From positions 5,284 through 69,283 of the IMG/VR virus record IMGVR_UViG_3300006802_000094: a DNA stretch of 64,000 nucleotides; one strand, written 5' to 3'. The notes under the pieces were generated by a model that saw nothing but the letters and a program-made list of their open reading frames with translations, was not told the origin of the DNA and did not search any database. Every line of letters begins with the position of its first letter. Positions within the stretch are counted from its first letter, which is position 1. Position numbers and translations under genes: made by a program. Origin of the DNA: a virus. This document shows positions 1 through 64,000 of this stretch, piece after piece.

Positions 1-639
1 CACAGCTTTTAAAGTTTCGGAACCAAACTTACCATCAACACCAAACCTTGGTAGTACATAATTAAGTGAAATTAAATCTTCTTGCATTTCCCTTACTTTG
101 GACCTCATGTCTTTCCTGCCTTTATCCATACCATCGTATAAAGATAATGTAGTTTCTCTATCAAATTTTTTACTTTCTAATATTCTGTGTAGTTGTTGTT
201 CTGTAATTACAATATTCATTTTGGGAAGTTTAATTTTTTTATTGGTATTTTCGTAAATGTTAATACCAGTGTACCCAAAACCTTTTACTAATTGTCCTGC
301 AATTGCATTAGCTTCATCCTCAATTACTCCACCAATATCTTGTGGTGGATTATTGATGTCTATCCTGCCATCTTCTAATTGTTTATGATGTACCAACTCA
401 TGAGCTATACTCCTTAAAATATCAGCTGTAGCTCTGTTTTTAGAATAAACATTTACAGTATTATCATTTAAATTATAAGAAGCTAAAGTCATTAATTTAC
501 TTCTATCAGTAACTAATTTTACAGTAACTGGTACTTTATAACCTAAGATATCTTGACAAAATTGTAAAAACTTATCTACAATTTCTTTTTGAGATAAACT
601 TCCACTTTGTTCTTTAATAACATTTTTACGTGTCTCCAT
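1..639 (-). CDS. Zn-metallopeptidase-like (HExxH) plus peptidoglycan-binding domain protein, runs off the left edge
   Basis: Not in the ORF track; read manually from ATG 639 (METRKNVIKEQ...LRSIAHELVHHKQ...EDEANAIAG...MNIVITEQQLHRILE...FGVDGKFGSETLKAV) with no stop. TATTTATA motif at 644-651 just upstream. Confidence 0.75.
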   Translation of the reverse strand, partial: METRKNVIKEQSGSLSQKEIVDKFLQFCQDILGYKVPVTVKLVTDRSKLMTLASYNLNDNTVNVYSKNRATADILRSIAHELVHHKQLEDGRIDINNPPQDIGGVIEDEANAIAGQLVKGFGYTGINIYENTNKKIKLPKMNIVITEQQLHRILESKKFDRETTLSLYDGMDKGRKDMRSKVREMQEDLISLNYVLPRFGVDGKFGSETLKAV

Positions 640-674
640 TAACTATAAATACTTCCTATTAATGGAATTTATGT

Positions 675-857
675 TTATTTGTTATTTAAATCATATGGGT
701 TAGGTGGTGGTGTTACCCCAGAAACCTCTTGTTCTTCCTGTACTTTTTTTAACATCTCCATGTACTGTTCAAATGCTTTTTTTTGTTGACTTTTAACACG
801 TAGAGTTTTTTGTTTTGCTTTCTGCTTTTGATTTTTTCTATGTTTACTTTTTGGCAT
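675..857 (-). CDS. small basic hypothetical protein
   Basis: ORF 675..890; likely start MPKSKHRKNQKQK at 857. Confidence 0.6.
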   Translation of the reverse strand: MPKSKHRKNQKQKAKQKTLRVKSQQKKAFEQYMEMLKKVQEEQEVSGVTPPPNPYDLNNK

Positions 858-898
858 ATTTTTTTTCTTAAATGTATTAATGAAACACAATCTTGTAA

Positions 899-934
899 AT
901 AAAAAAAAAGCCAGAGTTTTAAAACTCTGGCTTT
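899..934 (-). terminator. intrinsic terminator closing the non-coding operon
   Basis: Perfect inverted repeat AAAGCCAGAGTTTT/AAAACTCTGGCTTT followed by a long U tract on the minus strand. Confidence 0.85.
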
Positions 935-988
935 AGGGCTGAATTCGGTATTCAGACATCCACCACCCTTAAAAGGGAAATAAAAAAA

Positions 989-1211
989 TTACAGTAGGAT
1001 GTTGGGGATACCCTACATGATTATCTACTTCCCTTATAGTAGTCATTGTAACTTTGTGATTACAACATTAACTTTGTTAGCCATTTCTTATAGTTACCAA
1101 CAATTAGATTATGCCTCTAATTAATCCCTTACTTTATAGACTATAACACCTTTTAACAAAGTATCAAAATTTTAGTGTAACGTATTGTGTGACCAATAGC
1201 TTCATCTGTAA
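989..1211 (-). ncRNA. candidate ~220-nt structured ncRNA
   Basis: Nested helices: TTACAG 989-994/CTGTAA 1206-1211; ACTTTGTTA 1071-1079/TAACAAAGT 1154-1162; TTATAGT 1088-1094/ACTATAA 1140-1146; AATTAGA 1102-1108/TCTAATT 1116-1122; plus side hairpins. No ORF in the track. Confidence 0.55.
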
Positions 1212-1350
1212 AGATTATTATTAGTTAAACTTGGTTAGAGTTTTTCTAACAACACAGGTTATTTTAAAAAAGATTTTTTGATATTAGGTAACCTTAAACC
1301 TAAACGTAATCTCTCATTTTATAGTGTGAGTTTACGTAGTGAACACTTTG

Positions 1351-1422
1351 AGCGGATGGGTGAGACTTGAACTCCCAACTCCTAACTGGATGTTAGGTAT
1401 TTTACTATTAAACTACACCCGC
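1351..1422 (-). tRNA. tRNA-Gly(UCC), atypical (A33, bulged A in T-stem, no encoded CCA)
   Basis: Minus strand GCGGGUG...CCUAA-CAUCCAG-UUAGG...GGGAG-UUCAAGU-CUCACC-CAUCCGC-U; GCG acceptor start and U73 fit Gly. Confidence 0.75.
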
Positions 1423-1428
1423 TTGTAA

Positions 1429-1491
1429 AAAAGGAAGGTTATTTTTTAAAGTTACATAGTTCCAATATATATTGTGTAACTCCTTCCTTTT
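1429..1491 (-). ncRNA. stem-loop RNA related to the Ro-associated repeat at 11887-11945
   Basis: AAAAGGAAGG/CCTTCCTTTT closing stem with inner AGTTACA/TGTAACT stem; both arms align with the 11887-11945 element. Confidence 0.5.
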
Positions 1492-1499
1492 GTGTATAA

Positions 1500-1531
1500 C
1501 AAATATATAAAAAGTATTTTAAAAAGACAAC
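1500..1531 (-). promoter_or_regulatory. Bacteroidota-type sigmaA promoter driving the ncRNA/tRNA operon
   Basis: Minus strand GTTG-N20-TATATTTG. Confidence 0.6.
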
Positions 1532-1578
1532 TTATTTAAACATTTATTGTAAAGTTTTTTTTTAGTTGTAATTTACAA

Positions 1579-4500
1579 CTATCTATTCGAAGAATTAATT
1601 TGCCAAAGTTTTACTACTCTTTCGGCTTCTGAAAGTAAATTTCTTTTTTTATCTAAAAAAGAATTATTATTTAGTTTTGTATTAGTCTCATTATATATAA
1701 TATCTCTAACTTTATTAGAATTTTCATTTATACTATCTAAGTTAGATGATGTAACAACACTAAATTTATCAACCCAATCTTTTCCACTTATCAAAAAGTG
1801 TGAAAAATTTTCTCTATTAATTTTTTTAATATTATTTAATTTATCTAGGTACTCAAAAATAAATTTTCTATTTTCAACAACATCACCATTCACTTTTTCG
1901 ATTTCATTTTCTTTTAATTTTTCTATGGATTCTATAAAATATTTTTTTAAAATAAAATCTTTTTGTATATCAACAATTTCTTCTGAAACTGTATTCATGT
2001 TTATATCATTATCATACATAAAATCAGTATCAGATTCGTTAATAGTTTCTTTGTCTTTTTCATTAGTTAACTTTTGGTAATACTCATCTCCCATCCTATC
2101 TTTAAACCATGGATTAATATCATAATCTGGGTAATAATAGGAATAGTCATTAAGTTCTAGACAATCCCCCTTTTTACCATAACAATCATCAAAGGAATAT
2201 TCTTCCTCCATAAAAATATTAAATATATTATTTAAATTTTCTGTATCAAAATCATAAAGTATGTCTTCTAGATGATGGTCAGCGTAATCTGGATGATATT
2301 CGAATCGATTTATATTATCCCAAGCATCATCATCTTGTACCCAATTTTTTAAATCATCTTCTATTACATAATATAGTTTACCATTACGATATTCTAGTTT
2401 ACCATCATAATCAAAGTGTTCTTCTATATTATTTTTAATATCTTTTGTAATATCACTATAAAACTTATCGTGTGCCGCATCTGAATTTGCCCACCTAATA
2501 TAATGTTTTATGTTATCAATATCTTCTTCATATTTATAAATTAATTCTTCTTCTTCCTCATCTAATGGTTTATTATATAATAATCTTTCCGCTGTTTCTT
2601 TGTCGACATCTAAAACTTTGATTATTAAATCCCAACTAGCATCATCTAAGTCATCTAAAAAATTACTATGTAATTCATCGAATCCATATAAATCATCACC
2701 AAAAAAATCCTCGCTACATAAATATTTATCTACCAATTGCCTATCATCTTTTACAAATAATTTTTGTAAATCGTCACAATCAAAAAACTTAGTTACTGGA
2801 AGTGGTTTTTTTGTATTCTGTAAATAACGTACCAATAATGGTATAAAATAACTTATGTGTTTTGGAGCACCAACTAACTTTAACATATTACGATTTATAT
2901 TGTTTTTAGGGTCTTTATCCCAATATTCAAATATTTTTTTTACTAAACTTTCTGGAAATGTAGTGGTTATTACATCTTTTTCTTCATCAGAAGTCCCAGT
3001 TGGGAAATTCCATACTCCCCACGGATATAACGATAATTGTTCCTCATTAAGTTTTCTTCTAATTGTAGTAACCGCTTCTGGATATTTAGATTTCACAATT
3101 TCACTATTTTTATCGTCATAATCAACTTGGTCTAAAACATGTCTCATAGCATTTAAAGCTGACATTCTTTTATCATTTGAATCTAAAATTACCCATGGTG
3201 CACCACTGTGTGACGTATCTTTAAACACTCTTTCTTTATAGTCTGTATATTCATCCCATTTTTCTCTAGAAGCTTCATCGTTGGGTGAGTATTTCCAGTA
3301 TTTTAGTGGTGATTGTTGTCTAATAGTAAATCTTTGTTCTTGTTTTCCTTGTGTGATTGATAACCAAAATTTAATCAATATTACCCCTTTACCTAATAAA
3401 CTTTTTTCAAAGGGAACAACGTCTCTCATAAATTCTTCATATTCTTCTTTAGAAGAATATCCCATAACTGGTTCTACTATACCTCTGTTATACCAACTTC
3501 TATCAAAAAAAGTTATTTTACCAGGTTCTATATATTTTTCATATCTCTGAAACCAATTTTTCTTTTCTTCGTCTGTTGGGATTCCTAATGCAATAACATT
3601 AAAATACTTTGGGTCTAAATATTCTGTCATCTTTCCAATAGTGGAACCTTTTCCAGCTGTATCTCTTCCTTCAAAAATTATAACTAAAGGTATATTATTC
3701 TTTTTAACCCATTCTTGTAATTTTAATAACTCTATCTGTAATAACTCTTTTTCTGTTTTAAATATTTTCCTAGGTATTTTAGATTTTTCTTCTTCTACCT
3801 CATCATAATAATCAACACCCTGTGGTGTTTCCCCCTGTAATAATTTTTTTTCGTATTTAGCTCTTTTAGGTAATGAAGTGTTTAAACGACTAAGGTAATC
3901 TATAACTATTTCTGTTTTATCACCACTTTTTAAAAGTTTATTTTCCAAACCTCTCAACATAGTGGGGAAATCAATTAAATCTATGTAATCAGAATCTTTT
4001 AGTTGGTCAACCAATTTAGATACTTCTTCATCATATATCTCATTTTCATCTAATGTATCTTGTAATTGTTGTAAATATTGGTTTAGTTCATCTGGTGTAT
4101 CACTTTTTTGTTCTGGTTTTTTAAATAAATTACTTAAAATATCAAAAAAACCTTCATTAATTATTTTTTGATGTTCATTAAGTTTTTTATTTTTGTCTGG
4201 AAACATTTGATTTATATCAAATATAAGGTCATTTGGGTGGTATTCATCCACATAAACATCATTATAAGAATCAAACTCATATTTTTTATCATATGCATAT
4301 TCAAAATCTCTGTCTGATTCACCTACCTCTTCACTATGTATAATTTCAGCCAAACCGTATTCAGGTCCTTCCAAACACATAATATAATGATGCAAATTGT
4401 ATTCTTCAACACAACCAAGTTCAATTGGATTTGTAGTACTATATATTGTTTCTTCTATTATAGGGTGGTAATATTGTTCTAATTCAAGTTCTTCCCATTC

Positions 4501-4929
4501 ATTACATTCACAATCTCCCATACCTCCACCAAAAACATCTTCAAGTTCATCTTCTGAACAAGCTCTATATTCATCACCGTGTTCATCCCAAATAATACCA
4601 TCTACACACGCACAAGAATCACCAGATTCCTCACCCACACCATCTACACAATCATCATAAAACCATTCACTTTCTATGTCACCATAAACACGAACTCTAC
4701 TAAGATATACTTTTGGTAAAACCCATTCTTCAACATTATCACGGTTACCAATTAAATAGTTGTATTCATATATGAAATTCATTTCACTACTTAAATAAGA
4801 AGGTAGTTTAAAATATCTCATTAATGTTTCTCCAAATTTATTAATAGATGGTTGTTTAATTAATGCAAGAGTAGTTTGCATAATTCTTTTAGCGTTAGTA
4901 GTTAAATTTAATTTTTGAGGTGACATCAT
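1579..4929 (-). CDS. ppk2: multi-domain protein with central polyphosphate kinase 2 (PPK2) domain
   Basis: PPK2 motifs FEGRDTAGKG, FDRSWYNRGIVEPVMG, KFWLSIT, WKYSPND, APWVILDSNDKR (about 3060-3780), flanked by unrelated acidic domains. Confidence 0.9.
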   Translation of the reverse strand: MMSPQKLNLTTNAKRIMQTTLALIKQPSINKFGETLMRYFKLPSYLSSEMNFIYEYNYLIGNRDNVEEWVLPKVYLSRVRVYGDIESEWFYDDCVDGVGEESGDSCACVDGIIWDEHGDEYRACSEDELEDVFGGGMGDCECNEWEELELEQYYHPIIEETIYSTTNPIELGCVEEYNLHHYIMCLEGPEYGLAEIIHSEEVGESDRDFEYAYDKKYEFDSYNDVYVDEYHPNDLIFDINQMFPDKNKKLNEHQKIINEGFFDILSNLFKKPEQKSDTPDELNQYLQQLQDTLDENEIYDEEVSKLVDQLKDSDYIDLIDFPTMLRGLENKLLKSGDKTEIVIDYLSRLNTSLPKRAKYEKKLLQGETPQGVDYYDEVEEEKSKIPRKIFKTEKELLQIELLKLQEWVKKNNIPLVIIFEGRDTAGKGSTIGKMTEYLDPKYFNVIALGIPTDEEKKNWFQRYEKYIEPGKITFFDRSWYNRGIVEPVMGYSSKEEYEEFMRDVVPFEKSLLGKGVILIKFWLSITQGKQEQRFTIRQQSPLKYWKYSPNDEASREKWDEYTDYKERVFKDTSHSGAPWVILDSNDKRMSALNAMRHVLDQVDYDDKNSEIVKSKYPEAVTTIRRKLNEEQLSLYPWGVWNFPTGTSDEEKDVITTTFPESLVKKIFEYWDKDPKNNINRNMLKLVGAPKHISYFIPLLVRYLQNTKKPLPVTKFFDCDDLQKLFVKDDRQLVDKYLCSEDFFGDDLYGFDELHSNFLDDLDDASWDLIIKVLDVDKETAERLLYNKPLDEEEEELIYKYEEDIDNIKHYIRWANSDAAHDKFYSDITKDIKNNIEEHFDYDGKLEYRNGKLYYVIEDDLKNWVQDDDAWDNINRFEYHPDYADHHLEDILYDFDTENLNNIFNIFMEEEYSFDDCYGKKGDCLELNDYSYYYPDYDINPWFKDRMGDEYYQKLTNEKDKETINESDTDFMYDNDINMNTVSEEIVDIQKDFILKKYFIESIEKLKENEIEKVNGDVVENRKFIFEYLDKLNNIKKINRENFSHFLISGKDWVDKFSVVTSSNLDSINENSNKVRDIIYNETNTKLNNNSFLDKKRNLLSEAERVVKLWQINSSNR

Positions 4930-4945
4930 AAATAAATATATGATA

Positions 4946-5167
4946 CTATAGAAGATTCAACTTGTGAAATTTGTTAATTAGTTTGTGTTTTTCTTTTTTG
5001 TCTTCTGTAGTAGCTACTTTTTGTTCAAATAATTTCCATAATACTTCTTTTTGTAGTTTTGGTTCTACAATACCAAATAATTTAAGGTCATTTTTATTTT
5101 TTATTTGGTTATTTAGTATGGATTCAAGTATTTTATTTAATAGCTGTTCGTAATTAGTTTCCTTCAT
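4946..5167 (-). CDS. hypothetical protein
   Basis: ORF in a tight minus-strand operon. Confidence 0.65.
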   Translation of the reverse strand: MKETNYEQLLNKILESILNNQIKNKNDLKLFGIVEPKLQKEVLWKLFEQKVATTEDKKEKHKLINKFHKLNLL

Positions 5168-5178
5168 AATCTTAAAAA

Positions 5179-5700
5179 CTAAACATTTGTGGGTTTTTCG
5201 GTGGAATTATATAAATCTTTGGTTTGATTTCTTTTATTCTGTATTTCTTCGGCTAGTTTTTTATTTCTATTCACCACTTCTTTTCTTCTTCTTTCTAATT
5301 CTTCTAAGTGATTTTTTTTATCTTCTTCTTCTTGTAACTTTTTACTTATAACATCTATTCTATCTAAAGCCATTTTAGTCATATACATATTGTTTTTAAG
5401 TAATTCTACAATGTCTTCCATAGTTGGTTCCCTATGTGTAACTGTTTGATAATATAGTAAAGACTGAATAGCTTCTTGTGGGTTACTAAAATCTCTATTA
5501 GGTATTAAATATTCTTTACCTATTACAAAGGTAGGAAACACAGCACTCCTAGTGAGAGATTTAACATATTCCCATTCTTTTTTAAACTCTTTAAAATTTC
5601 TTTCAGTATACTCAACATTAGCTGCTTCTAATTCTTGTTTCATTTTTGCACAATACCCACAAGTAGGCATTGTATACATTATAATTTCTAATTTTTCCAT
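5179..5700 (-). CDS. glutaredoxin/NrdH-like protein with C-terminal coiled coil
   Basis: YTMPTCGYCAKMK and AVFPTFVI motifs. Confidence 0.8.
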   Translation of the reverse strand: MEKLEIIMYTMPTCGYCAKMKQELEAANVEYTERNFKEFKKEWEYVKSLTRSAVFPTFVIGKEYLIPNRDFSNPQEAIQSLLYYQTVTHREPTMEDIVELLKNNMYMTKMALDRIDVISKKLQEEEDKKNHLEELERRRKEVVNRNKKLAEEIQNKRNQTKDLYNSTEKPTNV

Positions 5701-5706
5701 AATTTA

Positions 5707-6120
5707 TTATTTTACAATACTAAATTTATCACCTTGTTTAATTTTGTCAAGTATTTCTAGACCACTTACAACATTGCCGAAACATGTGTGGTTACCGTCT
5801 AAATGTTCTGTATTATGTCTATTTAAACATATAAAAAACTGTGAACCACCCGTGTCCCTTCCTCTATGTGCCATAGACAACACACCTTTCTCATGATATT
5901 GTTTTTCATTATTTACCTCACATTTAATAGTGTAACCAGGTCCACCAGTACCGTCTCCATTAGGACAACCACCTTGTACTACAAAACCTGGAATTACTCT
6001 GTGGAATGTAAGATTTTGATAAAATCCGTCATTTACTAAATTTTCAAAATTTTTTTTAGTTAATGGTGTTTCATCATATAATGAAATAACCATGTCACCG
6101 TAATTTGTAATTATTTTCAT
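5707..6120 (-). CDS. cyclophilin-type peptidyl-prolyl isomerase
   Basis: [34 protein letters not shown]. Confidence 0.95.
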
Positions 6121-6584
6121 TTTTTAATTTTATTAATTTGTTTTAAAACATTATTACTATTTTCATTTATCTTTTTACTTATCATAGCACCTAAATTTCT
6201 TAAAACCATAGTAGATATTCTATACGCAACGTAGGTAACAGAAATTGTTATGAAAACAACAATTAAATTAAGAATTAAAGGTAACCACAAATTCATAAGA
6301 TAAGTTTTAATATCTGTATAGGGCACGTATATTAATTGTTGGTTACTATATTCTATAAATTTTTGAACGTCACCATCAAATTGTTCTATTTGTTGTTTTG
6401 TTAACTTGTCACAATTTATACAATGTCCTGTGTCATAAACAGAGTACATAGTTCCCAAAGCTTGAATAAATAAAAATGATATTATTATCTTCCATTTATA
6501 TGTCTTTAAAAAAGACATTATTTTTTCTGTGGTATCGAATTTCTCAACAATACCATCTAAAAATTTTATATATTTTTTGAACAT
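6117..6584 (-). CDS. membrane protein (two TM segments, CxxC)
   Basis: Two hydrophobic stretches; overlaps the next gene by 4 nt. Confidence 0.6.
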
Positions 6585-6594
6585 AATATAATTT

Positions 6595-7197
6595 TTATTC
6601 TAGTATTTTATCTACCAATCCGTATTCTAAACATTTTTTAGCGTCCCACCATAAATCATGCTTTAATATTTCATCCAATTCTTTTTGTGGTACTTTAGTA
6701 TACTCTTGATATAAATTTTTTATCATATCCATCAATTTAGTATTATTTTCCATATCGTCAAGTAAATCGGAATATTTTCCCCAACTAGTAGCACTTAATT
6801 GATGGATTAACATATAAGCGTGTTTGTGAATATATCTTTCTTTACCAACTACACTAATCATTGTGCCAGCACTAGCAGCACACCCTTCTATAATTGTAAT
6901 TACATCACATTTAGTATTTCTAATTGTATCTAAAGTTGATAAACCAGCAAAAATACTACCTCCGTAAGAATTGATGTGTAAATAAATTTTTGGTAACTCT
7001 ACTCCTAATTTTAAACTACTAATTTGTAATTCTTTATCTAATTCATTTATTTGTTTATTCAACTCTAACATCTTACTCCTTTCTACCTCAGAATAAAAAT
7101 AAATGTGATTGTTTACCGTTGTAATTTCGTTATTACTATCACTAGATGAATTTGATTTATCATCTTGTTTTACACCCCAAATTGGTTCTTTATTCAT
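6595..7197 (-). CDS. ClpP-like protease (divergent, phage type)
   Basis: HINSYGGS, GCAASAGT (Ser), IHQ (His), HDLWW (Asp). Confidence 0.85.
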   Translation of the reverse strand: MNKEPIWGVKQDDKSNSSSDSNNEITTVNNHIYFYSEVERSKMLELNKQINELDKELQISSLKLGVELPKIYLHINSYGGSIFAGLSTLDTIRNTKCDVITIIEGCAASAGTMISVVGKERYIHKHAYMLIHQLSATSWGKYSDLLDDMENNTKLMDMIKNLYQEYTKVPQKELDEILKHDLWWDAKKCLEYGLVDKILE

Positions 7198-7198
7198 T

Positions 7199-7867
7199 TT
7201 AATTTCTTTTTTGTATTATCTCATCAATTATTCCATATTCTAAAGCTTGGTCTGCATCTAACCATAAATCTCTTTGTGCATCCTTTTCAACTCTTTTGGT
7301 TGTTTTACCACAAGCTTTCGCCAATATATCAAATAAAATTTTATTGGTTTTTTCCCATTCATCCATAGTAATTCGAGCGTCTTGGATGTTACCAACAGCA
7401 CCACCACTAGATTGATGCAACATTGTTTTACTATATCTCAAAGAGTTTCTTTTACCTTTTGTCCCTACTGCTAATAATACTGAACCCATAGAAGCTGCCA
7501 TACCAGTATTTAATGTCCTAATATCACATTTAACATATTCCATAACATCAACAATCCCCAAACCAGCTTTTACCGAACCACCAGGTGAATCTATATGTAA
7601 TGTAATATCATCGTCATTAATCGTATCTAAATACATTATTTGTGCTTGAAGAATTTGTGCAGTTATATCCATTATTGGTCCAGATAACCATATTATTCTT
7701 TCCATCATAAGTCTAGAAAATATATCAATTTGTGTGGCTCTCATTTCTCTTTCCTCTAAAATATAGGGTGTAAGTGAATTTTGATAGTCCCATAAAGTGG
7801 TAGACGAAATTGGGTTCTTCATACTTCTACTATATAAACTAAAATCTTTGATTAGGTCATTTTTCAT
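7199..7867 (-). CDS. clpP: ATP-dependent Clp protease proteolytic subunit
   Basis: DIFSRLMMERII, DSPGGSV, GMAASMGS, LHQ, RDLWL; likely start MKNDLIKDF at 7867. Confidence 0.95.
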   Translation of the reverse strand: MKNDLIKDFSLYSRSMKNPISSTTLWDYQNSLTPYILEEREMRATQIDIFSRLMMERIIWLSGPIMDITAQILQAQIMYLDTINDDDITLHIDSPGGSVKAGLGIVDVMEYVKCDIRTLNTGMAASMGSVLLAVGTKGKRNSLRYSKTMLHQSSGGAVGNIQDARITMDEWEKTNKILFDILAKACGKTTKRVEKDAQRDLWLDADQALEYGIIDEIIQKRN

Positions 7868-7911
7868 ATTTAAATTATTATTTTTTTGTTTTACTGTCAA
7901 TTTTATAATCT

Positions 7912-8490
7912 TTAACCTTGATAACTATCAATAGGTTCACCGTCAGAATAAACTAAATCACGACATTCACGTAACATTTCTTGTTGACGTTCATAAATTG
8001 ACTCCATAAACTCCATTTGAACTCTGTCATAATCTTCATCATCCCAATCCATATCTTCTGTAGGGTTATCCATATCATCTTCTTCAACCCAAATACAAGG
8101 TGTTCCGTCCAAATCTTTTTTGATTACGAGAGCACCAATAGGACTATACCCTTCATCCTCATACTGAACTTCAATAGAAACTTCAGGGTCCTTATCCACT
8201 AACATATTATAAAGGTGTATGAAGAATTTAATAGGTGGATACCAAGCTGAAGTTAATGTAAAATTACCATAATCAATAATATCATCAAGATATGTCCACT
8301 TAGAACCAACATTATCTAACGACCATGAATTCATAACACCACCGCTTTCCGCAACTTCTACATCATTGTAAAAGGTTTGTGCGAATGTGGTAACTTCACC
8401 ATCGTTCGCTCTTTCTAATAACTCATCAAGGTATTTGATGGTTTCTTCATTTGCATGGACTTCAACCATGCTCTTTAAGTGATTTGCCAT
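7912..8490 (-). CDS. DUF1281/YubB ferredoxin-like domain protein
   Basis: MANH start; W..DNVGSKW, TSAWYPP and YEDEG motifs. Confidence 0.6.
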   Translation of the reverse strand: MANHLKSMVEVHANEETIKYLDELLERANDGEVTTFAQTFYNDVEVAESGGVMNSWSLDNVGSKWTYLDDIIDYGNFTLTSAWYPPIKFFIHLYNMLVDKDPEVSIEVQYEDEGYSPIGALVIKKDLDGTPCIWVEEDDMDNPTEDMDWDDEDYDRVQMEFMESIYERQQEMLRECRDLVYSDGEPIDSYQG

Positions 8491-8509
8491 TTTTTAATTT
8501 TTTAATTTT

Positions 8510-8893
8510 TTATTTATTTTCTGTTTTCCATTCTTCACCAAAATCACCAATTTTTGCTCTATGTTCATCGGTTGGGTCATATTTTCTAGTGACGTAATAA
8601 ACTAATATTGTTCCTGGTTCTAAAGCTTTATACCCATGATAAACCCCTGGTGGAATTTCTAGTACTTGTGGGTTTTTGTCTGATAGATACTTGAATTCAC
8701 AACCATCTTCTTCAGTTGCCCAACCAACTTTTAAACTACCTTTTAAACAAATCCAATAATCAGTTTGTTTCTCATGTTTATGCCAAGCTACTATGTGTTC
8801 TGTTGAATTGATATAACTAACATTTATTTGTCCTTCTTTGAGTGGGAATACATCCAGTAATCTTTGTGCTCTGTCATCTTCATGGTAATTCAT
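8510..8893 (-). CDS. RmlC-like cupin (sugar epimerase family)
   Basis: AWHKHEKQTDYW and LEIPPGVYHGYKAL. Confidence 0.8.
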   Translation of the reverse strand: MNYHEDDRAQRLLDVFPLKEGQINVSYINSTEHIVAWHKHEKQTDYWICLKGSLKVGWATEEDGCEFKYLSDKNPQVLEIPPGVYHGYKALEPGTILVYYVTRKYDPTDEHRAKIGDFGEEWKTENK

Positions 8894-8939
8894 GTTTTAA
8901 TTATACTAAATAAAAATATTTAAGAAAAGTCTAGAGCAT

Positions 8940-8964
8940 AAAAAAATGGGACCTATGTCCCATT
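8940..8964 (-). terminator. intrinsic terminator
   Basis: AATGGGAC/GTCCCATT stem with U tract on the minus strand. Confidence 0.7.
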
Positions 8965-8968
8965 ATTT

Positions 8969-9538
8969 TTAACACTCCAAAATATACTTTAAACTACCCA
9001 TAGCGTTTTTGATGTGTGATTTTGGAATCCAGAATTCTAACTCACCAATCTCATCGATTTTCTCCTTTAAATTCTTATTGAATTCTTTTATCTCAGATTG
9101 GGTAGTTGGTCTTTTTAATCCCATGTATTTTGCACATGTAGGACCGATTCCAGAAGCTTTTGATACCCAATCAGTCAAATCTCTACCACAACAACGACAA
9201 CATCCAACATCAGTAAAAGTCATTTTTCCTTTGACTCTAACTGCTTTATTTGTCAACGCATTTATTTCTGAAACAGTTACTGTGATAGGTGTAATTTTAC
9301 CCAAATTGTATTCTTCTGAAATTTCTCTAGCAACATATCTTTTTAAAACCAAGTCTACATTTATTTTAATTGGTTTGATACTGCCTTTAGGTTTTTTTGG
9401 TGCGAAGAATTTTTTAACCGCCTCCATTTGTTTTGGGGTTAACTTACCCCAACGATTATATCCATTAAGTACGGATTTAACAAATCCATTATTACCTTCG
9501 TAGTTTATTAGTTTTTGTATTGTGTCTTGGTCAGTCAT
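8969..9538 (-). CDS. DUF6011-like zinc-finger protein
   Basis: CRCCGRDLTD...S...GIGPTCAK; has its own Bacteroidota promoter and terminator. Confidence 0.7.
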   Translation of the reverse strand: MTDQDTIQKLINYEGNNGFVKSVLNGYNRWGKLTPKQMEAVKKFFAPKKPKGSIKPIKINVDLVLKRYVAREISEEYNLGKITPITVTVSEINALTNKAVRVKGKMTFTDVGCCRCCGRDLTDWVSKASGIGPTCAKYMGLKRPTTQSEIKEFNKNLKEKIDEIGELEFWIPKSHIKNAMGSLKYILEC

Positions 9539-9575
9539 ACTTTATTTTTTTTAAGTGGTTATCAATTCAACAATA

Positions 9576-9606
9576 CAAAGATAATTAAATTATATTAAAC
9601 TACAAA
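9576..9606 (-). promoter_or_regulatory. Bacteroidota-type promoter
   Basis: TTTG-N19-TATCTTTG. Confidence 0.75.
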
Positions 9607-9607
9607 C

Positions 9608-10513
9608 TTAATTTATCAAAATTAATTTTTTTGTACAATTAGGACATGTAAATTTTTCTTCAAATCGCTTATCAAAAACAACTTCATTTTCACAAACACA
9701 TTCTTTTATTTCAAAGTCTTCTTTATTTGGTGATTCTTGTGGTGTGTAATTACAAACCAAAGTTTTATCCATTATGTAAGCATATCTGTGTTTTTGTGTT
9801 CTAGGTAACCAAACTCCTTTAGCATCCTTAGTCGTACCTCTATAATTTTTTTTGAAAGTGCCATCACCAATATAAAGAAAAAAGTCACTTTTTGGTGTGG
9901 ATAATCCATAATAAGTGAAATTACACACCTGATAGATACTACCACTATGTCTAGAATTATCAGCTAAAGTAATTACCGCTCTAACATTTTCTTTCTTCAA
10001 TAATCTAATTGATGTACCTAACAAAAATGATGTCGCATTAGTTCCATTTAAGTTTGGTAAAACACATAGTCTAGATAATTCTAAAACTGTTTGGTCAGTA
10101 TTGGGTAATCCAAACCAACCTTTCAGTGCAACATTACCTTGTGGATTTGAGAATGTTGTCACACCTAAAATTTCTTCATCTCCTTTTTTAAATAATCCAA
10201 AAGAAAACTTAGCAAAGAACTTTGCGTCAGCCAAATAATGATATTTTTTTATAAATTCGTAAGCCTGACTTTTATCTATTCTTTTAATTAAATAATCTTT
10301 TTTCTTAAAATTATTATTATGTCTAGGTTTTTCTTTAAATACGGGAAAATTACCATGTGGTACGACATATTCTTTATCTGTTGAATTATTTTTAATTTTA
10401 TAACCACCGTCTACCTTTCCTAAATATATCCCAACATTATTAGAATTGGTTATAAATAAGTCACCATCTTTTAATTTAGATAATGTGGTAGATTCTTTGC
10501 TAAAATTTGTCAT
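9608..10513 (-). CDS. Mom-like (GNAT-fold) DNA modification protein
   Basis: FIKKYHYL, LELSRLC, VITLAD...HSGSIYQVCNFTYYG, KHRY motifs resemble the Mu Mom family. Confidence 0.7.
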   Translation of the reverse strand: MTNFSKESTTLSKLKDGDLFITNSNNVGIYLGKVDGGYKIKNNSTDKEYVVPHGNFPVFKEKPRHNNNFKKKDYLIKRIDKSQAYEFIKKYHYLADAKFFAKFSFGLFKKGDEEILGVTTFSNPQGNVALKGWFGLPNTDQTVLELSRLCVLPNLNGTNATSFLLGTSIRLLKKENVRAVITLADNSRHSGSIYQVCNFTYYGLSTPKSDFFLYIGDGTFKKNYRGTTKDAKGVWLPRTQKHRYAYIMDKTLVCNYTPQESPNKEDFEIKECVCENEVVFDKRFEEKFTCPNCTKKLILIN

Positions 10514-10551
10514 AATTTTATAATTTAATTAAAAATAAATAAAAAAAATAA

Positions 10552-11466
10552 TTAAATCAATAAAGTATTAGTACTCTGATATTTTATTAGAGCGAGTTCT
10601 TTTTTCTTGGCCTCTAACATCACATCAACGTCTACACCATAGGTATTAATATATTCAGAGATATAATCTGAATGTGCTTGTGGTTTAATAGTATCATTAT
10701 TCTCATGTAATGATTTACTCTCAGAGTAGTGAACTACAGGTTTGATATCACCCCAAGTGCTTGCAGCAAGTTTAAGTGCTTCTTCTTCCGTCAGACCACC
10801 TGTATTAAATTTATGGTGGTGATAATCAAACACTATTGGTATGCCTATCCTTTCGTGTATGTACATCAAATCCTTAACTGAATACATTGACTCTTTATCA
10901 TCATTTTCTACAGTCAAACGTGTTTGTACGGATTTAGGTAATCTTTCAAAGTTCTTACAGAACCTATCCATAGCAGAAATCTTATCACCATACACACCAT
11001 TACAATGTATATTAATTTTATTATATGGTGTTCTAGATAAACCAATTAAATCAAATATTTCACCGTGGTTTGATAAATCTTTTATTGTGTTTTCAACAAC
11101 ATTATCGTTGGGTGATACTAAAACATTAAATGGACCTGGATGGAATGTAATTCTATGTCCATATTTTTTAACCAAATGACCCAAACCACTTAACAAGTGT
11201 TTAATCCTAATGTAGTGAGGTAAATCAGATAATTTATATTCTGATGCCCAAGGAAAAATATCCGAACTCATTCTAAAAAATTTAATACCATTATTTTCAT
11301 TCCATTGTATAATTTTTATTAAATCTCTGACATTTAAAATTGATAACTCAGAAGCATAATCGATACCTTTACTAATAAATGTTCGTTTAATCATAGACCT
11401 ATTGGTTGTGACTTTGGGTTTTTCTTTAGATAAAGACATATTAATACAAGCGTATCCTAAATTCAT
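10552..11466 (-). CDS. uvsE: UV damage endonuclease UvsE/UVDE
   Basis: LGYACIN, FFRMSSDIFP, TFHPGPF, LTVENDDK, PIVFDYHHH, HYSES, QAHSD, MLEAKKKE; likely start 11466. Confidence 0.95.
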   Translation of the reverse strand: MNLGYACINMSLSKEKPKVTTNRSMIKRTFISKGIDYASELSILNVRDLIKIIQWNENNGIKFFRMSSDIFPWASEYKLSDLPHYIRIKHLLSGLGHLVKKYGHRITFHPGPFNVLVSPNDNVVENTIKDLSNHGEIFDLIGLSRTPYNKINIHCNGVYGDKISAMDRFCKNFERLPKSVQTRLTVENDDKESMYSVKDLMYIHERIGIPIVFDYHHHKFNTGGLTEEEALKLAASTWGDIKPVVHYSESKSLHENNDTIKPQAHSDYISEYINTYGVDVDVMLEAKKKELALIKYQSTNTLLI

Positions 11467-11534
11467 ATCGAAATAATTAAATTTTAAGTTTTGAACTACC
11501 CAAACCAATAGTATTGGTTAGGTATTTGAGATTT

Positions 11535-11566
11535 CAAATATAAAGAATATTTATTTAAAAAACAAA
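11535..11566 (-). promoter_or_regulatory. Bacteroidota-type promoter for uvsE, overlapping a divergent ATATTTAT motif (11547-11554, plus)
   Basis: TTTG-N20-TATATTTG. Confidence 0.7.
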
Positions 11567-11820
11567 TGAAAGATAGAATAAAAAAATTATTAAGAGAATT
11601 TAGTATTGACGAACTAGATAGAAAAACATATAAAGATGGTCAATTATCTTTAGAATATGTAGATGCTTACGATTACCCAAAATATGTTATTTATTATGAT
11701 ACAGAAGAACTAGTAGATGGTTATGGTGATGAAACAAATATAGTAGTCGCTGAATTAGATTCTAGATTTTTTGATGAAAGAATGGCTAGAATAATATTAC
11801 AATACCTAATAACTAGGTAA
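11566..11820 (+). CDS. hypothetical protein, putative internal virion protein
   Basis: N-terminus MKDRIKKLLRE; ATATTTAT upstream. Confidence 0.65.
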   Translation: MKDRIKKLLREFSIDELDRKTYKDGQLSLEYVDAYDYPKYVIYYDTEELVDGYGDETNIVVAELDSRFFDERMARIILQYLITR

Positions 11821-11848
11821 ACTATTCAACTAAAATTTAGATATGTTC

Positions 11849-11878
11849 AAAAAAAAAACCCCAATATGGGGTTTTTTT
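11849..11878. terminator. bidirectional intrinsic terminator
   Basis: A10-CCCCA-AT-ATGGGG-T7 between convergent units. Confidence 0.85.
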
Positions 11879-11883
11879 ACATT

Positions 11884-11945
11884 GTCAGGAAGGTATTGAT
11901 TGTTGCGTTATCATTTAATTTAAAGTAGATTGCTGAAACCTTCCT
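11884..11945 (-). ncRNA. Ro-associated stem-loop RNA, short unit
   Basis: AGGAAGGU-UUCAGCAA-loop-ACCUUCCU-GAC on the minus strand. Confidence 0.55.
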
Positions 11946-11984
11946 TATTTATATAAACGTGAACTTATCACGGAATTTTTAAAA

Positions 11985-12149
11985 TCTGATGAGTAGTCAG
12001 AATATGGGTGAACTCTTTTTTAATTTAGGACTTCTGAGACTAAAAATCCCTTTTTTATTTTTTCAACAAGGTGGGGGAATATTTCCACCTCTCTCTTTCA
12101 TAGTTATATTTAACTTTTGCTGAAAGTATTCTTTGGTCTACTCATCAGA
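11985..12149 (-). ncRNA. Ro-associated stem-loop RNA, long unit (Y-RNA-like candidate)
   Basis: 12-bp closing stem (11985-11996/12138-12149), inner AGAATA/TATTCT stem, UUUCAGCAA at 12117-12125, internal hairpin AGGTGG/CCACCT. Confidence 0.6.
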
Positions 12150-13560
12150 CCGTTATTGGTTCGTATCGAAGTGAATCGACAGTCTCCATCATCATGTTAT
12201 AAGGTGTGAAGTTATCACAAGTTAAAACATTTTTCATGATTGAAGGTGAGAATCCAGATACTAGTACTGTCCCCATTTCATTAAATGAAGTTGGGAAATT
12301 ATCGTTTCTAGCATTTATGTTCCAGTAAACGATATCTGGTGTTTTATACCCAGCATTCTCAAACATCTCTTTAATCATTTGTTGTGCGGTTGGGTTCCAT
12401 TTACCTAACACATTAGCTGAATCGAATTCCATGTCTGAAAGAATCAGAACTTTAGTTGGCATCTCATGTTGAGACACTTGATGCTTGACTGCTTGTTCTA
12501 AAATTAATTCAAAAGTAGATGCTAAGTTTGTATTCATACCCCAATCAGCTCTTTTTAGTTGTTGATATCTATCTTTTAAATCACCATTAAGTACTTGAAA
12601 TGTTGGTCTCTCTGAGAACGTAATAAACGTATCTTTGAACTGACCTACATTTCTTTCCGAAATATATAGACCTAGTGATATTGCAACATCCATACAAGAA
12701 ACATTAGGATTGTTACCCGCTGAACATACCATAGAACCCGAAACATCTACAACTGGTAGTATTCTTTCTTCAGAACCTTCCATATAGTTAGGTAAAGCTT
12801 TCCACTGTTCACTCGCAATTTCGGAGTCCCCAAACTTAAGTGATTTAGTGATATCATAAGGATATACCGCTCCAGCGTTAATTTTCACAGTACCCTTTTT
12901 AAGAGAATTAATATATTCTCTATATCTTTCACCGTCATTTTTGTGGAAAGCTTTTTGGTATCTAGATGCGGCTAAGGATGGTAATTTAGAATAATCGATA
13001 TTCTCCCATTTTTTAGAACACATACTAGTTTCAACCACATTAGTCAAACTAACTAATAATTTACGATACTCTTTAGGTGTCATATTCAAATACTTTCTAA
13101 TTGTATTTGCCTTAACACCTTTTCTTGGCATCCACTTTGCACATAAACCATCTTTGTTGTTTAAAGCTGATTTAATTAATTCAAGTGGTTCCAACCAACA
13201 GTTGTCTGTACCTACAAGAGTTAGGACATCGTCCCATCTTCCATATTCACTAATTAAGTGAACATTTTTTTTAAGTACTTCACTGTGGTTTTTACATAAC
13301 CAACCTAAAATATCTCTAAAAATTTGTCTTTCACCAGCACCTTCTCTCACATCTCTTGCCCAGAATAAAATTTTCATAGCAATTAGAGCGTCTTCATTAT
13401 ATGCTTTTGAGAACTTTGAAATAAGTTTTTTCTTATTTATCCCTCTCATCGCACCTATCTGAAAAAATAGGTTCACACAGTGGTTCAAAGAAGATGAATT
13501 AGTTGCCATCCCATTTTCGGTTACCGTGTCTTGTGTCTGAAGTGCGTCTCTCAAATTCAT
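12145..13560 (-). CDS. Ro60/TROVE-like protein with vWA domain (DUF2828 family)
   Basis: TENG start, RDVREGAGER, EYGRWDD, AKWMPR, MIDAS-like DVSGSM, WGMNTN, ILSDMEFD, IVYWN, VSGFSP. Confidence 0.85.
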   Translation of the reverse strand: MNLRDALQTQDTVTENGMATNSSSLNHCVNLFFQIGAMRGINKKKLISKFSKAYNEDALIAMKILFWARDVREGAGERQIFRDILGWLCKNHSEVLKKNVHLISEYGRWDDVLTLVGTDNCWLEPLELIKSALNNKDGLCAKWMPRKGVKANTIRKYLNMTPKEYRKLLVSLTNVVETSMCSKKWENIDYSKLPSLAASRYQKAFHKNDGERYREYINSLKKGTVKINAGAVYPYDITKSLKFGDSEIASEQWKALPNYMEGSEERILPVVDVSGSMVCSAGNNPNVSCMDVAISLGLYISERNVGQFKDTFITFSERPTFQVLNGDLKDRYQQLKRADWGMNTNLASTFELILEQAVKHQVSQHEMPTKVLILSDMEFDSANVLGKWNPTAQQMIKEMFENAGYKTPDIVYWNINARNDNFPTSFNEMGTVLVSGFSPSIMKNVLTCDNFTPYNMMMETVDSLRYEPITV

Positions 13561-13636
13561 GATAAATAGGTTAATTTAATTTTTGGTTAGTATTATAAAT
13601 ATTAAATAAATTAGTAAAAGTGACTAACGTTGTTCA

Positions 13637-13665
13637 AGTATATTAAAAAAAATCACTCCTGTCAA
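13637..13665 (-). promoter_or_regulatory. sigma70-consensus promoter upstream of the Ro-like gene
   Basis: TTGACA-N17-TATACT; a TATTTATA motif also lies at 13594-13601. Confidence 0.65.
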
Positions 13666-13694
13666 GCCCCAAGACGTAATTTTTTTATTTTTTT

Positions 13695-13913
13695 TTAATT
13701 TCCAATTTTTTCCATAAATAAATTAAGGTTTTCCAACTTGTCGTTGGCCGAAGCTAACTTATCTAAAGCTATCATCGCCTCCTCTACTTGTTGTGGATGT
13801 TCACCAATACCAACACTATTACACATGTAATTGTTTAGTGTAAATTCTGCTTCTGCTTTTTCAGCTTCACATTGTGCTTTTAAAGCTAAGTACATTAAAT
13901 CTTTCCCTTTCAT
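13695..13913 (-). CDS. conserved phage hypothetical protein
   Basis: VGIGEHPQ motif, helical. Confidence 0.7.
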   Translation of the reverse strand: MKGKDLMYLALKAQCEAEKAEAEFTLNNYMCNSVGIGEHPQQVEEAMIALDKLASANDKLENLNLFMEKIGN

Positions 13914-13957
13914 TTTTTTTAATTTGTTTTTAATTGTGAATTTTTAATATGTTGTAA

Positions 13958-14560
13958 TTAGTGAAATGAAACAAAACCATTTTCTGATGCAACTTTAAAA
14001 GCTTCTTTCCAATCATCATATTTTGCAAAAAACCATTCCATATCTCTAATATCATATTCTTTGTATGGGTGTACTTTTAAAAACCACATATCTATGTTTT
14101 CTTTGATTTTACCTTCATTATTTATAAAATCATTATATAGTTTTTTACTTAACTTAGGTCCTATTATACCATCTGAATCTGAAAAATTAATTAATTCTGA
14201 AAATGGTGGACTTTCTGGTTTACCAATTATTGATTCATCTTCTAATGACCAAACTTCTTGAGCTCCACCTGAGAAACCAGCAGCTAAAGCTAAATCATCT
14301 CTCCATTCATTATACCCACTATAACTACCAGCCCTAAATGAATTTTCACCCAAATTACGTGGTACCAAATACCAACCATTTTCTAAACCTTCTAAATGTT
14401 TTGGCCAATTACTATTTTTTTTGTCTATGTAATAAAGATAGTTATTTGGATATTGTTTATCCCATTCATCAAATTCCTTATTAAAAGGTTTAACACCTTT
14501 TGGTACTTTATTGGGTGGTATATGTTCTACGTTTGAATAATATGATATATCTAATCCCAT
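13958..14560 (-). CDS. phage hypothetical protein (MGLD family)
   Basis: MGLDI start, GSYSGYNEWR, LINFSDSDG. Confidence 0.7.
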   Translation of the reverse strand: MGLDISYYSNVEHIPPNKVPKGVKPFNKEFDEWDKQYPNNYLYYIDKKNSNWPKHLEGLENGWYLVPRNLGENSFRAGSYSGYNEWRDDLALAAGFSGGAQEVWSLEDESIIGKPESPPFSELINFSDSDGIIGPKLSKKLYNDFINNEGKIKENIDMWFLKVHPYKEYDIRDMEWFFAKYDDWKEAFKVASENGFVSFH

Positions 14561-14832
14561 TATAACATTAATTTTTTAATCTTTTCTACACCCTCTTCAA
14601 TTTCATCAAAATCATTATCTGGTGCCAAATAAATTTTACTTTTTTCGTCATGATTCACGATACAAGCTGTTGGTATATATTGTGTGTTAGCTTCTTTACT
14701 AACTTTATCCCACTCTTTATCAAATCTTTCAATATCTCTGACTAAAAATTTAATGCCTTCTTTTTCTAATAAATTTTTCATTTTAGTACACCAAGGACAC
14801 CCTTCTTCTGAATATATTAATAATGTTTTCAT
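14560..14832 (-). CDS. glutaredoxin-like protein
   Basis: GCPWC, YIPT. Confidence 0.85.
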   Translation of the reverse strand: MKTLLIYSEEGCPWCTKMKNLLEKEGIKFLVRDIERFDKEWDKVSKEANTQYIPTACIVNHDEKSKIYLAPDNDFDEIEEGVEKIKKLML

Positions 14833-14838
14833 ATAATA

Positions 14839-15150
14839 TTAATTTAAATAGTAGTTAATTTTATCTTTGTAAAAACTTTTTTCTCGCAAACCAACAATTC
14901 TTTCTACTTCAACACCTTCTTTGTATATTATAATAGTTGGTATACTCCTTACTTGATGTTGAGACGAAGCTTCTGCATTATCAGTAACATTAACTTTACC
15001 TATTATTGCTTTATCAGCGAAATCATTTTCCAATTCTTCTATAGTTGGTGTTAACATCCTACATGGTCCGCACCATTCAGCCCAAAAATCAACTAGAACA
15101 ACACGATTTTCTTTAATTGTGCTTTCTAATGTGTTATCGTTTAATTCCAT
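14839..15150 (-). CDS. trxA: thioredoxin
   Basis: VDFWAEWCGPCR, VRSIPT. Confidence 0.95.
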   Translation of the reverse strand: MELNDNTLESTIKENRVVLVDFWAEWCGPCRMLTPTIEELENDFADKAIIGKVNVTDNAEASSQHQVRSIPTIIIYKEGVEVERIVGLREKSFYKDKINYYLN

Positions 15151-15152
15151 AA

Positions 15153-15428
15153 TTATAAATATTGTTTTAATTCTAACAAAGCCTCATCTGGTGTATTAAA
15201 ATCTCTACCAGCAGCTATATAAATTCTATTTTTTTTATCTTCTACCAAAATAGTAGGTGTATACATAATGTTAGAATTAGTTTTTAATTCTTCTTTTCTT
15301 ATTTCTTCCCAAAGTTCTTTGTTTTTTAATACTTCAATAACTTTGTATTTTATATTTTCTTGTGTCAGTAGGTCTTTTAAAGCGACACAAGTTTTACATT
15401 CCCATTGACTAAATAATGTTATTCTCAT
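15153..15428 (-). CDS. glutaredoxin-like protein
   Basis: CKTC, YTPT; paralog of 14560..14832 and 5179..5700. Confidence 0.75.
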   Translation of the reverse strand: MRITLFSQWECKTCVALKDLLTQENIKYKVIEVLKNKELWEEIRKEELKTNSNIMYTPTILVEDKKNRIYIAAGRDFNTPDEALLELKQYL

Positions 15429-15431
15429 ATT

Positions 15432-16511
15432 TTAAACTTCAATTGTTCTAAATTTATTTTCTGCTTTTAATAAAGTATCATAAATAATACCACATAATAA
15501 GTATGGATTAGCATTACTAGCTGGTCTTCTATCTTCCAAATAACCCTTCCAACCATTTTCTATTGTGCTTATAGGTATTCTTATACTAGCACCTCTATCA
15601 CTTACACCATAACTAAATTTATCAATGTGTTGGGTTTCATGTAATCCAGTTAATCTTTTTTCATTCCCATCACCATATAATTTAATATGGTTTTTATGGT
15701 TTTTACCAAACTCTTCACAAATAGATTCAAACATTTCTTTTCCACCAACTTCTCTAGTTAAATCACTAGAAAAATTAACATGCAACCCAGAACCATTCCA
15801 GTCTCCTTTAATTGGTTTTGGATTAAAATTAACTTTTAAATCATATTTTTCTGTTAATCTTATTAACAAAAATCTAGATAACCATAATTCATCACTAGCT
15901 TTTTTAGCTCCTTCTGAAAATACTTGGTACTCCCACTGTCCTACCATCACTTCAGCATTAACACCAGTAATATTAAGATTAGCTTCCAAACAAACTTGTA
16001 AATGTTCTTCTATAATATCACGACCTACAACATTTTCAGAACCCACACCACAATAATATTGTCCTTGTGGTTTAGGATAACCTTCACTTGGGAAACCCAA
16101 AGGTTTGTTATTTTTTATTGTTAAAGTATATTCTTGTTCAAAACCAAACCAATATTGTTCATCATCAATTAAATTATGTCTATAATTTGTTTCATGTGGT
16201 GAACCATCAGCATTTAAAACTTCACACATAACTAAATAACCATCTAATCGTTGTGGGTCCATTATAACATGAACTGGTTTTAATAAACAATCTGAATTAT
16301 TACCATCAGCTTGTTTAGTTGATGAACCGTCAAATGACCATTGAGGTAATTCTTCGGGACAAGGAATTACTCTTCCATTATAAGCCAATGTTCTCTTAGT
16401 TTGCATTTTGGGGTCACTCATTGGGTCATAATCCCATATTTTGGTTTTACTCCTTAATTTTTGTGTTGGTTGGTAACCATCTAACCAAATATACTCTAGT
16501 TTTACTTTCAT
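15432..16511 (-). CDS. glnII: glutamine synthetase type II
   Basis: KLEYIWLDG, WSFDGSST, GFEQEY, NAEVMVGQWEYQ, GDWNGSGLH, DRGASIRIP, YLEDRRPASNANPY. Confidence 0.95.
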   Translation of the reverse strand: MKVKLEYIWLDGYQPTQKLRSKTKIWDYDPMSDPKMQTKRTLAYNGRVIPCPEELPQWSFDGSSTKQADGNNSDCLLKPVHVIMDPQRLDGYLVMCEVLNADGSPHETNYRHNLIDDEQYWFGFEQEYTLTIKNNKPLGFPSEGYPKPQGQYYCGVGSENVVGRDIIEEHLQVCLEANLNITGVNAEVMVGQWEYQVFSEGAKKASDELWLSRFLLIRLTEKYDLKVNFNPKPIKGDWNGSGLHVNFSSDLTREVGGKEMFESICEEFGKNHKNHIKLYGDGNEKRLTGLHETQHIDKFSYGVSDRGASIRIPISTIENGWKGYLEDRRPASNANPYLLCGIIYDTLLKAENKFRTIEV

Positions 16512-16560
16512 CTTAATAATGTATCGTATTTTTATTTATATTTAAACATAATAACTAATT

Positions 16561-18348
16561 TTAAAAAGGTAAATCTATTAACTCATGAATTTCTTCACCT
16601 GACACAAACCCAGCATATTCTTTACTGTATTTTAAAATTTTTCTTTCATTAGTAATTTTGTCATATATATTAATTGTAGGCATTACTTCACTTTTTGGTT
16701 TACACACATAATCCAAAAATTCTTTCCTAAGTAATTTTTTAACAATTTCCCATTCATTATCTGGAATAGCATTGTACTTCATTCTAGCTTGAACCAATTT
16801 AGGTTCACCTATATTGTTCATTTTAAATTCACAAGTCATTCTATTCGTATTGCTAGGATAATCCTTTCTTACCGATATAATAATACTATCGTATCTGTCT
16901 AAATAAGTTCTAACACAATGATGTTGTATTTGTCCTTCATTGAAATATTCAAAATCATTATCCAACACTTTTACAAAATATTTTGTGTCATCAACAATTA
17001 TTGGTTTTTCTATATGTTCCAAAAATTTAGATGGGTATATGTAACTAACTTCTTTATTTCTTTCTAATTGGTTTATTAAAGATGCCCATTCAATATGTTC
17101 TTGTTCAAAATCTAAAATAGTTTTTGCCTTTATTTTTTTAACCACACCATATGACTTTAACTTTTCTCTCATACTAATATGGTCATATAATTCATTTATA
17201 AACCACTTTATCCTATCACAATCAAGTGACGTATTATATATGTTAATTATATTTTTCTTTTCATGTTTATTGAGTTCACCTTCCAATTTTAAAGTTTTAG
17301 CATAACTTACCCACTTATTATCTGTAAAATTATTACTTTTAATTAAAATATTTGGTTTGATTTGTTTTATATTATCATCACCTAAATAATCCCTTAAATG
17401 TGTTAAGTCGGTAATGTTACATTTTGGATTTAAATTCAATAATCGATTATAAAATTTACCATTTAATCCATTTTCTTTCAATATAGATTGAAGTAAATTC
17501 ATATTATTTTTTTTCAATATTTTTATTCCAGGATAATGATTTATTAAATAATATTTGTAATCGTTTGGTACTTTAATACTTCTAACCTTAACAAACCATT
17601 CCATGATTATATTACCTAAAATCTCCGATTGGTCGCCAACAAATATATTTTTTTTAAAACTATTAGTGGTATTTCCTAAACCTAATTCATCATATAATGC
17701 CGTTAATAAAGGAGTAACATTTATTGTATTTATTTTTCTTTTGTTTAATGAAGAATTTAACTGCACACCTTTTAATACACTTAAATTGTTCTGAAATTTC
17801 AATGACTTTATTCTTGTGTCAATCTTACTAAAGTCATTTTTACTTGTAAAAGTGTGTCTTCTTCTGTTACTAAATGTGCTTGTTGTAATATAAAAATTAT
17901 TAGTTTTTATGTTAAAGGTGATATGTATATCATTACTTTCTTTTTTAAAATATCTGTAACCAACTACTCTTGATTTAGTAAAATTAAAAATGGATACCTT
18001 AATCTTATCTTCATTTTTTTCTAATACAATTGTAACTCTATCAACTAACGCACTATAAAAAATATTAGTGGATTTATCCAACCATTCTTTTTCTTCCACA
18101 TGTAACACATTATTGTGTTTAGGTGTAAAATAACCCATCTCGACATGTTTAATTGGACCGAAAGAATTTGAATTAGATTTTTTAATATATGGTGTGACTG
18201 TTTTATTGGAATAATTTTCAATAACTAAATCATCATTAAAGTCAGTTTTATTTTCAAGTAATTCATTATAATCATAATGTCCTAATAATTGAAATTTTTC
18301 ATCAACTACCTTAAAAATATTAACCCAACTAGTATTTTTTTTAGCCAT
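16561..18348 (-). CDS. PcfJ-like domain protein
   Basis: C-terminal EGQIQHHCVRTY...R.TCE...QAR..YN motif. Confidence 0.65.
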   Translation of the reverse strand: MAKKNTSWVNIFKVVDEKFQLLGHYDYNELLENKTDFNDDLVIENYSNKTVTPYIKKSNSNSFGPIKHVEMGYFTPKHNNVLHVEEKEWLDKSTNIFYSALVDRVTIVLEKNEDKIKVSIFNFTKSRVVGYRYFKKESNDIHITFNIKTNNFYITTSTFSNRRRHTFTSKNDFSKIDTRIKSLKFQNNLSVLKGVQLNSSLNKRKINTINVTPLLTALYDELGLGNTTNSFKKNIFVGDQSEILGNIIMEWFVKVRSIKVPNDYKYYLINHYPGIKILKKNNMNLLQSILKENGLNGKFYNRLLNLNPKCNITDLTHLRDYLGDDNIKQIKPNILIKSNNFTDNKWVSYAKTLKLEGELNKHEKKNIINIYNTSLDCDRIKWFINELYDHISMREKLKSYGVVKKIKAKTILDFEQEHIEWASLINQLERNKEVSYIYPSKFLEHIEKPIIVDDTKYFVKVLDNDFEYFNEGQIQHHCVRTYLDRYDSIIISVRKDYPSNTNRMTCEFKMNNIGEPKLVQARMKYNAIPDNEWEIVKKLLRKEFLDYVCKPKSEVMPTINIYDKITNERKILKYSKEYAGFVSGEEIHELIDLPF

Positions 18349-18383
18349 TTTATAATTTTTTGTAAAATTAATTCAACTTTTAG

Positions 18384-18457
18384 TGGTCTTGGTAGGGCTC
18401 GAACCTACGACCTGCGGATTATGAGTCCGATGCTCTAACCAACTGAGCTACAAGACC
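18384..18457 (-). tRNA. tRNA with CAU anticodon, probably tRNA-Ile2 (lysidine); elongator Met not excluded
   Basis: GGUCUUG UAGCUCAGUUGGUUAGAGC A UCGGA CUCAUAA UCCGC AGGUC GUAGG UUCGAGC CCUAC CAAGACC A; C4-G69 pair and GACUCAUAAUC as in Ile2; no encoded CCA. Confidence 0.9.
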
Positions 18458-18492
18458 TTTTAAATTCAGATAAGAATCTTATATAAAAAATT

Positions 18493-18530
18493 AAAAGAAC
18501 TCCAACTAACTTGAGAGGAGTTCTTTTTTT
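18493..18530. terminator. stem-loop, probable terminator
   Basis: AAAAGAACTCC/GGAGTTCTTTT. Confidence 0.65.
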
Positions 18531-18545
18531 AATAACACCAACCAT

Positions 18546-19313
18546 TTATGAAACATACTCTTCAGCTAATGTCCATAGGTCTTTATTAATTTTCAACCTT
18601 TGGTCAATATTAGTCAGTTCTCTAACAGTTTGTTGTCTCCCAGATGATAAAAAGTAAGTAATTCCACCTCTAATAATTTTTTCTTGAACAATATTAAAGA
18701 CTTCCCAAAGTTTATCTCCCTGGTCCTCACTTCTAGTTGGTTTAAGGATGTCTGAAATTGGAATATAGTCTTGTCCATCCTTCCAACGAGTTAGAATCGC
18801 TTTTTTAGCAAAATCTTTTTTAGCGACCTCACTCATAGTGGTATTTTTAAAGCTATCGACACATCCCATAATTTTAGGAATTGAAGTGACAATCTTATCC
18901 GTTATTTTTTGAACATCTTCAAGTTTATACCACTGATGTTTGATTTTAACTTTTTCGAAAGTTTGGTCAGCGATAACTAACCCATTTAAACAAGCGAATC
19001 GAAAAAGTCCCGCGTGTAGATTAAATGCATGTCTACCATCATGTGAATTAGTTAAAACAATTTCTGGTACAATACCATCTACGATAGGTACCTCATTGTT
19101 TCTAAATCTCAACATATGTTTGGTGAACATTCCTTGACCAGTTCTAGAATTTCTTTGACTAGCTGAATAAACCTGCCAACCTTCTTGACCTAAATCATCC
19201 ATAATTTGTGTTGTTGGGATAAAACTATATTTATCTGACACGTTAGTTGATGGTTGTTTAGCGTAAACTGAAGGTGCTATAGTTTCAATAAAAGACTGTG
19301 TTAATGGTTCCAT
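18546..19313 (-). CDS. DUF932/DUF945 family protein
   Basis: SDKYSFIPT, KHMLRFR, NSHDG, GLFRFACLNGL, LWEVFNIVQE. Confidence 0.85.
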   Translation of the reverse strand: MEPLTQSFIETIAPSVYAKQPSTNVSDKYSFIPTTQIMDDLGQEGWQVYSASQRNSRTGQGMFTKHMLRFRNNEVPIVDGIVPEIVLTNSHDGRHAFNLHAGLFRFACLNGLVIADQTFEKVKIKHQWYKLEDVQKITDKIVTSIPKIMGCVDSFKNTTMSEVAKKDFAKKAILTRWKDGQDYIPISDILKPTRSEDQGDKLWEVFNIVQEKIIRGGITYFLSSGRQQTVRELTNIDQRLKINKDLWTLAEEYVS

Positions 19314-19369
19314 AAATTTTTCTATTATTTTTATTTATTTTATTATTCTTTATTTATATGATTGTAGTA

Positions 19370-19400
19370 CAAATATAATAAATTATTTTGGTAATACAAA
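19370..19400 (-). promoter_or_regulatory. Bacteroidota-type promoter
   Basis: TTTG-N19-TATATTTG. Confidence 0.75.
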
Positions 19401-19416
19401 CAGAAAATAAAAAAAT

Positions 19417-19662
19417 ATGTCATTCCACAAAAAAAGATTTGATAAAGAAAATATTATTAGAATATATGACAATGAAGGTTTATTAGGTTTGGAAAAATAT
19501 ATTGGTGATACAAACACTATAATAACTTCCAATGAGTTCTCTTACAACATTGTCAACACACTAATAGATGAAAAATTAAATTTACCACAAAAATGGAATA
19601 AAATATTAAAAATAATAAAAAAAGAAAAATACACAAATGAAAGAAAAAGAATTACTGTCTAA
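19417..19662 (+). CDS. hypothetical protein
   Basis: ORF, first gene of a plus-strand cluster. Confidence 0.65.
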   Translation: MSFHKKRFDKENIIRIYDNEGLLGLEKYIGDTNTIITSNEFSYNIVNTLIDEKLNLPQKWNKILKIIKKEKYTNERKRITV

Positions 19663-19957
19663 ACTAGAAAATTTAGTAAATGAAAAATATGAACCTATAT
19701 TGGTTATTCAATTATTGAGGGTTCCACCACAAGAAGAATTGCAGGCTTTCGCTAAAGGATTATCAGAGCAATTTGGTTATAAAGTTTTAGTATTACCTGG
19801 TGACATAGAAACCAAAGTAGAACTTATTAGTGTTTTAAAAACGGATGTCAAAAAAGTAGAAGATTTGACTAATAGGGTATTGACCTTAATAGGAGATTTA
19901 GAAAAAGAATATAAAGATGTTTTAACACCAGTTGCTAACGATGGGGAAGAAAAGTAA
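19637..19957 (+). CDS. hypothetical protein
   Basis: ORF overlapping both neighbours. Confidence 0.7.
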   Translation: MKEKELLSKLENLVNEKYEPILVIQLLRVPPQEELQAFAKGLSEQFGYKVLVLPGDIETKVELISVLKTDVKKVEDLTNRVLTLIGDLEKEYKDVLTPVANDGEEK

Positions 19958-20189
19958 AACTAACTTAGTTAATCACCCAAAACATTATGGTGGTGAAGAA
20001 AGTACTTATGAAGTAGTTAAAGTAGCTGAGGCTTGGGGTTTAGATATGGACGCTTATCTGTTCAATGTATTAAAATATATTGGTAGAAATGGAAAAAAGA
20101 CAGATAACCCACCAATTCAAGATTTGGAGAAAGCTGCATGGTATCTCAATCGTAAAATTAACAATTTAAAACAAACAAAGTCTAATTAA
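19941..20189 (+). CDS. DUF3310 family protein
   Basis: VNHPKHYG, NVLKYIGR..KK, QDLEKAAWYL. Confidence 0.85.
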   Translation: MGKKSKTNLVNHPKHYGGEESTYEVVKVAEAWGLDMDAYLFNVLKYIGRNGKKTDNPPIQDLEKAAWYLNRKINNLKQTKSN

Positions 20190-20211
20190 TTTTAGTAAAG
20201 TATTTATAAGT

Positions 20212-21024
20212 ATGAAACTTATAAATGAACTTACATCATTAATTGAAATTTATTCTAAAGAATCTACTGAAGAGGAATGTTTACCTAAACCAGTTGAAAA
20301 GTGGAATGAAGTAAATTATTCAGTTAAAGATATAAAAGAAGGTAAAATACTTAATTACGGTGATAGGGACACTAAAAATACTAATGCCCTTAAAAAAATC
20401 CAAGATAAATTAGGTGTTGTTATTGATGGTGAATATGGTGTCGGCACTTTAAAAGCTTTAGCTAAAGAATTAGATATAGATTTATGTGAACAAACTAATT
20501 ACAATATACCAATAGGTCCGAACGCTATTAAAAATTTAGGTATTAAAGAAAGTTTAATAATAACTAAAGAAAATAGAGAAGACTACATATTAGCTTCTAC
20601 CTTAGCAATTGAAAATCAAAATGCTGGTAAAAAAGAATTATACGCAATACTATCCACTATAAAAAATAGAGCTGATAAATGTAATAAAAGTATGGAATAC
20701 ATGGTTTTATTACCCCAACAATATAGTACTTGGAATTATTACAACGGATTAAGTGCTGAAGAAAAAAAGAAAGAGTTAAAAAATAGATTAGAAAACCACA
20801 TAGAAAATAAAAATCTAAATAATTTTTTAAAGGTAGTTAAAGACTTTAAAAAAGGTGGTGTTATTTCCAATTACAACCATTATTTTACTAATGAATTAGC
20901 TGATGAAGCCGATAACGGTGAATTAACAAACTCAATTGCTCAATCATACTTAGATAATAAAGATAACTCTAAAGTAATTGGTGACCACACATTTTGGTGG
21001 GATAAAAATCACAAATGTTCCTAA
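20212..21024 (+). CDS. SleB-like cell-wall hydrolase with peptidoglycan-binding domain
   Basis: IDGEYGVGT; LAIE, IKNR, QQYSTWN, IGDHTF; TATTTATA at 20201-20208. Confidence 0.7.
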   Translation: MKLINELTSLIEIYSKESTEEECLPKPVEKWNEVNYSVKDIKEGKILNYGDRDTKNTNALKKIQDKLGVVIDGEYGVGTLKALAKELDIDLCEQTNYNIPIGPNAIKNLGIKESLIITKENREDYILASTLAIENQNAGKKELYAILSTIKNRADKCNKSMEYMVLLPQQYSTWNYYNGLSAEEKKKELKNRLENHIENKNLNNFLKVVKDFKKGGVISNYNHYFTNELADEADNGELTNSIAQSYLDNKDNSKVIGDHTFWWDKNHKCS

Positions 21025-21050
21025 TGTTGAATTAAAGATATTTATCTTAT

Positions 21051-22964
21051 ATGAAAAGGTTAATCAAAGAAAGTGGTATTCAAGACATTAATAAAATAGC
21101 TAAAAGATATCCCAAAGCTGAAATTTATTTTCATCAAGATTTAGACGGTGTTGTATCTGCAATCGCAATGAAAGAATACTTAGAGAAGTACGGAATAGAT
21201 GTTGTTGACACTCACGTTATTCAATACGGTGATAGAGAATTTTCTGTATCTAAACCTAAAGCTGAAGGAGACACAATGCAGGTATTGGTAGATTTTGCCC
21301 ATGGTAAACCTATGTTCACTATTCACACTGACCACCACGATAGTCAATCGGGTGTAGAAGGTGATACTTCCACTCAATTTAGAGGAGCTCGGTCAAATGT
21401 TGAGACCATTTCTCAAATTGTTAGTCCTCAAGATATTTTTACTAGTGATGATATATTAAGAATATCAACAATTGATAGTGCTGATTACGCAAAACATGGT
21501 TTGACACCAGATGATGTAATGAACTACATTAAAAAATTTGACTTTAATGGTACAGTTCCCGAAAATAAATGGATGTTAGCTTTATTAACCAATAAATTAC
21601 TTTTAGCATATAAAAACAAACCAGGATTCTTAGAAAAATTGGTAGCTAGGTCTTCACCTTCATTAATGAATATTTTTCACAATATTAACTCAATAGCTGG
21701 AGACGAGAATTTTGCTTCACCAGAACAAATGGCAATAAATCAAGAAAAATATGTTAAATCACAAGAAGAAAGTGAAAATCTAAAATTAGAGGACAATATT
21801 ATTATACAATACGGTGGTGGTAGTCTTTATAAACCAGGTTCTTATGATAGATACACACCATTTAAAATATACCCAAATGCTGATTTTCTAGTAATAGCTT
21901 GGCCAATGGGATTGGTTCAAGCCTCATGTAATCCATTTAAAAAAGAAAGAGCATTAAAAGGAATTAATTTAGCTGACATAGCTCAAGAAGTGTTAAGTAA
22001 AATTGAACCTCAACTTAGAAATCATCAAGTTCCTGTTTCTGTTATAAAAAGAATTGGTGAAACAAAAGCTGATGAAAGTAGTATTGGTTTTAAAACTTCT
22101 GATTTGTTTGCACTCTATAAAGATTATTTAGTTAATTTACCTCCAGTTAACTCACCTTATTATAATGAAATTGTTAGGATAATAGACACTCCTTGGAACA
22201 ATTTAAGTGAAGAAGAAAAACAAGTTCTAGACAATATTACTGTACCAGCTTGGGATGTGATACAAGCAAATAGTGGTGGCCACAAATGTATAACTAATGT
22301 AAGTGGACTTAACTTTTTTGCTAGAGCAACACGTAATCCAGAAGGTAATTATCGTAAAAAGGACGCTAAACCAACAAGGTATGTAGAATTTGTTAAATGG
22401 GTCCAAAATGAAATGGTTAAAACACTTAAAGAAAAAATAAGTCAAGAATCTATTAATGAAATAAAAAGAAATATTAAAAAAACATTAATAGAATCTTCTT
22501 TTATTTCTGATGCCTTAGGTGATTTAGCTTCAGCAGCTATAGGTGCAACTGGTTTTGTTGGAATGCCAGTAATGGTAGCTTTAATAGGTAAAAACATATA
22601 CGAGATTAAAAAAAATAATACTGATTTAGAAATAGCTTTGGACAAATTTAAGAATAACCCAACAGCTGAAGATTTAAAAGTTATTGAAGAAGAAATGTAT
22701 AATGTAAGTCAAGATTTGGTAGATTTAACATCTAGGGTAATTCAACTGATTCCAGACCCAACAGCGGCAAGTGACATAGCAGCTTTTGTGGGAGAACAAA
22801 CTTTAGGTGCTTTAGCTTTACATAAAATACCAGCAATTCTTGATAATTTAAAACCTTTAATCGATAAAATTCCAATTATCGGTAAGACTGAAGTAACAGA
22901 CGCAATGAATAATGTTGGACTAGCACATAAATTATTGGATGAAATAGGTGATAAACTTAATTAA
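21051..22964 (+). CDS. DHH-family phosphoesterase with appended C-terminal domain
   Basis: HQDLDGVVS, VDF, TDHH, SGGHKC motifs. Confidence 0.7.
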   Translation: MKRLIKESGIQDINKIAKRYPKAEIYFHQDLDGVVSAIAMKEYLEKYGIDVVDTHVIQYGDREFSVSKPKAEGDTMQVLVDFAHGKPMFTIHTDHHDSQSGVEGDTSTQFRGARSNVETISQIVSPQDIFTSDDILRISTIDSADYAKHGLTPDDVMNYIKKFDFNGTVPENKWMLALLTNKLLLAYKNKPGFLEKLVARSSPSLMNIFHNINSIAGDENFASPEQMAINQEKYVKSQEESENLKLEDNIIIQYGGGSLYKPGSYDRYTPFKIYPNADFLVIAWPMGLVQASCNPFKKERALKGINLADIAQEVLSKIEPQLRNHQVPVSVIKRIGETKADESSIGFKTSDLFALYKDYLVNLPPVNSPYYNEIVRIIDTPWNNLSEEEKQVLDNITVPAWDVIQANSGGHKCITNVSGLNFFARATRNPEGNYRKKDAKPTRYVEFVKWVQNEMVKTLKEKISQESINEIKRNIKKTLIESSFISDALGDLASAAIGATGFVGMPVMVALIGKNIYEIKKNNTDLEIALDKFKNNPTAEDLKVIEEEMYNVSQDLVDLTSRVIQLIPDPTAASDIAAFVGEQTLGALALHKIPAILDNLKPLIDKIPIIGKTEVTDAMNNVGLAHKLLDEIGDKLN

Positions 22965-23298
22965 ATTGTAATTCCATTCCTTTTTTTATACCTAACTTGT
23001 TTGTTTCACCACCATTTAATTCTAACACTTGATTACCAATACCTTGATATAATTCACACTTATTCGTTTGACAAGGTAAACAATTTTTATGAATTTGAGT
23101 TACTTTATTATCAACTAACATTATAATATCTAATGGGATTTTACAATTTTTCATCCAAAATGATTGTTCTTGTACATTTGGAAATAAAAACAACATTCCA
23201 CCATCAAGTTTTTCTCTACCCATCATGCCTATTTTTCGTTTAGATGGTGTATCCATAACTTCTATGGGCAATATATCTTTATTTATTGACAATCTCAT
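22957..23298 (-). CDS. DUF192 family protein
   Basis: GMMGRE, GMLFLF, FWMKNCKIPLDII, VLELNGG. Confidence 0.9.
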   Translation of the reverse strand: MRLSINKDILPIEVMDTPSKRKIGMMGREKLDGGMLFLFPNVQEQSFWMKNCKIPLDIIMLVDNKVTQIHKNCLPCQTNKCELYQGIGNQVLELNGGETNKLGIKKGMELQFN

Positions 23299-23345
23299 AC
23301 ATATAAATAGTTTTAAGATTATATTTATTAATAAAATGATTTCAA

Positions 23346-26093
23346 ATGAATGTTAACCTAATTAACTATAGTACACAAAAAGGTCTAATATTAGAAAAAA
23401 TAGAAGAAAAAGATTCTATCGTAAAAAAAACATTACTTGATTTAGGTGGTATAATAGATGGGACTTTTACTTTCGGTACTGGTATCACAGCTATGTTACC
23501 CGCAGTTAAGCAACTAATGTCTGGTTCAACACCTCAACTAACAGAACAAGATATAATTATTTTATATATTACCGCTATGTGGATATTAGTTGGTAAACAT
23601 AAAGAAAAAGTAACTAAATTACTTGAAATTATAAAAGAAAAAGGATTAACCGAATCATTAAATACAGTTTTTAATTTTTTAGAATCTTTAGAAGATGTAG
23701 TTTTAAAAATTGGTAAATCATTAGGTTATACAGCAAATTCATTAACTGATATAGTCGCATTTACTTTTCTTGCATTTCCAATATTAGACGGCATTTTATT
23801 TTTAATGAATCAAGGTTTTATAGATTATGGTTCACCAACTGGTTACTTAAAGAGTATTTTATTTGGTGTGGGTATATTAGGATTTAAAAACATTTTTAAT
23901 CATATTATAAAAAAATTAGGTGGTAAATTAGAAAAGCTGGATGAAACTAATTATCTGAATGAAGGTGTTGAATTTTATGATGAAACATTATTAATGGTCA
24001 ATGATGTGATGTCTATAGTTAAAAGTACTATGACGGACAAAAATGAAAAAACATATTATTTACCAGAAGATTTAAGAAATGAAGAATTAATATATGATAT
24101 AGAAAATTATATTTTTACAATAGAATTAACTATATCTAGAGATGAAACTATTGAGGATGAATTTAATATCGAAGCTTACTATGTTGGTGGTGAGGATACA
24201 ATAGAAATATATCTAACAATAAACCCTTTATTCGAACCTGAAAGTTACGAACATATAGAAAATTATTTAGCTGAATATATAAGACATGAAATTAGACATG
24301 CTGAACAAGAAGTTATGGGTGTTAAACCAAAAAAAAGAGACAATAAGTTAAGTAGTTTAGAATATTATACTCAACCACATGAGATAGACGCTCAAACCTC
24401 TGGTTTAAATATTAGAAGAATAAAACAAAATCGTTCTTTTGAAGAGGTTGTTCGTAATTCTATAGAGAATAGTAAAAAAAGATATGGATTAAGTGATGAA
24501 GAAGGTGAAGAACTTTACGACATACTATTAAACGATATTATTGAAAGATATGGTAAAGAGTCTCTACAAGAAGTAAATTTATATGAACAAACAGAGCCTT
24601 CAAAAGAAATACCCAAAAAAATAGTTTTGGATAATGAAAAATATAAAATATATGTACCACTTAAAACATCAGACATATGTAATATACCAAACACCAAGTA
24701 TTGTTATACAAACACAACCATAAAAAATCAAGCATCTAATGGAACACCTTATATAATTGAATTCAAAAAATCTGAAGCTAAAGATAATGACAATTTATTA
24801 GTTATAGATAGTGGGAAAATACCTTTTTTAAGAGAACCAAAATCAACTAAACTAGCTTACGATATTAATGGTTATCCAGTTAACATTTTAAAATCATTAA
24901 GTCAAGAAAAAGAACTTCAAGATTTTTTTCATTTAAATTATTCATTAAAAGATAGAATAAAATACAATGTTGATTTTGATGAATCCGATATGTTAAAAGG
25001 AAAAAACCATAGTAAATTAGGTGAACTTTTATATTACATTAATAATAATAAAAAAGATTCTAAGGAACTAATTGATTTTTTTGGTTCTTTTGATGAATTT
25101 AATTCGCGTTATCATAGTTGGGCTGATGAAAATGAAATAGAATTAGTACCTAATGGTATTAATGTTTTTCTAAGTGAAGATGATTTTAAATACAATGTCT
25201 TAGGTTTAAGTAATGACGATAACTATTATTATAATTTAATTATGGGTAATTACCATGATTCACCTTATGACGAATTACCTGATGATGAATTGGATTATGC
25301 ATCTTGTTGGTTTAATAATGAACAACGAGTTAAATTAATTGAAATTATGAATGTGATGCAAGGTACTGATATTCCTTTGAACAGACCATGTCATCAGTTT
25401 AATGATGGTGAAATAAATGACTTTTTCAATTTATATTTTCCGAATGAATGGGATAGATATGGTTCTGATATGTTATATACTTTAGGTTACGGTATAGCTA
25501 AAAATAGAGTTGATAAATTAAAAAAAGAGTTTGATGATGAAGTAATTTTTGATTATGAAGAAGTTTCAAATGATGTGGTAATGATTCATATTGGATGGCA
25601 ATCTTTACTTTACTTAGTCACAAATTATTTAGATGAAGATAGTACTTTAGATGATTTATTTAATCAACCGATTAGTGAAATTGGTTTTGGTTTAAGTGAA
25701 GCTTATTATGATGAATATGGTTGGGGTGAGGAAACTGAAAATGAGATACGTCAAACTATAGATAAGTTACTAGAAACTATCGATGAAAATGAAAATATAT
25801 CTGATAGAAGAGAATTTGTAGATAAATTTACTAAATTTATCAAAGATGAAGGTTTTACCAAACCATCATACGGTAATTATATTTTTAGTAAAGAAACACC
25901 AATAGAAGGTAATGATGGTAAAAATTATAAAAGAACTATAGTAGTAGATAAATTAATTCCTTCTGAAGAAAAAATTGATTTTACAATAACTATTAGTGGA
26001 CCTCTTAAATATGATAGAGAAAGTTATGTGTTACCTTTCGAAGATTTTGTTACGAAAGTTAAAAGTCTTTCTTTATTTGAAATTCCTCAGTAG
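23346..26093 (+). CDS. multi-domain protein: hydrophobic N-domain, HExxH metallopeptidase-like domain, acidic C-domains
   Basis: YIRHEIRHAEQ...YYTQPHEIDA; ATATTTAT at 23321-23328. Confidence 0.7.
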   Translation: MNVNLINYSTQKGLILEKIEEKDSIVKKTLLDLGGIIDGTFTFGTGITAMLPAVKQLMSGSTPQLTEQDIIILYITAMWILVGKHKEKVTKLLEIIKEKGLTESLNTVFNFLESLEDVVLKIGKSLGYTANSLTDIVAFTFLAFPILDGILFLMNQGFIDYGSPTGYLKSILFGVGILGFKNIFNHIIKKLGGKLEKLDETNYLNEGVEFYDETLLMVNDVMSIVKSTMTDKNEKTYYLPEDLRNEELIYDIENYIFTIELTISRDETIEDEFNIEAYYVGGEDTIEIYLTINPLFEPESYEHIENYLAEYIRHEIRHAEQEVMGVKPKKRDNKLSSLEYYTQPHEIDAQTSGLNIRRIKQNRSFEEVVRNSIENSKKRYGLSDEEGEELYDILLNDIIERYGKESLQEVNLYEQTEPSKEIPKKIVLDNEKYKIYVPLKTSDICNIPNTKYCYTNTTIKNQASNGTPYIIEFKKSEAKDNDNLLVIDSGKIPFLREPKSTKLAYDINGYPVNILKSLSQEKELQDFFHLNYSLKDRIKYNVDFDESDMLKGKNHSKLGELLYYINNNKKDSKELIDFFGSFDEFNSRYHSWADENEIELVPNGINVFLSEDDFKYNVLGLSNDDNYYYNLIMGNYHDSPYDELPDDELDYASCWFNNEQRVKLIEIMNVMQGTDIPLNRPCHQFNDGEINDFFNLYFPNEWDRYGSDMLYTLGYGIAKNRVDKLKKEFDDEVIFDYEEVSNDVVMIHIGWQSLLYLVTNYLDEDSTLDDLFNQPISEIGFGLSEAYYDEYGWGEETENEIRQTIDKLLETIDENENISDRREFVDKFTKFIKDEGFTKPSYGNYIFSKETPIEGNDGKNYKRTIVVDKLIPSEEKIDFTITISGPLKYDRESYVLPFEDFVTKVKSLSLFEIPQ

Positions 26094-26275
26094 TTCTCCC
26101 CATATTTTTTTTGTTTATAGGATGCCTTTTGTATTTCTTGTCTCCTTTCAACTGAAGGTTTGGTGTATTCTCTTCTATCCATACATTGTTTAATTAGTTG
26201 GGTTTGAATAACTTTTTTTCTCAGTTCTTTAATCGCTCTTTCTAAATTATTTTTTTTTACTTCTACTTTTAACAT
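26087..26275 (-). CDS. rpsU: ribosomal protein bS21
   Basis: NLERAIKELRKK...RREYTKPSVERR...KASY. Confidence 0.85.
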   Translation of the reverse strand: MLKVEVKKNNLERAIKELRKKVIQTQLIKQCMDRREYTKPSVERRQEIQKASYKQKKYGENY

Positions 26276-26284
26276 ATATTTTTA

Positions 26285-26503
26285 TTATTTTAACCAGTTA
26301 TCTAATTCATTTTGTGTAGGTATATTTAAAATTTTTTCACATTTTTTACAAGTCCACATTGCTTTTGAAGTACTACCTTTATATTCAAAAATAAATTTAA
26401 TGTGTTTGTCTTCATGTTCACATTCTTTTTGAATTTCTTCAATCTGTTTTACAATTTCTTCTTTTTGTGAAACCAAGTCTTGTACTTTTTTTATATTTTC
26501 CAT
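26285..26503 (-). CDS. small Zn-ribbon protein
   Basis: CEH...CKKC. Confidence 0.7.
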   Translation of the reverse strand: MENIKKVQDLVSQKEEIVKQIEEIQKECEHEDKHIKFIFEYKGSTSKAMWTCKKCEKILNIPTQNELDNWLK

Positions 26504-26516
26504 TTTAAATTAATTT

Positions 26517-26693
26517 TTAAACATCGAACCCATCTTTACGTGCATATTTTTTCATTTCTACACTAACTTCTTCCCATAGATTATTTAATTCTTTTAAATA
26601 TTTTTCTATAGATTTTTCATCTTTTTCAGACTGTGAGATTCTTAGTTTATCTATAACTTTTTCTATTTTTTTATTTAGTAGTTCTTGTGCCAT
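26517..26693 (-). CDS. hypothetical protein (58 aa, not in track)
   Basis: MAQELLNKKIEKVIDKLR...RKDGFDV*; fills the gap and overlaps the upstream stop by 1 nt. Confidence 0.6.
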   Translation of the reverse strand: MAQELLNKKIEKVIDKLRISQSEKDEKSIEKYLKELNNLWEEVSVEMKKYARKDGFDV

Positions 26694-26893
26694 TATGTAA
26701 TTATTGAAAATCCTGAATTATGTAAACCATTTTTAATTTTATGTTTTGTAGCTAAATTACTAGCTAATATATTACGTTCTTCTTTATTTTTAGCTATTAT
26801 ACTTTCTAATGGGTGACCCGTAAAGTCAATTAAATTAATTAAATATTTTATTTTGTTATTTGATTCTTTAAATTTATGTGTAATTATTTTCAT
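26693..26893 (-). CDS. hypothetical protein
   Basis: ORF in operon. Confidence 0.6.
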   Translation of the reverse strand: MKIITHKFKESNNKIKYLINLIDFTGHPLESIIAKNKEERNILASNLATKHKIKNGLHNSGFSIIT

Positions 26894-26927
26894 ATTCTAT
26901 TTTTATAGAAATATATGAAATTAAAAA

Positions 26928-28046
26928 TTAATCGTAAATGTGTTCGTCAAAATATTCATTATAATAATCCAACACATCATCGTCTGGTGCATCAACATAG
27001 GGACAATTTACACCCACTTCTCTTCTGTAAATATTAATAAAATTACCACTATAGATATCTGTGTTATATAAAGCCATATCTATAAATAAATTATAAACTA
27101 AATTAGTGACATCATATATTTCAGCATCAACAGTTTTTTTTAAATTTTTATAAAAACTATCTACTTTTTCAACTGATGTCCTAGATACTGTGATATTATC
27201 TATAGGTTTACCAAACGCTTCTTCTATCTCATTGTTGTATTCTCTTATATATTCTTTATTAAGTGCAGTCTTATAAGCTTTTAAGTAACTTTTCTCTAAA
27301 AATTTAGTAAGTTGTTTTAGTTCATCCGCACAACCAAGAAGTACTGTGAAATTATATCTATCTGTATTAGTATCTAAGAAATAATTAAATCTATTAATGT
27401 CAACATAAAATTCATCTTCACCAATATTATCTTCTTCTACCCAATTTTCGAATTCTTCTCTAAAACAAGTTAAAGTTTCAAATTTTTCTAATACAGTTTT
27501 TACAAGTTTTTCATAATTTTTTTCTGATAATGAATCAACTAAATATTCTAAATCAGGTACCCACATATCATTCTCCCAATTATTCACTATTCCATCGTTA
27601 AAAACCATCTCTGCAATTTTTTTACAATTTTCCCCCATATAATACTTTTTTTCATCAAATAGTTCTACTTTGTCTTCATTAGTTAAAGTTAAATATATTC
27701 TACCTTCTTTAGTTATTTTTAGATTATCAACATCACCAATCATATCATTTAATACATACTTATATAAGATTGTCTTGTCTATTGATTTATTTAGAATATT
27801 CTTACTACCTAATGCATTGATAATATGATATCTATTACTTGGATATATCCAATTACGGTATATGTTATCTAAAAATTGTACACCTAAACCTAATTTTTCT
27901 AATTCTAGGTAAAGTGTATGTATGTCACCGAATAATTTTATATAATCACTAATTTCTTCATATCCCCTACTATTAATCATTTTAATAGCCCATTCGGGAA
28001 TTGTTTTTTCCTCTATAATAGTGTTTATAGTTTTAATCAAGTTCAT
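26928..28046 (-). CDS. acidic hypothetical protein, putative virion protein
   Basis: MNLIKTINTIIEE N-terminus; TATTTAT at 28051-28057. Confidence 0.7.
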   Translation of the reverse strand: MNLIKTINTIIEEKTIPEWAIKMINSRGYEEISDYIKLFGDIHTLYLELEKLGLGVQFLDNIYRNWIYPSNRYHIINALGSKNILNKSIDKTILYKYVLNDMIGDVDNLKITKEGRIYLTLTNEDKVELFDEKKYYMGENCKKIAEMVFNDGIVNNWENDMWVPDLEYLVDSLSEKNYEKLVKTVLEKFETLTCFREEFENWVEEDNIGEDEFYVDINRFNYFLDTNTDRYNFTVLLGCADELKQLTKFLEKSYLKAYKTALNKEYIREYNNEIEEAFGKPIDNITVSRTSVEKVDSFYKNLKKTVDAEIYDVTNLVYNLFIDMALYNTDIYSGNFINIYRREVGVNCPYVDAPDDDVLDYYNEYFDEHIYD

Positions 28047-28083
28047 AACAATAAATAGATTAATATAAACAAAAAAGGAGGAT

Positions 28084-28218
28084 TTACTCCTCCTTAATTA
28101 ATTTTTCATTTTTGTCTAACTGTTCTTGAATTTTAGACCTAATCATTTTTTGCATGTCATCTAAAAACTTTTTAGGGTCTTTATCCTTTGACTTATTACT
28201 TTTACATCCACAACCCAT
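28084..28218 (-). CDS. small MGCGCK protein (44 aa, not in track)
   Basis: MGCGCKSNKSKDKDPKKFLDDMQKMIRSKIQEQLDKNEKLIKEE*; ends in the AAGGAGGA/TCCTCCTT terminator (28071-28095). Confidence 0.55.
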   Translation of the reverse strand: MGCGCKSNKSKDKDPKKFLDDMQKMIRSKIQEQLDKNEKLIKEE

Positions 28219-28220
28219 AA

Positions 28221-28436
28221 TTATTTAATGAATTTGTCAAACCTACCGTTTTTAACTTCATTAACTAAAAGTTCAAACTGTTCTTTAGTGAATGTGGTGA
28301 ATCCTTCTTCCTTTCCACCAATAATAACATCATCACGGTCTAAATGAATGTCAACAGCTGGACATTTACAACTTCCTTTACCACATAATGTGATTTCTAA
28401 TGAATTTTTTGTTTCTTTAATTGGTAATTCGTTCAT
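28221..28436 (-). CDS. small Cys-containing hypothetical protein
   Basis: LCGKGSCKCPAV...FTKEQFELLVNEVKNG. Confidence 0.65.
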   Translation of the reverse strand: MNELPIKETKNSLEITLCGKGSCKCPAVDIHLDRDDVIIGGKEEGFTTFTKEQFELLVNEVKNGRFDKFIK

Positions 28437-28624
28437 AATTTATTTTTTTATTTAGTTATTTTATTATAATATATAAATATTACGACTTTTTTATTAATTG
28501 TAAATTAATGTCTATTAAAAGTATTTATAAATAAAACTAAATTGTGTTCTTAATTGAAAATATATTTTACCTGCAAGTATTTTTCATGTAATGGTATATA
28601 GTAAATTAAGTTAATGGTATATAT

Positions 28625-29752
28625 ATGTCTGAATTTTTTGATAAATATTTTGCTTGTAATGGTCCCTGTGAAGAAATTAATAGATTAATTTCAGCTCCAA
28701 ACCCTTTTTCTGCTTTAACACAACAGGTTATAAATTGTTTACCAGAACCAGCACCATTTCCTTGTGAATTGATATCATACTGTCTAACGGGAATTAGTGG
28801 TTCGGATATCTATGTAACAGGATTCACATATAATAACGCTAATACATTTACATTATTTAGAAACGATGGAGTTGATTTATCAACCACCATAAATACAATG
28901 TCTGGTTTAACTGTCACTGGTAATACTTATTTACTTAACGTTACAGGTACATCATTTTATACAGATTATATTGATTTTAACAATAATTTATCACCATTAC
29001 CTAGTGACTTAGAAGGTAGAATGTATTGGGACGAAGATAACGGTACAGTGACATTAGGAATGCACGGAGGACAAGTTCTCCAACAAATAGGTTTAGAACA
29101 ATATTACTATGTAAAAAATCAAAGTGGTACCACAATAGAAAATGGTAAAGTTGTTAGAGCTGCAGGTACTTTAGGTGCTTCAGGTAGAATATTAGGTGAA
29201 TATATGATTGCGGATGGTACTATACCAGCTAAATATACTTTAGGTATTACAACTGAAGATATTATTAATGGTGATGATGGGTATGTTACTGAATTTGGTT
29301 TAGTAAGGGGTATTGACACCACAGGAACATTATATGGTGAGAGTTGGAGTGGTGGTACGATTCTATATGTTTCACCAACAGTTCCAGGTGGTTTAACTAA
29401 AGAAGAACCACAAGCTCCCGATTTAAAAATAGAAATGGCAATTGTAATTGATGCCAAAAATAATGGTTCTATTTTTGTTAGACCTAACAGATATCCTTAC
29501 ATATATGATTTACAACAAGTAAATTATTCAGCAGGAACTGAAAATAATTTAGATATTCTACAATGGAATAGTTCTAACCTAACTTGGGATAAAACTAACA
29601 CCCCTTCGTTCAATAGTTTAACTGTTAATGGTACGATATCCGCTACAACATTAGATGCTACATATATATTAAGTGGTGGTACTAATTTATCAACATTAAT
29701 AGAAAGTACTGACCAATTGCAAATAGTCTTAAATTCACAGGTATTTAGTTAA
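28625..29752 (+). CDS. virion structural / fibre-associated protein
   Basis: Thr/Gly-rich; GYVTEFGLVRGIDT, LYVSPTVPGGLT, DILQWNSS motifs typical of phage fibre/decoration proteins. Confidence 0.6.
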   Translation: MSEFFDKYFACNGPCEEINRLISAPNPFSALTQQVINCLPEPAPFPCELISYCLTGISGSDIYVTGFTYNNANTFTLFRNDGVDLSTTINTMSGLTVTGNTYLLNVTGTSFYTDYIDFNNNLSPLPSDLEGRMYWDEDNGTVTLGMHGGQVLQQIGLEQYYYVKNQSGTTIENGKVVRAAGTLGASGRILGEYMIADGTIPAKYTLGITTEDIINGDDGYVTEFGLVRGIDTTGTLYGESWSGGTILYVSPTVPGGLTKEEPQAPDLKIEMAIVIDAKNNGSIFVRPNRYPYIYDLQQVNYSAGTENNLDILQWNSSNLTWDKTNTPSFNSLTVNGTISATTLDATYILSGGTNLSTLIESTDQLQIVLNSQVFS

Positions 29753-29763
29753 AAAAGAAAAAT

Positions 29764-30126
29764 ATGGGAACAATTAGTAAAGAAATATTAAGTGGGAGTC
29801 TTCAGGGTAAGCCAATCCAAATCACAGCAACTGGTTCAACTGGAACTACTATTCATACAACATTAGCGTCATCAACCATAATAGATGAAGTGTGGTTATA
29901 CGCTACAAATAGTTCTGCAAGTGATGTGGAATTGACAATTGAATATGGGGCAACTGGTTCACCATATGAAATATCAGCAGATATACCTACAAAATCAGGA
30001 TTAAGTTTAATTTTAGCAGGAACAATATTAACTGGAGATGGTTCTACAGGTTCAACAATAACCTCATACGCAGCATCCCCCAATTCAGTTAATTTAATAG
30101 GTTATGTAAATAGAATAACACCATGA
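29764..30126 (+). CDS. conserved phage structural protein
   Basis: GTTIHT, DEVWLYATN, GYVNRIT. Confidence 0.65.
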   Translation: MGTISKEILSGSLQGKPIQITATGSTGTTIHTTLASSTIIDEVWLYATNSSASDVELTIEYGATGSPYEISADIPTKSGLSLILAGTILTGDGSTGSTITSYAASPNSVNLIGYVNRITP

Positions 30127-30785
30127 GTAATAATAAATTTGGTTTAAGAACGAGACTTGGTTTAATTAAAGAAATATCACAAGCAACCCAATCAGGTTCA
30201 TCACCAGTATCTCCTAAAGGTGCAATGCCCATACAAAGTGGACAAATTACAAGTTATGCGACTAATGATGATGGTGACTTACAACGTGGTAGATTAATAG
30301 ATTTTTTTACTTTACCCTATAATAACGGATTCAGTAATACAAATAGATTTACGGATGAATTAGGTACTCAAACATTTGCAAATAACATCGTAATAGATTG
30401 GTCTACTTGGGATGGTGGAACAGATGTATTAGGATATATTTTGAGTTTAAACAGTGATTCAAATAATACCACCCAAAATTGGGCAACGTGGATAAGTGGT
30501 CAACCTTATACTACTGATGGCTTTGGAGATTGGTATGTAGTAAATGTAGCCGAGTTAAATACTTTACTGAATTGGAGTTATACAACTGGTTTGAATGGGA
30601 CCCCATTTAATAACCCAACTGGTGGAGCTGGAAACTTTTGGACATCAACAACATATGCAGGTAATACTCTTAATGCATTTTATAAAAACAGAAATAACTG
30701 GGAGATAAGACAAGCAGCTAAAACTACTTTACTCAATTCAATGTGGGTAAGAACATTTACTTGGAATGGTAGTTCATTAACTTAA
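30123..30785 (+). CDS. DUF1566/Lcl-like (C-type-lectin fold) fibre-tip protein
   Basis: GQITSY...DDGDLQRG, DW....AEL..L, FWTSTT, C-terminal VR. Confidence 0.6.
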   Translation: MSNNKFGLRTRLGLIKEISQATQSGSSPVSPKGAMPIQSGQITSYATNDDGDLQRGRLIDFFTLPYNNGFSNTNRFTDELGTQTFANNIVIDWSTWDGGTDVLGYILSLNSDSNNTTQNWATWISGQPYTTDGFGDWYVVNVAELNTLLNWSYTTGLNGTPFNNPTGGAGNFWTSTTYAGNTLNAFYKNRNNWEIRQAAKTTLLNSMWVRTFTWNGSSLT

Positions 30786-30800
30786 AATAAATATAAAAAT

Positions 30801-31046
30801 ATGGCAACTTATAGATTCGAACAATTTAATTTAGATATAGTAAACCCAACTCTATTAGTAGATGAAGATACTATACACTTACAAGTATCTCAAAATACTA
30901 TTAGTGTAAATATAGTATTAGAAACTCCTACAACTAGATTTGGTGTATTATTAGAAAATATTCCAGTTGAGAATTTAAACTATGAGGGATATGAAAATCT
31001 AATATCTAGAGTAAATGAAAGACTAAGAGATTTTGAAGTGGTTTAA
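30801..31046 (+). CDS. hypothetical protein, possible fibre chaperone
   Basis: Last gene of the plus-strand cassette. Confidence 0.6.
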   Translation: MATYRFEQFNLDIVNPTLLVDEDTIHLQVSQNTISVNIVLETPTTRFGVLLENIPVENLNYEGYENLISRVNERLRDFEVV

Positions 31047-31085
31047 TAATAATTAAAGATGATAGTAATTTGTTCATATTTTAAA

Positions 31086-31409
31086 TTAATTTAACCCTAC
31101 CATAAATCCTTTTATGTTTTGGAAAATTTTATTTTCCTCATCTAACAAACCTGCTGTTTTTGCGACATCCTTATGATGTTCTTTCAAATAATTTTCATAT
31201 AGTTCTTTTAATATACCTAAAATTTGTTTTCGAGTTAACACTGGGTCACCAAAATTACTAAAATTATCAATGGATGTCTCAGTTAATTTTAACATAAAAC
31301 TTTCAAAGGTAACACCTGGTACTATAGACAACAATTCTTCTTTACTTTCTGGATTGTTATTAAAAAAATTTTGTATATTTTTACAATAAATTTCTACGTC
31401 TACATTCAT
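31086..31409 (-). CDS. hypothetical protein
   Basis: ORF. Confidence 0.7.
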   Translation of the reverse strand: MNVDVEIYCKNIQNFFNNNPESKEELLSIVPGVTFESFMLKLTETSIDNFSNFGDPVLTRKQILGILKELYENYLKEHHKDVAKTAGLLDEENKIFQNIKGFMVGLN

Positions 31410-31484
31410 TATTTTTAAATATTTTAAGTGTTAAAATAATAATACGTTATTTTATTTTAATTAACAACGATACGTAAAAAAAAA

Positions 31485-32840
31485 TTACATAACTGCAGTT
31501 AATTCACCACTATCAATTTTTTCTTTTAATCTAGGACCTAATTCTACTTTTGGATTATTTCTAATATTCAATACTTGTAAATTATTTAAGTCAGCTATAC
31601 TTTCTGGTAAACTTGTAAGTTCGGGATTATTAGGTATTGAAATAAAAGTTAAATTAGATAAATTACCTATTTCTTCTGGAATACTATTCAAAATACCTTC
31701 GATGTGTAAAATTTCTAAATTAGGGAAACTTAATATTTTTGGATGTAAGGGTTGAGATGCAACATCCATCCCATTAATTTTACCACTAACCTCAAAGTCA
31801 AATCTTTTTAAACTTTTTGGTAGTTTATCGAAAAATTCATCAAATCCATATAAACTAATAAATTTAGATACTTTATCGTTAGGATAACTTACTTTTACTT
31901 CGTCACCATAATCTTTATTTAAAAATTTTGCAAACTCATCTTTAAAAAATTCTCTTAATTCACTTAATTCTCCTCCCACAGATAACAGTTTTTGTAAGTC
32001 AACACTCCTATCGTCTACATCCATAAATTGATTTGATGGAAAATGGAATTGGTATTTTGGTCTTGGTTCACCTTCACCTTTTCCACCACTAGTTACAATA
32101 TCATTCTTATCTCTAATCATATATAATGGCCCATCTTTGGAATATCTTTCATAGTAATTCCAATTAGATGAAGCTGTACACCATCTAGTTAAAGGTGCTC
32201 CAGCCATGTCACAACTAACTGCTTTTGTTTTAGGTACTACTACTTCCCATCTATCACCATCATAAAGGTAATCAACTTCCTCACGTTTTCTTTTTTCTTT
32301 TTGTTCTGCTTTCGTAGTAGTAGCTTTTTCTAAAGAAAAATCTTTAGTTAGGTCATATAGTTCATCTACTGAATTTATTTTATTAATATCTCTTTTTTGT
32401 AAATCAATTTGATTTTTAAATCTATCAAATTTAATTAAGTCTTCCGTAGTTTTATATAAATCTTCTAAAAATAAATCTTGTAACGCTTTTAATTTCTTTT
32501 GGTAATCTGAATTTTTATCTGAACTATAATCAAAATATTCTTGTGCTTTTTGTTGTAAACCTAACCACTGTTTTATAATCCATTGTGAATATTTACCAAC
32601 CTTTTCTACGTTTAATTCATCTAAAACATTAGGGTCAATATTCTCATTATCACCTTCATATCTACTTAAAGGGTCAGCGATAACTAGTTTATCTAGTATT
32701 TCTTTGGGTATTTTAGGTGGTATAACTTTACCATTAGCTTTTTTCTTTGGTTTAGTATACCTATCCACTAAAACATCGTAACGTGACATTTCTTGTTCTA
32801 GTAACTCTCTTACTTCATTTAATAAATTTGTAAAACTCAT
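31485..32840 (-). CDS. protein with C-terminal leucine-rich repeats
   Basis: IPEEIGNLSNLTFI, LTSLPESIADLNNLQVLNIRNN; central TRWCTAS/KYQFHF domain; TATTTATA at 32861-32868. Confidence 0.8.
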   Translation of the reverse strand: MSFTNLLNEVRELLEQEMSRYDVLVDRYTKPKKKANGKVIPPKIPKEILDKLVIADPLSRYEGDNENIDPNVLDELNVEKVGKYSQWIIKQWLGLQQKAQEYFDYSSDKNSDYQKKLKALQDLFLEDLYKTTEDLIKFDRFKNQIDLQKRDINKINSVDELYDLTKDFSLEKATTTKAEQKEKRKREEVDYLYDGDRWEVVVPKTKAVSCDMAGAPLTRWCTASSNWNYYERYSKDGPLYMIRDKNDIVTSGGKGEGEPRPKYQFHFPSNQFMDVDDRSVDLQKLLSVGGELSELREFFKDEFAKFLNKDYGDEVKVSYPNDKVSKFISLYGFDEFFDKLPKSLKRFDFEVSGKINGMDVASQPLHPKILSFPNLEILHIEGILNSIPEEIGNLSNLTFISIPNNPELTSLPESIADLNNLQVLNIRNNPKVELGPRLKEKIDSGELTAVM

Positions 32841-32889
32841 TTTTAAATCTTTTATTTAATTATAAATATTCTATTTATATAATAAATAT

Positions 32890-32915
32890 AAAAAAAGGGA
32901 GTTATAACTCCCTTT
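32890..32915 (-). terminator. intrinsic terminator
   Basis: AAAGGGAGTT/AACTCCCTTT plus U tract. Confidence 0.8.
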
Positions 32916-32937
32916 AGTTTAAAACAAATTACTTGTT

Positions 32938-33225
32938 TTACTCACACACAAGATTGTATCTTTTGATTAGTGTTTTAGAGACTTGGTGTTCATTACCTTC
33001 TTCACAAGTTAATAAAAAAGCTTTTTTGATTGCTTCATAACTACCTTTAAGATTAGATTCTACCAATTTTTTACCAATGTAAACTCTACCCTCACAACTG
33101 CCTTTTTTTGTGGTAGTACTAGAAAATCTTCTTTCAACGCTCCCACGTTTAACGACTTCTCTAATATCATATTTACCAATCTTACAAATGTGGTTTCCCA
33201 TTTTTTCTTTTTTAGTAGCTCTCAT
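32938..33225 (-). CDS. hypothetical early protein
   Basis: ORF with its own promoter and terminator. Confidence 0.65.
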   Translation of the reverse strand: MRATKKEKMGNHICKIGKYDIREVVKRGSVERRFSSTTTKKGSCEGRVYIGKKLVESNLKGSYEAIKKAFLLTCEEGNEHQVSKTLIKRYNLVCE

Positions 33226-33261
33226 TTAAATTTTATTTTTTATGGTTATTAATCTCTCTTA

Positions 33262-33293
33262 CAAATATAACTATTACTTTTCGATAAAACAAA
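33262..33293 (-). promoter_or_regulatory. Bacteroidota-type promoter
   Basis: TTTG-N20-TATATTTG. Confidence 0.75.
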
Positions 33294-33316
33294 ATATTTT
33301 ATATTGTTTTTTTAAT

Positions 33317-34486
33317 TTACCTACCAACATCTTTTAAATATTTTATTTTCATATTATCCCAAGATATTCCTATAGCGTCCCAATAAAATAATGTTTCTGG
33401 TTTTAATCTATTTTGTTTGTGTAAAGTTTCGTACCTCCTAACTGCTTTTTTCTTCCACCACTTTTCAGTATATGGAATATCTTCTTCAAACTTTAACTTT
33501 AATTTAAGTTCATCCTCACTTATTTCTCCTCTAAGAAACTCATTTCCATTTTCATACATCATAGCCAGATAAACACCTCTTTTAAATCCGTGGTCATAAT
33601 CAGAAGCTTTAATACCACAATGTTTAAACACTTTATTTATGATATTTTGTTTTGGTCCTGTAGCTTTTATAGCTTTTTTATGTTCATCTGGATAATTTTC
33701 TTTTAACCATTGGTTCCAAGGTAAATAAACACTATCATCTGGTTTTAATCTTACTTTACCTGTAGTTTCACCCATAGTTTTAAAATGTGGTATCCCATTA
33801 TACATTGAGTTTATACCATATAAAGAAGTTGTACCAACAGCTATTAATTTGTTACCATATTTACTTTCCCAAGATTCTCTAATCGTTTTACAAGTTGTTA
33901 AAGAGGCAACTAACTTTCCCATTAACATATTAAACCCACCTGGTTGTGTACTACATATTGTAGTTGCTATAGCAGTACAATTTAATTTACCTTGGTCAAA
34001 TTTATTTACTTTATCCCAACCAATGTATTCATCTCTTACTTTTATACTAGTAACATCAGAACCTAAACATATTAATCCTAAGACTTTTTCTGTTTTTTTG
34101 TCTTTAACCCAAAATTTCATGTTTCTACCTGGATTTGCGACCCATTCCATAGTATGTATTAACTTTCTATAGTTAACCCATTCAGTAACACCTTTACCTT
34201 CAGTTGCCATAACAACATAAGGTTCTAAATCCATTATCTCTTTAATAGTTAGGTCTAAATCATTTATGTCTGTAGGCTCCCATAAATTATTTTTATAAGT
34301 TAATAATTTTTTTTTAATTTTTGACATCTTATCACCCTTATTCATTTCTTGCCACTTTTTATATAAGGTTTGTTCTTCGACTGTCATATCCTTCAACATA
34401 TCAAGATTTTCAATTAATTTTTCTTTCATTAATTCAAAATCAAAAACTTCTTTTTCCTCACCAAATAAATTTAATTGTTCTTCCAT
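33317..34486 (-). CDS. DUF4338/DruA-like protein
   Basis: NPGRN.KF.V.D, LGSD...RD.YIGW, GFNMLMGKLVA, TTSLYG..SMYNG. Confidence 0.6.
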   Translation of the reverse strand: MEEQLNLFGEEKEVFDFELMKEKLIENLDMLKDMTVEEQTLYKKWQEMNKGDKMSKIKKKLLTYKNNLWEPTDINDLDLTIKEIMDLEPYVVMATEGKGVTEWVNYRKLIHTMEWVANPGRNMKFWVKDKKTEKVLGLICLGSDVTSIKVRDEYIGWDKVNKFDQGKLNCTAIATTICSTQPGGFNMLMGKLVASLTTCKTIRESWESKYGNKLIAVGTTSLYGINSMYNGIPHFKTMGETTGKVRLKPDDSVYLPWNQWLKENYPDEHKKAIKATGPKQNIINKVFKHCGIKASDYDHGFKRGVYLAMMYENGNEFLRGEISEDELKLKLKFEEDIPYTEKWWKKKAVRRYETLHKQNRLKPETLFYWDAIGISWDNMKIKYLKDVGR

Positions 34487-34671
34487 TAAAATATACTTTC
34501 TACTAATTTTTTTAAATCCATAACTAATCTTATACTACCATACACTGCTAAAATTGTATACAAAACTATCACTAATTTAACTATTGTAGGCATATTTTCG
34601 TCTTCTAATTTTAAATTATTTAAATCATTTATTGGTTTCTTTTTACAACCACTACATTTCTTTTTTTCCAT
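34486..34671 (-). CDS. small membrane protein with CxxC
   Basis: CSGCKK plus C-terminal TM segment. Confidence 0.65.
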   Translation of the reverse strand: MEKKKCSGCKKKPINDLNNLKLEDENMPTIVKLVIVLYTILAVYGSIRLVMDLKKLVESIF

Positions 34672-35624
34672 TAACTAAAATTTTTTTCTTTTTTTAACTC
34701 ACCCAATAATTCTTTTTCTTTATCAGTTAATTTTTTAGGATTTATTGGATTTAAGAATACAAATAAATCACCTTTAAAACCTTGTGAGTCATAAAACCCT
34801 TTTTCTTTAACTCTTAGTGGTTTTTTAAAATCTGAATTTTCTGGTACGTTTATTTTTATCGGACCATCAAAATGGTTTACGACTATCTCTTTACCTAAAC
34901 AAATATCTACAAAGTTAATGTCTTCAGTATAATGTAATTGTTCTGCTGCACGTTTAAACAATTTATGTGGTAATATTGTAATTTTTATTAATAAATCACC
35001 ATCAATTCCTCCCCATACAGCATTTCCCTTACCTCTTAATTTCATTAATAATCCATCATCAATACCTCTAGGTATTTTAAATTTAACTTCTTCTTTTTTA
35101 TGAAAACCACCACCTTCAAAACCATTACCACCACAACTACTACAAACAGTACTAATCATTTGTTTGAATGGACCTTGTTGTATCATTTGATTAATAGACC
35201 CATTACCTTGGCATGTTACACACATTTTATTATTGGTACTAACTCGGTTAAAACTAATAGTTTTTTCATTACCAAAATAAGAATCTTCTAGTGTTATATT
35301 TAAATTATAATTTAAATCCCTACCTCTTTTTGTCCTCGTAGTTGAACCAAATCCACCTCTTCCACCAAACATGTTACTAAACGCACTAAAAGGGTCGTAA
35401 CCACCACCAAATAAATCTTCTAAGTTTATCCCACCATTATCATATTCCCTTCTTTTCTGTTCATCACTTAAAATACTGTAAGCTTCAGAAATTTCTTTAA
35501 ATTTTTCTTCACCATCTGGATTTTTATCTGGATGATACTTTAATGAAAGTTTACGATAACTTTTTTTTATTTCTTCTTGTGTTGCCTCTTTACTTACACC
35601 TAATATTTCATAATAATTTTTCAT
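34671..35624 (-). CDS. dnaJ: DnaJ chaperone (two CxxCxGxG motifs only)
   Basis: YYEILGV, HPD, G/F region, [21 protein letters not shown]; likely start 35624. Confidence 0.92.
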
Positions 35625-36257
35625 ATGAGTGGTACTAAATATCAAATAGTTTTATTTAACAACAAATCTAAAAAAAGAATTGTTGCAACTTCTAATGTCT
35701 TTGGTAATATTAATAAAAAATACAAAGAAATACATAAAAAATCAAATGTTATATTCCCATTAAAATATACCAATAAAATAGAATGTAAATTTGAATTAGC
35801 TTTAGTCTGTGTGGGTAAATGTAAAAACACCACAATTCATCGTAGGGATGAACTTGGTAGATTAACTAAGGTCACCATGAAAGATGAAAATTATCAGATA
35901 ATTAAAATTCAACCTTTCGATATTGAAGAAAAAATATATGACCACCAATTGGAGAAACGTATAGAATTTATGGAATTGTATGAAAGATACTTAAACGTTA
36001 AAAATATTATTCAAATATTTTCATTAAACAATAAAATAGTAATACAAAATAATGATTTGTTTTACTTGTTTAGTTTAAAAAATGTTAGTGAATCTTCTAG
36101 ATTTTTATCTTGTATAAAAAAATTCTTTATGGAAAATGGTAAGTATAATTATTTAATTAGTAGAGATTTATCTACAATACAAAGAAAAGAATTATATACA
36201 TTGTTAGAAGGTAAAGGTTTCTCAAAAAAATTATTGTATAAACATTATACTTATTAA
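35625..36257 (+). CDS. hypothetical protein
   Basis: 210-aa ORF abutting dnaJ head-to-head. Confidence 0.75.
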
Positions 36258-36679
36258 TCGTTATCTTCTAATGTAAAGGTCACTTTAATCTCATTGATTT
36301 CAACATCAAAAGAGGGTGGGATATCTATAATTTCAGCTTCTTCACCCAATTTAATTCTTTCTACTTCTTTTAAAACTTTAACATATGTGTTAGTCGTTAA
36401 AGTAAAATTCATTTCAGCTTTTGTTGGTTGAAAAGGTAAGTTGTCAGAAAGATTTAGGAGAGACGCTAAATATCCCTCCATAATCTTAGGTTTGTTTTCT
36501 TCAGCCTTTTCTTTTAAATATCTTTCACTAAATTGTGGCATATTTAATTTTTGTTTATCAAATACAGGTAATTCTTTTTTAATTTTCTGTATTGTTTTAT
36601 TTTTGTGGTTCAATATTTGGCTATCGTCATTTTTTATCTGTTTCTGTAACCACTGCAGACTCTTCGTTATGTTTCCCAT
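36254..36679 (-). CDS. hypothetical protein
   Basis: ORF. Confidence 0.65.
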   Translation of the reverse strand: MGNITKSLQWLQKQIKNDDSQILNHKNKTIQKIKKELPVFDKQKLNMPQFSERYLKEKAEENKPKIMEGYLASLLNLSDNLPFQPTKAEMNFTLTTNTYVKVLKEVERIKLGEEAEIIDIPPSFDVEINEIKVTFTLEDND

Positions 36680-37082
36680 CAGATTTTGTTTCTTTTAATT
36701 CAGGTAAGTCAACATATTCTTTATGGTTAAAGGTAATGCTTTTTAACTCTTCCAAATTTTTAGACATGAACAACCTTTCTAGTTCTTCTTTTTTCTGAAT
36801 TAATAGTTTTTGTTTTTCTTCTTCATCTTGGTTTATTTTAATTATCTTTAAAACCTCACTTTCCAAAAAACTAACTTCATCTTTGGTATTTAAACAAAAT
36901 AAAGATATTACGAAGCTTTCGTTAGAATTTTTATTAATTTTGATAGCTATCTTCTCTTTATCATATAAACCTTCATATCTCCAATTGTGTGGAAACATTA
37001 AATCCAAAATAAAGTATTTTTCGTGTGTACGTATACTATAAAAGCTTTTACCTAACTTTTGTATGTTTTCAAATAAATTCAT
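36627..37082 (-). CDS. hypothetical protein
   Basis: ORF. Confidence 0.7.
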   Translation of the reverse strand: MNLFENIQKLGKSFYSIRTHEKYFILDLMFPHNWRYEGLYDKEKIAIKINKNSNESFVISLFCLNTKDEVSFLESEVLKIIKINQDEEEKQKLLIQKKEELERLFMSKNLEELKSITFNHKEYVDLPELKETKSDGKHNEESAVVTETDKK

Positions 37083-37274
37083 TTAAAAAAATATATATGT
37101 AAAAAAATAAGATACCATAAAATAAATTATTATTTCATCCACAGCAATATCTTTATAATATCTCATTTTCATTTTTTTAGGTGGATTACTAAAAAGATTA
37201 AGTATAAATGTAGTTATATATCTTATTATTAATACTATAGATAATAAAAATAAAAACCCAGTTAACATTCCCAT
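37083..37274 (-). CDS. small membrane protein
   Basis: Two hydrophobic segments. Confidence 0.6.
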   Translation of the reverse strand: MGMLTGFLFLLSIVLIIRYITTFILNLFSNPPKKMKMRYYKDIAVDEIIIYFMVSYFFTYIFF

Positions 37275-37278
37275 ATTA

Positions 37279-37452
37279 CTACTCTTTATTAGCTTCCAAA
37301 ATTTGTTTTCTTAAATCTTGGCATAAAGTTTTGATTTCTTGAGATATTTTTCTTGCTCTGATACCAGCACTTTTGTTTTTATTTTCAAAAAATTTAGTGC
37401 TGTCTACTGACAAACTTTCTACTAATTCTTTAATTCTTGATAAAGTTTCCAT
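37279..37452 (-). CDS. Bacteroidota histone H1-like (Hc1-like) small protein (57 aa, not in track)
   Basis: METLSRIKELVESLSVDSTKFFENKNKSAGIRARKISQEIKTLCQDLRKQILEANKE*; NKSAGxRARK signature. Confidence 0.75.
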   Translation of the reverse strand: METLSRIKELVESLSVDSTKFFENKNKSAGIRARKISQEIKTLCQDLRKQILEANKE

Positions 37453-37535
37453 TATATTTTAATTTTAATCTTATTAATATATACGATTTACGTATATGAA
37501 AAAAAAAATACTCATGGAATACTGATAAGTCAACT

Positions 37536-38003
37536 TTATTTGATGAGATTATTATCTAAAGTTTTGTATAAATCAGTATAAATGTCTAGTTCTGACTTAG
37601 TTTTTGGGTCGTTGATTATAAATAATGTACTAAAAAACTTATCTACTTTATCAATAATTAGTTCACTATCGTTGGTATAAAATGATTCTAAAAAGAAATT
37701 CCAAAAATATTCAAAATGACTTCCTTTATCGTTAAAGTTAATGTTTTCTTTTTTTAGGTCATTTATGACTTTTGTCCAGCACCAAGAAAAATGATTTTTA
37801 ATTTCCTCATCTTTTATTATGTCAGAACCTAAATAAGTTTTATCTACCAAAACATAAAGTGATTTTATAAAATAAAAAAATAGTTCAGATTTTTCTTGTA
37901 AAATATCATTAGCTTTAAACCAAATATCTAAATCTTTTTTAGGTATAGGTTCACTAACATATCTATAAAATTCTATAGGTGAAAATTTTCTTTTATCTTC
38001 CAT
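37536..38003 (-). CDS. hypothetical protein
   Basis: ORF; TATTTATA at 38007-38014. Confidence 0.75.
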   Translation of the reverse strand: MEDKRKFSPIEFYRYVSEPIPKKDLDIWFKANDILQEKSELFFYFIKSLYVLVDKTYLGSDIIKDEEIKNHFSWCWTKVINDLKKENINFNDKGSHFEYFWNFFLESFYTNDSELIIDKVDKFFSTLFIINDPKTKSELDIYTDLYKTLDNNLIK

Positions 38004-38059
38004 ACCTATAAATATATGTTCTAACGTGTGTTTAATAAAGATTACTTTATTATTAAGAC

Positions 38060-38090
38060 AAAAAAAATCCGATATTATATCGGATTTTTT
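38060..38090. terminator. intrinsic terminator
   Basis: AAAAAATCCGATA/TATCGGATTTTTT. Confidence 0.8.
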
Positions 38091-38105
38091 ATGTGAGTGA
38101 GATGT

Positions 38106-38852
38106 TTATCTTCTTCTTCTAAGTTCTTTTTTAACTTCTTCTAAAATAAAATTTTTCTGATTTTTATTTTTAATTCCTTCTTTTAAAACATTAGTGGTTA
38201 ATTCATTTATAGCTTCAGCTACCATATAATTAGGGTTTTGTTTTCTGTCACCATACTTATTAGGTATCGCTTTAGCCCATTTATCACTACTTAATTTTCT
38301 ATATTTTCTTTTAGTTTGTTTTTGAATTTTGTCACCCAATCTAGAAGGTACTACATTACCTACTTGTTGGTTTGTGGTATCCATACCAGTGTTATTTCCA
38401 GTTCTAGTAGACCCATTTATATAATCATTAACTTGGTCTTCGAATTGTTTATTAGGTTTGTTCTGATATTGTATATTATTTAATCCCATTCCTCTCCAAT
38501 CTTCAATATATTCTTCTTGGTCAGTACTATTTCTATACATTGGTGAATTATAGTCTGTTCTTGAATTATTTTGGTGTGGGAATTCTGGTTTTGAATTATT
38601 TTTAAAATCTAAGTACTTTTGAATTTTATCTGAAACCAAATCCATAGCATAATCATTGGAAGCTTTAGAATCTTTTAAAGCTCTATTAGTGATTGTATAA
38701 CCTGGAAAATTGTAAGTATCCTTAGCTTGTTCTTGGATACGTTTTTTCATTTTATTTTTAAATATCTCTCTTTCCACAATTGGTTTGAGTTCATTTTCAA
38801 AAATCTTTTGGATTTCTGGTCTTAGTTTTTTATTCACTTTAATTCTAGACAT
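38106..38852 (-). CDS. putative internal virion protein
   Basis: Several IQE/INE/LKE/ILE motifs; TATTTATA at 38873-38880. Confidence 0.7.
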   Translation of the reverse strand: MSRIKVNKKLRPEIQKIFENELKPIVEREIFKNKMKKRIQEQAKDTYNFPGYTITNRALKDSKASNDYAMDLVSDKIQKYLDFKNNSKPEFPHQNNSRTDYNSPMYRNSTDQEEYIEDWRGMGLNNIQYQNKPNKQFEDQVNDYINGSTRTGNNTGMDTTNQQVGNVVPSRLGDKIQKQTKRKYRKLSSDKWAKAIPNKYGDRKQNPNYMVAEAINELTTNVLKEGIKNKNQKNFILEEVKKELRRRR

Positions 38853-38891
38853 AATCTTACTATTTTATATTATATAAATATATCTTAATTT

Positions 38892-39761
38892 TCATTCATA
38901 CTTAGGTTTGTTACCTTTAGTTGAATAAATTTGACCTATTGGTTTATTCATCTTTGTATTTCCAACTAATGATGTTATAGGGGACTGATAAAACCCTCTT
39001 CTAATCATTTCTTCAATTTCTTCTTTAGTATATTTTTTTTTATTTTTTTTGTAGGGTTCCATTTTTTTATCTTGATACTTTTTCATATCTCGTCTAAATA
39101 TACTCTCCATTTCCTGTAACATTATACTTTTTAAATAATTTACAGATTTATTAGTTTTATTAGAAACCCTTTTTAATATTTCATTTAAACTTTTATCCTC
39201 ATAAAATTCTAAAGCACTTGTACTACCTTGGTCACAGTATGGGAATTTTCTACATTTTTCTTTTACTCTAACATATTTTGCTCCAGGTCCACCATATCGT
39301 GGAAAATTTGGGTCTTGAACTGCTTTCCAATTTTTATAATCTTTTGCCCATATAGCTGGTTGTGAATAAGCTCCAACGTTAATTTCATCTAACTCTGATT
39401 CATTATTAAGTTGTTTACACATACCTTGTTGTGGTTCCCACCCCATAGGAGCTACGAAAGCTCCAGCTGAAGATGCACCAGTAACTTCATCAATTTCCTC
39501 GTCATTATCAAATTCCTCATTATTAAGTTGTCTGCACATGCCTTGTTGTGGTTCCCATCCCATGGGAGCTACGAAAGCTCCAGCTGAAGATGCACCAGTA
39601 ACTTCATCAATTTCCTCATCTTTATTAAGTGCTTCATTCGCAACTCTCATTAATTCATTTCTAGCTTTTACAGCTTCAGCACCAGTACGAGGACCTAATT
39701 TCTGACTAACATCTGAAATCATACTTTCCATATTATTTTTATATTTTTTTAAAGCGTCCAT
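38892..39761 (-). CDS. putative internal virion protein with a 39-aa tandem duplication
   Basis: Repeat DEEIDEVTGASSAGAFVAPMGWEPQQGMCxQLNNE; CRKFPYCDQG domain. Confidence 0.75.
   Translation of the reverse strand: MDALKKYKNNMESMISDVSQKLGPRTGAEAVKARNELMRVANEALNKDEEIDEVTGASSAGAFVAPMGWEPQQGMCRQLNNEEFDNDEEIDEVTGASSAGAFVAPMGWEPQQGMCKQLNNESELDEINVGAYSQPAIWAKDYKNWKAVQDPNFPRYGGPGAKYVRVKEKCRKFPYCDQGSTSALEFYEDKSLNEILKRVSNKTNKSVNYLKSIMLQEMESIFRRDMKKYQDKKMEPYKKNKKKYTKEEIEEMIRRGFYQSPITSLVGNTKMNKPIGQIYSTKGNKPKYE
39400..39620. repeat. intragenic tandem duplication, period 117 nt
   Basis: 39400-39503 nearly identical to 39517-39620. Confidence 0.9.
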
Positions 39762-39763
39762 AT

Positions 39764-40021
39764 CTACTTAACATTTTTAATTTGGCTGTCCCAAAAATTT
39801 CTTCTTAACCAAAAAGTTTTATATAATTCTATGAGTACCTTAGTACTAACATCAACCACTTCTGAACGGTGAGTTTTGGATAAATTACTATTTTTCTTTT
39901 TTAATTCTTTTTCAACAACGTCCACAACATCTTTTTCAAAACTGGCTGACTTAAGAAAATCTTTAATTTCTTTTTTAGCTATTCTTTCTATTTCTTTTTT
40001 ATCTGTTTTAGTGAGTGCCAT
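39764..40021 (-). CDS. hypothetical protein
   Basis: ORF; TATTTATA at 40039-40046. Confidence 0.7.
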   Translation of the reverse strand: MALTKTDKKEIERIAKKEIKDFLKSASFEKDVVDVVEKELKKKNSNLSKTHRSEVVDVSTKVLIELYKTFWLRRNFWDSQIKNVK

Positions 40022-40073
40022 TATGTGATATTATATAATATAAATACTACGAACATTCATATTATTCTATATA

Positions 40074-40487
40074 TTATTGTACTAGATTTAGAACAACTGC
40101 ACTAGTGGTGACTGTGATAGCTCCTAATAAAAAATGTAGGGCTGGTTTTTTATACCATTTTGGTCTTAACTCTTTATTTAAATCCACATAAAGATTTACC
40201 CTATCATTTAATAAATTAACATTTTGATTAAGGAAAGTTATATGTAAACTATCCTGTTCTTGTAATAATTTATAATTATTTATTTGAGATTCTAGTAATT
40301 CTATTTTTTGATTTTGTATTTTAATTGTTTGTTCTTGGAATTGCATTATTGAATCCAACTGAATTACTTCTTCTTCTGTAAAAGTGAAAAGACTATCTGT
40401 AGTTTCCTGTGCTTTTACACTAAAACTACAGATTGTTAAAAATATTATAAAAATAATTTTGTTAAAAAATAAATTTGTATTTATCAT
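40074..40487 (-). CDS. signal peptide, coiled coil and C-terminal TM protein (spanin-like candidate)
   Basis: IIFIIFLTICSFSVKA|QE signal, coiled coil, KWYKKP then hydrophobic tail. Confidence 0.6.
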   Translation of the reverse strand: MINTNLFFNKIIFIIFLTICSFSVKAQETTDSLFTFTEEEVIQLDSIMQFQEQTIKIQNQKIELLESQINNYKLLQEQDSLHITFLNQNVNLLNDRVNLYVDLNKELRPKWYKKPALHFLLGAITVTTSAVVLNLVQ

Positions 40488-40798
40488 TTACCTAATCTTT
40501 TTTTAATGTCTTTAGTTGCTTCACTCCCACTTTTCTTTTTTACTTTTGGGTTTTCCCTAGAAACATTTTTTAATTTTTCTTTTGTTGAATCAATTTCTTT
40601 TTTTATATTTTCCTTTTTCTTTACTGTTTCTTCTATTTCTTTCTCTACTTCTTTAGTTTCGTTTTCGTTGTCTTTGATTTGTTTTTTTATTTTTTTGATG
40701 TCAAGATTAGATGTAGAATTTAATACCCAAAATAAACCAAGTAAAAAACCAATAGCCCCTAATATAAATTTCCAAGTTTTTTTTAAAAAAGTTATCAT
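40484..40798 (-). CDS. N-terminal TM plus coiled-coil protein (i-spanin-like candidate)
   Basis: MITFLKKTWKFILGAIGFLLGLFWVL then K/E-rich coil; likely start 40798. Confidence 0.6.
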   Translation of the reverse strand: MITFLKKTWKFILGAIGFLLGLFWVLNSTSNLDIKKIKKQIKDNENETKEVEKEIEETVKKKENIKKEIDSTKEKLKNVSRENPKVKKKSGSEATKDIKKRLGK

Positions 40799-40799
40799 A

Positions 40800-41423
40800 T
40801 TATTCAACTCCACTGTCCATTTCCACTTCATTGGAAAGGTTATCACCACCCAAACCTTCTCCAGTTTCTATATTGGTAGTTCTTCTATCTGATAATATTT
40901 TTGCCCATTTAGACTGAAAGGTTGCATAGTAATCTTTCACATCTTTTAATACCTCCATGAATTTATCATTAACTTTAATCATATTAGCATTACCTATGTA
41001 AGTACCCTCGACCTCAGCTATTGAATAATAAAACCTAACATCAAATTGTAATAAATCACCAGACCATTCCACATTTTCTTTATAAATGTTAAGTGGATGA
41101 TATTGTGCCATATCACTAACTTCCTCATTAAATTGTTCCATAGTTTCTTGAAAAGCTGATTTTTCTTCTTCTGTTAACACTAAATCTTTTTCTGTAGCAC
41201 CGTGAACAATTATTTTACCACCACTTACTGAATATTCTTTAGTTAATTCTTCTTCAACAGTTTTACGTTTAAATTCATCTGTCTCATCATCTTCAACTTC
41301 TATTTCATTTTCAACCTGTTCATTTAATGAACGAACAATATTTAACATGTTTTTCATGTCATCATATTTGTTATCTATAAATTGTTTATTTACAGTTTTT
41401 CTATTATAAATTGTTTTATTCAT
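40800..41423 (-). CDS. hypothetical protein, putative virion protein
   Basis: MKNMLNIVRSLNEQ motif. Confidence 0.7.
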   Translation of the reverse strand: MNKTIYNRKTVNKQFIDNKYDDMKNMLNIVRSLNEQVENEIEVEDDETDEFKRKTVEEELTKEYSVSGGKIIVHGATEKDLVLTEEEKSAFQETMEQFNEEVSDMAQYHPLNIYKENVEWSGDLLQFDVRFYYSIAEVEGTYIGNANMIKVNDKFMEVLKDVKDYYATFQSKWAKILSDRRTTNIETGEGLGGDNLSNEVEMDSGVE

Positions 41424-42012
41424 CTATATATGTTTTTAACTTTTCAAAATCAAATGAAGGACTAATGTCTGTCCAATATTCACTATAATTACTTCTAGCT
41501 GTTATACCAGAAAAACTAACTACACCGTCAATTTTAACATTATGTCCAACCATTTTAAGAGGTATATTATGTTTAGAACACAATTCTACTATTAATTTTG
41601 CACATGTTCTTAACTGTTTATCTGGATAAATAGACCAAAAGCTCTTATCTCTCCATCTTTTTTGATATACTTCTCCTTTATAAATATCACCAATCCAATT
41701 GACGTACTTATTATTTAATGTATTATATTTTAACCAACCTAAATTTTCTAAACATATTATAATAGAATTCCTATCAATTTCTTTTATTCCAAAAAAATCT
41801 GAATGGTAATTAGAATTAAAATTTTCAATTATTTTCCCATCTTTAGATATAGTATACGTAGGTATTTTATTATATTCACCATCTAATCTATATTTAAGAC
41901 TATTATTAAAATACATTAATGGTCTAGATGTGTGACATAATATAATTTGAGTTTTATTATGTTTATCATCATAATGAAATAAGTTTTTTTTATTTTTTAT
42001 CTTCGTCTCCAA
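41416..42012 (-). CDS. N-acetylmuramoyl-L-alanine amidase (Amidase_2-like endolysin)
   Basis: IILCHT, YTI..DGKI, SIIICLEN, Q...CAKL..L...HNIP...GH, DISP. Confidence 0.7.
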   Translation of the reverse strand: METKIKNKKNLFHYDDKHNKTQIILCHTSRPLMYFNNSLKYRLDGEYNKIPTYTISKDGKIIENFNSNYHSDFFGIKEIDRNSIIICLENLGWLKYNTLNNKYVNWIGDIYKGEVYQKRWRDKSFWSIYPDKQLRTCAKLIVELCSKHNIPLKMVGHNVKIDGVVSFSGITARSNYSEYWTDISPSFDFEKLKTYIDE

Positions 42013-43117
42013 CTCTTTTACTATATTTTAATACTTTTTTAGGTTCATCAACTACTTTATTTGCATATAAATCTAAGGTTTCTTCTAATTTTTTCAAGTC
42101 TTCTTCAGTTGGTTTTATAGGTTGTGATAATTTTTCTTCTTTCCCAACTATTGTACTCAATTCTTTAATTACCTCTTCATCTATATAAGGTGGTGTAAAA
42201 TCCAAATTTGTAGATTCATCTTTATCTATTTTATCTTCTTCAGATAATTTATGAACCATTTTCGTAAGTTTTTTTTCATTTGGTTCGTCATTTAAACTAT
42301 CTTCTGATTTAGTTTTTTTAATTAATTGTGAGAATGCAAAATTTGCAGCAATAACCATAGCTATCGCAAGTGGGTCAAAAACAAAAATAATAAGTAATAA
42401 AAACCAATTAACTACTTTACTCATGGGATATCCACTTACTTCTGAAAGGTATTTTAAAGGACCCAACTCTCTTTGGTCTTCATTAGATATTTCTAAATTT
42501 AATATCTCTTGGTCAAGTTTAAGTAAAGTATCTTGTATTGACCCTAATTTATCATTTAATTTATCTCTATCTATAATGGCTTTCTCCAACTCTTTTTCTA
42601 ATGTTTTTCTAGTTGAAGAAGAAGTGGTGGTAATTAATTGTCCAGAATTTTTATCTATATATTGAACTTGAGCTGGATTAGAAAGTGAAGACCTTAAATC
42701 AGAAATTGATGTGTTCAATTGTTCTTTTTCAATACTTAAATCTGTTTTTTCTTCTTCAAATCTAGTTTGTTTCAATTCTATTACTTTAAGTCCCTTATCT
42801 AATAATTCTGATTTAGTTGCAGTTTCTTGATAAGCACCAGATAAAAATCCGTATATCCCACCACTAGTGATAAGAATTAATACGAATACAGCTAATGACA
42901 AATATAAACGTAACCATTTGTTGATTGTTGACCAGTATTGGTATAATAGTGACGCTACTACTAATTTAGCAAACTCTAAAGAAGTAGCCATAACCATCAC
43001 TTGATAACTAGCTCCAGCAAATAATTTACTTAATCCAAAGACTGAATAAAATGCAGCTGAAGCTGAAACACTAAGAGCTGAAAGTGCTATTAAAAATGGA
43101 AATATTCTTTTTTTCAT
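41990..43117 (-). CDS. multi-TM coiled-coil membrane protein
   Basis: AAFYSVFGLSKLFAGA, SLEFAKLV, ITSGGIYGFLS, ELGPLKYL, IIFVFDPLA. Confidence 0.75.
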   Translation of the reverse strand: MKKRIFPFLIALSALSVSASAAFYSVFGLSKLFAGASYQVMVMATSLEFAKLVVASLLYQYWSTINKWLRLYLSLAVFVLILITSGGIYGFLSGAYQETATKSELLDKGLKVIELKQTRFEEEKTDLSIEKEQLNTSISDLRSSLSNPAQVQYIDKNSGQLITTTSSSTRKTLEKELEKAIIDRDKLNDKLGSIQDTLLKLDQEILNLEISNEDQRELGPLKYLSEVSGYPMSKVVNWFLLLIIFVFDPLAIAMVIAANFAFSQLIKKTKSEDSLNDEPNEKKLTKMVHKLSEEDKIDKDESTNLDFTPPYIDEEVIKELSTIVGKEEKLSQPIKPTEEDLKKLEETLDLYANKVVDEPKKVLKYSKRVGDEDKK

Positions 43118-43147
43118 AATTCATACTTTATATCATATAAATATAAA

Positions 43148-43942
43148 TTACAAGATATAATCCAACAAACCACCACTTTCATTTCTTAATTTACGAAGTG
43201 CTTTTTCTTTAATTTGTCTAACTCTTTCTTTTGTTAAGTTAAAATCTTCACCAATGTCTGATAGAGTTCTTGGTGTACCACTTAATCCAAAATAATCAGC
43301 AATTATTGACATTTCTCTATCATCTAAAACATCCATTATTTTTTTAAGTTCAGTTTTTAACTGGTCTTCAGTGTTGAAAACTTCTTCTGGATTTTGAGCA
43401 TCGTCATTTTCAATCACAGTTAAAAGTGTGTCACCTTCGTCATTTATTGGACTGTCTATATTAGTAGTATATGGTAAGTTTTGTAACTTACTTTCCATAA
43501 CATATCCAACTTTCTCAGTCATTTTTTTAGCCTTTTGTACTTCTTGTACAATATTAGCTGGTAGACGAATTGTTCTAGCGTGTTCATTTAAACACTGAAA
43601 TATTGATTGTTTAACCCACCATACAGCGTAAGAAATAAATCTATTACCCTTACTCCAATCAAAATTTCTAATCGCTTTTAATAACCCATGATTACCTTCA
43701 GCAATTAAGTCTGGTAAATCAACTCCTTGATTTTGGTAGTCTCTAGCTACACTTATAACAAATCTTAAGTTACCTAACATAAGTTCTTTTTCTATTTGTT
43801 CTTTTTGTTCGTTAGTTGGGTTATTTAACATTATCTCAGATAACATTTTTTCTCTGTTAACTGTCAAAACGTCAATTTTTCTAACATCTTTCAAGTAATG
43901 AGAAATTTCATCCTGATTAATATAAGGTCCTGTTTTTTTCAT
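43148..43942 (-). CDS. RpoD/SigA-like RNA polymerase sigma factor
   Basis: YLKDV, NLRFVISVA, DLIAEGN.GL, RFISYAVWW, RTIRLP, LTKERVRQIKEKALRKLR. Confidence 0.95.
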   Translation of the reverse strand: MKKTGPYINQDEISHYLKDVRKIDVLTVNREKMLSEIMLNNPTNEQKEQIEKELMLGNLRFVISVARDYQNQGVDLPDLIAEGNHGLLKAIRNFDWSKGNRFISYAVWWVKQSIFQCLNEHARTIRLPANIVQEVQKAKKMTEKVGYVMESKLQNLPYTTNIDSPINDEGDTLLTVIENDDAQNPEEVFNTEDQLKTELKKIMDVLDDREMSIIADYFGLSGTPRTLSDIGEDFNLTKERVRQIKEKALRKLRNESGGLLDYIL

Positions 43943-44013
43943 TTGTATATTTTAATAAAATTAATAATCAACTTGTATACCATTGTAATATCTATGACAA
44001 ATTGTCATAAAAA

Positions 44014-44604
44014 CTATCGTTTTTTACTTTGGTCATCTAAAAATTTTTTTTCTTCTTCCGTTATTGATTCAATACCTTTATCACTTATTTTATCTAGGAT
44101 ATCATCAACGTTATGCTCAATATTTTTTTTAGGATAATCTTCACTTAATAAAGAAAAATGTGGTTCTTCAAAAGGGTATTTTATATTTTCTGAGTTCAAT
44201 TCTTTATCAAAAAATGAAGATAATATTTCACCTATATTTTTAAAATTATCTGATGTGTTTTTATTTTTACTTGAATCTTTTTTATTTTTTGATTTTAAAT
44301 TCATTAGATGTTCTTTTAAAGTATCATCCAATTTAATTCTTAAATTTCTAGGTTTATTCATTAAAAAATAAGCGAAAATACTTTCATCTAAACTGCAATT
44401 TAAAATAAAATCTAACTCATCTAGTGTGTCAATACTCTGAAAATGACAAATCATTAAATTATCATGATGGATGTATCTTAATTTATCTCCACCTAATAAA
44501 ATAGTTAACGAATTTATTAGGTCAGTTATTGTAACTTCATTATTATCATTATCTGTAAATTCACCAACCATGAATAAAAGATAATTTTTTTTATTTTTAG
44601 TCAT
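44014..44604 (-). CDS. hypothetical protein with C-terminal DUF6576-like motif
   Basis: VDDILDKISDKGIESITEEEKKFL; likely start 44604; promoter TTTG-N20-TAAATTTG at 44626-44657. Confidence 0.65.
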   Translation of the reverse strand: MTKNKKNYLLFMVGEFTDNDNNEVTITDLINSLTILLGGDKLRYIHHDNLMICHFQSIDTLDELDFILNCSLDESIFAYFLMNKPRNLRIKLDDTLKEHLMNLKSKNKKDSSKNKNTSDNFKNIGEILSSFFDKELNSENIKYPFEEPHFSLLSEDYPKKNIEHNVDDILDKISDKGIESITEEEKKFLDDQSKKR

Positions 44605-44663
44605 ACCTATATCTATTTGATTTAACAAATTTAATGATATTTATTTAAAAAAACAAAAATAAA

Positions 44664-47132
44664 ATGAAAAAAAGAAGTAATTCTATAGAATATCAAAAAT
44701 CATTACACACATCACCTGGTGTACACCCAGATGCTAACCGTGATGATTCTAAAAAAGAATGGGCTATAGGTGTTAAAAAAAATAAATTTACTAAAGACAG
44801 AATTTTTCCTACCAACACCCCAACAACAGACCCATCAAAAGGTTTACCAAAAGAAGGTATTGGTAAGGGCATCTACAGAATAAAGGCTGATAATCCTTCA
44901 TTCGAAGGAAGTTATTGGTTTCATAGTGATAATTTTAATGATGATGAAACCAATAAAAGACCAATACACCCAGAACCCGATTATCTTAACCCAAATGATT
45001 TGCACACTGGTGATGATTATGTTGAAATTCATGGTGTTATTCACCCATCAGAAAGAATAGATTATAACATTAATAATAATACTGATAATGAGAATTATGA
45101 TGAATTTGGGAACCCCTATCTTGATAAGAAAAATGCTAGTCATTTAATAGGTATTTCTAATATATCAACCAACTTAAATGTACAAGAATCTAAAATATCA
45201 AAAAATAACGATATTTATACTATTAAAGAACAATATAAACATATTTATAAAGAAAACAAAAAAAATATGAAACCAAATGTAAAAGAACAAATAAACAGAA
45301 TCAATCAAATGATTATGTTTAAAGAAGGGATGTCATATAATGACGTTAAACTATTAACTGAAGAAAATATTGAAAGTGGTGACGGTGGTACTGTCACACT
45401 TGGTGCTGCTGGTGTTGCTGATGGTGGTGATATTGCAGCTGTTGATGGTGGTGATATTGCAGCTGTTAGTGTTGGTGATATTACAGCTAAAACTCTTGAT
45501 GGTGAAACTGTTAGAGCTACTGTTGATGGTGGAACAACTGAAATGGTTAGTGGTCCAATACCTGCAGAAAAAGGAGACACACTTTATACATTTACTGATA
45601 CAAAATTAGACGGAGACAGTGTTAATAATGTATACGATATGACTAAAGCACAATCGTTATCGTTAATGTATTCATCACAACCTCAATATGAAGGACAACA
45701 ACCTATGTATCAAGTGCCAACACAAGATGGTAGTATTCAGTATTCATCAGAACCTCAATTTGAAGGACAACAACCTATGTATCAAGTAATGACACAAGTT
45801 CCTGTTTATGACCCTAACCTAGATTATACTGAAGAAGTAAGACAAACAATTCAACAGTATTCATCAGAACCTCAATTTGAAGGACAACAACCTGTGTATC
45901 CAGTAACGAATGAGTTTGGTAAAATTCAGTATTATAGTGATACTCCTCAATTTGAAGGACAACAACCTGTGTATCCAGTAATGTCATATGAACCTCTTCC
46001 TGACCCTTTAGAACCACCTACTAATCCTTATGATGGTTTGACTCTTGACCAAGCAAATTCTCAGTTATCCGAAAAGAAACTTACTTTACAAAAATATGAA
46101 TCTGACGTTAAAAATTATGAAGAATTCTATGGGGTAGATTCAGAGGAAGTCAAGTCTACTAAATCTTTAATAAGTAAAGTGCAATCAGATATATCTTATT
46201 TAGAACAATTAATAGCTGAATTAGAAAAAGGAGACGGTGGTCCTGATGGTCCTGATGGTCCTGATGGTCCTGATGGTCCTGATGGTCCTGATGGTCCTGG
46301 TGGTGATGTTGTAAATTTAGAAGATGTAATAGATGACCCAATAACATTTAGTGTTGAAGAAGATGGTAAACCTGCAGCTATTTTCTTAGCAACACCTGAA
46401 CAAGAACTAGAATTATACACTGGAGATGATAGTTTTTATGAATTTAAAGGTGGTGATGAAGAATTGAGTGTCATTGCTTTTAACGATAAAGCTTCACCTG
46501 TACCTATTTTAGGAATTAATAGTAAATATCAAGATGTTTTTGAGAAGGTTTTAGCGAACTCTGATATAGATGATTATAGTAAAGTTTCTTTTGAGAATAA
46601 AGAGTCCGAAATTAGAGGTCAAAAAATTAAAGGAGATGGTTTAAAATATACACTATATAGTATTAGTAATATACAAAACTTAAACCCAGAAAGTATAAAT
46701 GGTATATTAAAAGGTATTAGTGATGGTAAAAAAGAAACTGCTAGAGTAACAAAATCATTTGTGAAAGGTGGTGCTAGTAAACGAGGTTCATATACCGCAC
46801 CTTCTTACGGACCAACTTCTCTTGGTGCTAATTCATTAGCCTTTGGTACTGCTAAATCTGCTTACAATCCTTTCGGTGGTTCAGAAACTGGTAAATTTTC
46901 CGCTGGTAAAACAGCTAACCTTTCTAGAGGAGTTAGAGGCCAATTAAAAGATATGAGTAAAGCTGAATTACTTAACGTTATTAATCAATTAAGTGATAAT
47001 CAAGAAAGTGATAATCAAGAAAAAGAAGAGTTAAATGAGTCTAGAAAATCAAACAAAAAAATGATTAGACTTACAGAAGCTGACTTGTACAAAATTGTAG
47101 ATAGAGTTATTCGTGAAAAAAAAAAGTTCTAA
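44664..47132 (+). CDS. large repeat-rich multi-domain putative virion protein
   Basis: DGGDIAAV, YSSEPQFEGQQPxYxV and GPD repeats; ATATTTAT at 44637-44644; C-terminal MIRLTEADLYKIVDRVIRE. Confidence 0.8.
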   Translation: MKKRSNSIEYQKSLHTSPGVHPDANRDDSKKEWAIGVKKNKFTKDRIFPTNTPTTDPSKGLPKEGIGKGIYRIKADNPSFEGSYWFHSDNFNDDETNKRPIHPEPDYLNPNDLHTGDDYVEIHGVIHPSERIDYNINNNTDNENYDEFGNPYLDKKNASHLIGISNISTNLNVQESKISKNNDIYTIKEQYKHIYKENKKNMKPNVKEQINRINQMIMFKEGMSYNDVKLLTEENIESGDGGTVTLGAAGVADGGDIAAVDGGDIAAVSVGDITAKTLDGETVRATVDGGTTEMVSGPIPAEKGDTLYTFTDTKLDGDSVNNVYDMTKAQSLSLMYSSQPQYEGQQPMYQVPTQDGSIQYSSEPQFEGQQPMYQVMTQVPVYDPNLDYTEEVRQTIQQYSSEPQFEGQQPVYPVTNEFGKIQYYSDTPQFEGQQPVYPVMSYEPLPDPLEPPTNPYDGLTLDQANSQLSEKKLTLQKYESDVKNYEEFYGVDSEEVKSTKSLISKVQSDISYLEQLIAELEKGDGGPDGPDGPDGPDGPDGPDGPGGDVVNLEDVIDDPITFSVEEDGKPAAIFLATPEQELELYTGDDSFYEFKGGDEELSVIAFNDKASPVPILGINSKYQDVFEKVLANSDIDDYSKVSFENKESEIRGQKIKGDGLKYTLYSISNIQNLNPESINGILKGISDGKKETARVTKSFVKGGASKRGSYTAPSYGPTSLGANSLAFGTAKSAYNPFGGSETGKFSAGKTANLSRGVRGQLKDMSKAELLNVINQLSDNQESDNQEKEELNESRKSNKKMIRLTEADLYKIVDRVIREKKKF
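45668..45985 (+). repeat. four intragenic copies of CCTCAAT(T/A)TGAAGGACAACAACCT(A/G)TGTATC
   Basis: PQ(F/Y)EGQQP(M/V)Y four times with variable spacers, in frame. Confidence 0.85.
46239..46298 (+). repeat. 9-nt tandem repeat GGTCCTGAT x6 (collagen-like GPD)
   Basis: Perfect tandem repeat. Confidence 0.95.
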
Positions 47133-47296
47133 AAGAATCTGACGGAAAAGGATGTGCTAATTCCAAACAAGGTTGTATTAGAAAAAGAAAAAATGGTTGG
47201 GTAATACTTAACAATAAGAAAGGTGGTGTATGGAGAGAATGTGATAGTCGTAATGACTGTGAAGAACAATTAAAAGCATTTCACGCTAATAAGTAA
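47117..47296 (+). CDS. start-less -1-frame extension of 44664..47132 (Cys-rich domain)
   Basis: KKKVLKESDGKGCANSKQGCIRKRKNGWVILNNKKGGVWRECDSRNDCEEQLKAFHANK*; opens after TGA at 47114-47116 inside an A10 run. Confidence 0.55.
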   Translation, partial: KKKVLKESDGKGCANSKQGCIRKRKNGWVILNNKKGGVWRECDSRNDCEEQLKAFHANK

Positions 47297-47351
47297 ATTA
47301 TAAATAACTTGAGTTTTTAATTTATTATTAGTAACATTTATATTAAAAAAA

Positions 47352-47714
47352 ATGATGAGTAAAATTAGAATAACAGAAAACGATATTAAAAGAGCCTTAA
47401 GTAAAATAATTTACGAACAAGAGGAAGATAATATGGTAAACGAATATCCTTTGGATGATTCAAGTTTTGAACTATCAGATAGTGAATACGAAGATATAAT
47501 GTCATATCGTGGACCATCTAGAGTTTTTAGAGGTTCAATATATTATGATAGTATTGTTCCCCAAACTGACGATAAAGAATATGATAGAAAATTAGCGATG
47601 GCTATTTTAGATTACGAAAGAAAAAAAATGAACAATAGAGAAACTTATGTTGGTGGTATTGGTTTTAAAAACCGTGGTAATCTAATTGAACCTTTCGACA
47701 ATATGGACTTCTAA
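47352..47714 (+). CDS. putative internal virion protein
   Basis: MSKIRITENDIKRALSKIIYEQ N-terminus. Confidence 0.7.
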   Translation: MMSKIRITENDIKRALSKIIYEQEEDNMVNEYPLDDSSFELSDSEYEDIMSYRGPSRVFRGSIYYDSIVPQTDDKEYDRKLAMAILDYERKKMNNRETYVGGIGFKNRGNLIEPFDNMDF

Positions 47715-47737
47715 CCAAACTAATTTAAAAATAAACT

Positions 47738-47762
47738 ACCCACCATTACGGTGGGTTTTTTT
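47738..47762 (+). terminator. intrinsic terminator
   Basis: CCCACC-ATTAC-GGTGGG-T7. Confidence 0.8.
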
Positions 47763-48321
47763 ATTTGCACTGAATGACATAATGAACTTCTCTACGAAAA
47801 CCATTATACTGTTCATTAAAATTACCATACAATACACCATCAACCAAAGCTAACGCATGTCCCTTAACAATTATGAAGTAACGACCAATAGGATGTTGTT
47901 CCATAAAAGACTTAACAGTATAACCAGTCTCTTTCTTATACTTAGGATTTACCAACTTATTACGTCTACCAAAGGCATATTTTGGGTGAAAACCCATTAA
48001 AGTCATTTTATACCCATTCTTCTGACGATTTAAGACGTTAGTCATATATAACCTAGTTAGGACACCTTTACCGTTAACTCTTTTGAATTTATCCGCAACG
48101 AACTTATGTGCTTTATCATAAGGAAGGTCTAATGCCATCATAAATGCTCTAACAACACAATCATTGGTCTCTCTCTTTGCAATCTCACTCTGAGACTCAG
48201 AGATAACATTTGAATCACCGAAGAACTGGTCTTTAATTTTTTTACGTGTGATAGTACGTCCATAAAAATTAATTTCAGTTGTAGTTTCGATGATGTTGTG
48301 TTTTTTTGCCATATCTTTCAT
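47761..48321 (-). CDS. hypothetical protein with possible Cys-His (papain-like) motif
   Basis: NDCVVRA...KGHALALVDG; promoter TTTG-N19-TATCTTTG at 48338-48368. Confidence 0.6.
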   Translation of the reverse strand: MKDMAKKHNIIETTTEINFYGRTITRKKIKDQFFGDSNVISESQSEIAKRETNDCVVRAFMMALDLPYDKAHKFVADKFKRVNGKGVLTRLYMTNVLNRQKNGYKMTLMGFHPKYAFGRRNKLVNPKYKKETGYTVKSFMEQHPIGRYFIIVKGHALALVDGVLYGNFNEQYNGFRREVHYVIQCK

Positions 48322-48361
48322 TTACTTTTCAGTAATACAAAGATAAGTAAAAACATAAATT

Positions 48362-50683
48362 TTACAAAATTTTAGATAAATTATTTTCTTTTTTAACCGT
48401 AATAGTTTGGTCACACCATTCTTTAACTAATGGATTATGTGATATAACAAAAATACGTTCAAAGTAATCTTTTATCTTAGTAAAAAATCTACCAACCAAT
48501 TCTAAATTCTCATCACTAACTTTTCCAAAAGCTTCATCAAAACAAACTATGTTTGGTTTCGGTAAAGCACATACTTTCGATAATACTGAACGTAAAGCTA
48601 AAGAAGCTATTGTTTTTTCATAACCACTACCTGTCGACATTAATTTTTCTATCCCAGTACCATTATCTATCATCCAAAATTCTAGTTCATTTTTATCGTT
48701 AATTCTTAGTTGTAAAGTAAATTCACAACTATCAGAAAGTAATCTATTTAATTCACTATTCAAATATGGTATGGTATTTTTTAATATAATTTTAGATATA
48801 CCATTTTTACCATAAGCTATCAAATAAGCCTTGAATATTTTATCTACTTCTTCTTCTTTTTTTATTTCAACGATTTTATTTTCTTTATCTATAATTTCTT
48901 GTTGTTTTTGTTTTATGTTTGATAAATTCTGAGTTATATTATTTTTGAGTTGGTCTCTTTCTGCTGTCAAAGTTTCAATTAAAGTTCTAGCTGAAATCAA
49001 TTTTTTCTCAATTTCCATATTTTCCTCTAATTTATTTTTATTAGAATGCCAATCATTTAATAAAACAGTTTTTTCTTTTAGTGTAATTTCATTTTCTTTA
49101 ATGTCCAACTCTACTTTTATCTTTCTTAACGATTCTTTTTCGTAAACCTCCCAAGAATTTTTTATTGTATCATATTGAGATATTGTAGTTTCATTTTCAT
49201 TTAATTTAATCTCAATATTATTTAGTTCAGATTCTGTTGAATCTAATTTAACTTTGTTAATCTTTATTTCTTCAGTATGGTCGACATCCTTTAATGGTTG
49301 TTTACACATAGAACATATCTCACCATCTTCTAAGTTTTTAATCAGTTTAGTTAAATTTTTAATTTCAGTATTGTATTCTAATTGTTCTTTAATTAAATTT
49401 TTATTTTCAATTAAAAGAACTTTGTGTTCTGATTCTTGATATTCTGAACTTGGTTTAACCAATTCAATTGAATTTAATTTAGTTTTTAAAATAGAACCTT
49501 CTGTTTTAACTTTATCAATGTCTTCTTGTAAATTCTGTGGATTAACTTTAACTAAATCTGGGTTAATATCATTATGTTTTGATGATATTAATTTTTCTTT
49601 ATATTCTATTCCAGCTTTATTTCTATTTTCTAATGATATTATCTCTAACTCAGCTTTTTTATTTGTTTCTTTTAATTCACTAATTTCTTCTTTAAGTGTA
49701 GAAATTTTATTAGTTAAATCATTTATGTTATAATGGTTAGATATAATCTTTTTACTCCACTGTGAATAAATTTCTTTACAGTTTTCTTCTTTCTTTTTTA
49801 ACTTTTCTAAACCTATAAATCTAGTCAATATTTGACCTCTTTGTGTTGGTTTCGCTTCTAATAAATTTTCTAAATTATTTGCTGTAGTTAAAATTGTTAG
49901 TAAGAAATCATCCATAGTTCCTATGGAATTTTTAAGAAATTCTTCAGTTTCTCTTCTTTGTTCACCTTGCAGATTTTGTAATGAACCATCACTTAATCTT
50001 TTACTTAAATTTAATTCTGTTTTTACTGACCAATCACCTTTTTTAGTTAATCTTCTAATAATACCTCTTTCAATTATAAAACTATCACCATCTATTTCTA
50101 CTTCACCACAAACCAAAACTCTATTCTTGTTTGTGAATCTATTAAACACTTCAATAGCTTTAGAAGATTTGGTTGTTAGATTAAAAAATAAAAATAATAG
50201 TAAATCTACAGTCAAAGTAGTTTTACCTCCAAAATTAGGTGGATTAGAATCAATAGCTGTTATCCCTGGATACTTAGTAAAATCTATTTTGTTGTCTTCA
50301 CCAAAAGATAAAAAATTACTAAATTCAATCCATTTAACAAACCATTTTTTGTTAGAAGTATTTTCTTCTTCTTTGATGTTTTCCTCAACTCTATTATCTA
50401 ATCTAACAAACTTATCCCAATCAACGTTAACATTTTGGTCTTTTAAAAAATCTTTTACTATTTTTTTCTGATATTCCTTGTCTATGATGTTTTCCGTGAC
50501 TTCTTGGGGACTATTAGGCGAGTTTATACCATTCACCTTAGTTATAACATTTACCCTCTCAGAATTGTATTTTTTCTTAAAATAACTTTTTAACCTTTTT
50601 ATTTTTTCTTGGGTAAAGTTTTCTGGTGTATCCTCCCAAGTTACTTTTATAAAAGGATTTTTTAAATTATCTTTATTCAACAT
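48362..50683 (-). CDS. sbcC: SbcC/Rad50/gp46-like recombination ATPase
   Basis: IEFSNFLSFG, NFGGKTT, zinc hook CSMC, SGYEK, VCFDEAFG, FVISH. Confidence 0.9.
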   Translation of the reverse strand: MLNKDNLKNPFIKVTWEDTPENFTQEKIKRLKSYFKKKYNSERVNVITKVNGINSPNSPQEVTENIIDKEYQKKIVKDFLKDQNVNVDWDKFVRLDNRVEENIKEEENTSNKKWFVKWIEFSNFLSFGEDNKIDFTKYPGITAIDSNPPNFGGKTTLTVDLLLFLFFNLTTKSSKAIEVFNRFTNKNRVLVCGEVEIDGDSFIIERGIIRRLTKKGDWSVKTELNLSKRLSDGSLQNLQGEQRRETEEFLKNSIGTMDDFLLTILTTANNLENLLEAKPTQRGQILTRFIGLEKLKKKEENCKEIYSQWSKKIISNHYNINDLTNKISTLKEEISELKETNKKAELEIISLENRNKAGIEYKEKLISSKHNDINPDLVKVNPQNLQEDIDKVKTEGSILKTKLNSIELVKPSSEYQESEHKVLLIENKNLIKEQLEYNTEIKNLTKLIKNLEDGEICSMCKQPLKDVDHTEEIKINKVKLDSTESELNNIEIKLNENETTISQYDTIKNSWEVYEKESLRKIKVELDIKENEITLKEKTVLLNDWHSNKNKLEENMEIEKKLISARTLIETLTAERDQLKNNITQNLSNIKQKQQEIIDKENKIVEIKKEEEVDKIFKAYLIAYGKNGISKIILKNTIPYLNSELNRLLSDSCEFTLQLRINDKNELEFWMIDNGTGIEKLMSTGSGYEKTIASLALRSVLSKVCALPKPNIVCFDEAFGKVSDENLELVGRFFTKIKDYFERIFVISHNPLVKEWCDQTITVKKENNLSKIL

Positions 50684-50685
50684 AT

Positions 50686-51003
50686 TTAATCTTCTTTTAC
50701 TGGTCTATTTTGTTCAAACCATTCGATTATAGCATTTATTCCCCAAACACCACCACTAGCTAACATCCCATCAAAAAAAATGTTACTATAAGGTAATAAT
50801 AAACCAAGTTCATTCGTAGGTGACCAAACCACTAACGAAAAGAAAAATCCTACCCATGTAGATGTACACATCATACACCCTAATAGGTCACCAAAAAATT
50901 TAGATTTTTTACCAATCCATTCACGTTGTTTATCAAAAATACTACCATAAACTAATATTTGTGACATACCATAAGCTGCTATTAACCAAACTAATACTTC
51001 CAT
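50686..51003 (-). CDS. DUF1360-like membrane protein
   Basis: GDLLGCMMCTSTWVG; likely start 51003. Confidence 0.6.
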   Translation of the reverse strand: MEVLVWLIAAYGMSQILVYGSIFDKQREWIGKKSKFFGDLLGCMMCTSTWVGFFFSLVVWSPTNELGLLLPYSNIFFDGMLASGGVWGINAIIEWFEQNRPVKED

Positions 51004-51007
51004 AATT

Positions 51008-51652
51008 TTAATCTTTATATAAATCGTCATTTAATCTCGAAGATTTCAAATGTGTCGCCTTACTACCACTAAACCTACTAAAATGGTTTAACACATCTTC
51101 ATATTCTTCTATTTTATCTTTTAAGGTTTTTATTTCATTTTGTAAAGAAGTTATTTTAGTTTTATCCTCTTTAATTACTTCTTTTGGACTTTCTTTAATA
51201 ATACCTTCCAAAGTTTTAATTTTGCCTTTTAACAACAAGTTGTTATTTTGTGCCTTTACAATTTCTTTGTTTTTTATATCAATGTCTTTTTCCAACTGTC
51301 TCTTTTTTTGAGACAGTTCATTTATTTCGATATCATCCGTAACATAAACTTCTTTTTCAATTATTTTTTCTACTGGAACTTCTTTAATTACATTAACTAT
51401 TTTTTCTACAGGTACCTCTTTAATAACTTCCACAATTTTTTCTACTTCCTTTATCACTTCTTTTTCTACTACTTCCTTACCTGCCTTTATTGGTGTTATT
51501 CCAAATTTTTCAATAGCGAAGCCACCTTTTAAACAATTCATAATAAATGAATCTATATCTTCTATTTTGTTTAACTCACAAAACATTTTGATTTCATTAT
51601 CCAATGTTTTTGGTAAATTAAAAATTTGTGAGTTCTTCTTTTCCATTTTCAA
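51008..51652 (-). CDS. coiled-coil protein with KEVPVEKI repeats
   Basis: VIKEVPVEKI repeats. Confidence 0.75.
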   Translation of the reverse strand: MKMEKKNSQIFNLPKTLDNEIKMFCELNKIEDIDSFIMNCLKGGFAIEKFGITPIKAGKEVVEKEVIKEVEKIVEVIKEVPVEKIVNVIKEVPVEKIIEKEVYVTDDIEINELSQKKRQLEKDIDIKNKEIVKAQNNNLLLKGKIKTLEGIIKESPKEVIKEDKTKITSLQNEIKTLKDKIEEYEDVLNHFSRFSGSKATHLKSSRLNDDLYKD

Positions 51653-52400
51653 TATCTGTAATATCTTTTATTTTAAAATTTAAATAAGGTGAATTATTTT
51701 CAACCTCAATAAAATCATACTTATCTTCTTCAACATAATAAACACCATAACCATGTTTACGAACATTTTCCCCAAAGTTTTGTTGTACGAGTGAACCGAC
51801 CATATAAGCTTTTTTACCATTAGGTATGTTTAAAACTTGATGTTTATGTATGTCACCTGCCAAAACTAAATCACAACCAACAAATTCATTGGTGTTATAA
51901 CCATCGTCAAAAGCAAACCCCATATCAGTAACTAACCCTTGAATAGGTCCGTGAAATAAACCAACATTTAATTTATTATTGTCTGGTGTGAAATCTGGTC
52001 TTTTATTATGATTCATTAAAGAATATACAATCCAATTTATATTCTCATCTTCAACAACACCTGGATTTTTAAAATACATTATATTTTCATTATCCATCGT
52101 ATCTATTATTGGTGTTAAAGCATCTACCCTATCCAAGTTATTTTCTAAAAAATCATGATTGCCAATTAATACTATTGTTGGACAAATTTTAGCACAATTT
52201 GAAAGTGTCCACGTAACCATGTGTATTAATTCTGGAGTCATTTGATTTTTTGAATGTACCAAATCACCAGTAAAAACTATCCTATCTGGTTTTATCTCTG
52301 ACCATTCTTTAAAACACCCACTTAATATATCTTTATACTGTTGGTGGTCTTTATATAATTTAATATGTAAATCTGAAAAATGTATTAACTTATTTATCAT
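51618..52400 (-). CDS. sbcD: SbcD/Mre11/gp47-like nuclease
   Basis: FSDLH, TGDLVH, GNHD, FHG, AGDIHK, GSLVQQNFGE. Confidence 0.9.
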   Translation of the reverse strand: MINKLIHFSDLHIKLYKDHQQYKDILSGCFKEWSEIKPDRIVFTGDLVHSKNQMTPELIHMVTWTLSNCAKICPTIVLIGNHDFLENNLDRVDALTPIIDTMDNENIMYFKNPGVVEDENINWIVYSLMNHNKRPDFTPDNNKLNVGLFHGPIQGLVTDMGFAFDDGYNTNEFVGCDLVLAGDIHKHQVLNIPNGKKAYMVGSLVQQNFGENVRKHGYGVYYVEEDKYDFIEVENNSPYLNFKIKDITDIENGKEELTNF

Positions 52401-53173
52401 AATGTTTTTTTAAATTCTTGTAATAAATTTATTACTTCTTCTCTATAATCTCTACACTTAATAGGTTCATATTTATCATTTTTTTCATTAAACCAAACAA
52501 TATATGAATCACCCAATTTTAAATTTGTATTTTTTTCTATAAGATACTTATATAAAGATAATTGTAATGAATATGTATTATATTCACAAATGTCTAAATG
52601 TTCTAGAGGATACTGAAACTGCTGCCATTTATTATTTCTTTTAATTTCTTTATTAGTCTTCCAATCCCAAATTTGTAACTCATCAACTTTATTATTCCAA
52701 AATAATTGGTCGACCATCCCACATACTTCCAATTCTTCATCACCAACAATTACCTCAGATTTAATTGGGATTAATTTACCGTAGGAATCATCATAAAACT
52801 TATGAAATAAATTTTTTAGTTTATCAAAATCTTTTTTAACATCCTCTTCACCTTCACCCAACATTTTTTTAATTCTTGTATTATCATATGGAAATACTTT
52901 GTTATTCAAATAATTTTCAGCATATTCGTGAAATAAAGTTCCTTTTTCACAAGAATAATCTGATTTATATTTCCATTCAGCTAATACTTCTTCTTTGGTT
53001 ATTCCTCTGTCCTTAGCTTTTTTTTCTGACCAATAATCAGTATCAAATTTTTGTTTAAATGTACCTATAACTTTTGTTACAGAATTCATTTCCTTACCAT
53101 CTATATAATATTTGTGTGGTTCATCCCAATATTTTATGTTATTAAAAACACTTAATTCTACGCTTATATCCAT
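52397..53173 (-). CDS. PD-(D/E)xK exonuclease
   Basis: SVTKVI, GTLFH, GMVDQL, IWDWKT, YSLQLSLY. Confidence 0.85.
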   Translation of the reverse strand: MDISVELSVFNNIKYWDEPHKYYIDGKEMNSVTKVIGTFKQKFDTDYWSEKKAKDRGITKEEVLAEWKYKSDYSCEKGTLFHEYAENYLNNKVFPYDNTRIKKMLGEGEEDVKKDFDKLKNLFHKFYDDSYGKLIPIKSEVIVGDEELEVCGMVDQLFWNNKVDELQIWDWKTNKEIKRNNKWQQFQYPLEHLDICEYNTYSLQLSLYKYLIEKNTNLKLGDSYIVWFNEKNDKYEPIKCRDYREEVINLLQEFKKTL

Positions 53174-54096
53174 TATTTATGTAATTCTAATATTTGTTCT
53201 GGTTTTATTTCTCCATTTAAATCAGCAATGTCTTTGTTGTTTGGTAATTTCACTAATTTAACTCTTCCTCTCAATTTACCACCATTTATTTTTTCATATA
53301 ACTTAACAGCATCATCCCAAGCATCACCATCTAAACAAATTATAATATTTGACTTAGAGTTTTCATATAACTTTTGCCATAAATTATCTGATATAACTTT
53401 ACCTAACAATGGTATTGAATTTTCAACAAAAAACATATCAAATACACCCTCAACCAAATAAATGTCAGATTCCCAATCAATGTGTTGTTCATTGAATATT
53501 ATGTTACTTTTTTCTTGTTGTGGATTTTTGTATTTTAATTTTGTGTTGATATAACTCCTAGCTACAAAAAACTGTAATTCATTATTTTTATTATAAGATG
53601 GCACAATTATTCTAAATTTATATTCACCTTGAGTGGTAAAACCTATCTTATATTTATCAATAATCTCTTTTGTGATATTTCTCTTTTTTAAATAATTCCA
53701 AACTTGTTTTGCTGTTAAATCGTGTTCAGAAACTTCCGTAAGTTTTGTATAACCTATAGGTAACTTTAAATTTTCATTATATTTGTTTTTGGAATATTCT
53801 AAATCTTCTGGATAAAGTAATTGATAATCTCTTATATGGGTTTTATTACCCCACTTTTTAATAAGATTACCAATTCTCCCTTTGGTGTAGTTGGTTTCTG
53901 AACAAGCCCAACATTTGTAAACACCCATCTTATAATTTATCTCTAAATTACCTTTACCATCTCCATGGTCCAAACCTTTTAAGTCATAAGAACAAACAGG
54001 ACAATCAAAGGATATTTGTCCATTGTGTGGGTTATGTTTCTTAACCTCTCCAAATATATCTTCAAGTATTTCAATTATAAGAGTAAAGTCATCCAT
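53173..54096 (-). CDS. DNA primase (Zn finger plus TOPRIM)
   Basis: CPVC...CWAC, YLKKRNI, RIIVP, KYKNP, LVEGVFD, CLDGDA, DIAD. Confidence 0.9.
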   Translation of the reverse strand: MDDFTLIIEILEDIFGEVKKHNPHNGQISFDCPVCSYDLKGLDHGDGKGNLEINYKMGVYKCWACSETNYTKGRIGNLIKKWGNKTHIRDYQLLYPEDLEYSKNKYNENLKLPIGYTKLTEVSEHDLTAKQVWNYLKKRNITKEIIDKYKIGFTTQGEYKFRIIVPSYNKNNELQFFVARSYINTKLKYKNPQQEKSNIIFNEQHIDWESDIYLVEGVFDMFFVENSIPLLGKVISDNLWQKLYENSKSNIIICLDGDAWDDAVKLYEKINGGKLRGRVKLVKLPNNKDIADLNGEIKPEQILELHK

Positions 54097-54102
54097 CTGT
54101 TA

Positions 54103-54130
54103 ATTATAACATTTACAAATGAAATGTCAA
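54103..54130 (-). promoter_or_regulatory. sigma70-consensus promoter, probably giving a leaderless primase mRNA
   Basis: TTGACA-N16-TATAAT, 6 nt before the ATG. Confidence 0.6.
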
Positions 54131-54724
54131 TTACCAGATTTTGTTTTTATGCATATAACCTTTAACACATGTGTATGCGTCAGACATATCATAACACTCT
54201 TTTTTAAGATTACCAGTCCTAGCGTACGGCCAAACTATTTGTGGTTCTTGTTTTTTAACTAATTCCCATACTATATGTTTTTTATCACATCCTTTTGGAT
54301 AACCTCCAAATAATACTTTTTTACCTTTATCATTAAGAGAATATAATGATGGGTGTGCAAACTTTCTGGAATCATAGGTGGAAATTAAATTAGGTGTGAC
54401 ACCTAATATATCGTAGACTGTTTTAACAACCATTGTATTATATCTAAGTAATGTACCTACAGTATAAACATTATTAGAATTTAATAAGGGTTCCTCTATA
54501 ATAACTTTAATTATATTATAGTCTTTTACTTCTTTTAGTTTCTCTTCAAAAGCTACTGATTTTTTAAGTAACTCTTCTATCTTATCTTCTGGTCTTGGAT
54601 TAACTCTAGGTGAGAAATGTGTTAACTCTAAAAGATTTTTAGATTCCATTCCAAACAAAGCCCAACCAATTGTCTTGGTTGATATATCCAGCCCCAGTAT
54701 TTTGGGTTCTTTTTTTAGTGTCAT
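54131..54724 (-). CDS. RuvC-like Holliday junction resolvase
   Basis: ILGLDISTKTIGWA, VIIEEP, YDMSDAY. Confidence 0.8.
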   Translation of the reverse strand: MTLKKEPKILGLDISTKTIGWALFGMESKNLLELTHFSPRVNPRPEDKIEELLKKSVAFEEKLKEVKDYNIIKVIIEEPLLNSNNVYTVGTLLRYNTMVVKTVYDILGVTPNLISTYDSRKFAHPSLYSLNDKGKKVLFGGYPKGCDKKHIVWELVKKQEPQIVWPYARTGNLKKECYDMSDAYTCVKGYMHKNKIW

Positions 54725-55816
54725 TTAAAATCTAAATTTCAAATTAAAGAAAGTAGGATTGTTATAATACTTTTCTATTGGTTTATCGGGTTTAGCTATC
54801 GCTAACATATCCCCATTAGTATCATACAACCCAACTTCACTAATGTAAACTGGTTTGTTAACAGAAAATAATTCATATTCCCCATCAGCATTTACTGTTG
54901 GGTTCAAATCCGCAGCTGTTGGATTTTTAGTTGCTCCAAATTCTCCAGACCCCGCTTCACATAAAACATTTAATACCCATTGTTTTTCAAAACTAAAATA
55001 AGTAACTGAAGAATCTGCTGTAAAACTAACTTGAGTTAAACCACTATATGTATACCCTGTACCAGCAGTTGATGCTGACCAGTTAATACTTTGTGTTGCA
55101 GCTGAATCAGTAATAACAATAAATCCTTTATCTAAATAACATATTCCAATTGGTTGGTCTAAACCTATAGTTGCTCCAGATGAACTAAGTGCTACTTTTT
55201 TGTCTTGAGCAAAACTAAAAAACGTAGTAGCGTCTGGATATCCAGCTGGTGGAGATGATGTAGTATACCCATCTGCCCAACTTCCTCCTCCTGCTGGTGC
55301 ACGAAATTTATCAGAAAATAAAAAAGCTACATTAGTACTAGGAGTTTCAACATCTGGATTAGGATACCCTAAATTTAATGCTGATGTATGTCCGAAATAT
55401 TCAGCTTCTTGACTAGGGTCACTAGATGCATCATAAGCTAAATAATAAGAACTATAACAATCAAATGTACCACCAGTAATGTAAGGTAAAGTTAATTTAA
55501 TTGTTCTTCCATCTATAAGTTCACCATAACTATCTTTAGGTATTTCTATAACCACAACATTATCATCATTCTCAATATTTTCTAAAGCGTTAGAACTCCA
55601 TTCTATATCCCAAGAATTAACAATAAAGTTAGCTGCTGGTAAATTAAATGAAGAGTATAGATTAGAGAAAGGTCTACCATTATTTGGGTCTCTCTGAGCG
55701 ACAGTAAATTTTAAATCACTCCCATTTACTTCATTATATCCATTTACTGAAAATGAATTACCAAAAGGTACTATTTCACTATCTACTGTTTTACTTGATA
55801 CTGGTTTAAAATCCAT
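54725..55816 (-). CDS. baseplate/tail structural protein
   Basis: C-terminal ISEVGLYDTNGDMLAIAKPDKP motif. Confidence 0.65.
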   Translation of the reverse strand: MDFKPVSSKTVDSEIVPFGNSFSVNGYNEVNGSDLKFTVAQRDPNNGRPFSNLYSSFNLPAANFIVNSWDIEWSSNALENIENDDNVVVIEIPKDSYGELIDGRTIKLTLPYITGGTFDCYSSYYLAYDASSDPSQEAEYFGHTSALNLGYPNPDVETPSTNVAFLFSDKFRAPAGGGSWADGYTTSSPPAGYPDATTFFSFAQDKKVALSSSGATIGLDQPIGICYLDKGFIVITDSAATQSINWSASTAGTGYTYSGLTQVSFTADSSVTYFSFEKQWVLNVLCEAGSGEFGATKNPTAADLNPTVNADGEYELFSVNKPVYISEVGLYDTNGDMLAIAKPDKPIEKYYNNPTFFNLKFRF

Positions 55817-55856
55817 TTTTATATATTTTTTTAATCTTTTATATTAATTAACCCTA

Positions 55857-56288
55857 TTATGTAGTGGTTATTGGTCTTGGTCTACCATTAGTTGTTGTAT
55901 TTCTTCTTAATGGCATTAATGTTTGACCATCTGATGATAAAGTTAAAAATTGTGCCCCTTGAAAATCTAACTTAATTACTAATCTTGGGTCAGTAATACC
56001 GTTTAAATTACTTTGGTATTTAACTGCTGGTGTATAAGCGAGTAAATTAACTCCACCATTAACTTCATCACCTTTTTGATTTTCTACCGAAATAAATAAA
56101 GTTTTCACATGGTTAGCAGCTTCTACTTCACCAATAGTGTGTACATTATTTCCACTTATGGTCCCTTCTGAACTATTTGATGCGTCACTATAACTAGTAC
56201 CAGCACCATACTGTAATGGAGTAACCCCATTTGGTGTATTCCCAAATTGACCTATAAAATTATCTATTATTGTTTTAATTGTTGCCAT
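55857..56288 (-). CDS. putative structural protein
   Basis: Thr/Gly/Asn-rich, within the structural block. Confidence 0.55.
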   Translation of the reverse strand: MATIKTIIDNFIGQFGNTPNGVTPLQYGAGTSYSDASNSSEGTISGNNVHTIGEVEAANHVKTLFISVENQKGDEVNGGVNLLAYTPAVKYQSNLNGITDPRLVIKLDFQGAQFLTLSSDGQTLMPLRRNTTTNGRPRPITTT

Positions 56289-56290
56289 TT

Positions 56291-57964
56291 TTATGTTATT
56301 GAACTACTATTAAATATAGCGTAACCACCAGTGGTAGTAGAAGCTAATGGGTTTATTGTGTAATCTAAAACAGAAGCACCTGCTCCAAAGAATTTATTTT
56401 GTGTTTTAGTAGAATCCCAAACTAATATCTGAGCAGGAGATGTAGCTGTTGGTTGTAAATATGTAAAATTCTCAAATAATGCTTTTAAACTAAAATTAAC
56501 ATTTACCACTAACACAGCTGCCGCAACCTCTGGTCTATCACTATTAGTTATTTCAAATTTAAATGGAATGTTATATTCTTTTTGTAAACCAGTTCCACTC
56601 GTAGTGATAAAATTGCTAGTTGTTGGGTCTACAGTTAAAGCTTCAAAGAAATCTATGGTGTGTTCTATCAATAATGACAATCCAGTTTTTGGTTCTCTTA
56701 ATTCACCAAAAGGTTTACTAGGTGAGAATATTTTATCATAAGTTCTAGCTTCATTTTTTATTGTGTACATCGCAGTACCAGATAAAAACTTACTTAAAGT
56801 ACTTATTGGTGCTGTGTTATCGGTTAAATTTCTACCTACAGCTGTACCAGATTCAGACTTAAAGTTTGTTGTATTATTACTATTAATTTGATTAGTTTGA
56901 AGTGGGAAATAAGCGTTTGTATTTGGGTCTCTTGGTAATACTATTCTACCCATAGGCACTAATGTATTTAAAGAACGACCTTTACCTTGTATAAACCTAC
57001 TATTAAAACTAGGATTTTGTACATCAAATATGTTATACATACCACCAACTTCATTGTAAAAACCATATGAAGGATAATAAGTTACATTTTCAATCAACTG
57101 TCCAAACATATAACCATAATCCATATAAGTACCTAAACTTAATGTCATCTCACCAGAACCAACAAAAGCCTGATTTTTAATATTCTTAAATGTGTTATTA
57201 GTTAAAGCAAATGGTGAATATATTGTTGTAGCCTTTCTTCTTAATCCTCTTTGAGCACCTTTTTCTGTAACTTCTTGATTCTGTGAAGTAACATAAGCTC
57301 CTCCAAAAAATATAGGAAATAATCTAGAAGTTTCACCAACTAATTTAATTTCATTATTTGATGGATTATATGAATTTTTTTCTTGGGTAAAGAATTTATC
57401 ACTTATTTTTAATCCAATTCCTCTACCTTTATTTTCCATAGCGTCAAATAAACCACCAATGTTTAAAGACCAAGCTTTACCAGAAGGTTGGAATATAGTA
57501 TCAAAATAACCAGTGAAATCAGTTTTAGTTAAATTGCTCCAATTGTGACTTCCTATTTCTGAAAAAGCAGCAACTCGTAAAGCTGTAAACCAATCGTGTA
57601 AATATAAGTTAGTTGTAACTCTACTTCCCCATACTGGTGTATTAGTGTCTGGGTCAATATAACTAATCATCATTTTAGACATTAGTTGTTGGTTACTTAA
57701 TGAAGTACCCCCTTCAACATAAGTTATTTTATTTCTTATTTCGTAACCATCATTAACACCAAAAATACAATTATTATGATTTCCAGTTACATCTGGGACA
57801 TATCCAGAATCTAAATTTAGATAGTTTCGATAATCTTTATCAGTATCCCCTAAAGCAAATTTAACTATTTTGTCAGCTAAACTTCCTTGTAAAAGAAATT
57901 GTCTACCCTTTTCAGTCATGTGAAGGTCTAAATACTGTGTAGTTGCACTTGTTATATATCCCAT
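56291..57964 (-). CDS. baseplate/tail structural protein
   Basis: N-terminal MTEKGRQFLL...IVKFALGDTDKDY. Confidence 0.65.
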   Translation of the reverse strand: MGYITSATTQYLDLHMTEKGRQFLLQGSLADKIVKFALGDTDKDYRNYLNLDSGYVPDVTGNHNNCIFGVNDGYEIRNKITYVEGGTSLSNQQLMSKMMISYIDPDTNTPVWGSRVTTNLYLHDWFTALRVAAFSEIGSHNWSNLTKTDFTGYFDTIFQPSGKAWSLNIGGLFDAMENKGRGIGLKISDKFFTQEKNSYNPSNNEIKLVGETSRLFPIFFGGAYVTSQNQEVTEKGAQRGLRRKATTIYSPFALTNNTFKNIKNQAFVGSGEMTLSLGTYMDYGYMFGQLIENVTYYPSYGFYNEVGGMYNIFDVQNPSFNSRFIQGKGRSLNTLVPMGRIVLPRDPNTNAYFPLQTNQINSNNTTNFKSESGTAVGRNLTDNTAPISTLSKFLSGTAMYTIKNEARTYDKIFSPSKPFGELREPKTGLSLLIEHTIDFFEALTVDPTTSNFITTSGTGLQKEYNIPFKFEITNSDRPEVAAAVLVVNVNFSLKALFENFTYLQPTATSPAQILVWDSTKTQNKFFGAGASVLDYTINPLASTTTGGYAIFNSSSIT

Positions 57965-58019
57965 TTTATTGTTTCTTATTATATAATTATCTTAATTTTT
58001 ATTTCTTGAATGTAAATCT

Positions 58020-59297
58020 TTATGACTTAACATTTAATTTGTATCCATATTTATTACCAATCACACTAAATCTTTTAGTTTTTTTAAGTAATTTACTTTT
58101 ATATGTGTATACCATAGTTACACAGAATTCATGTTTGATAATTGGGTCTTCATTAGCATTATCTACACTCGTATAATCTTCTTTTTCAGCTTGATTCCAA
58201 TATCCTTTTAAATAAGCTATATTAATACCGGTTCTATTCATCTTATTAGAATTAATCGTAGACAACGAAGGACTAATACAAGCTTTTGTTTCTTTAGGGT
58301 TCAACCTTGATTTTTTATAACCAGAACTAATAAACCAATAGAACTTTGAACCATCCCCTTCTTGTATTAAATGGTCACCATAACGAGAAGTACTTTCAAA
58401 CTCAACATCCCAATTCAATATATCTTTTTCATAATATTGTTTTAAATTTATATTAAAATCTATACTATAATATGAACTATAATTGTATACTTTAGAACTA
58501 GTATTAAGTGGTGGTCTATTAATCCCTATTCCACTATCAACATCATTTAACCCACTTCTAAAATTAGTATAAGATTTAGGTTGATATAAGTCTGTAATTA
58601 TTGGTATGGTTGGTCCTATTGCTATACCAGACTGACCTATAACTTGTCTTCCACCACCGTCACCAGCACCACTAGATACTCTTGGTATTGGTCCACATAT
58701 TCCTGTGGTTATTGGATTTTGAGGGGTGCCACCACCACCAGAACCACCAGGACTTCCATCACCACCAGAACCTCCCTCACAACATTCTTCACTTATTGTA
58801 CCATTTGGACATGGACATCCACTATCTATAACTTCTACAGGTCCTCTTTTATTTATAAAAACAGCTGGTAAGCATTGACATTCAGTACATCCCGTGGTCG
58901 TACCTGTAGTTACACCTGTAATAACATAACAAGTTAATACTTTATTTCCCCTACTACCTCTAACATCTGGCATATCATACCAACAAGTACCAGAAAGTGG
59001 TGCACATTCTCCACTTTCACAAGAATTACATGGGTTATTTGGTGGTAATCCATCAATATTATTAGTTAACCCTTGTGTCGTTCCAAAAGGTAATAAGCTA
59101 CCGTCTGGGTTAGGTGATATTCCATTTACCCATGTATCACTAGTTCTCCTATAATCATAATCAGCATCATCCAAACTAAATCTACTAATTAAATCCTGTA
59201 ATCCTAGCCCATTTTCCTTTAACATTAATTCCTTACCTTTATCGGTAAGAAATAATTCAAGAGTATTTACTTTATATAGATTTCCTAAAAACCCCAT
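58020..59297 (-). CDS. baseplate/tail structural protein with Cys- and Gly-rich linker
   Basis: N-terminal LTDKGKELML...ISRFSLDDADYDY. Confidence 0.65.
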   Translation of the reverse strand: MGFLGNLYKVNTLELFLTDKGKELMLKENGLGLQDLISRFSLDDADYDYRRTSDTWVNGISPNPDGSLLPFGTTQGLTNNIDGLPPNNPCNSCESGECAPLSGTCWYDMPDVRGSRGNKVLTCYVITGVTTGTTTGCTECQCLPAVFINKRGPVEVIDSGCPCPNGTISEECCEGGSGGDGSPGGSGGGGTPQNPITTGICGPIPRVSSGAGDGGGRQVIGQSGIAIGPTIPIITDLYQPKSYTNFRSGLNDVDSGIGINRPPLNTSSKVYNYSSYYSIDFNINLKQYYEKDILNWDVEFESTSRYGDHLIQEGDGSKFYWFISSGYKKSRLNPKETKACISPSLSTINSNKMNRTGINIAYLKGYWNQAEKEDYTSVDNANEDPIIKHEFCVTMVYTYKSKLLKKTKRFSVIGNKYGYKLNVKS

Positions 59298-59309
59298 TAA
59301 TTATATGTT

Positions 59310-61775
59310 TTAAAAATCTATTTTTATCTGGAATGTCTGAGCACCAGTTCTTAAAACTGGACTTTTAAGTTTAGCTATTCCCATTAAATCATTTGTGTTA
59401 TCATATAAACCTATTTCTGTTAACCTAACTAACTTATTAACGTCCCAACTTGGGTTAAGTGACGTGGTAAATTGTGCTGGTGCTAGTGTGATTCCGTATC
59501 TCATTTCGTAAATGGTTGCCATAATATCACTTTCCAAATTACCATAAAAGAAATATTCATCACCAAATTGTAATGAGTTAGGTTCTTGACCATTATTTAG
59601 TGGTATATTAATATAATCATGTAAGTTATATGTAGATGCACTTAATAAAGTATCACAAGTCAAATAGAATATTGTTGAAGTTAGTCCAGTTGCTTTTATT
59701 GGTGTTCCAACTGTATGACCATTTATTTTATCTGTCATTTCTATTTTAGACCACAATGCTGGGTCTGGTGCAGCACCTAAAGCTGTTTTCTGATAAATAA
59801 TATGGAACTTATCCACTTGTATACCAGAACCAGAATAAGGTAAACATAATGTATTGTTGTATTCTCTTATATATGGGAATTCACCACCAAACTGTATAGA
59901 AACATCTTTAGCTCCACTAGTCGTATCACCAATAATATATGGATAATAATTACAATGCATTCCAGTTGTATAACCAGAAGTACTCTCTAATATATAACTT
60001 ACCCAAACTTGTTCACTATTAGGTATAGAAACACCACCACCACTACTAAAGAATCCACCAGTACACGTAGGTGGTGTAACACAAACTGAAGTATTTTCAG
60101 GTATCAACTCTAATTTAGGCATCGGTAGTGTCCAATTTCTATTAGATTTATAACTCATAGCTGCTACAAGTTCTTGGTCATCAATTGTTATCATATGTAA
60201 ATCTGGAAATACTTTACCTACCCTATTAGGTACTGAAGTTCTACCTGATGTTGATGCTAAATTATCATCCCATAAGTGATAATATCTAATACCTGGTTCA
60301 TTCATATCTGGATTAACAGTAGATGATATATATTGTACTTGAGCTACATTTTCATAACCTGGAGGTTTTACATAGAAAGTTTGTCCTATTGTACATTCAT
60401 CACCGAAACCAGTACCAGTTCCAGAACCACTATTACCACCTTTCTTTTTATGCCACATTAATGTAGGCATGTGAATTTTAAAATTTTGCATTTCACCAAC
60501 ACCATTCGCTCCACCTTCACCAGTTCTCATTAAAGCAAATTTTTCACCATAAAAATTAGATATGGTTTCATTAGTGTAATGAAGTATAGATATACATCTT
60601 TGGTCTTCTGGTACAATAGTTCTAATATTACCAAAAGAATCTCTAACATATGTTCCAGAAAATTGTGGTGAATAACCTAATAATGGTATAGAACCATAAT
60701 AATCTGACATATTTGTGCTATCAAACTGACCTTCATAGTTATTATAACCTAAATATTCTTTAGTTCCACAATAACCACTAGAACCATAACCATTAACATC
60801 TTCATAAATTGTATTATTTACACCAGCTACAGTACCCCAATTTAAATTATTGTTGTAATATTGTGTCCAGTTAATATTCATGTTCCAAACATTAACATCC
60901 TTAACTGAAATATCACAATTATTATCAAAGGATAGTGAACCTGGTGACCAATAAGGTACAGGTGTGTCTGCACCATAGAAATTCAACATATCACCTTTAG
61001 GATATACAATAACTTTAGCACACAAACCAGTATCTGAATACATAGAAAAATTACCGATATTTCTATCAAGATGTACTAAAATTTCAGTCTCTGTATTAGC
61101 TGATGTAACTACAGTACCACCAGTAGTATCTGTAGTTGCAGATATAACATTATAAAATAAATAAGGAACTGGATTACTTTGTGGTATATTTAAAAAGTTT
61201 TGATTACAATCAGCTACAGTATCTTGATATGGTCCAAAATATTGTACCATTATCAAATCTCCAATAGTTGGTGTGTAATTTATCGAATTACATCCACCGC
61301 TATATAATAATATAGTGCTGGTACCAGTTAAACCACTAAACGGTGCACACCAATTAGAACTATAAGTGTACTCTGAATTAGTTATAGCTGAATACGAGGT
61401 TGAAGTACTCCCCGAAAAGAATCCTCTAGGTCTTGCGGTATTGAAAACAGTGTTCTCTGTTGGTTGTGGTTGTAATATACCGTAAGTTTGTGCTGAACTA
61501 ACATCCGATAACGGAATCGGATATTTAACATTCATTTTATTTAATTCATAAGAAACATTGGAAATATTTTGAGCATTCCATTTTGGTTCTATAATAAAAA
61601 TACCATTAGATTGTGTTAGTACTTGTGTGTAACAATTATAACAAAATTCACTATCACCTAATTGAAATTTTGTTAGTGATAGTTGCCCTTGTGATAATTT
61701 TTTTCTTCCAGCATCTGTAAGTCTCACAGCTATTAGGCCGCTACTGCCTGTTCTTGAAATATATCCTGTTCCCAT
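59310..61775 (-). CDS. baseplate/tail structural protein
   Basis: LTDAGRKKLS...TKFQLGDSE and C-terminal LTEIGLYDNTNDLMGIAKLKSP; TATTTATA at 61789-61796. Confidence 0.7.
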   Translation of the reverse strand: MGTGYISRTGSSGLIAVRLTDAGRKKLSQGQLSLTKFQLGDSEFCYNCYTQVLTQSNGIFIIEPKWNAQNISNVSYELNKMNVKYPIPLSDVSSAQTYGILQPQPTENTVFNTARPRGFFSGSTSTSYSAITNSEYTYSSNWCAPFSGLTGTSTILLYSGGCNSINYTPTIGDLIMVQYFGPYQDTVADCNQNFLNIPQSNPVPYLFYNVISATTDTTGGTVVTSANTETEILVHLDRNIGNFSMYSDTGLCAKVIVYPKGDMLNFYGADTPVPYWSPGSLSFDNNCDISVKDVNVWNMNINWTQYYNNNLNWGTVAGVNNTIYEDVNGYGSSGYCGTKEYLGYNNYEGQFDSTNMSDYYGSIPLLGYSPQFSGTYVRDSFGNIRTIVPEDQRCISILHYTNETISNFYGEKFALMRTGEGGANGVGEMQNFKIHMPTLMWHKKKGGNSGSGTGTGFGDECTIGQTFYVKPPGYENVAQVQYISSTVNPDMNEPGIRYYHLWDDNLASTSGRTSVPNRVGKVFPDLHMITIDDQELVAAMSYKSNRNWTLPMPKLELIPENTSVCVTPPTCTGGFFSSGGGVSIPNSEQVWVSYILESTSGYTTGMHCNYYPYIIGDTTSGAKDVSIQFGGEFPYIREYNNTLCLPYSGSGIQVDKFHIIYQKTALGAAPDPALWSKIEMTDKINGHTVGTPIKATGLTSTIFYLTCDTLLSASTYNLHDYINIPLNNGQEPNSLQFGDEYFFYGNLESDIMATIYEMRYGITLAPAQFTTSLNPSWDVNKLVRLTEIGLYDNTNDLMGIAKLKSPVLRTGAQTFQIKIDF

Positions 61776-61820
61776 TGTTTTTTTTATTTATAAATATTAA
61801 TATTAGTAGTTTTAATGTTG

Positions 61821-64000
61821 TCACCCATCAATTGTTGGGGTGTTTATTGTGAAATCTCCACTCTCATCATAAAATACCGCAGCACTTATAGAAAAACTAT
61901 AACTTTCTGATGTTATGGTATCACTTATTTTATCACCGTTAATCAGTGTATATAAAGTTGTTGTTATTATATTATAAGAATATTTACCTGGTGATGGAAC
62001 ATCAATTGTGAATGTTTTTTGTATAACTTCGTAATTTTCACCATCCACAAATTCACTTGCGTTATATTCATCATATGGTTCACACAATTGTTTTTCTGTA
62101 TAAACTATAGTTCCATTTGTATCTCTAACAATTAATAGTAATTCATAAGTGTATAATGGTAATGTTCTTATATTTACATTAACTTTCGGATTTTTAATTC
62201 CAGCAGCACCTAACAAATTAAACTTAGTAAAATAGAATTGTCCTATAACATCATTTTCGGTTAACCCATCTGGATATTGTATTCCAGTAAATTGTATTGT
62301 ATTATTTTTTATTAATTTATAATCAGAATCTGGAAATAACACACTACCATTTAACGTTATTCCAATATCACCTATCGGTGTATATGTAGTTCTAAAATAG
62401 TAATAATATCCATTAGTATATAATGTATTACCAGTTACACTAGTACCACCACTAACATTAGGTATGGTTGCGGGAACCACATAATTATCATAATAATATG
62501 ACCTTTCAAATGTTCCAGGTACATAAATAAGATTAATCACATCATACCCTTCTACTGTATCAGCTCTAAATTTAACTTGACTGTTCCCATCAAAATAATA
62601 ATCACCATCATCAGATAAATCAGAAAACTGTGAAGGAAATAAAGTTAATCCATTCAATGTTACTTGTAATGGACCAGCAGCTGGAAAATCTAATGTAACC
62701 GTAAATGGTGTCCCAGAAGTAACAAGAGGAGTTGTTGTAGTACCAGTTGTATCTGTTACATTAGGATATACCGTTATTTGTTGTGTCGCTAGTTTACCAC
62801 AACTGTTATTTATTCCATATAATATATCATTAGTTTCTAAATTTAATTCAGGTATTTCTGGTTTTATCAAAAAATAAAAGTCTGTGGCACTATCGTAAAA
62901 ACCATACTCTCTAGTATTTATTTTACCATCACTTTCCCAACTAAATATGCCAGTACTATCTTCATTCCCAACTACTTTAAAATCTGGATTTGGGTCAAAA
63001 GTATCATACCATTTTTCAGTTTTAGTAATACCAGTTGTTACTCCAGTTAATGAATCAATAACCACATTACACGGTGTGTGTTCTAAATTTTTTAATTTAT
63101 CTTTAAATATATAATTTGGTTTTATTATAAATTCAGAACTTCCAGCCAGTTGACTTAATTTAATACAATCACTAGCTTCTAACCCTTCACCAATTACTTG
63201 ACGATTAGAGGTCTGTATTAATTTTTTTCCTTGTGGATTATCAAATATTCTAGTCAATAATGGTGCTTCACTAAAAGTTCTTTCTTCTGGTATATATGAA
63301 TGTATTGAATAATATGGTACCATATTACCATTCAAAAGGTCAGTAGTGTTTTTAGTCCAAGTAAAATTAAATTCAACACAAGGTTCTTCTTTACCTGTTT
63401 CTACAAGAGTTTCTTCATATATTATATATTCATTTGTAGGTTTGTTTATTTTTGTAGCACCCGTAGTCTCCATTATTGGAATCTGTGTGGTTTGCATAGT
63501 AACCGTTGGTGTAGGTCTAACTGTAGGAATAGTTGGGTTACCTACCTCACCGCCAGAACCTAATGAATTATAATAATTTATTTCCTTACCTGTAGAAGTT
63601 ATAACTCCTTGTAACTCAGGTGTACCTAATTGAAATTGTTGAGTATCACTACCACCAAATTCTAAAGACTCAAAAAGATAATTACTTTGTACTCCAGTAA
63701 AAGATATGTTATAAAAACGTGAATTTGGTTGTGAATTTTGAAAATAACCAAAACTTTGTGAACCTAAAAATTTATATAAATCTTGTTCAGTAGCATAGTA
63801 TTCTGCACTACCATTATTACCTACCCAAGTTTTTTTATCTAATAAATTAAAACTTATTTCATAATCTGGATTATAACTTACTGAAGTACCAACATCTGCT
63901 GAAGTTATTAAATCGGTCATTTTTATGTTAAACTTCTCACCCAACATACCTGACCTTTCAATTCTTAAATAAGTTGTTCCTTGTCCAGCATAATTACCAA
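61821..64000 (-). CDS. structural protein with repeated beta modules, 5' end beyond the window
   Basis: Frame stays open upstream of 63947 to the edge; repeated V/I.LNG..L.P...DY modules. Confidence 0.7.
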   Translation of the reverse strand, partial: GNYAGQGTTYLRIERSGMLGEKFNIKMTDLITSADVGTSVSYNPDYEISFNLLDKKTWVGNNGSAEYYATEQDLYKFLGSQSFGYFQNSQPNSRFYNISFTGVQSNYLFESLEFGGSDTQQFQLGTPELQGVITSTGKEINYYNSLGSGGEVGNPTIPTVRPTPTVTMQTTQIPIMETTGATKINKPTNEYIIYEETLVETGKEEPCVEFNFTWTKNTTDLLNGNMVPYYSIHSYIPEERTFSEAPLLTRIFDNPQGKKLIQTSNRQVIGEGLEASDCIKLSQLAGSSEFIIKPNYIFKDKLKNLEHTPCNVVIDSLTGVTTGITKTEKWYDTFDPNPDFKVVGNEDSTGIFSWESDGKINTREYGFYDSATDFYFLIKPEIPELNLETNDILYGINNSCGKLATQQITVYPNVTDTTGTTTTPLVTSGTPFTVTLDFPAAGPLQVTLNGLTLFPSQFSDLSDDGDYYFDGNSQVKFRADTVEGYDVINLIYVPGTFERSYYYDNYVVPATIPNVSGGTSVTGNTLYTNGYYYYFRTTYTPIGDIGITLNGSVLFPDSDYKLIKNNTIQFTGIQYPDGLTENDVIGQFYFTKFNLLGAAGIKNPKVNVNIRTLPLYTYELLLIVRDTNGTIVYTEKQLCEPYDEYNASEFVDGENYEVIQKTFTIDVPSPGKYSYNIITTTLYTLINGDKISDTITSESYSFSISAAVFYDESGDFTINTPTIDG

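Follow-up and report, generated by a model that had tools for sequence, protein, structure and literature searches.

Results

The locus and its genomic setting

The window, by which we mean the whole 64,000-nucleotide stretch of DNA that was analysed, comprises most of a 69,283-base IMG/VR virus record with a CheckV completeness of 22%, and has a G+C content of 24-33%. The record fits an uncultured jumbo phage of roughly 300 kb. Pfam searches of the window revealed a number of auxiliary genes, including two ClpP genes, glutaredoxin, DnaJ and glutamine synthetase, as well as a PPK2 domain within a 1116-aa ORF whose stop lies at 1579. A sigma-70 family protein is encoded at 43151-43942, which agrees with an earlier sequence-only reading of this DNA that credited the phage with a sigma factor of its own. 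Between the stop at 1579 and a small basic ORF ending at 890 there are no ORFs of 60 aa or more, as that reading had also claimed, and the ORFs inside this gap are only 25-41 aa in length.

In minus-strand order, the gap holds a promoter-like site at 1500-1531(-), a conserved leader hairpin at 1429-1491(-) that was recognized as inverted repeat I21 and in alignment A3, a tRNA-Gly with anticodon UCC at 1351-1422(-) that matches Rfam RF00005, a lineage-specific block ("insert") of ~370 nt at 978-1346(-), a conserved two-hairpin 3' element at 935-977(-) that is seen both in the minimum free energy (MFE) layout and by covariance model R1, and an intrinsic terminator at 899-934(-) consisting of a perfect 14+14 palindrome followed by a U-run. 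The block contains a rod-like structure that had been proposed at 989-1211. Four contigs from RNA libraries, which do not give the strand, cover 940-1337. The reading of the gap as a single non-coding transcription unit, presumably of the minus strand, in which a tRNA is joined by further RNA is supported.

The stretch behind the tRNA is present in RNA libraries

According to a run index, 17 RNA runs from 13 studies contain 0.40-0.51 of the sampled words of 880-1600. Four runs from four studies, carrying the labels estuary, freshwater and marine metagenome, were compared with positions 400-2200, and each yielded one short contig that lies wholly inside 940-1337 and matches the window with 0 differences. 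These contigs are X1 (946-1337, 392 nt), X2 (957-1335, 379 nt), X3 (940-1311, 372 nt) and X14 (992-1300, 309 of 313 nt). Apart from two 34-nt pieces of foreign contigs, with 88% likeness, no contig of these runs covered the tRNA, the leader or the neighbouring genes in 400-2200; the uncovered parts of this interval carry no weight. The post-tRNA stretch is real and expressed, existing as RNA in nature, and the expression anticipated by the sequence-only reading is therefore present in the form of RNA-library contigs. Because such contigs record presence in RNA libraries and give neither strand, level nor true ends, we infer the minus strand, the processing from a tRNA precursor and the accumulation of the RNA. 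The runs were retrieved using the 880-1600 stretch itself, so that their number gives no ranking against other phage genes.

The contigs nevertheless restrict what the RNA can be. They extend through the end of the block into both hairpins of the 3' element (HP1 and HP2), so an RNA made of the excised block alone would not account for them. They also reach upstream of the single internal promoter-like site, at 1140-1167, which therefore cannot be the sole start. X1 and X2, from two studies, stop at 1337 and 1335, 14-16 nt behind the tRNA end and with no loose ends, and DNA assemblies continue for kilobases past 1335-1337. Weakly, this points to a true 5' end of the RNA at 1335-1337.

The strandless contigs would also fit an RNA that encodes one or more very small proteins, or one transcribed from the plus strand to express a hydrophobic 41-aa ORF at 999-1124(+). 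That ORF and another of 25 aa at 969-1046(-) would be the coding candidates, and the plus strand of the block folds better (z -2.66) than the minus strand. Reading of the sequence, however, reveals no ribosome-binding site before either start, and there is no promoter-like match in 880-1000(+) and no terminator-like site near 1340(+) that would serve a plus-strand transcript. By our reading, two of four SNPs inside the 41-aa ORF fall at first or second codon positions. We consider a coding role highly improbable.

Relatives share the tRNA, the leader hairpin and the flanking signals

The region occurs at 99-100% identity in three viral contigs and four metagenome contigs. Distant relatives were found by means of a pattern for the tRNA 3' half and an alignment of the downstream peptidase domain (80 loci). 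Among these loci, L035 and L019 are the same record, which is also genome G005, while L046 corresponds to G006 and L047 to G007. The flanking genes are syntenic in G005.

The tRNA at 1351-1422(-) scores 43 bits against a gathering score of 29 for RF00005, and this score above the curated threshold bears out the tRNA-Gly that had been noticed in the gap; ARAGORN, when run on the window, misses it. The anticodon loop, CAUCCAG, gives the glycine anticodon UCC and places an A at position 33, a position that is nearly always U in tRNAs, and the T stem is bulged. G1-C72, C2-G71, G3-C70 and U73 of this tRNA are what we take to be glycine identity elements. Homologues in L031, L035, L046 and L047 score 41-43.5 bits, and the L046 copy is called Gly(tcc) by ARAGORN.

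The leader hairpin (1429-1491) is predicted to consist of an outer helix of 10 bp and an inner helix of 7 bp with an apical loop of 18 nt and a 3' internal loop of 11 nt, and its 3' end is a U-run that lies 6 nt ahead of the tRNA. In alignment A3 (n = 6), 96.1% of the 102 cells of its 17 pairs are paired and four of the 17 pairs are changed on both sides. The covariation score was 0.247 versus 0.149 in shuffled alignments, of which 1 in 500 scored as high, and controls in which the structure was slid along the alignment were 41-66% paired. The predicted hairpin is thereby supported by covariation.

Upstream of the leader, the promoter that had been proposed at 1500-1531 reads TTGTCT-17-TATATT and overlaps TTG-N20-TATATTTG. 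A consensus scan does find a sigma-70-like match there (1502-1530, 9/12), but such matches occur at chance frequency, with 18 found versus 19.2 expected and hence no excess in this AT-rich DNA. TATATTTG is also located upstream of the leader hairpin in L031, L035 and L046, that is, in four lineages with the window. Four intergenic copies share, by eye, a TTG or TTTG located 19-21 nt upstream, and the motif bears a putative likeness to the Bacteroidota promoter consensus. As a general promoter word of this phage, TATATTTG was rejected, since its 11 copies in the window are not an enrichment over the 10.84 expected.

At the other end of the unit, the strong terminator claimed by the sequence-only reading is confirmed. 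A G+C-rich stem-loop of 12 pairs (907-934), five of them G-C, is followed by a T-run, and terminator-like sites numbered four in a 3-kb scan versus 0.6 expected. The terminator is kept in L031, L035 and L046; L047 has another terminator-like hairpin instead.

A conserved 3' element precedes the terminator

The last element before the terminator, which had been described around the pairing CUGAAU/AUUCAG, is both present and conserved. In the window, HP1 is formed by CCCU/AGGG (966-977) and is followed by the linker UGGUGGAUGU (956-965), by HP2 with the sequence CUGAAU-ACCGA-AUUCAG (939-955), and by CCCU (935-938), after which the terminator begins. Across lineages the order is HP1 in the form CCC(U)-tetraloop-(A)GGG, an invariant linker UGGUGGA, HP2, CCC and the terminator, and the resulting three-hairpin layout is present in the MFE structure of all eight lineages examined.

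A covariance model of the element (R1) was built from four of these eight lineages and detects the other four (the window, L341, L047 and L321) with 26.8-40.8 bits and E-values from 1.6e-5 to 1.3e-9. Applied to the window as a whole, it finds a single credible copy (26.8 bits, E 1.6e-5). MAFFT alignments A4, A8 and A9 misplace HP2, and the covariance-model alignment A11 was used instead. In this model-fitted alignment 97.1% of cells are paired and two pairs are changed on both sides, and 25 of 500 shuffles reached an equal score; covariation would thus lend the predicted element modest support.

The element is found apart from the tRNA as well. In L321, L338 and L341, which come from other jumbo phages and are fragmentary, it directly follows an ORF and no tRNA is close by. 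Among viral contigs, six of 22 matches to a stricter pattern are real. Among cellular genomes there were 121 pattern matches, which is near chance; a CCC precedes six of them, with neither the layout nor a tRNA in any. Rfam has no match for the element. The best non-tRNA Rfam match, Pseudomon-1/ErsA, covers the 3' element and the terminator with 28.3 bits against a gathering score of 50.

The slot between tRNA and 3' element is variable

The distance from tRNA to terminator is 417 nt in the window type versus 44-47 nt in L031, L035, L038, L039 and L019. The slot that the block occupies in the window is empty in four lineages (L031, L035/L019, L038/L039 and L047), where the tRNA and the 3' element are just 4-7 nt apart. 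In L047, whose peptidase domain is 66% identical, the tRNA-Gly is followed directly by the 3' element, and the leader hairpin is absent. In L046, whose peptidase domain is 79% identical, leader and tRNA are followed by a different block of ~115 nt and then by the 3' element. This ~115-nt block is closed by a 12-bp helix and the region folds with a z-score of -3.54. It has no significant similarity to the block of the window, the local alignment score of 28 being reached by 25 of 300 shuffles, and it was not found in G000, G005 or G007.

Because the block is missing in four lineages and is unrelated in a fifth, the multi-helix rod proposed at this site is best regarded as lineage-specific cargo within a conserved cassette. 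The window block, the empty slot and the L046 block accordingly represent at least three states of a variable slot. The lineages compared, which include no outgroup, fit a gain of the block in the window lineage as well as a loss in its relatives. That a second lineage keeps a different, well-folding closed domain at this position suggests that the slot is used.

The block has neither a family nor a supported fold

The sequence-only reading had placed in the gap one or more non-coding RNAs of an undescribed class, including a multi-helix RNA of about 220 nt. The first part stands, in that the RNA is expressed and belongs to no Rfam family, but a conserved, structured RNA of that size is unsupported. 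When 899-1350 (452 nt) was folded, the z-score was -3.81 for a span that includes the terminator and the 3' element besides the block. The whole block alone reached a z-score of -0.76, with 16 of 100 shuffles folding equally well, and the rod at 989-1211 alone reached -1.45, with 16 of 200 shuffles equally good, so that folding superior to shuffled controls, which the sequence-only reading had called for, was obtained neither for the rod nor for the insert. The nested rod around a branched bubble also failed to appear. Its 6-bp closing helix forms only if the piece or the insert is folded in isolation and is absent from the whole-RNA fold, and both the MFE and the centroid structure of the block are multi-branched sets of short hairpins of 5-9 bp. 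Two smaller predictions, the hairpins ACGUAA/UUACGU and UUAGGU/ACCUAA, are both present in the MFE structure.

Homologues of the rod with compensatory changes, whose absence the sequence-only reading had named as counting against it, were not found. The search for a known class in Rfam gave no family beyond tRNA: at gathering score over the whole window, the tRNA alone passes around the gap, and the 19 matches at E <=10 on 700-1750 include no 6S, Y RNA or tmRNA family. A blastn search of the block against 50,697 phage records had no match; within its own record the block matches only itself, and in G005, G006 and G007 there are only chance matches of 14-30 nt. A 20-mer from the block occurs, among viral contigs, in just three near-identical records and in 0 cellular genomes.

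Near-identical copies of the block differ at nine sites, of which five are unpaired, one keeps its pair and three break it. By our count, the density of SNPs (nine sites in the ~370-nt block) is similar to that in neighbouring non-coding DNA (six in ~180 nt). An antisense search within the window returned 14 13-mer matches versus 6.3 +/- 3.5 in shuffles (maximum 18), all of them A/T-rich 13-15-mers. In the sequences compared, no constraint on the cargo is visible. The pentamer UAAGG, with four copies in place of ~0.5 expected, was dropped as a motif, having been chosen post hoc among 1024 pentamers.

These results leave little of the idea that the RNA is a 6S-like decoy of RNA polymerase. The phage does encode a sigma-70 family protein and the RNA is expressed, but no 6S family appears at E <=10, a rod with a central bubble occurs in none of the folds, the RNA is about twice the usual length of 6S RNA, and it is not conserved in relatives, even though at least G005 keeps the flanking gene order. 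A model match, a rod and conservation all being absent, this speculation of the sequence-only reading is unsupported, and we find it scarcely credible.

A more serious rival is a passive spacer. The block would then have no function, being for instance the remnant of a gene or of tRNAs in decay, or a scar that a mobile element left behind; the tRNA unit around it would be strongly transcribed, and protection by the 3' element and the terminator would be the only reason for its survival as RNA. Its absence from four related lineages and replacement in a fifth would be expected of such DNA, as would a fold no better than shuffles, the breaking of the pair by three of four SNPs at predicted paired sites, a SNP density akin to that of neighbouring non-coding DNA, and the absence of homologues from every collection searched. 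However, the block was recovered as a separate RNA in the libraries of four studies, L046 keeps a different, well-folding closed domain at exactly the same slot, and the block has no trace of a tRNA (Rfam, E <=10), no terminal repeats and no second copy that would hint at a known scar. On balance, we regard a passive spacer as rather unlikely.

A Ro60-like protein and a second candidate RNA are encoded elsewhere in the window

The ORF at 12148-13560(-) contains DUF2828 and DUF7788 (Pfam) and matches phrog_850, which is annotated as "RNA-binding protein". A structural model based on four sequences was unusable (pLDDT 46), and a 40-sequence alignment raised the pLDDT to 77.7. All 13 PDB matches of this model at E <=0.001 belong to the Ro60/TROVE proteins and align along its full length, among them the Ro60 of Thermus phage phiLo, Deinococcus Rsr, and frog and human Ro60. 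Based on this model, the phage would encode a Ro60-like protein with the full-length structural likeness looked for in a Ro60 orthologue. The gene is kept on the same strand in G005-G007. It was not found in L321, L338 and L341, which is uninformative as these records are 4-11% complete.

Directly behind the Ro60-like gene, at 11850-12150, a stretch of ~290 bases is free of ORFs up to a closing terminator and is shared with G005-G007. RNAalifold predicts a long stem in which the first bases pair with a stretch ~150 nt further on, and 10 of 53 pairs are kept by way of double changes. The modelled structure has the architecture of a Y RNA and marks this RNA as a Y-RNA-like candidate; Rfam gave no Y RNA match at E <=5 in 11000-15600.

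Discussion

The cassette and its predicted product

We somewhat favour the reading that the gap specifies a tRNA-linked RNA of ~0.4 kb, which is released by tRNA processing and protected by its 3' module. The cassette would consist, in order, of a promoter, the leader hairpin, tRNA-Gly(UCC), the variable slot, the two-hairpin 3' element and the terminator. Transcription would begin a few bases ahead of the leader hairpin, with the upstream promoter driving the whole unit. The tRNA would then be excised by RNase P together with the tRNA 3'-trimming enzymes, so that the downstream RNA would begin a few bases after it, while the 3' element and the terminator hairpin would shield the 3' end, allowing the RNA to accumulate. 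The slot of ~370 nt, together with the start of the 3' element, would make up a discrete non-coding RNA of roughly 0.4 kb, in which the content of the slot may be accessory cargo whose own fold is unsupported. Our best guess at its role is that of a protein-binding or decoy RNA for which the conserved 3' module would be the handle.

Comparison with described RNAs

Bacteriophage T4 encodes, within its tRNA cluster, rnaC and rnaD (species 1 and 2), non-coding RNAs that are co-transcribed with tRNAs and freed by tRNA-processing enzymes; to our knowledge, their function is still unknown. The window RNA resembles them as a phage RNA that shares a transcription unit with a tRNA and would, on our reading, likewise be released from it. 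It differs in its length of ~0.4 kb, in having one tRNA ahead of it, and in being missing or different in close relatives, and no sequence homology to the T4 RNAs emerged from the blastn comparison with the 50,697 phage records. In E. coli, the 3' external transcribed spacer of the glyW-cysT-leuZ tRNA operon acts as a small-RNA sponge. That spacer, like the proposed RNA, is left behind a tRNA by tRNA processing, and it is functional, whereas the antisense search within the window found no target for the window RNA. Murine gammaherpesvirus 68 carries tRNA-linked microRNA precursors that RNase Z cuts free. Here, too, a non-coding RNA depends on the viral tRNA-like gene ahead of it for its promoter and for its processing, but in a eukaryotic virus that uses RNA polymerase III and has short hairpins as cargo. 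Like 6S RNA, the window RNA is non-coding, is expressed and comes from a genome that encodes a sigma factor of its own, but it is without the rod, the central bubble, the model match and the conservation. By these analogies, the nearest counterparts of the RNA appear to be the stable RNAs linked to tRNAs in T4 and those tRNA spacers that have a function, and it would belong to no described family.

We know of very few phage non-coding RNAs, and of almost none from uncultured jumbo phages. An RNA without a family that is seen in several independent studies can have its ends, strand and timing studied in existing raw data. A conserved cassette with exchangeable content also suggests a general route by which phages may express and stabilize small RNAs behind a tRNA.

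A possible connection to Ro60

The presence of a Ro60-like protein raises the question of whether the tRNA-linked RNA is its partner, with the tRNA, the 3' element and the cargo forming a modular, Y-RNA-like molecule that binds a ring protein encoded ~11 kb away. The full-length structural match to Ro60/TROVE at 12148-13560(-) and its retention in G005-G007 would fit such a partnership. According to PMC4201824, the Y RNAs of bacteria and phages include domains resembling a tRNA, and their Ro-binding stem carries the motif GNCGAAN0-1G; the 5' strand of HP2 reads GUCGAA in L035, GCCGAA in L341, GUCCGAA in L338 and GUCUGAA in the window. The exact GNCGAA, however, occurs in two of the eight lineages only (L035 and L341), the others being one letter off, and no Y RNA match was obtained from Rfam at E <=10 in 700-1750.

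The distance is a further difficulty. Nearly all YrlA RNAs are encoded within 4 kb of the Ro60 gene, as stated in PMC4201824, whereas the tRNA at 1351 and the Ro60-like gene at 12148, which lie on the same strand, are ~10.8 kb apart. By our own arithmetic, the corresponding interval in G005-G007 is 11-20 kb. In addition, a better candidate lies directly behind the Ro60-like gene, and the tRNA stands outside the stem, unlike the YrlA layout. Set beside YrlA and its partner Ro60/Rsr (PMC4201824, PMC7824862), the window offers a Ro60-like protein, a tRNA within the unit and a conserved stem with a CGAA-type motif; it departs from that system in layout, in having no Rfam match, in the 10.8-kb distance, and in the separate candidate adjoining the gene. 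A Y-RNA-like partnership is in our view improbable. The Ro60-like protein and the candidate Y RNA next to its gene, occurring in one genome, are in any event a tractable pair for the study of phage RNA quality control.

A broader version of the favoured cassette can be put forward as a speculation. The leader, the tRNA-Gly and the 3' element might be an expression and processing cassette of a jumbo-phage clade, whose slot is loaded with different non-coding RNAs (0, 115 or 370 nt); the 3' element, which resembles the variable and T arms of a tRNA-Ser and stands alone in three fragments, might be the handle for the Ro60-like protein, and the cargos might then be the effector domains of an unusually large, modular phage Y RNA. 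We judge this combination distinctly unlikely. As for the resemblance itself, it lies in the first 17 bases of the 3' element plus the CGAAUCC that follows, whose counterpart in a phage tRNA-Ser(GCU) at L350 is the variable arm and T arm; the match over the 17-mer arises from the construction of the search, but its extension past the 17-mer does not.

The 3' element and its tRNA context

The 3' element of the studied unit, composed of HP1, the linker UGGUGGA, HP2 and CCC, also occurs in the absence of any tRNA. In fragments of three further jumbo phages (L321 663-722, L338 668-722 and L341 668-722, all on the minus strand), HP1, UGGUGGA, HP2, CCC and a terminator are located directly 3' of ORFs, and no Rfam families matched the element at these loci. 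In a phage tRNA-Ser GCU (L350 653-742 of the reverse strand), the variable arm and the start of the T-arm correspond to the element's initial 17 nt and the ensuing CGAAUCC, and this tRNA scored 23.6 bits with R1, the covariance model of the 3' element. The origin of the 3' element may lie in a serine tRNA, specifically in its 3' half.

In the 194-kb related phage record containing L046, the interval between tRNA-Gly and the 3' element is filled by a different domain of ~115 nt with a 12-bp closing helix (L046 2049-2160, plus strand). The fold of L046 2046-2240 has a z-score of -3.54, and no Rfam match was obtained for the domain. The tRNA-Gly itself (window 1351-1422, minus strand) carries A33 in the loop CAUCCAG, and its T stem is bulged; both features are kept in the related phage loci L031, L035, L038 and L046. 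The L047 copy (548-620) is more distant, with loop CUACCAG and anticodon ACC as assigned by ARAGORN.

Flanking and other genes

A 1116-aa ORF is encoded on the minus strand at window 1582-4929, with a PPK2 domain at residues 390-608. Its 1342-aa homologue in the related phage record G005 (L043 704-4732) is similar only in parts outside the PPK2 domain, and an HD-domain ORF (L043 4778-5362) sits between this homologue and the tRNA instead. Elsewhere on the minus strand of the window, Pfam matches were obtained for two neighboring ClpP proteases (6598-7867), a Mom-family protein (9611-10513) and the Druantia protein DruA (33320-34486).

A Ro60-like gene and its 3' region

The minus-strand ORF at window 12148-13560 contains DUF2828 and DUF7788 and matches phrog_850 ("RNA-binding protein"). 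Its predicted model (pLDDT 77.7) matches Ro60/TROVE ring proteins structurally over the full length, and all 13 PDB matches with E <=0.001 are proteins of this type. This is a very common family, with matches in 7978 of the 8000 candidates scored, many of them located on contigs of 150-350 kb.

Directly 3' of this gene is an ORF-free region of ~290 nt (window 11850-12150, minus strand), which is closed by a terminator (11850-11878) and kept in three related phage records (G005, G006 and G007). A long-range stem begins at the stop codon of the Ro60-like gene (GGUCUGA...), and 10 of the 53 predicted pairs are preserved via double changes. The region had no Rfam match and is a Y-RNA-like candidate.

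A GGAAGG/CCUUCC stem enclosing ~43-45 nt is common to the second module of this candidate (11888-11945, minus strand) and the tRNA leader hairpin (1429-1491, minus strand). The two stems have not changed in concert in G005, and the likeness may be due to chance.
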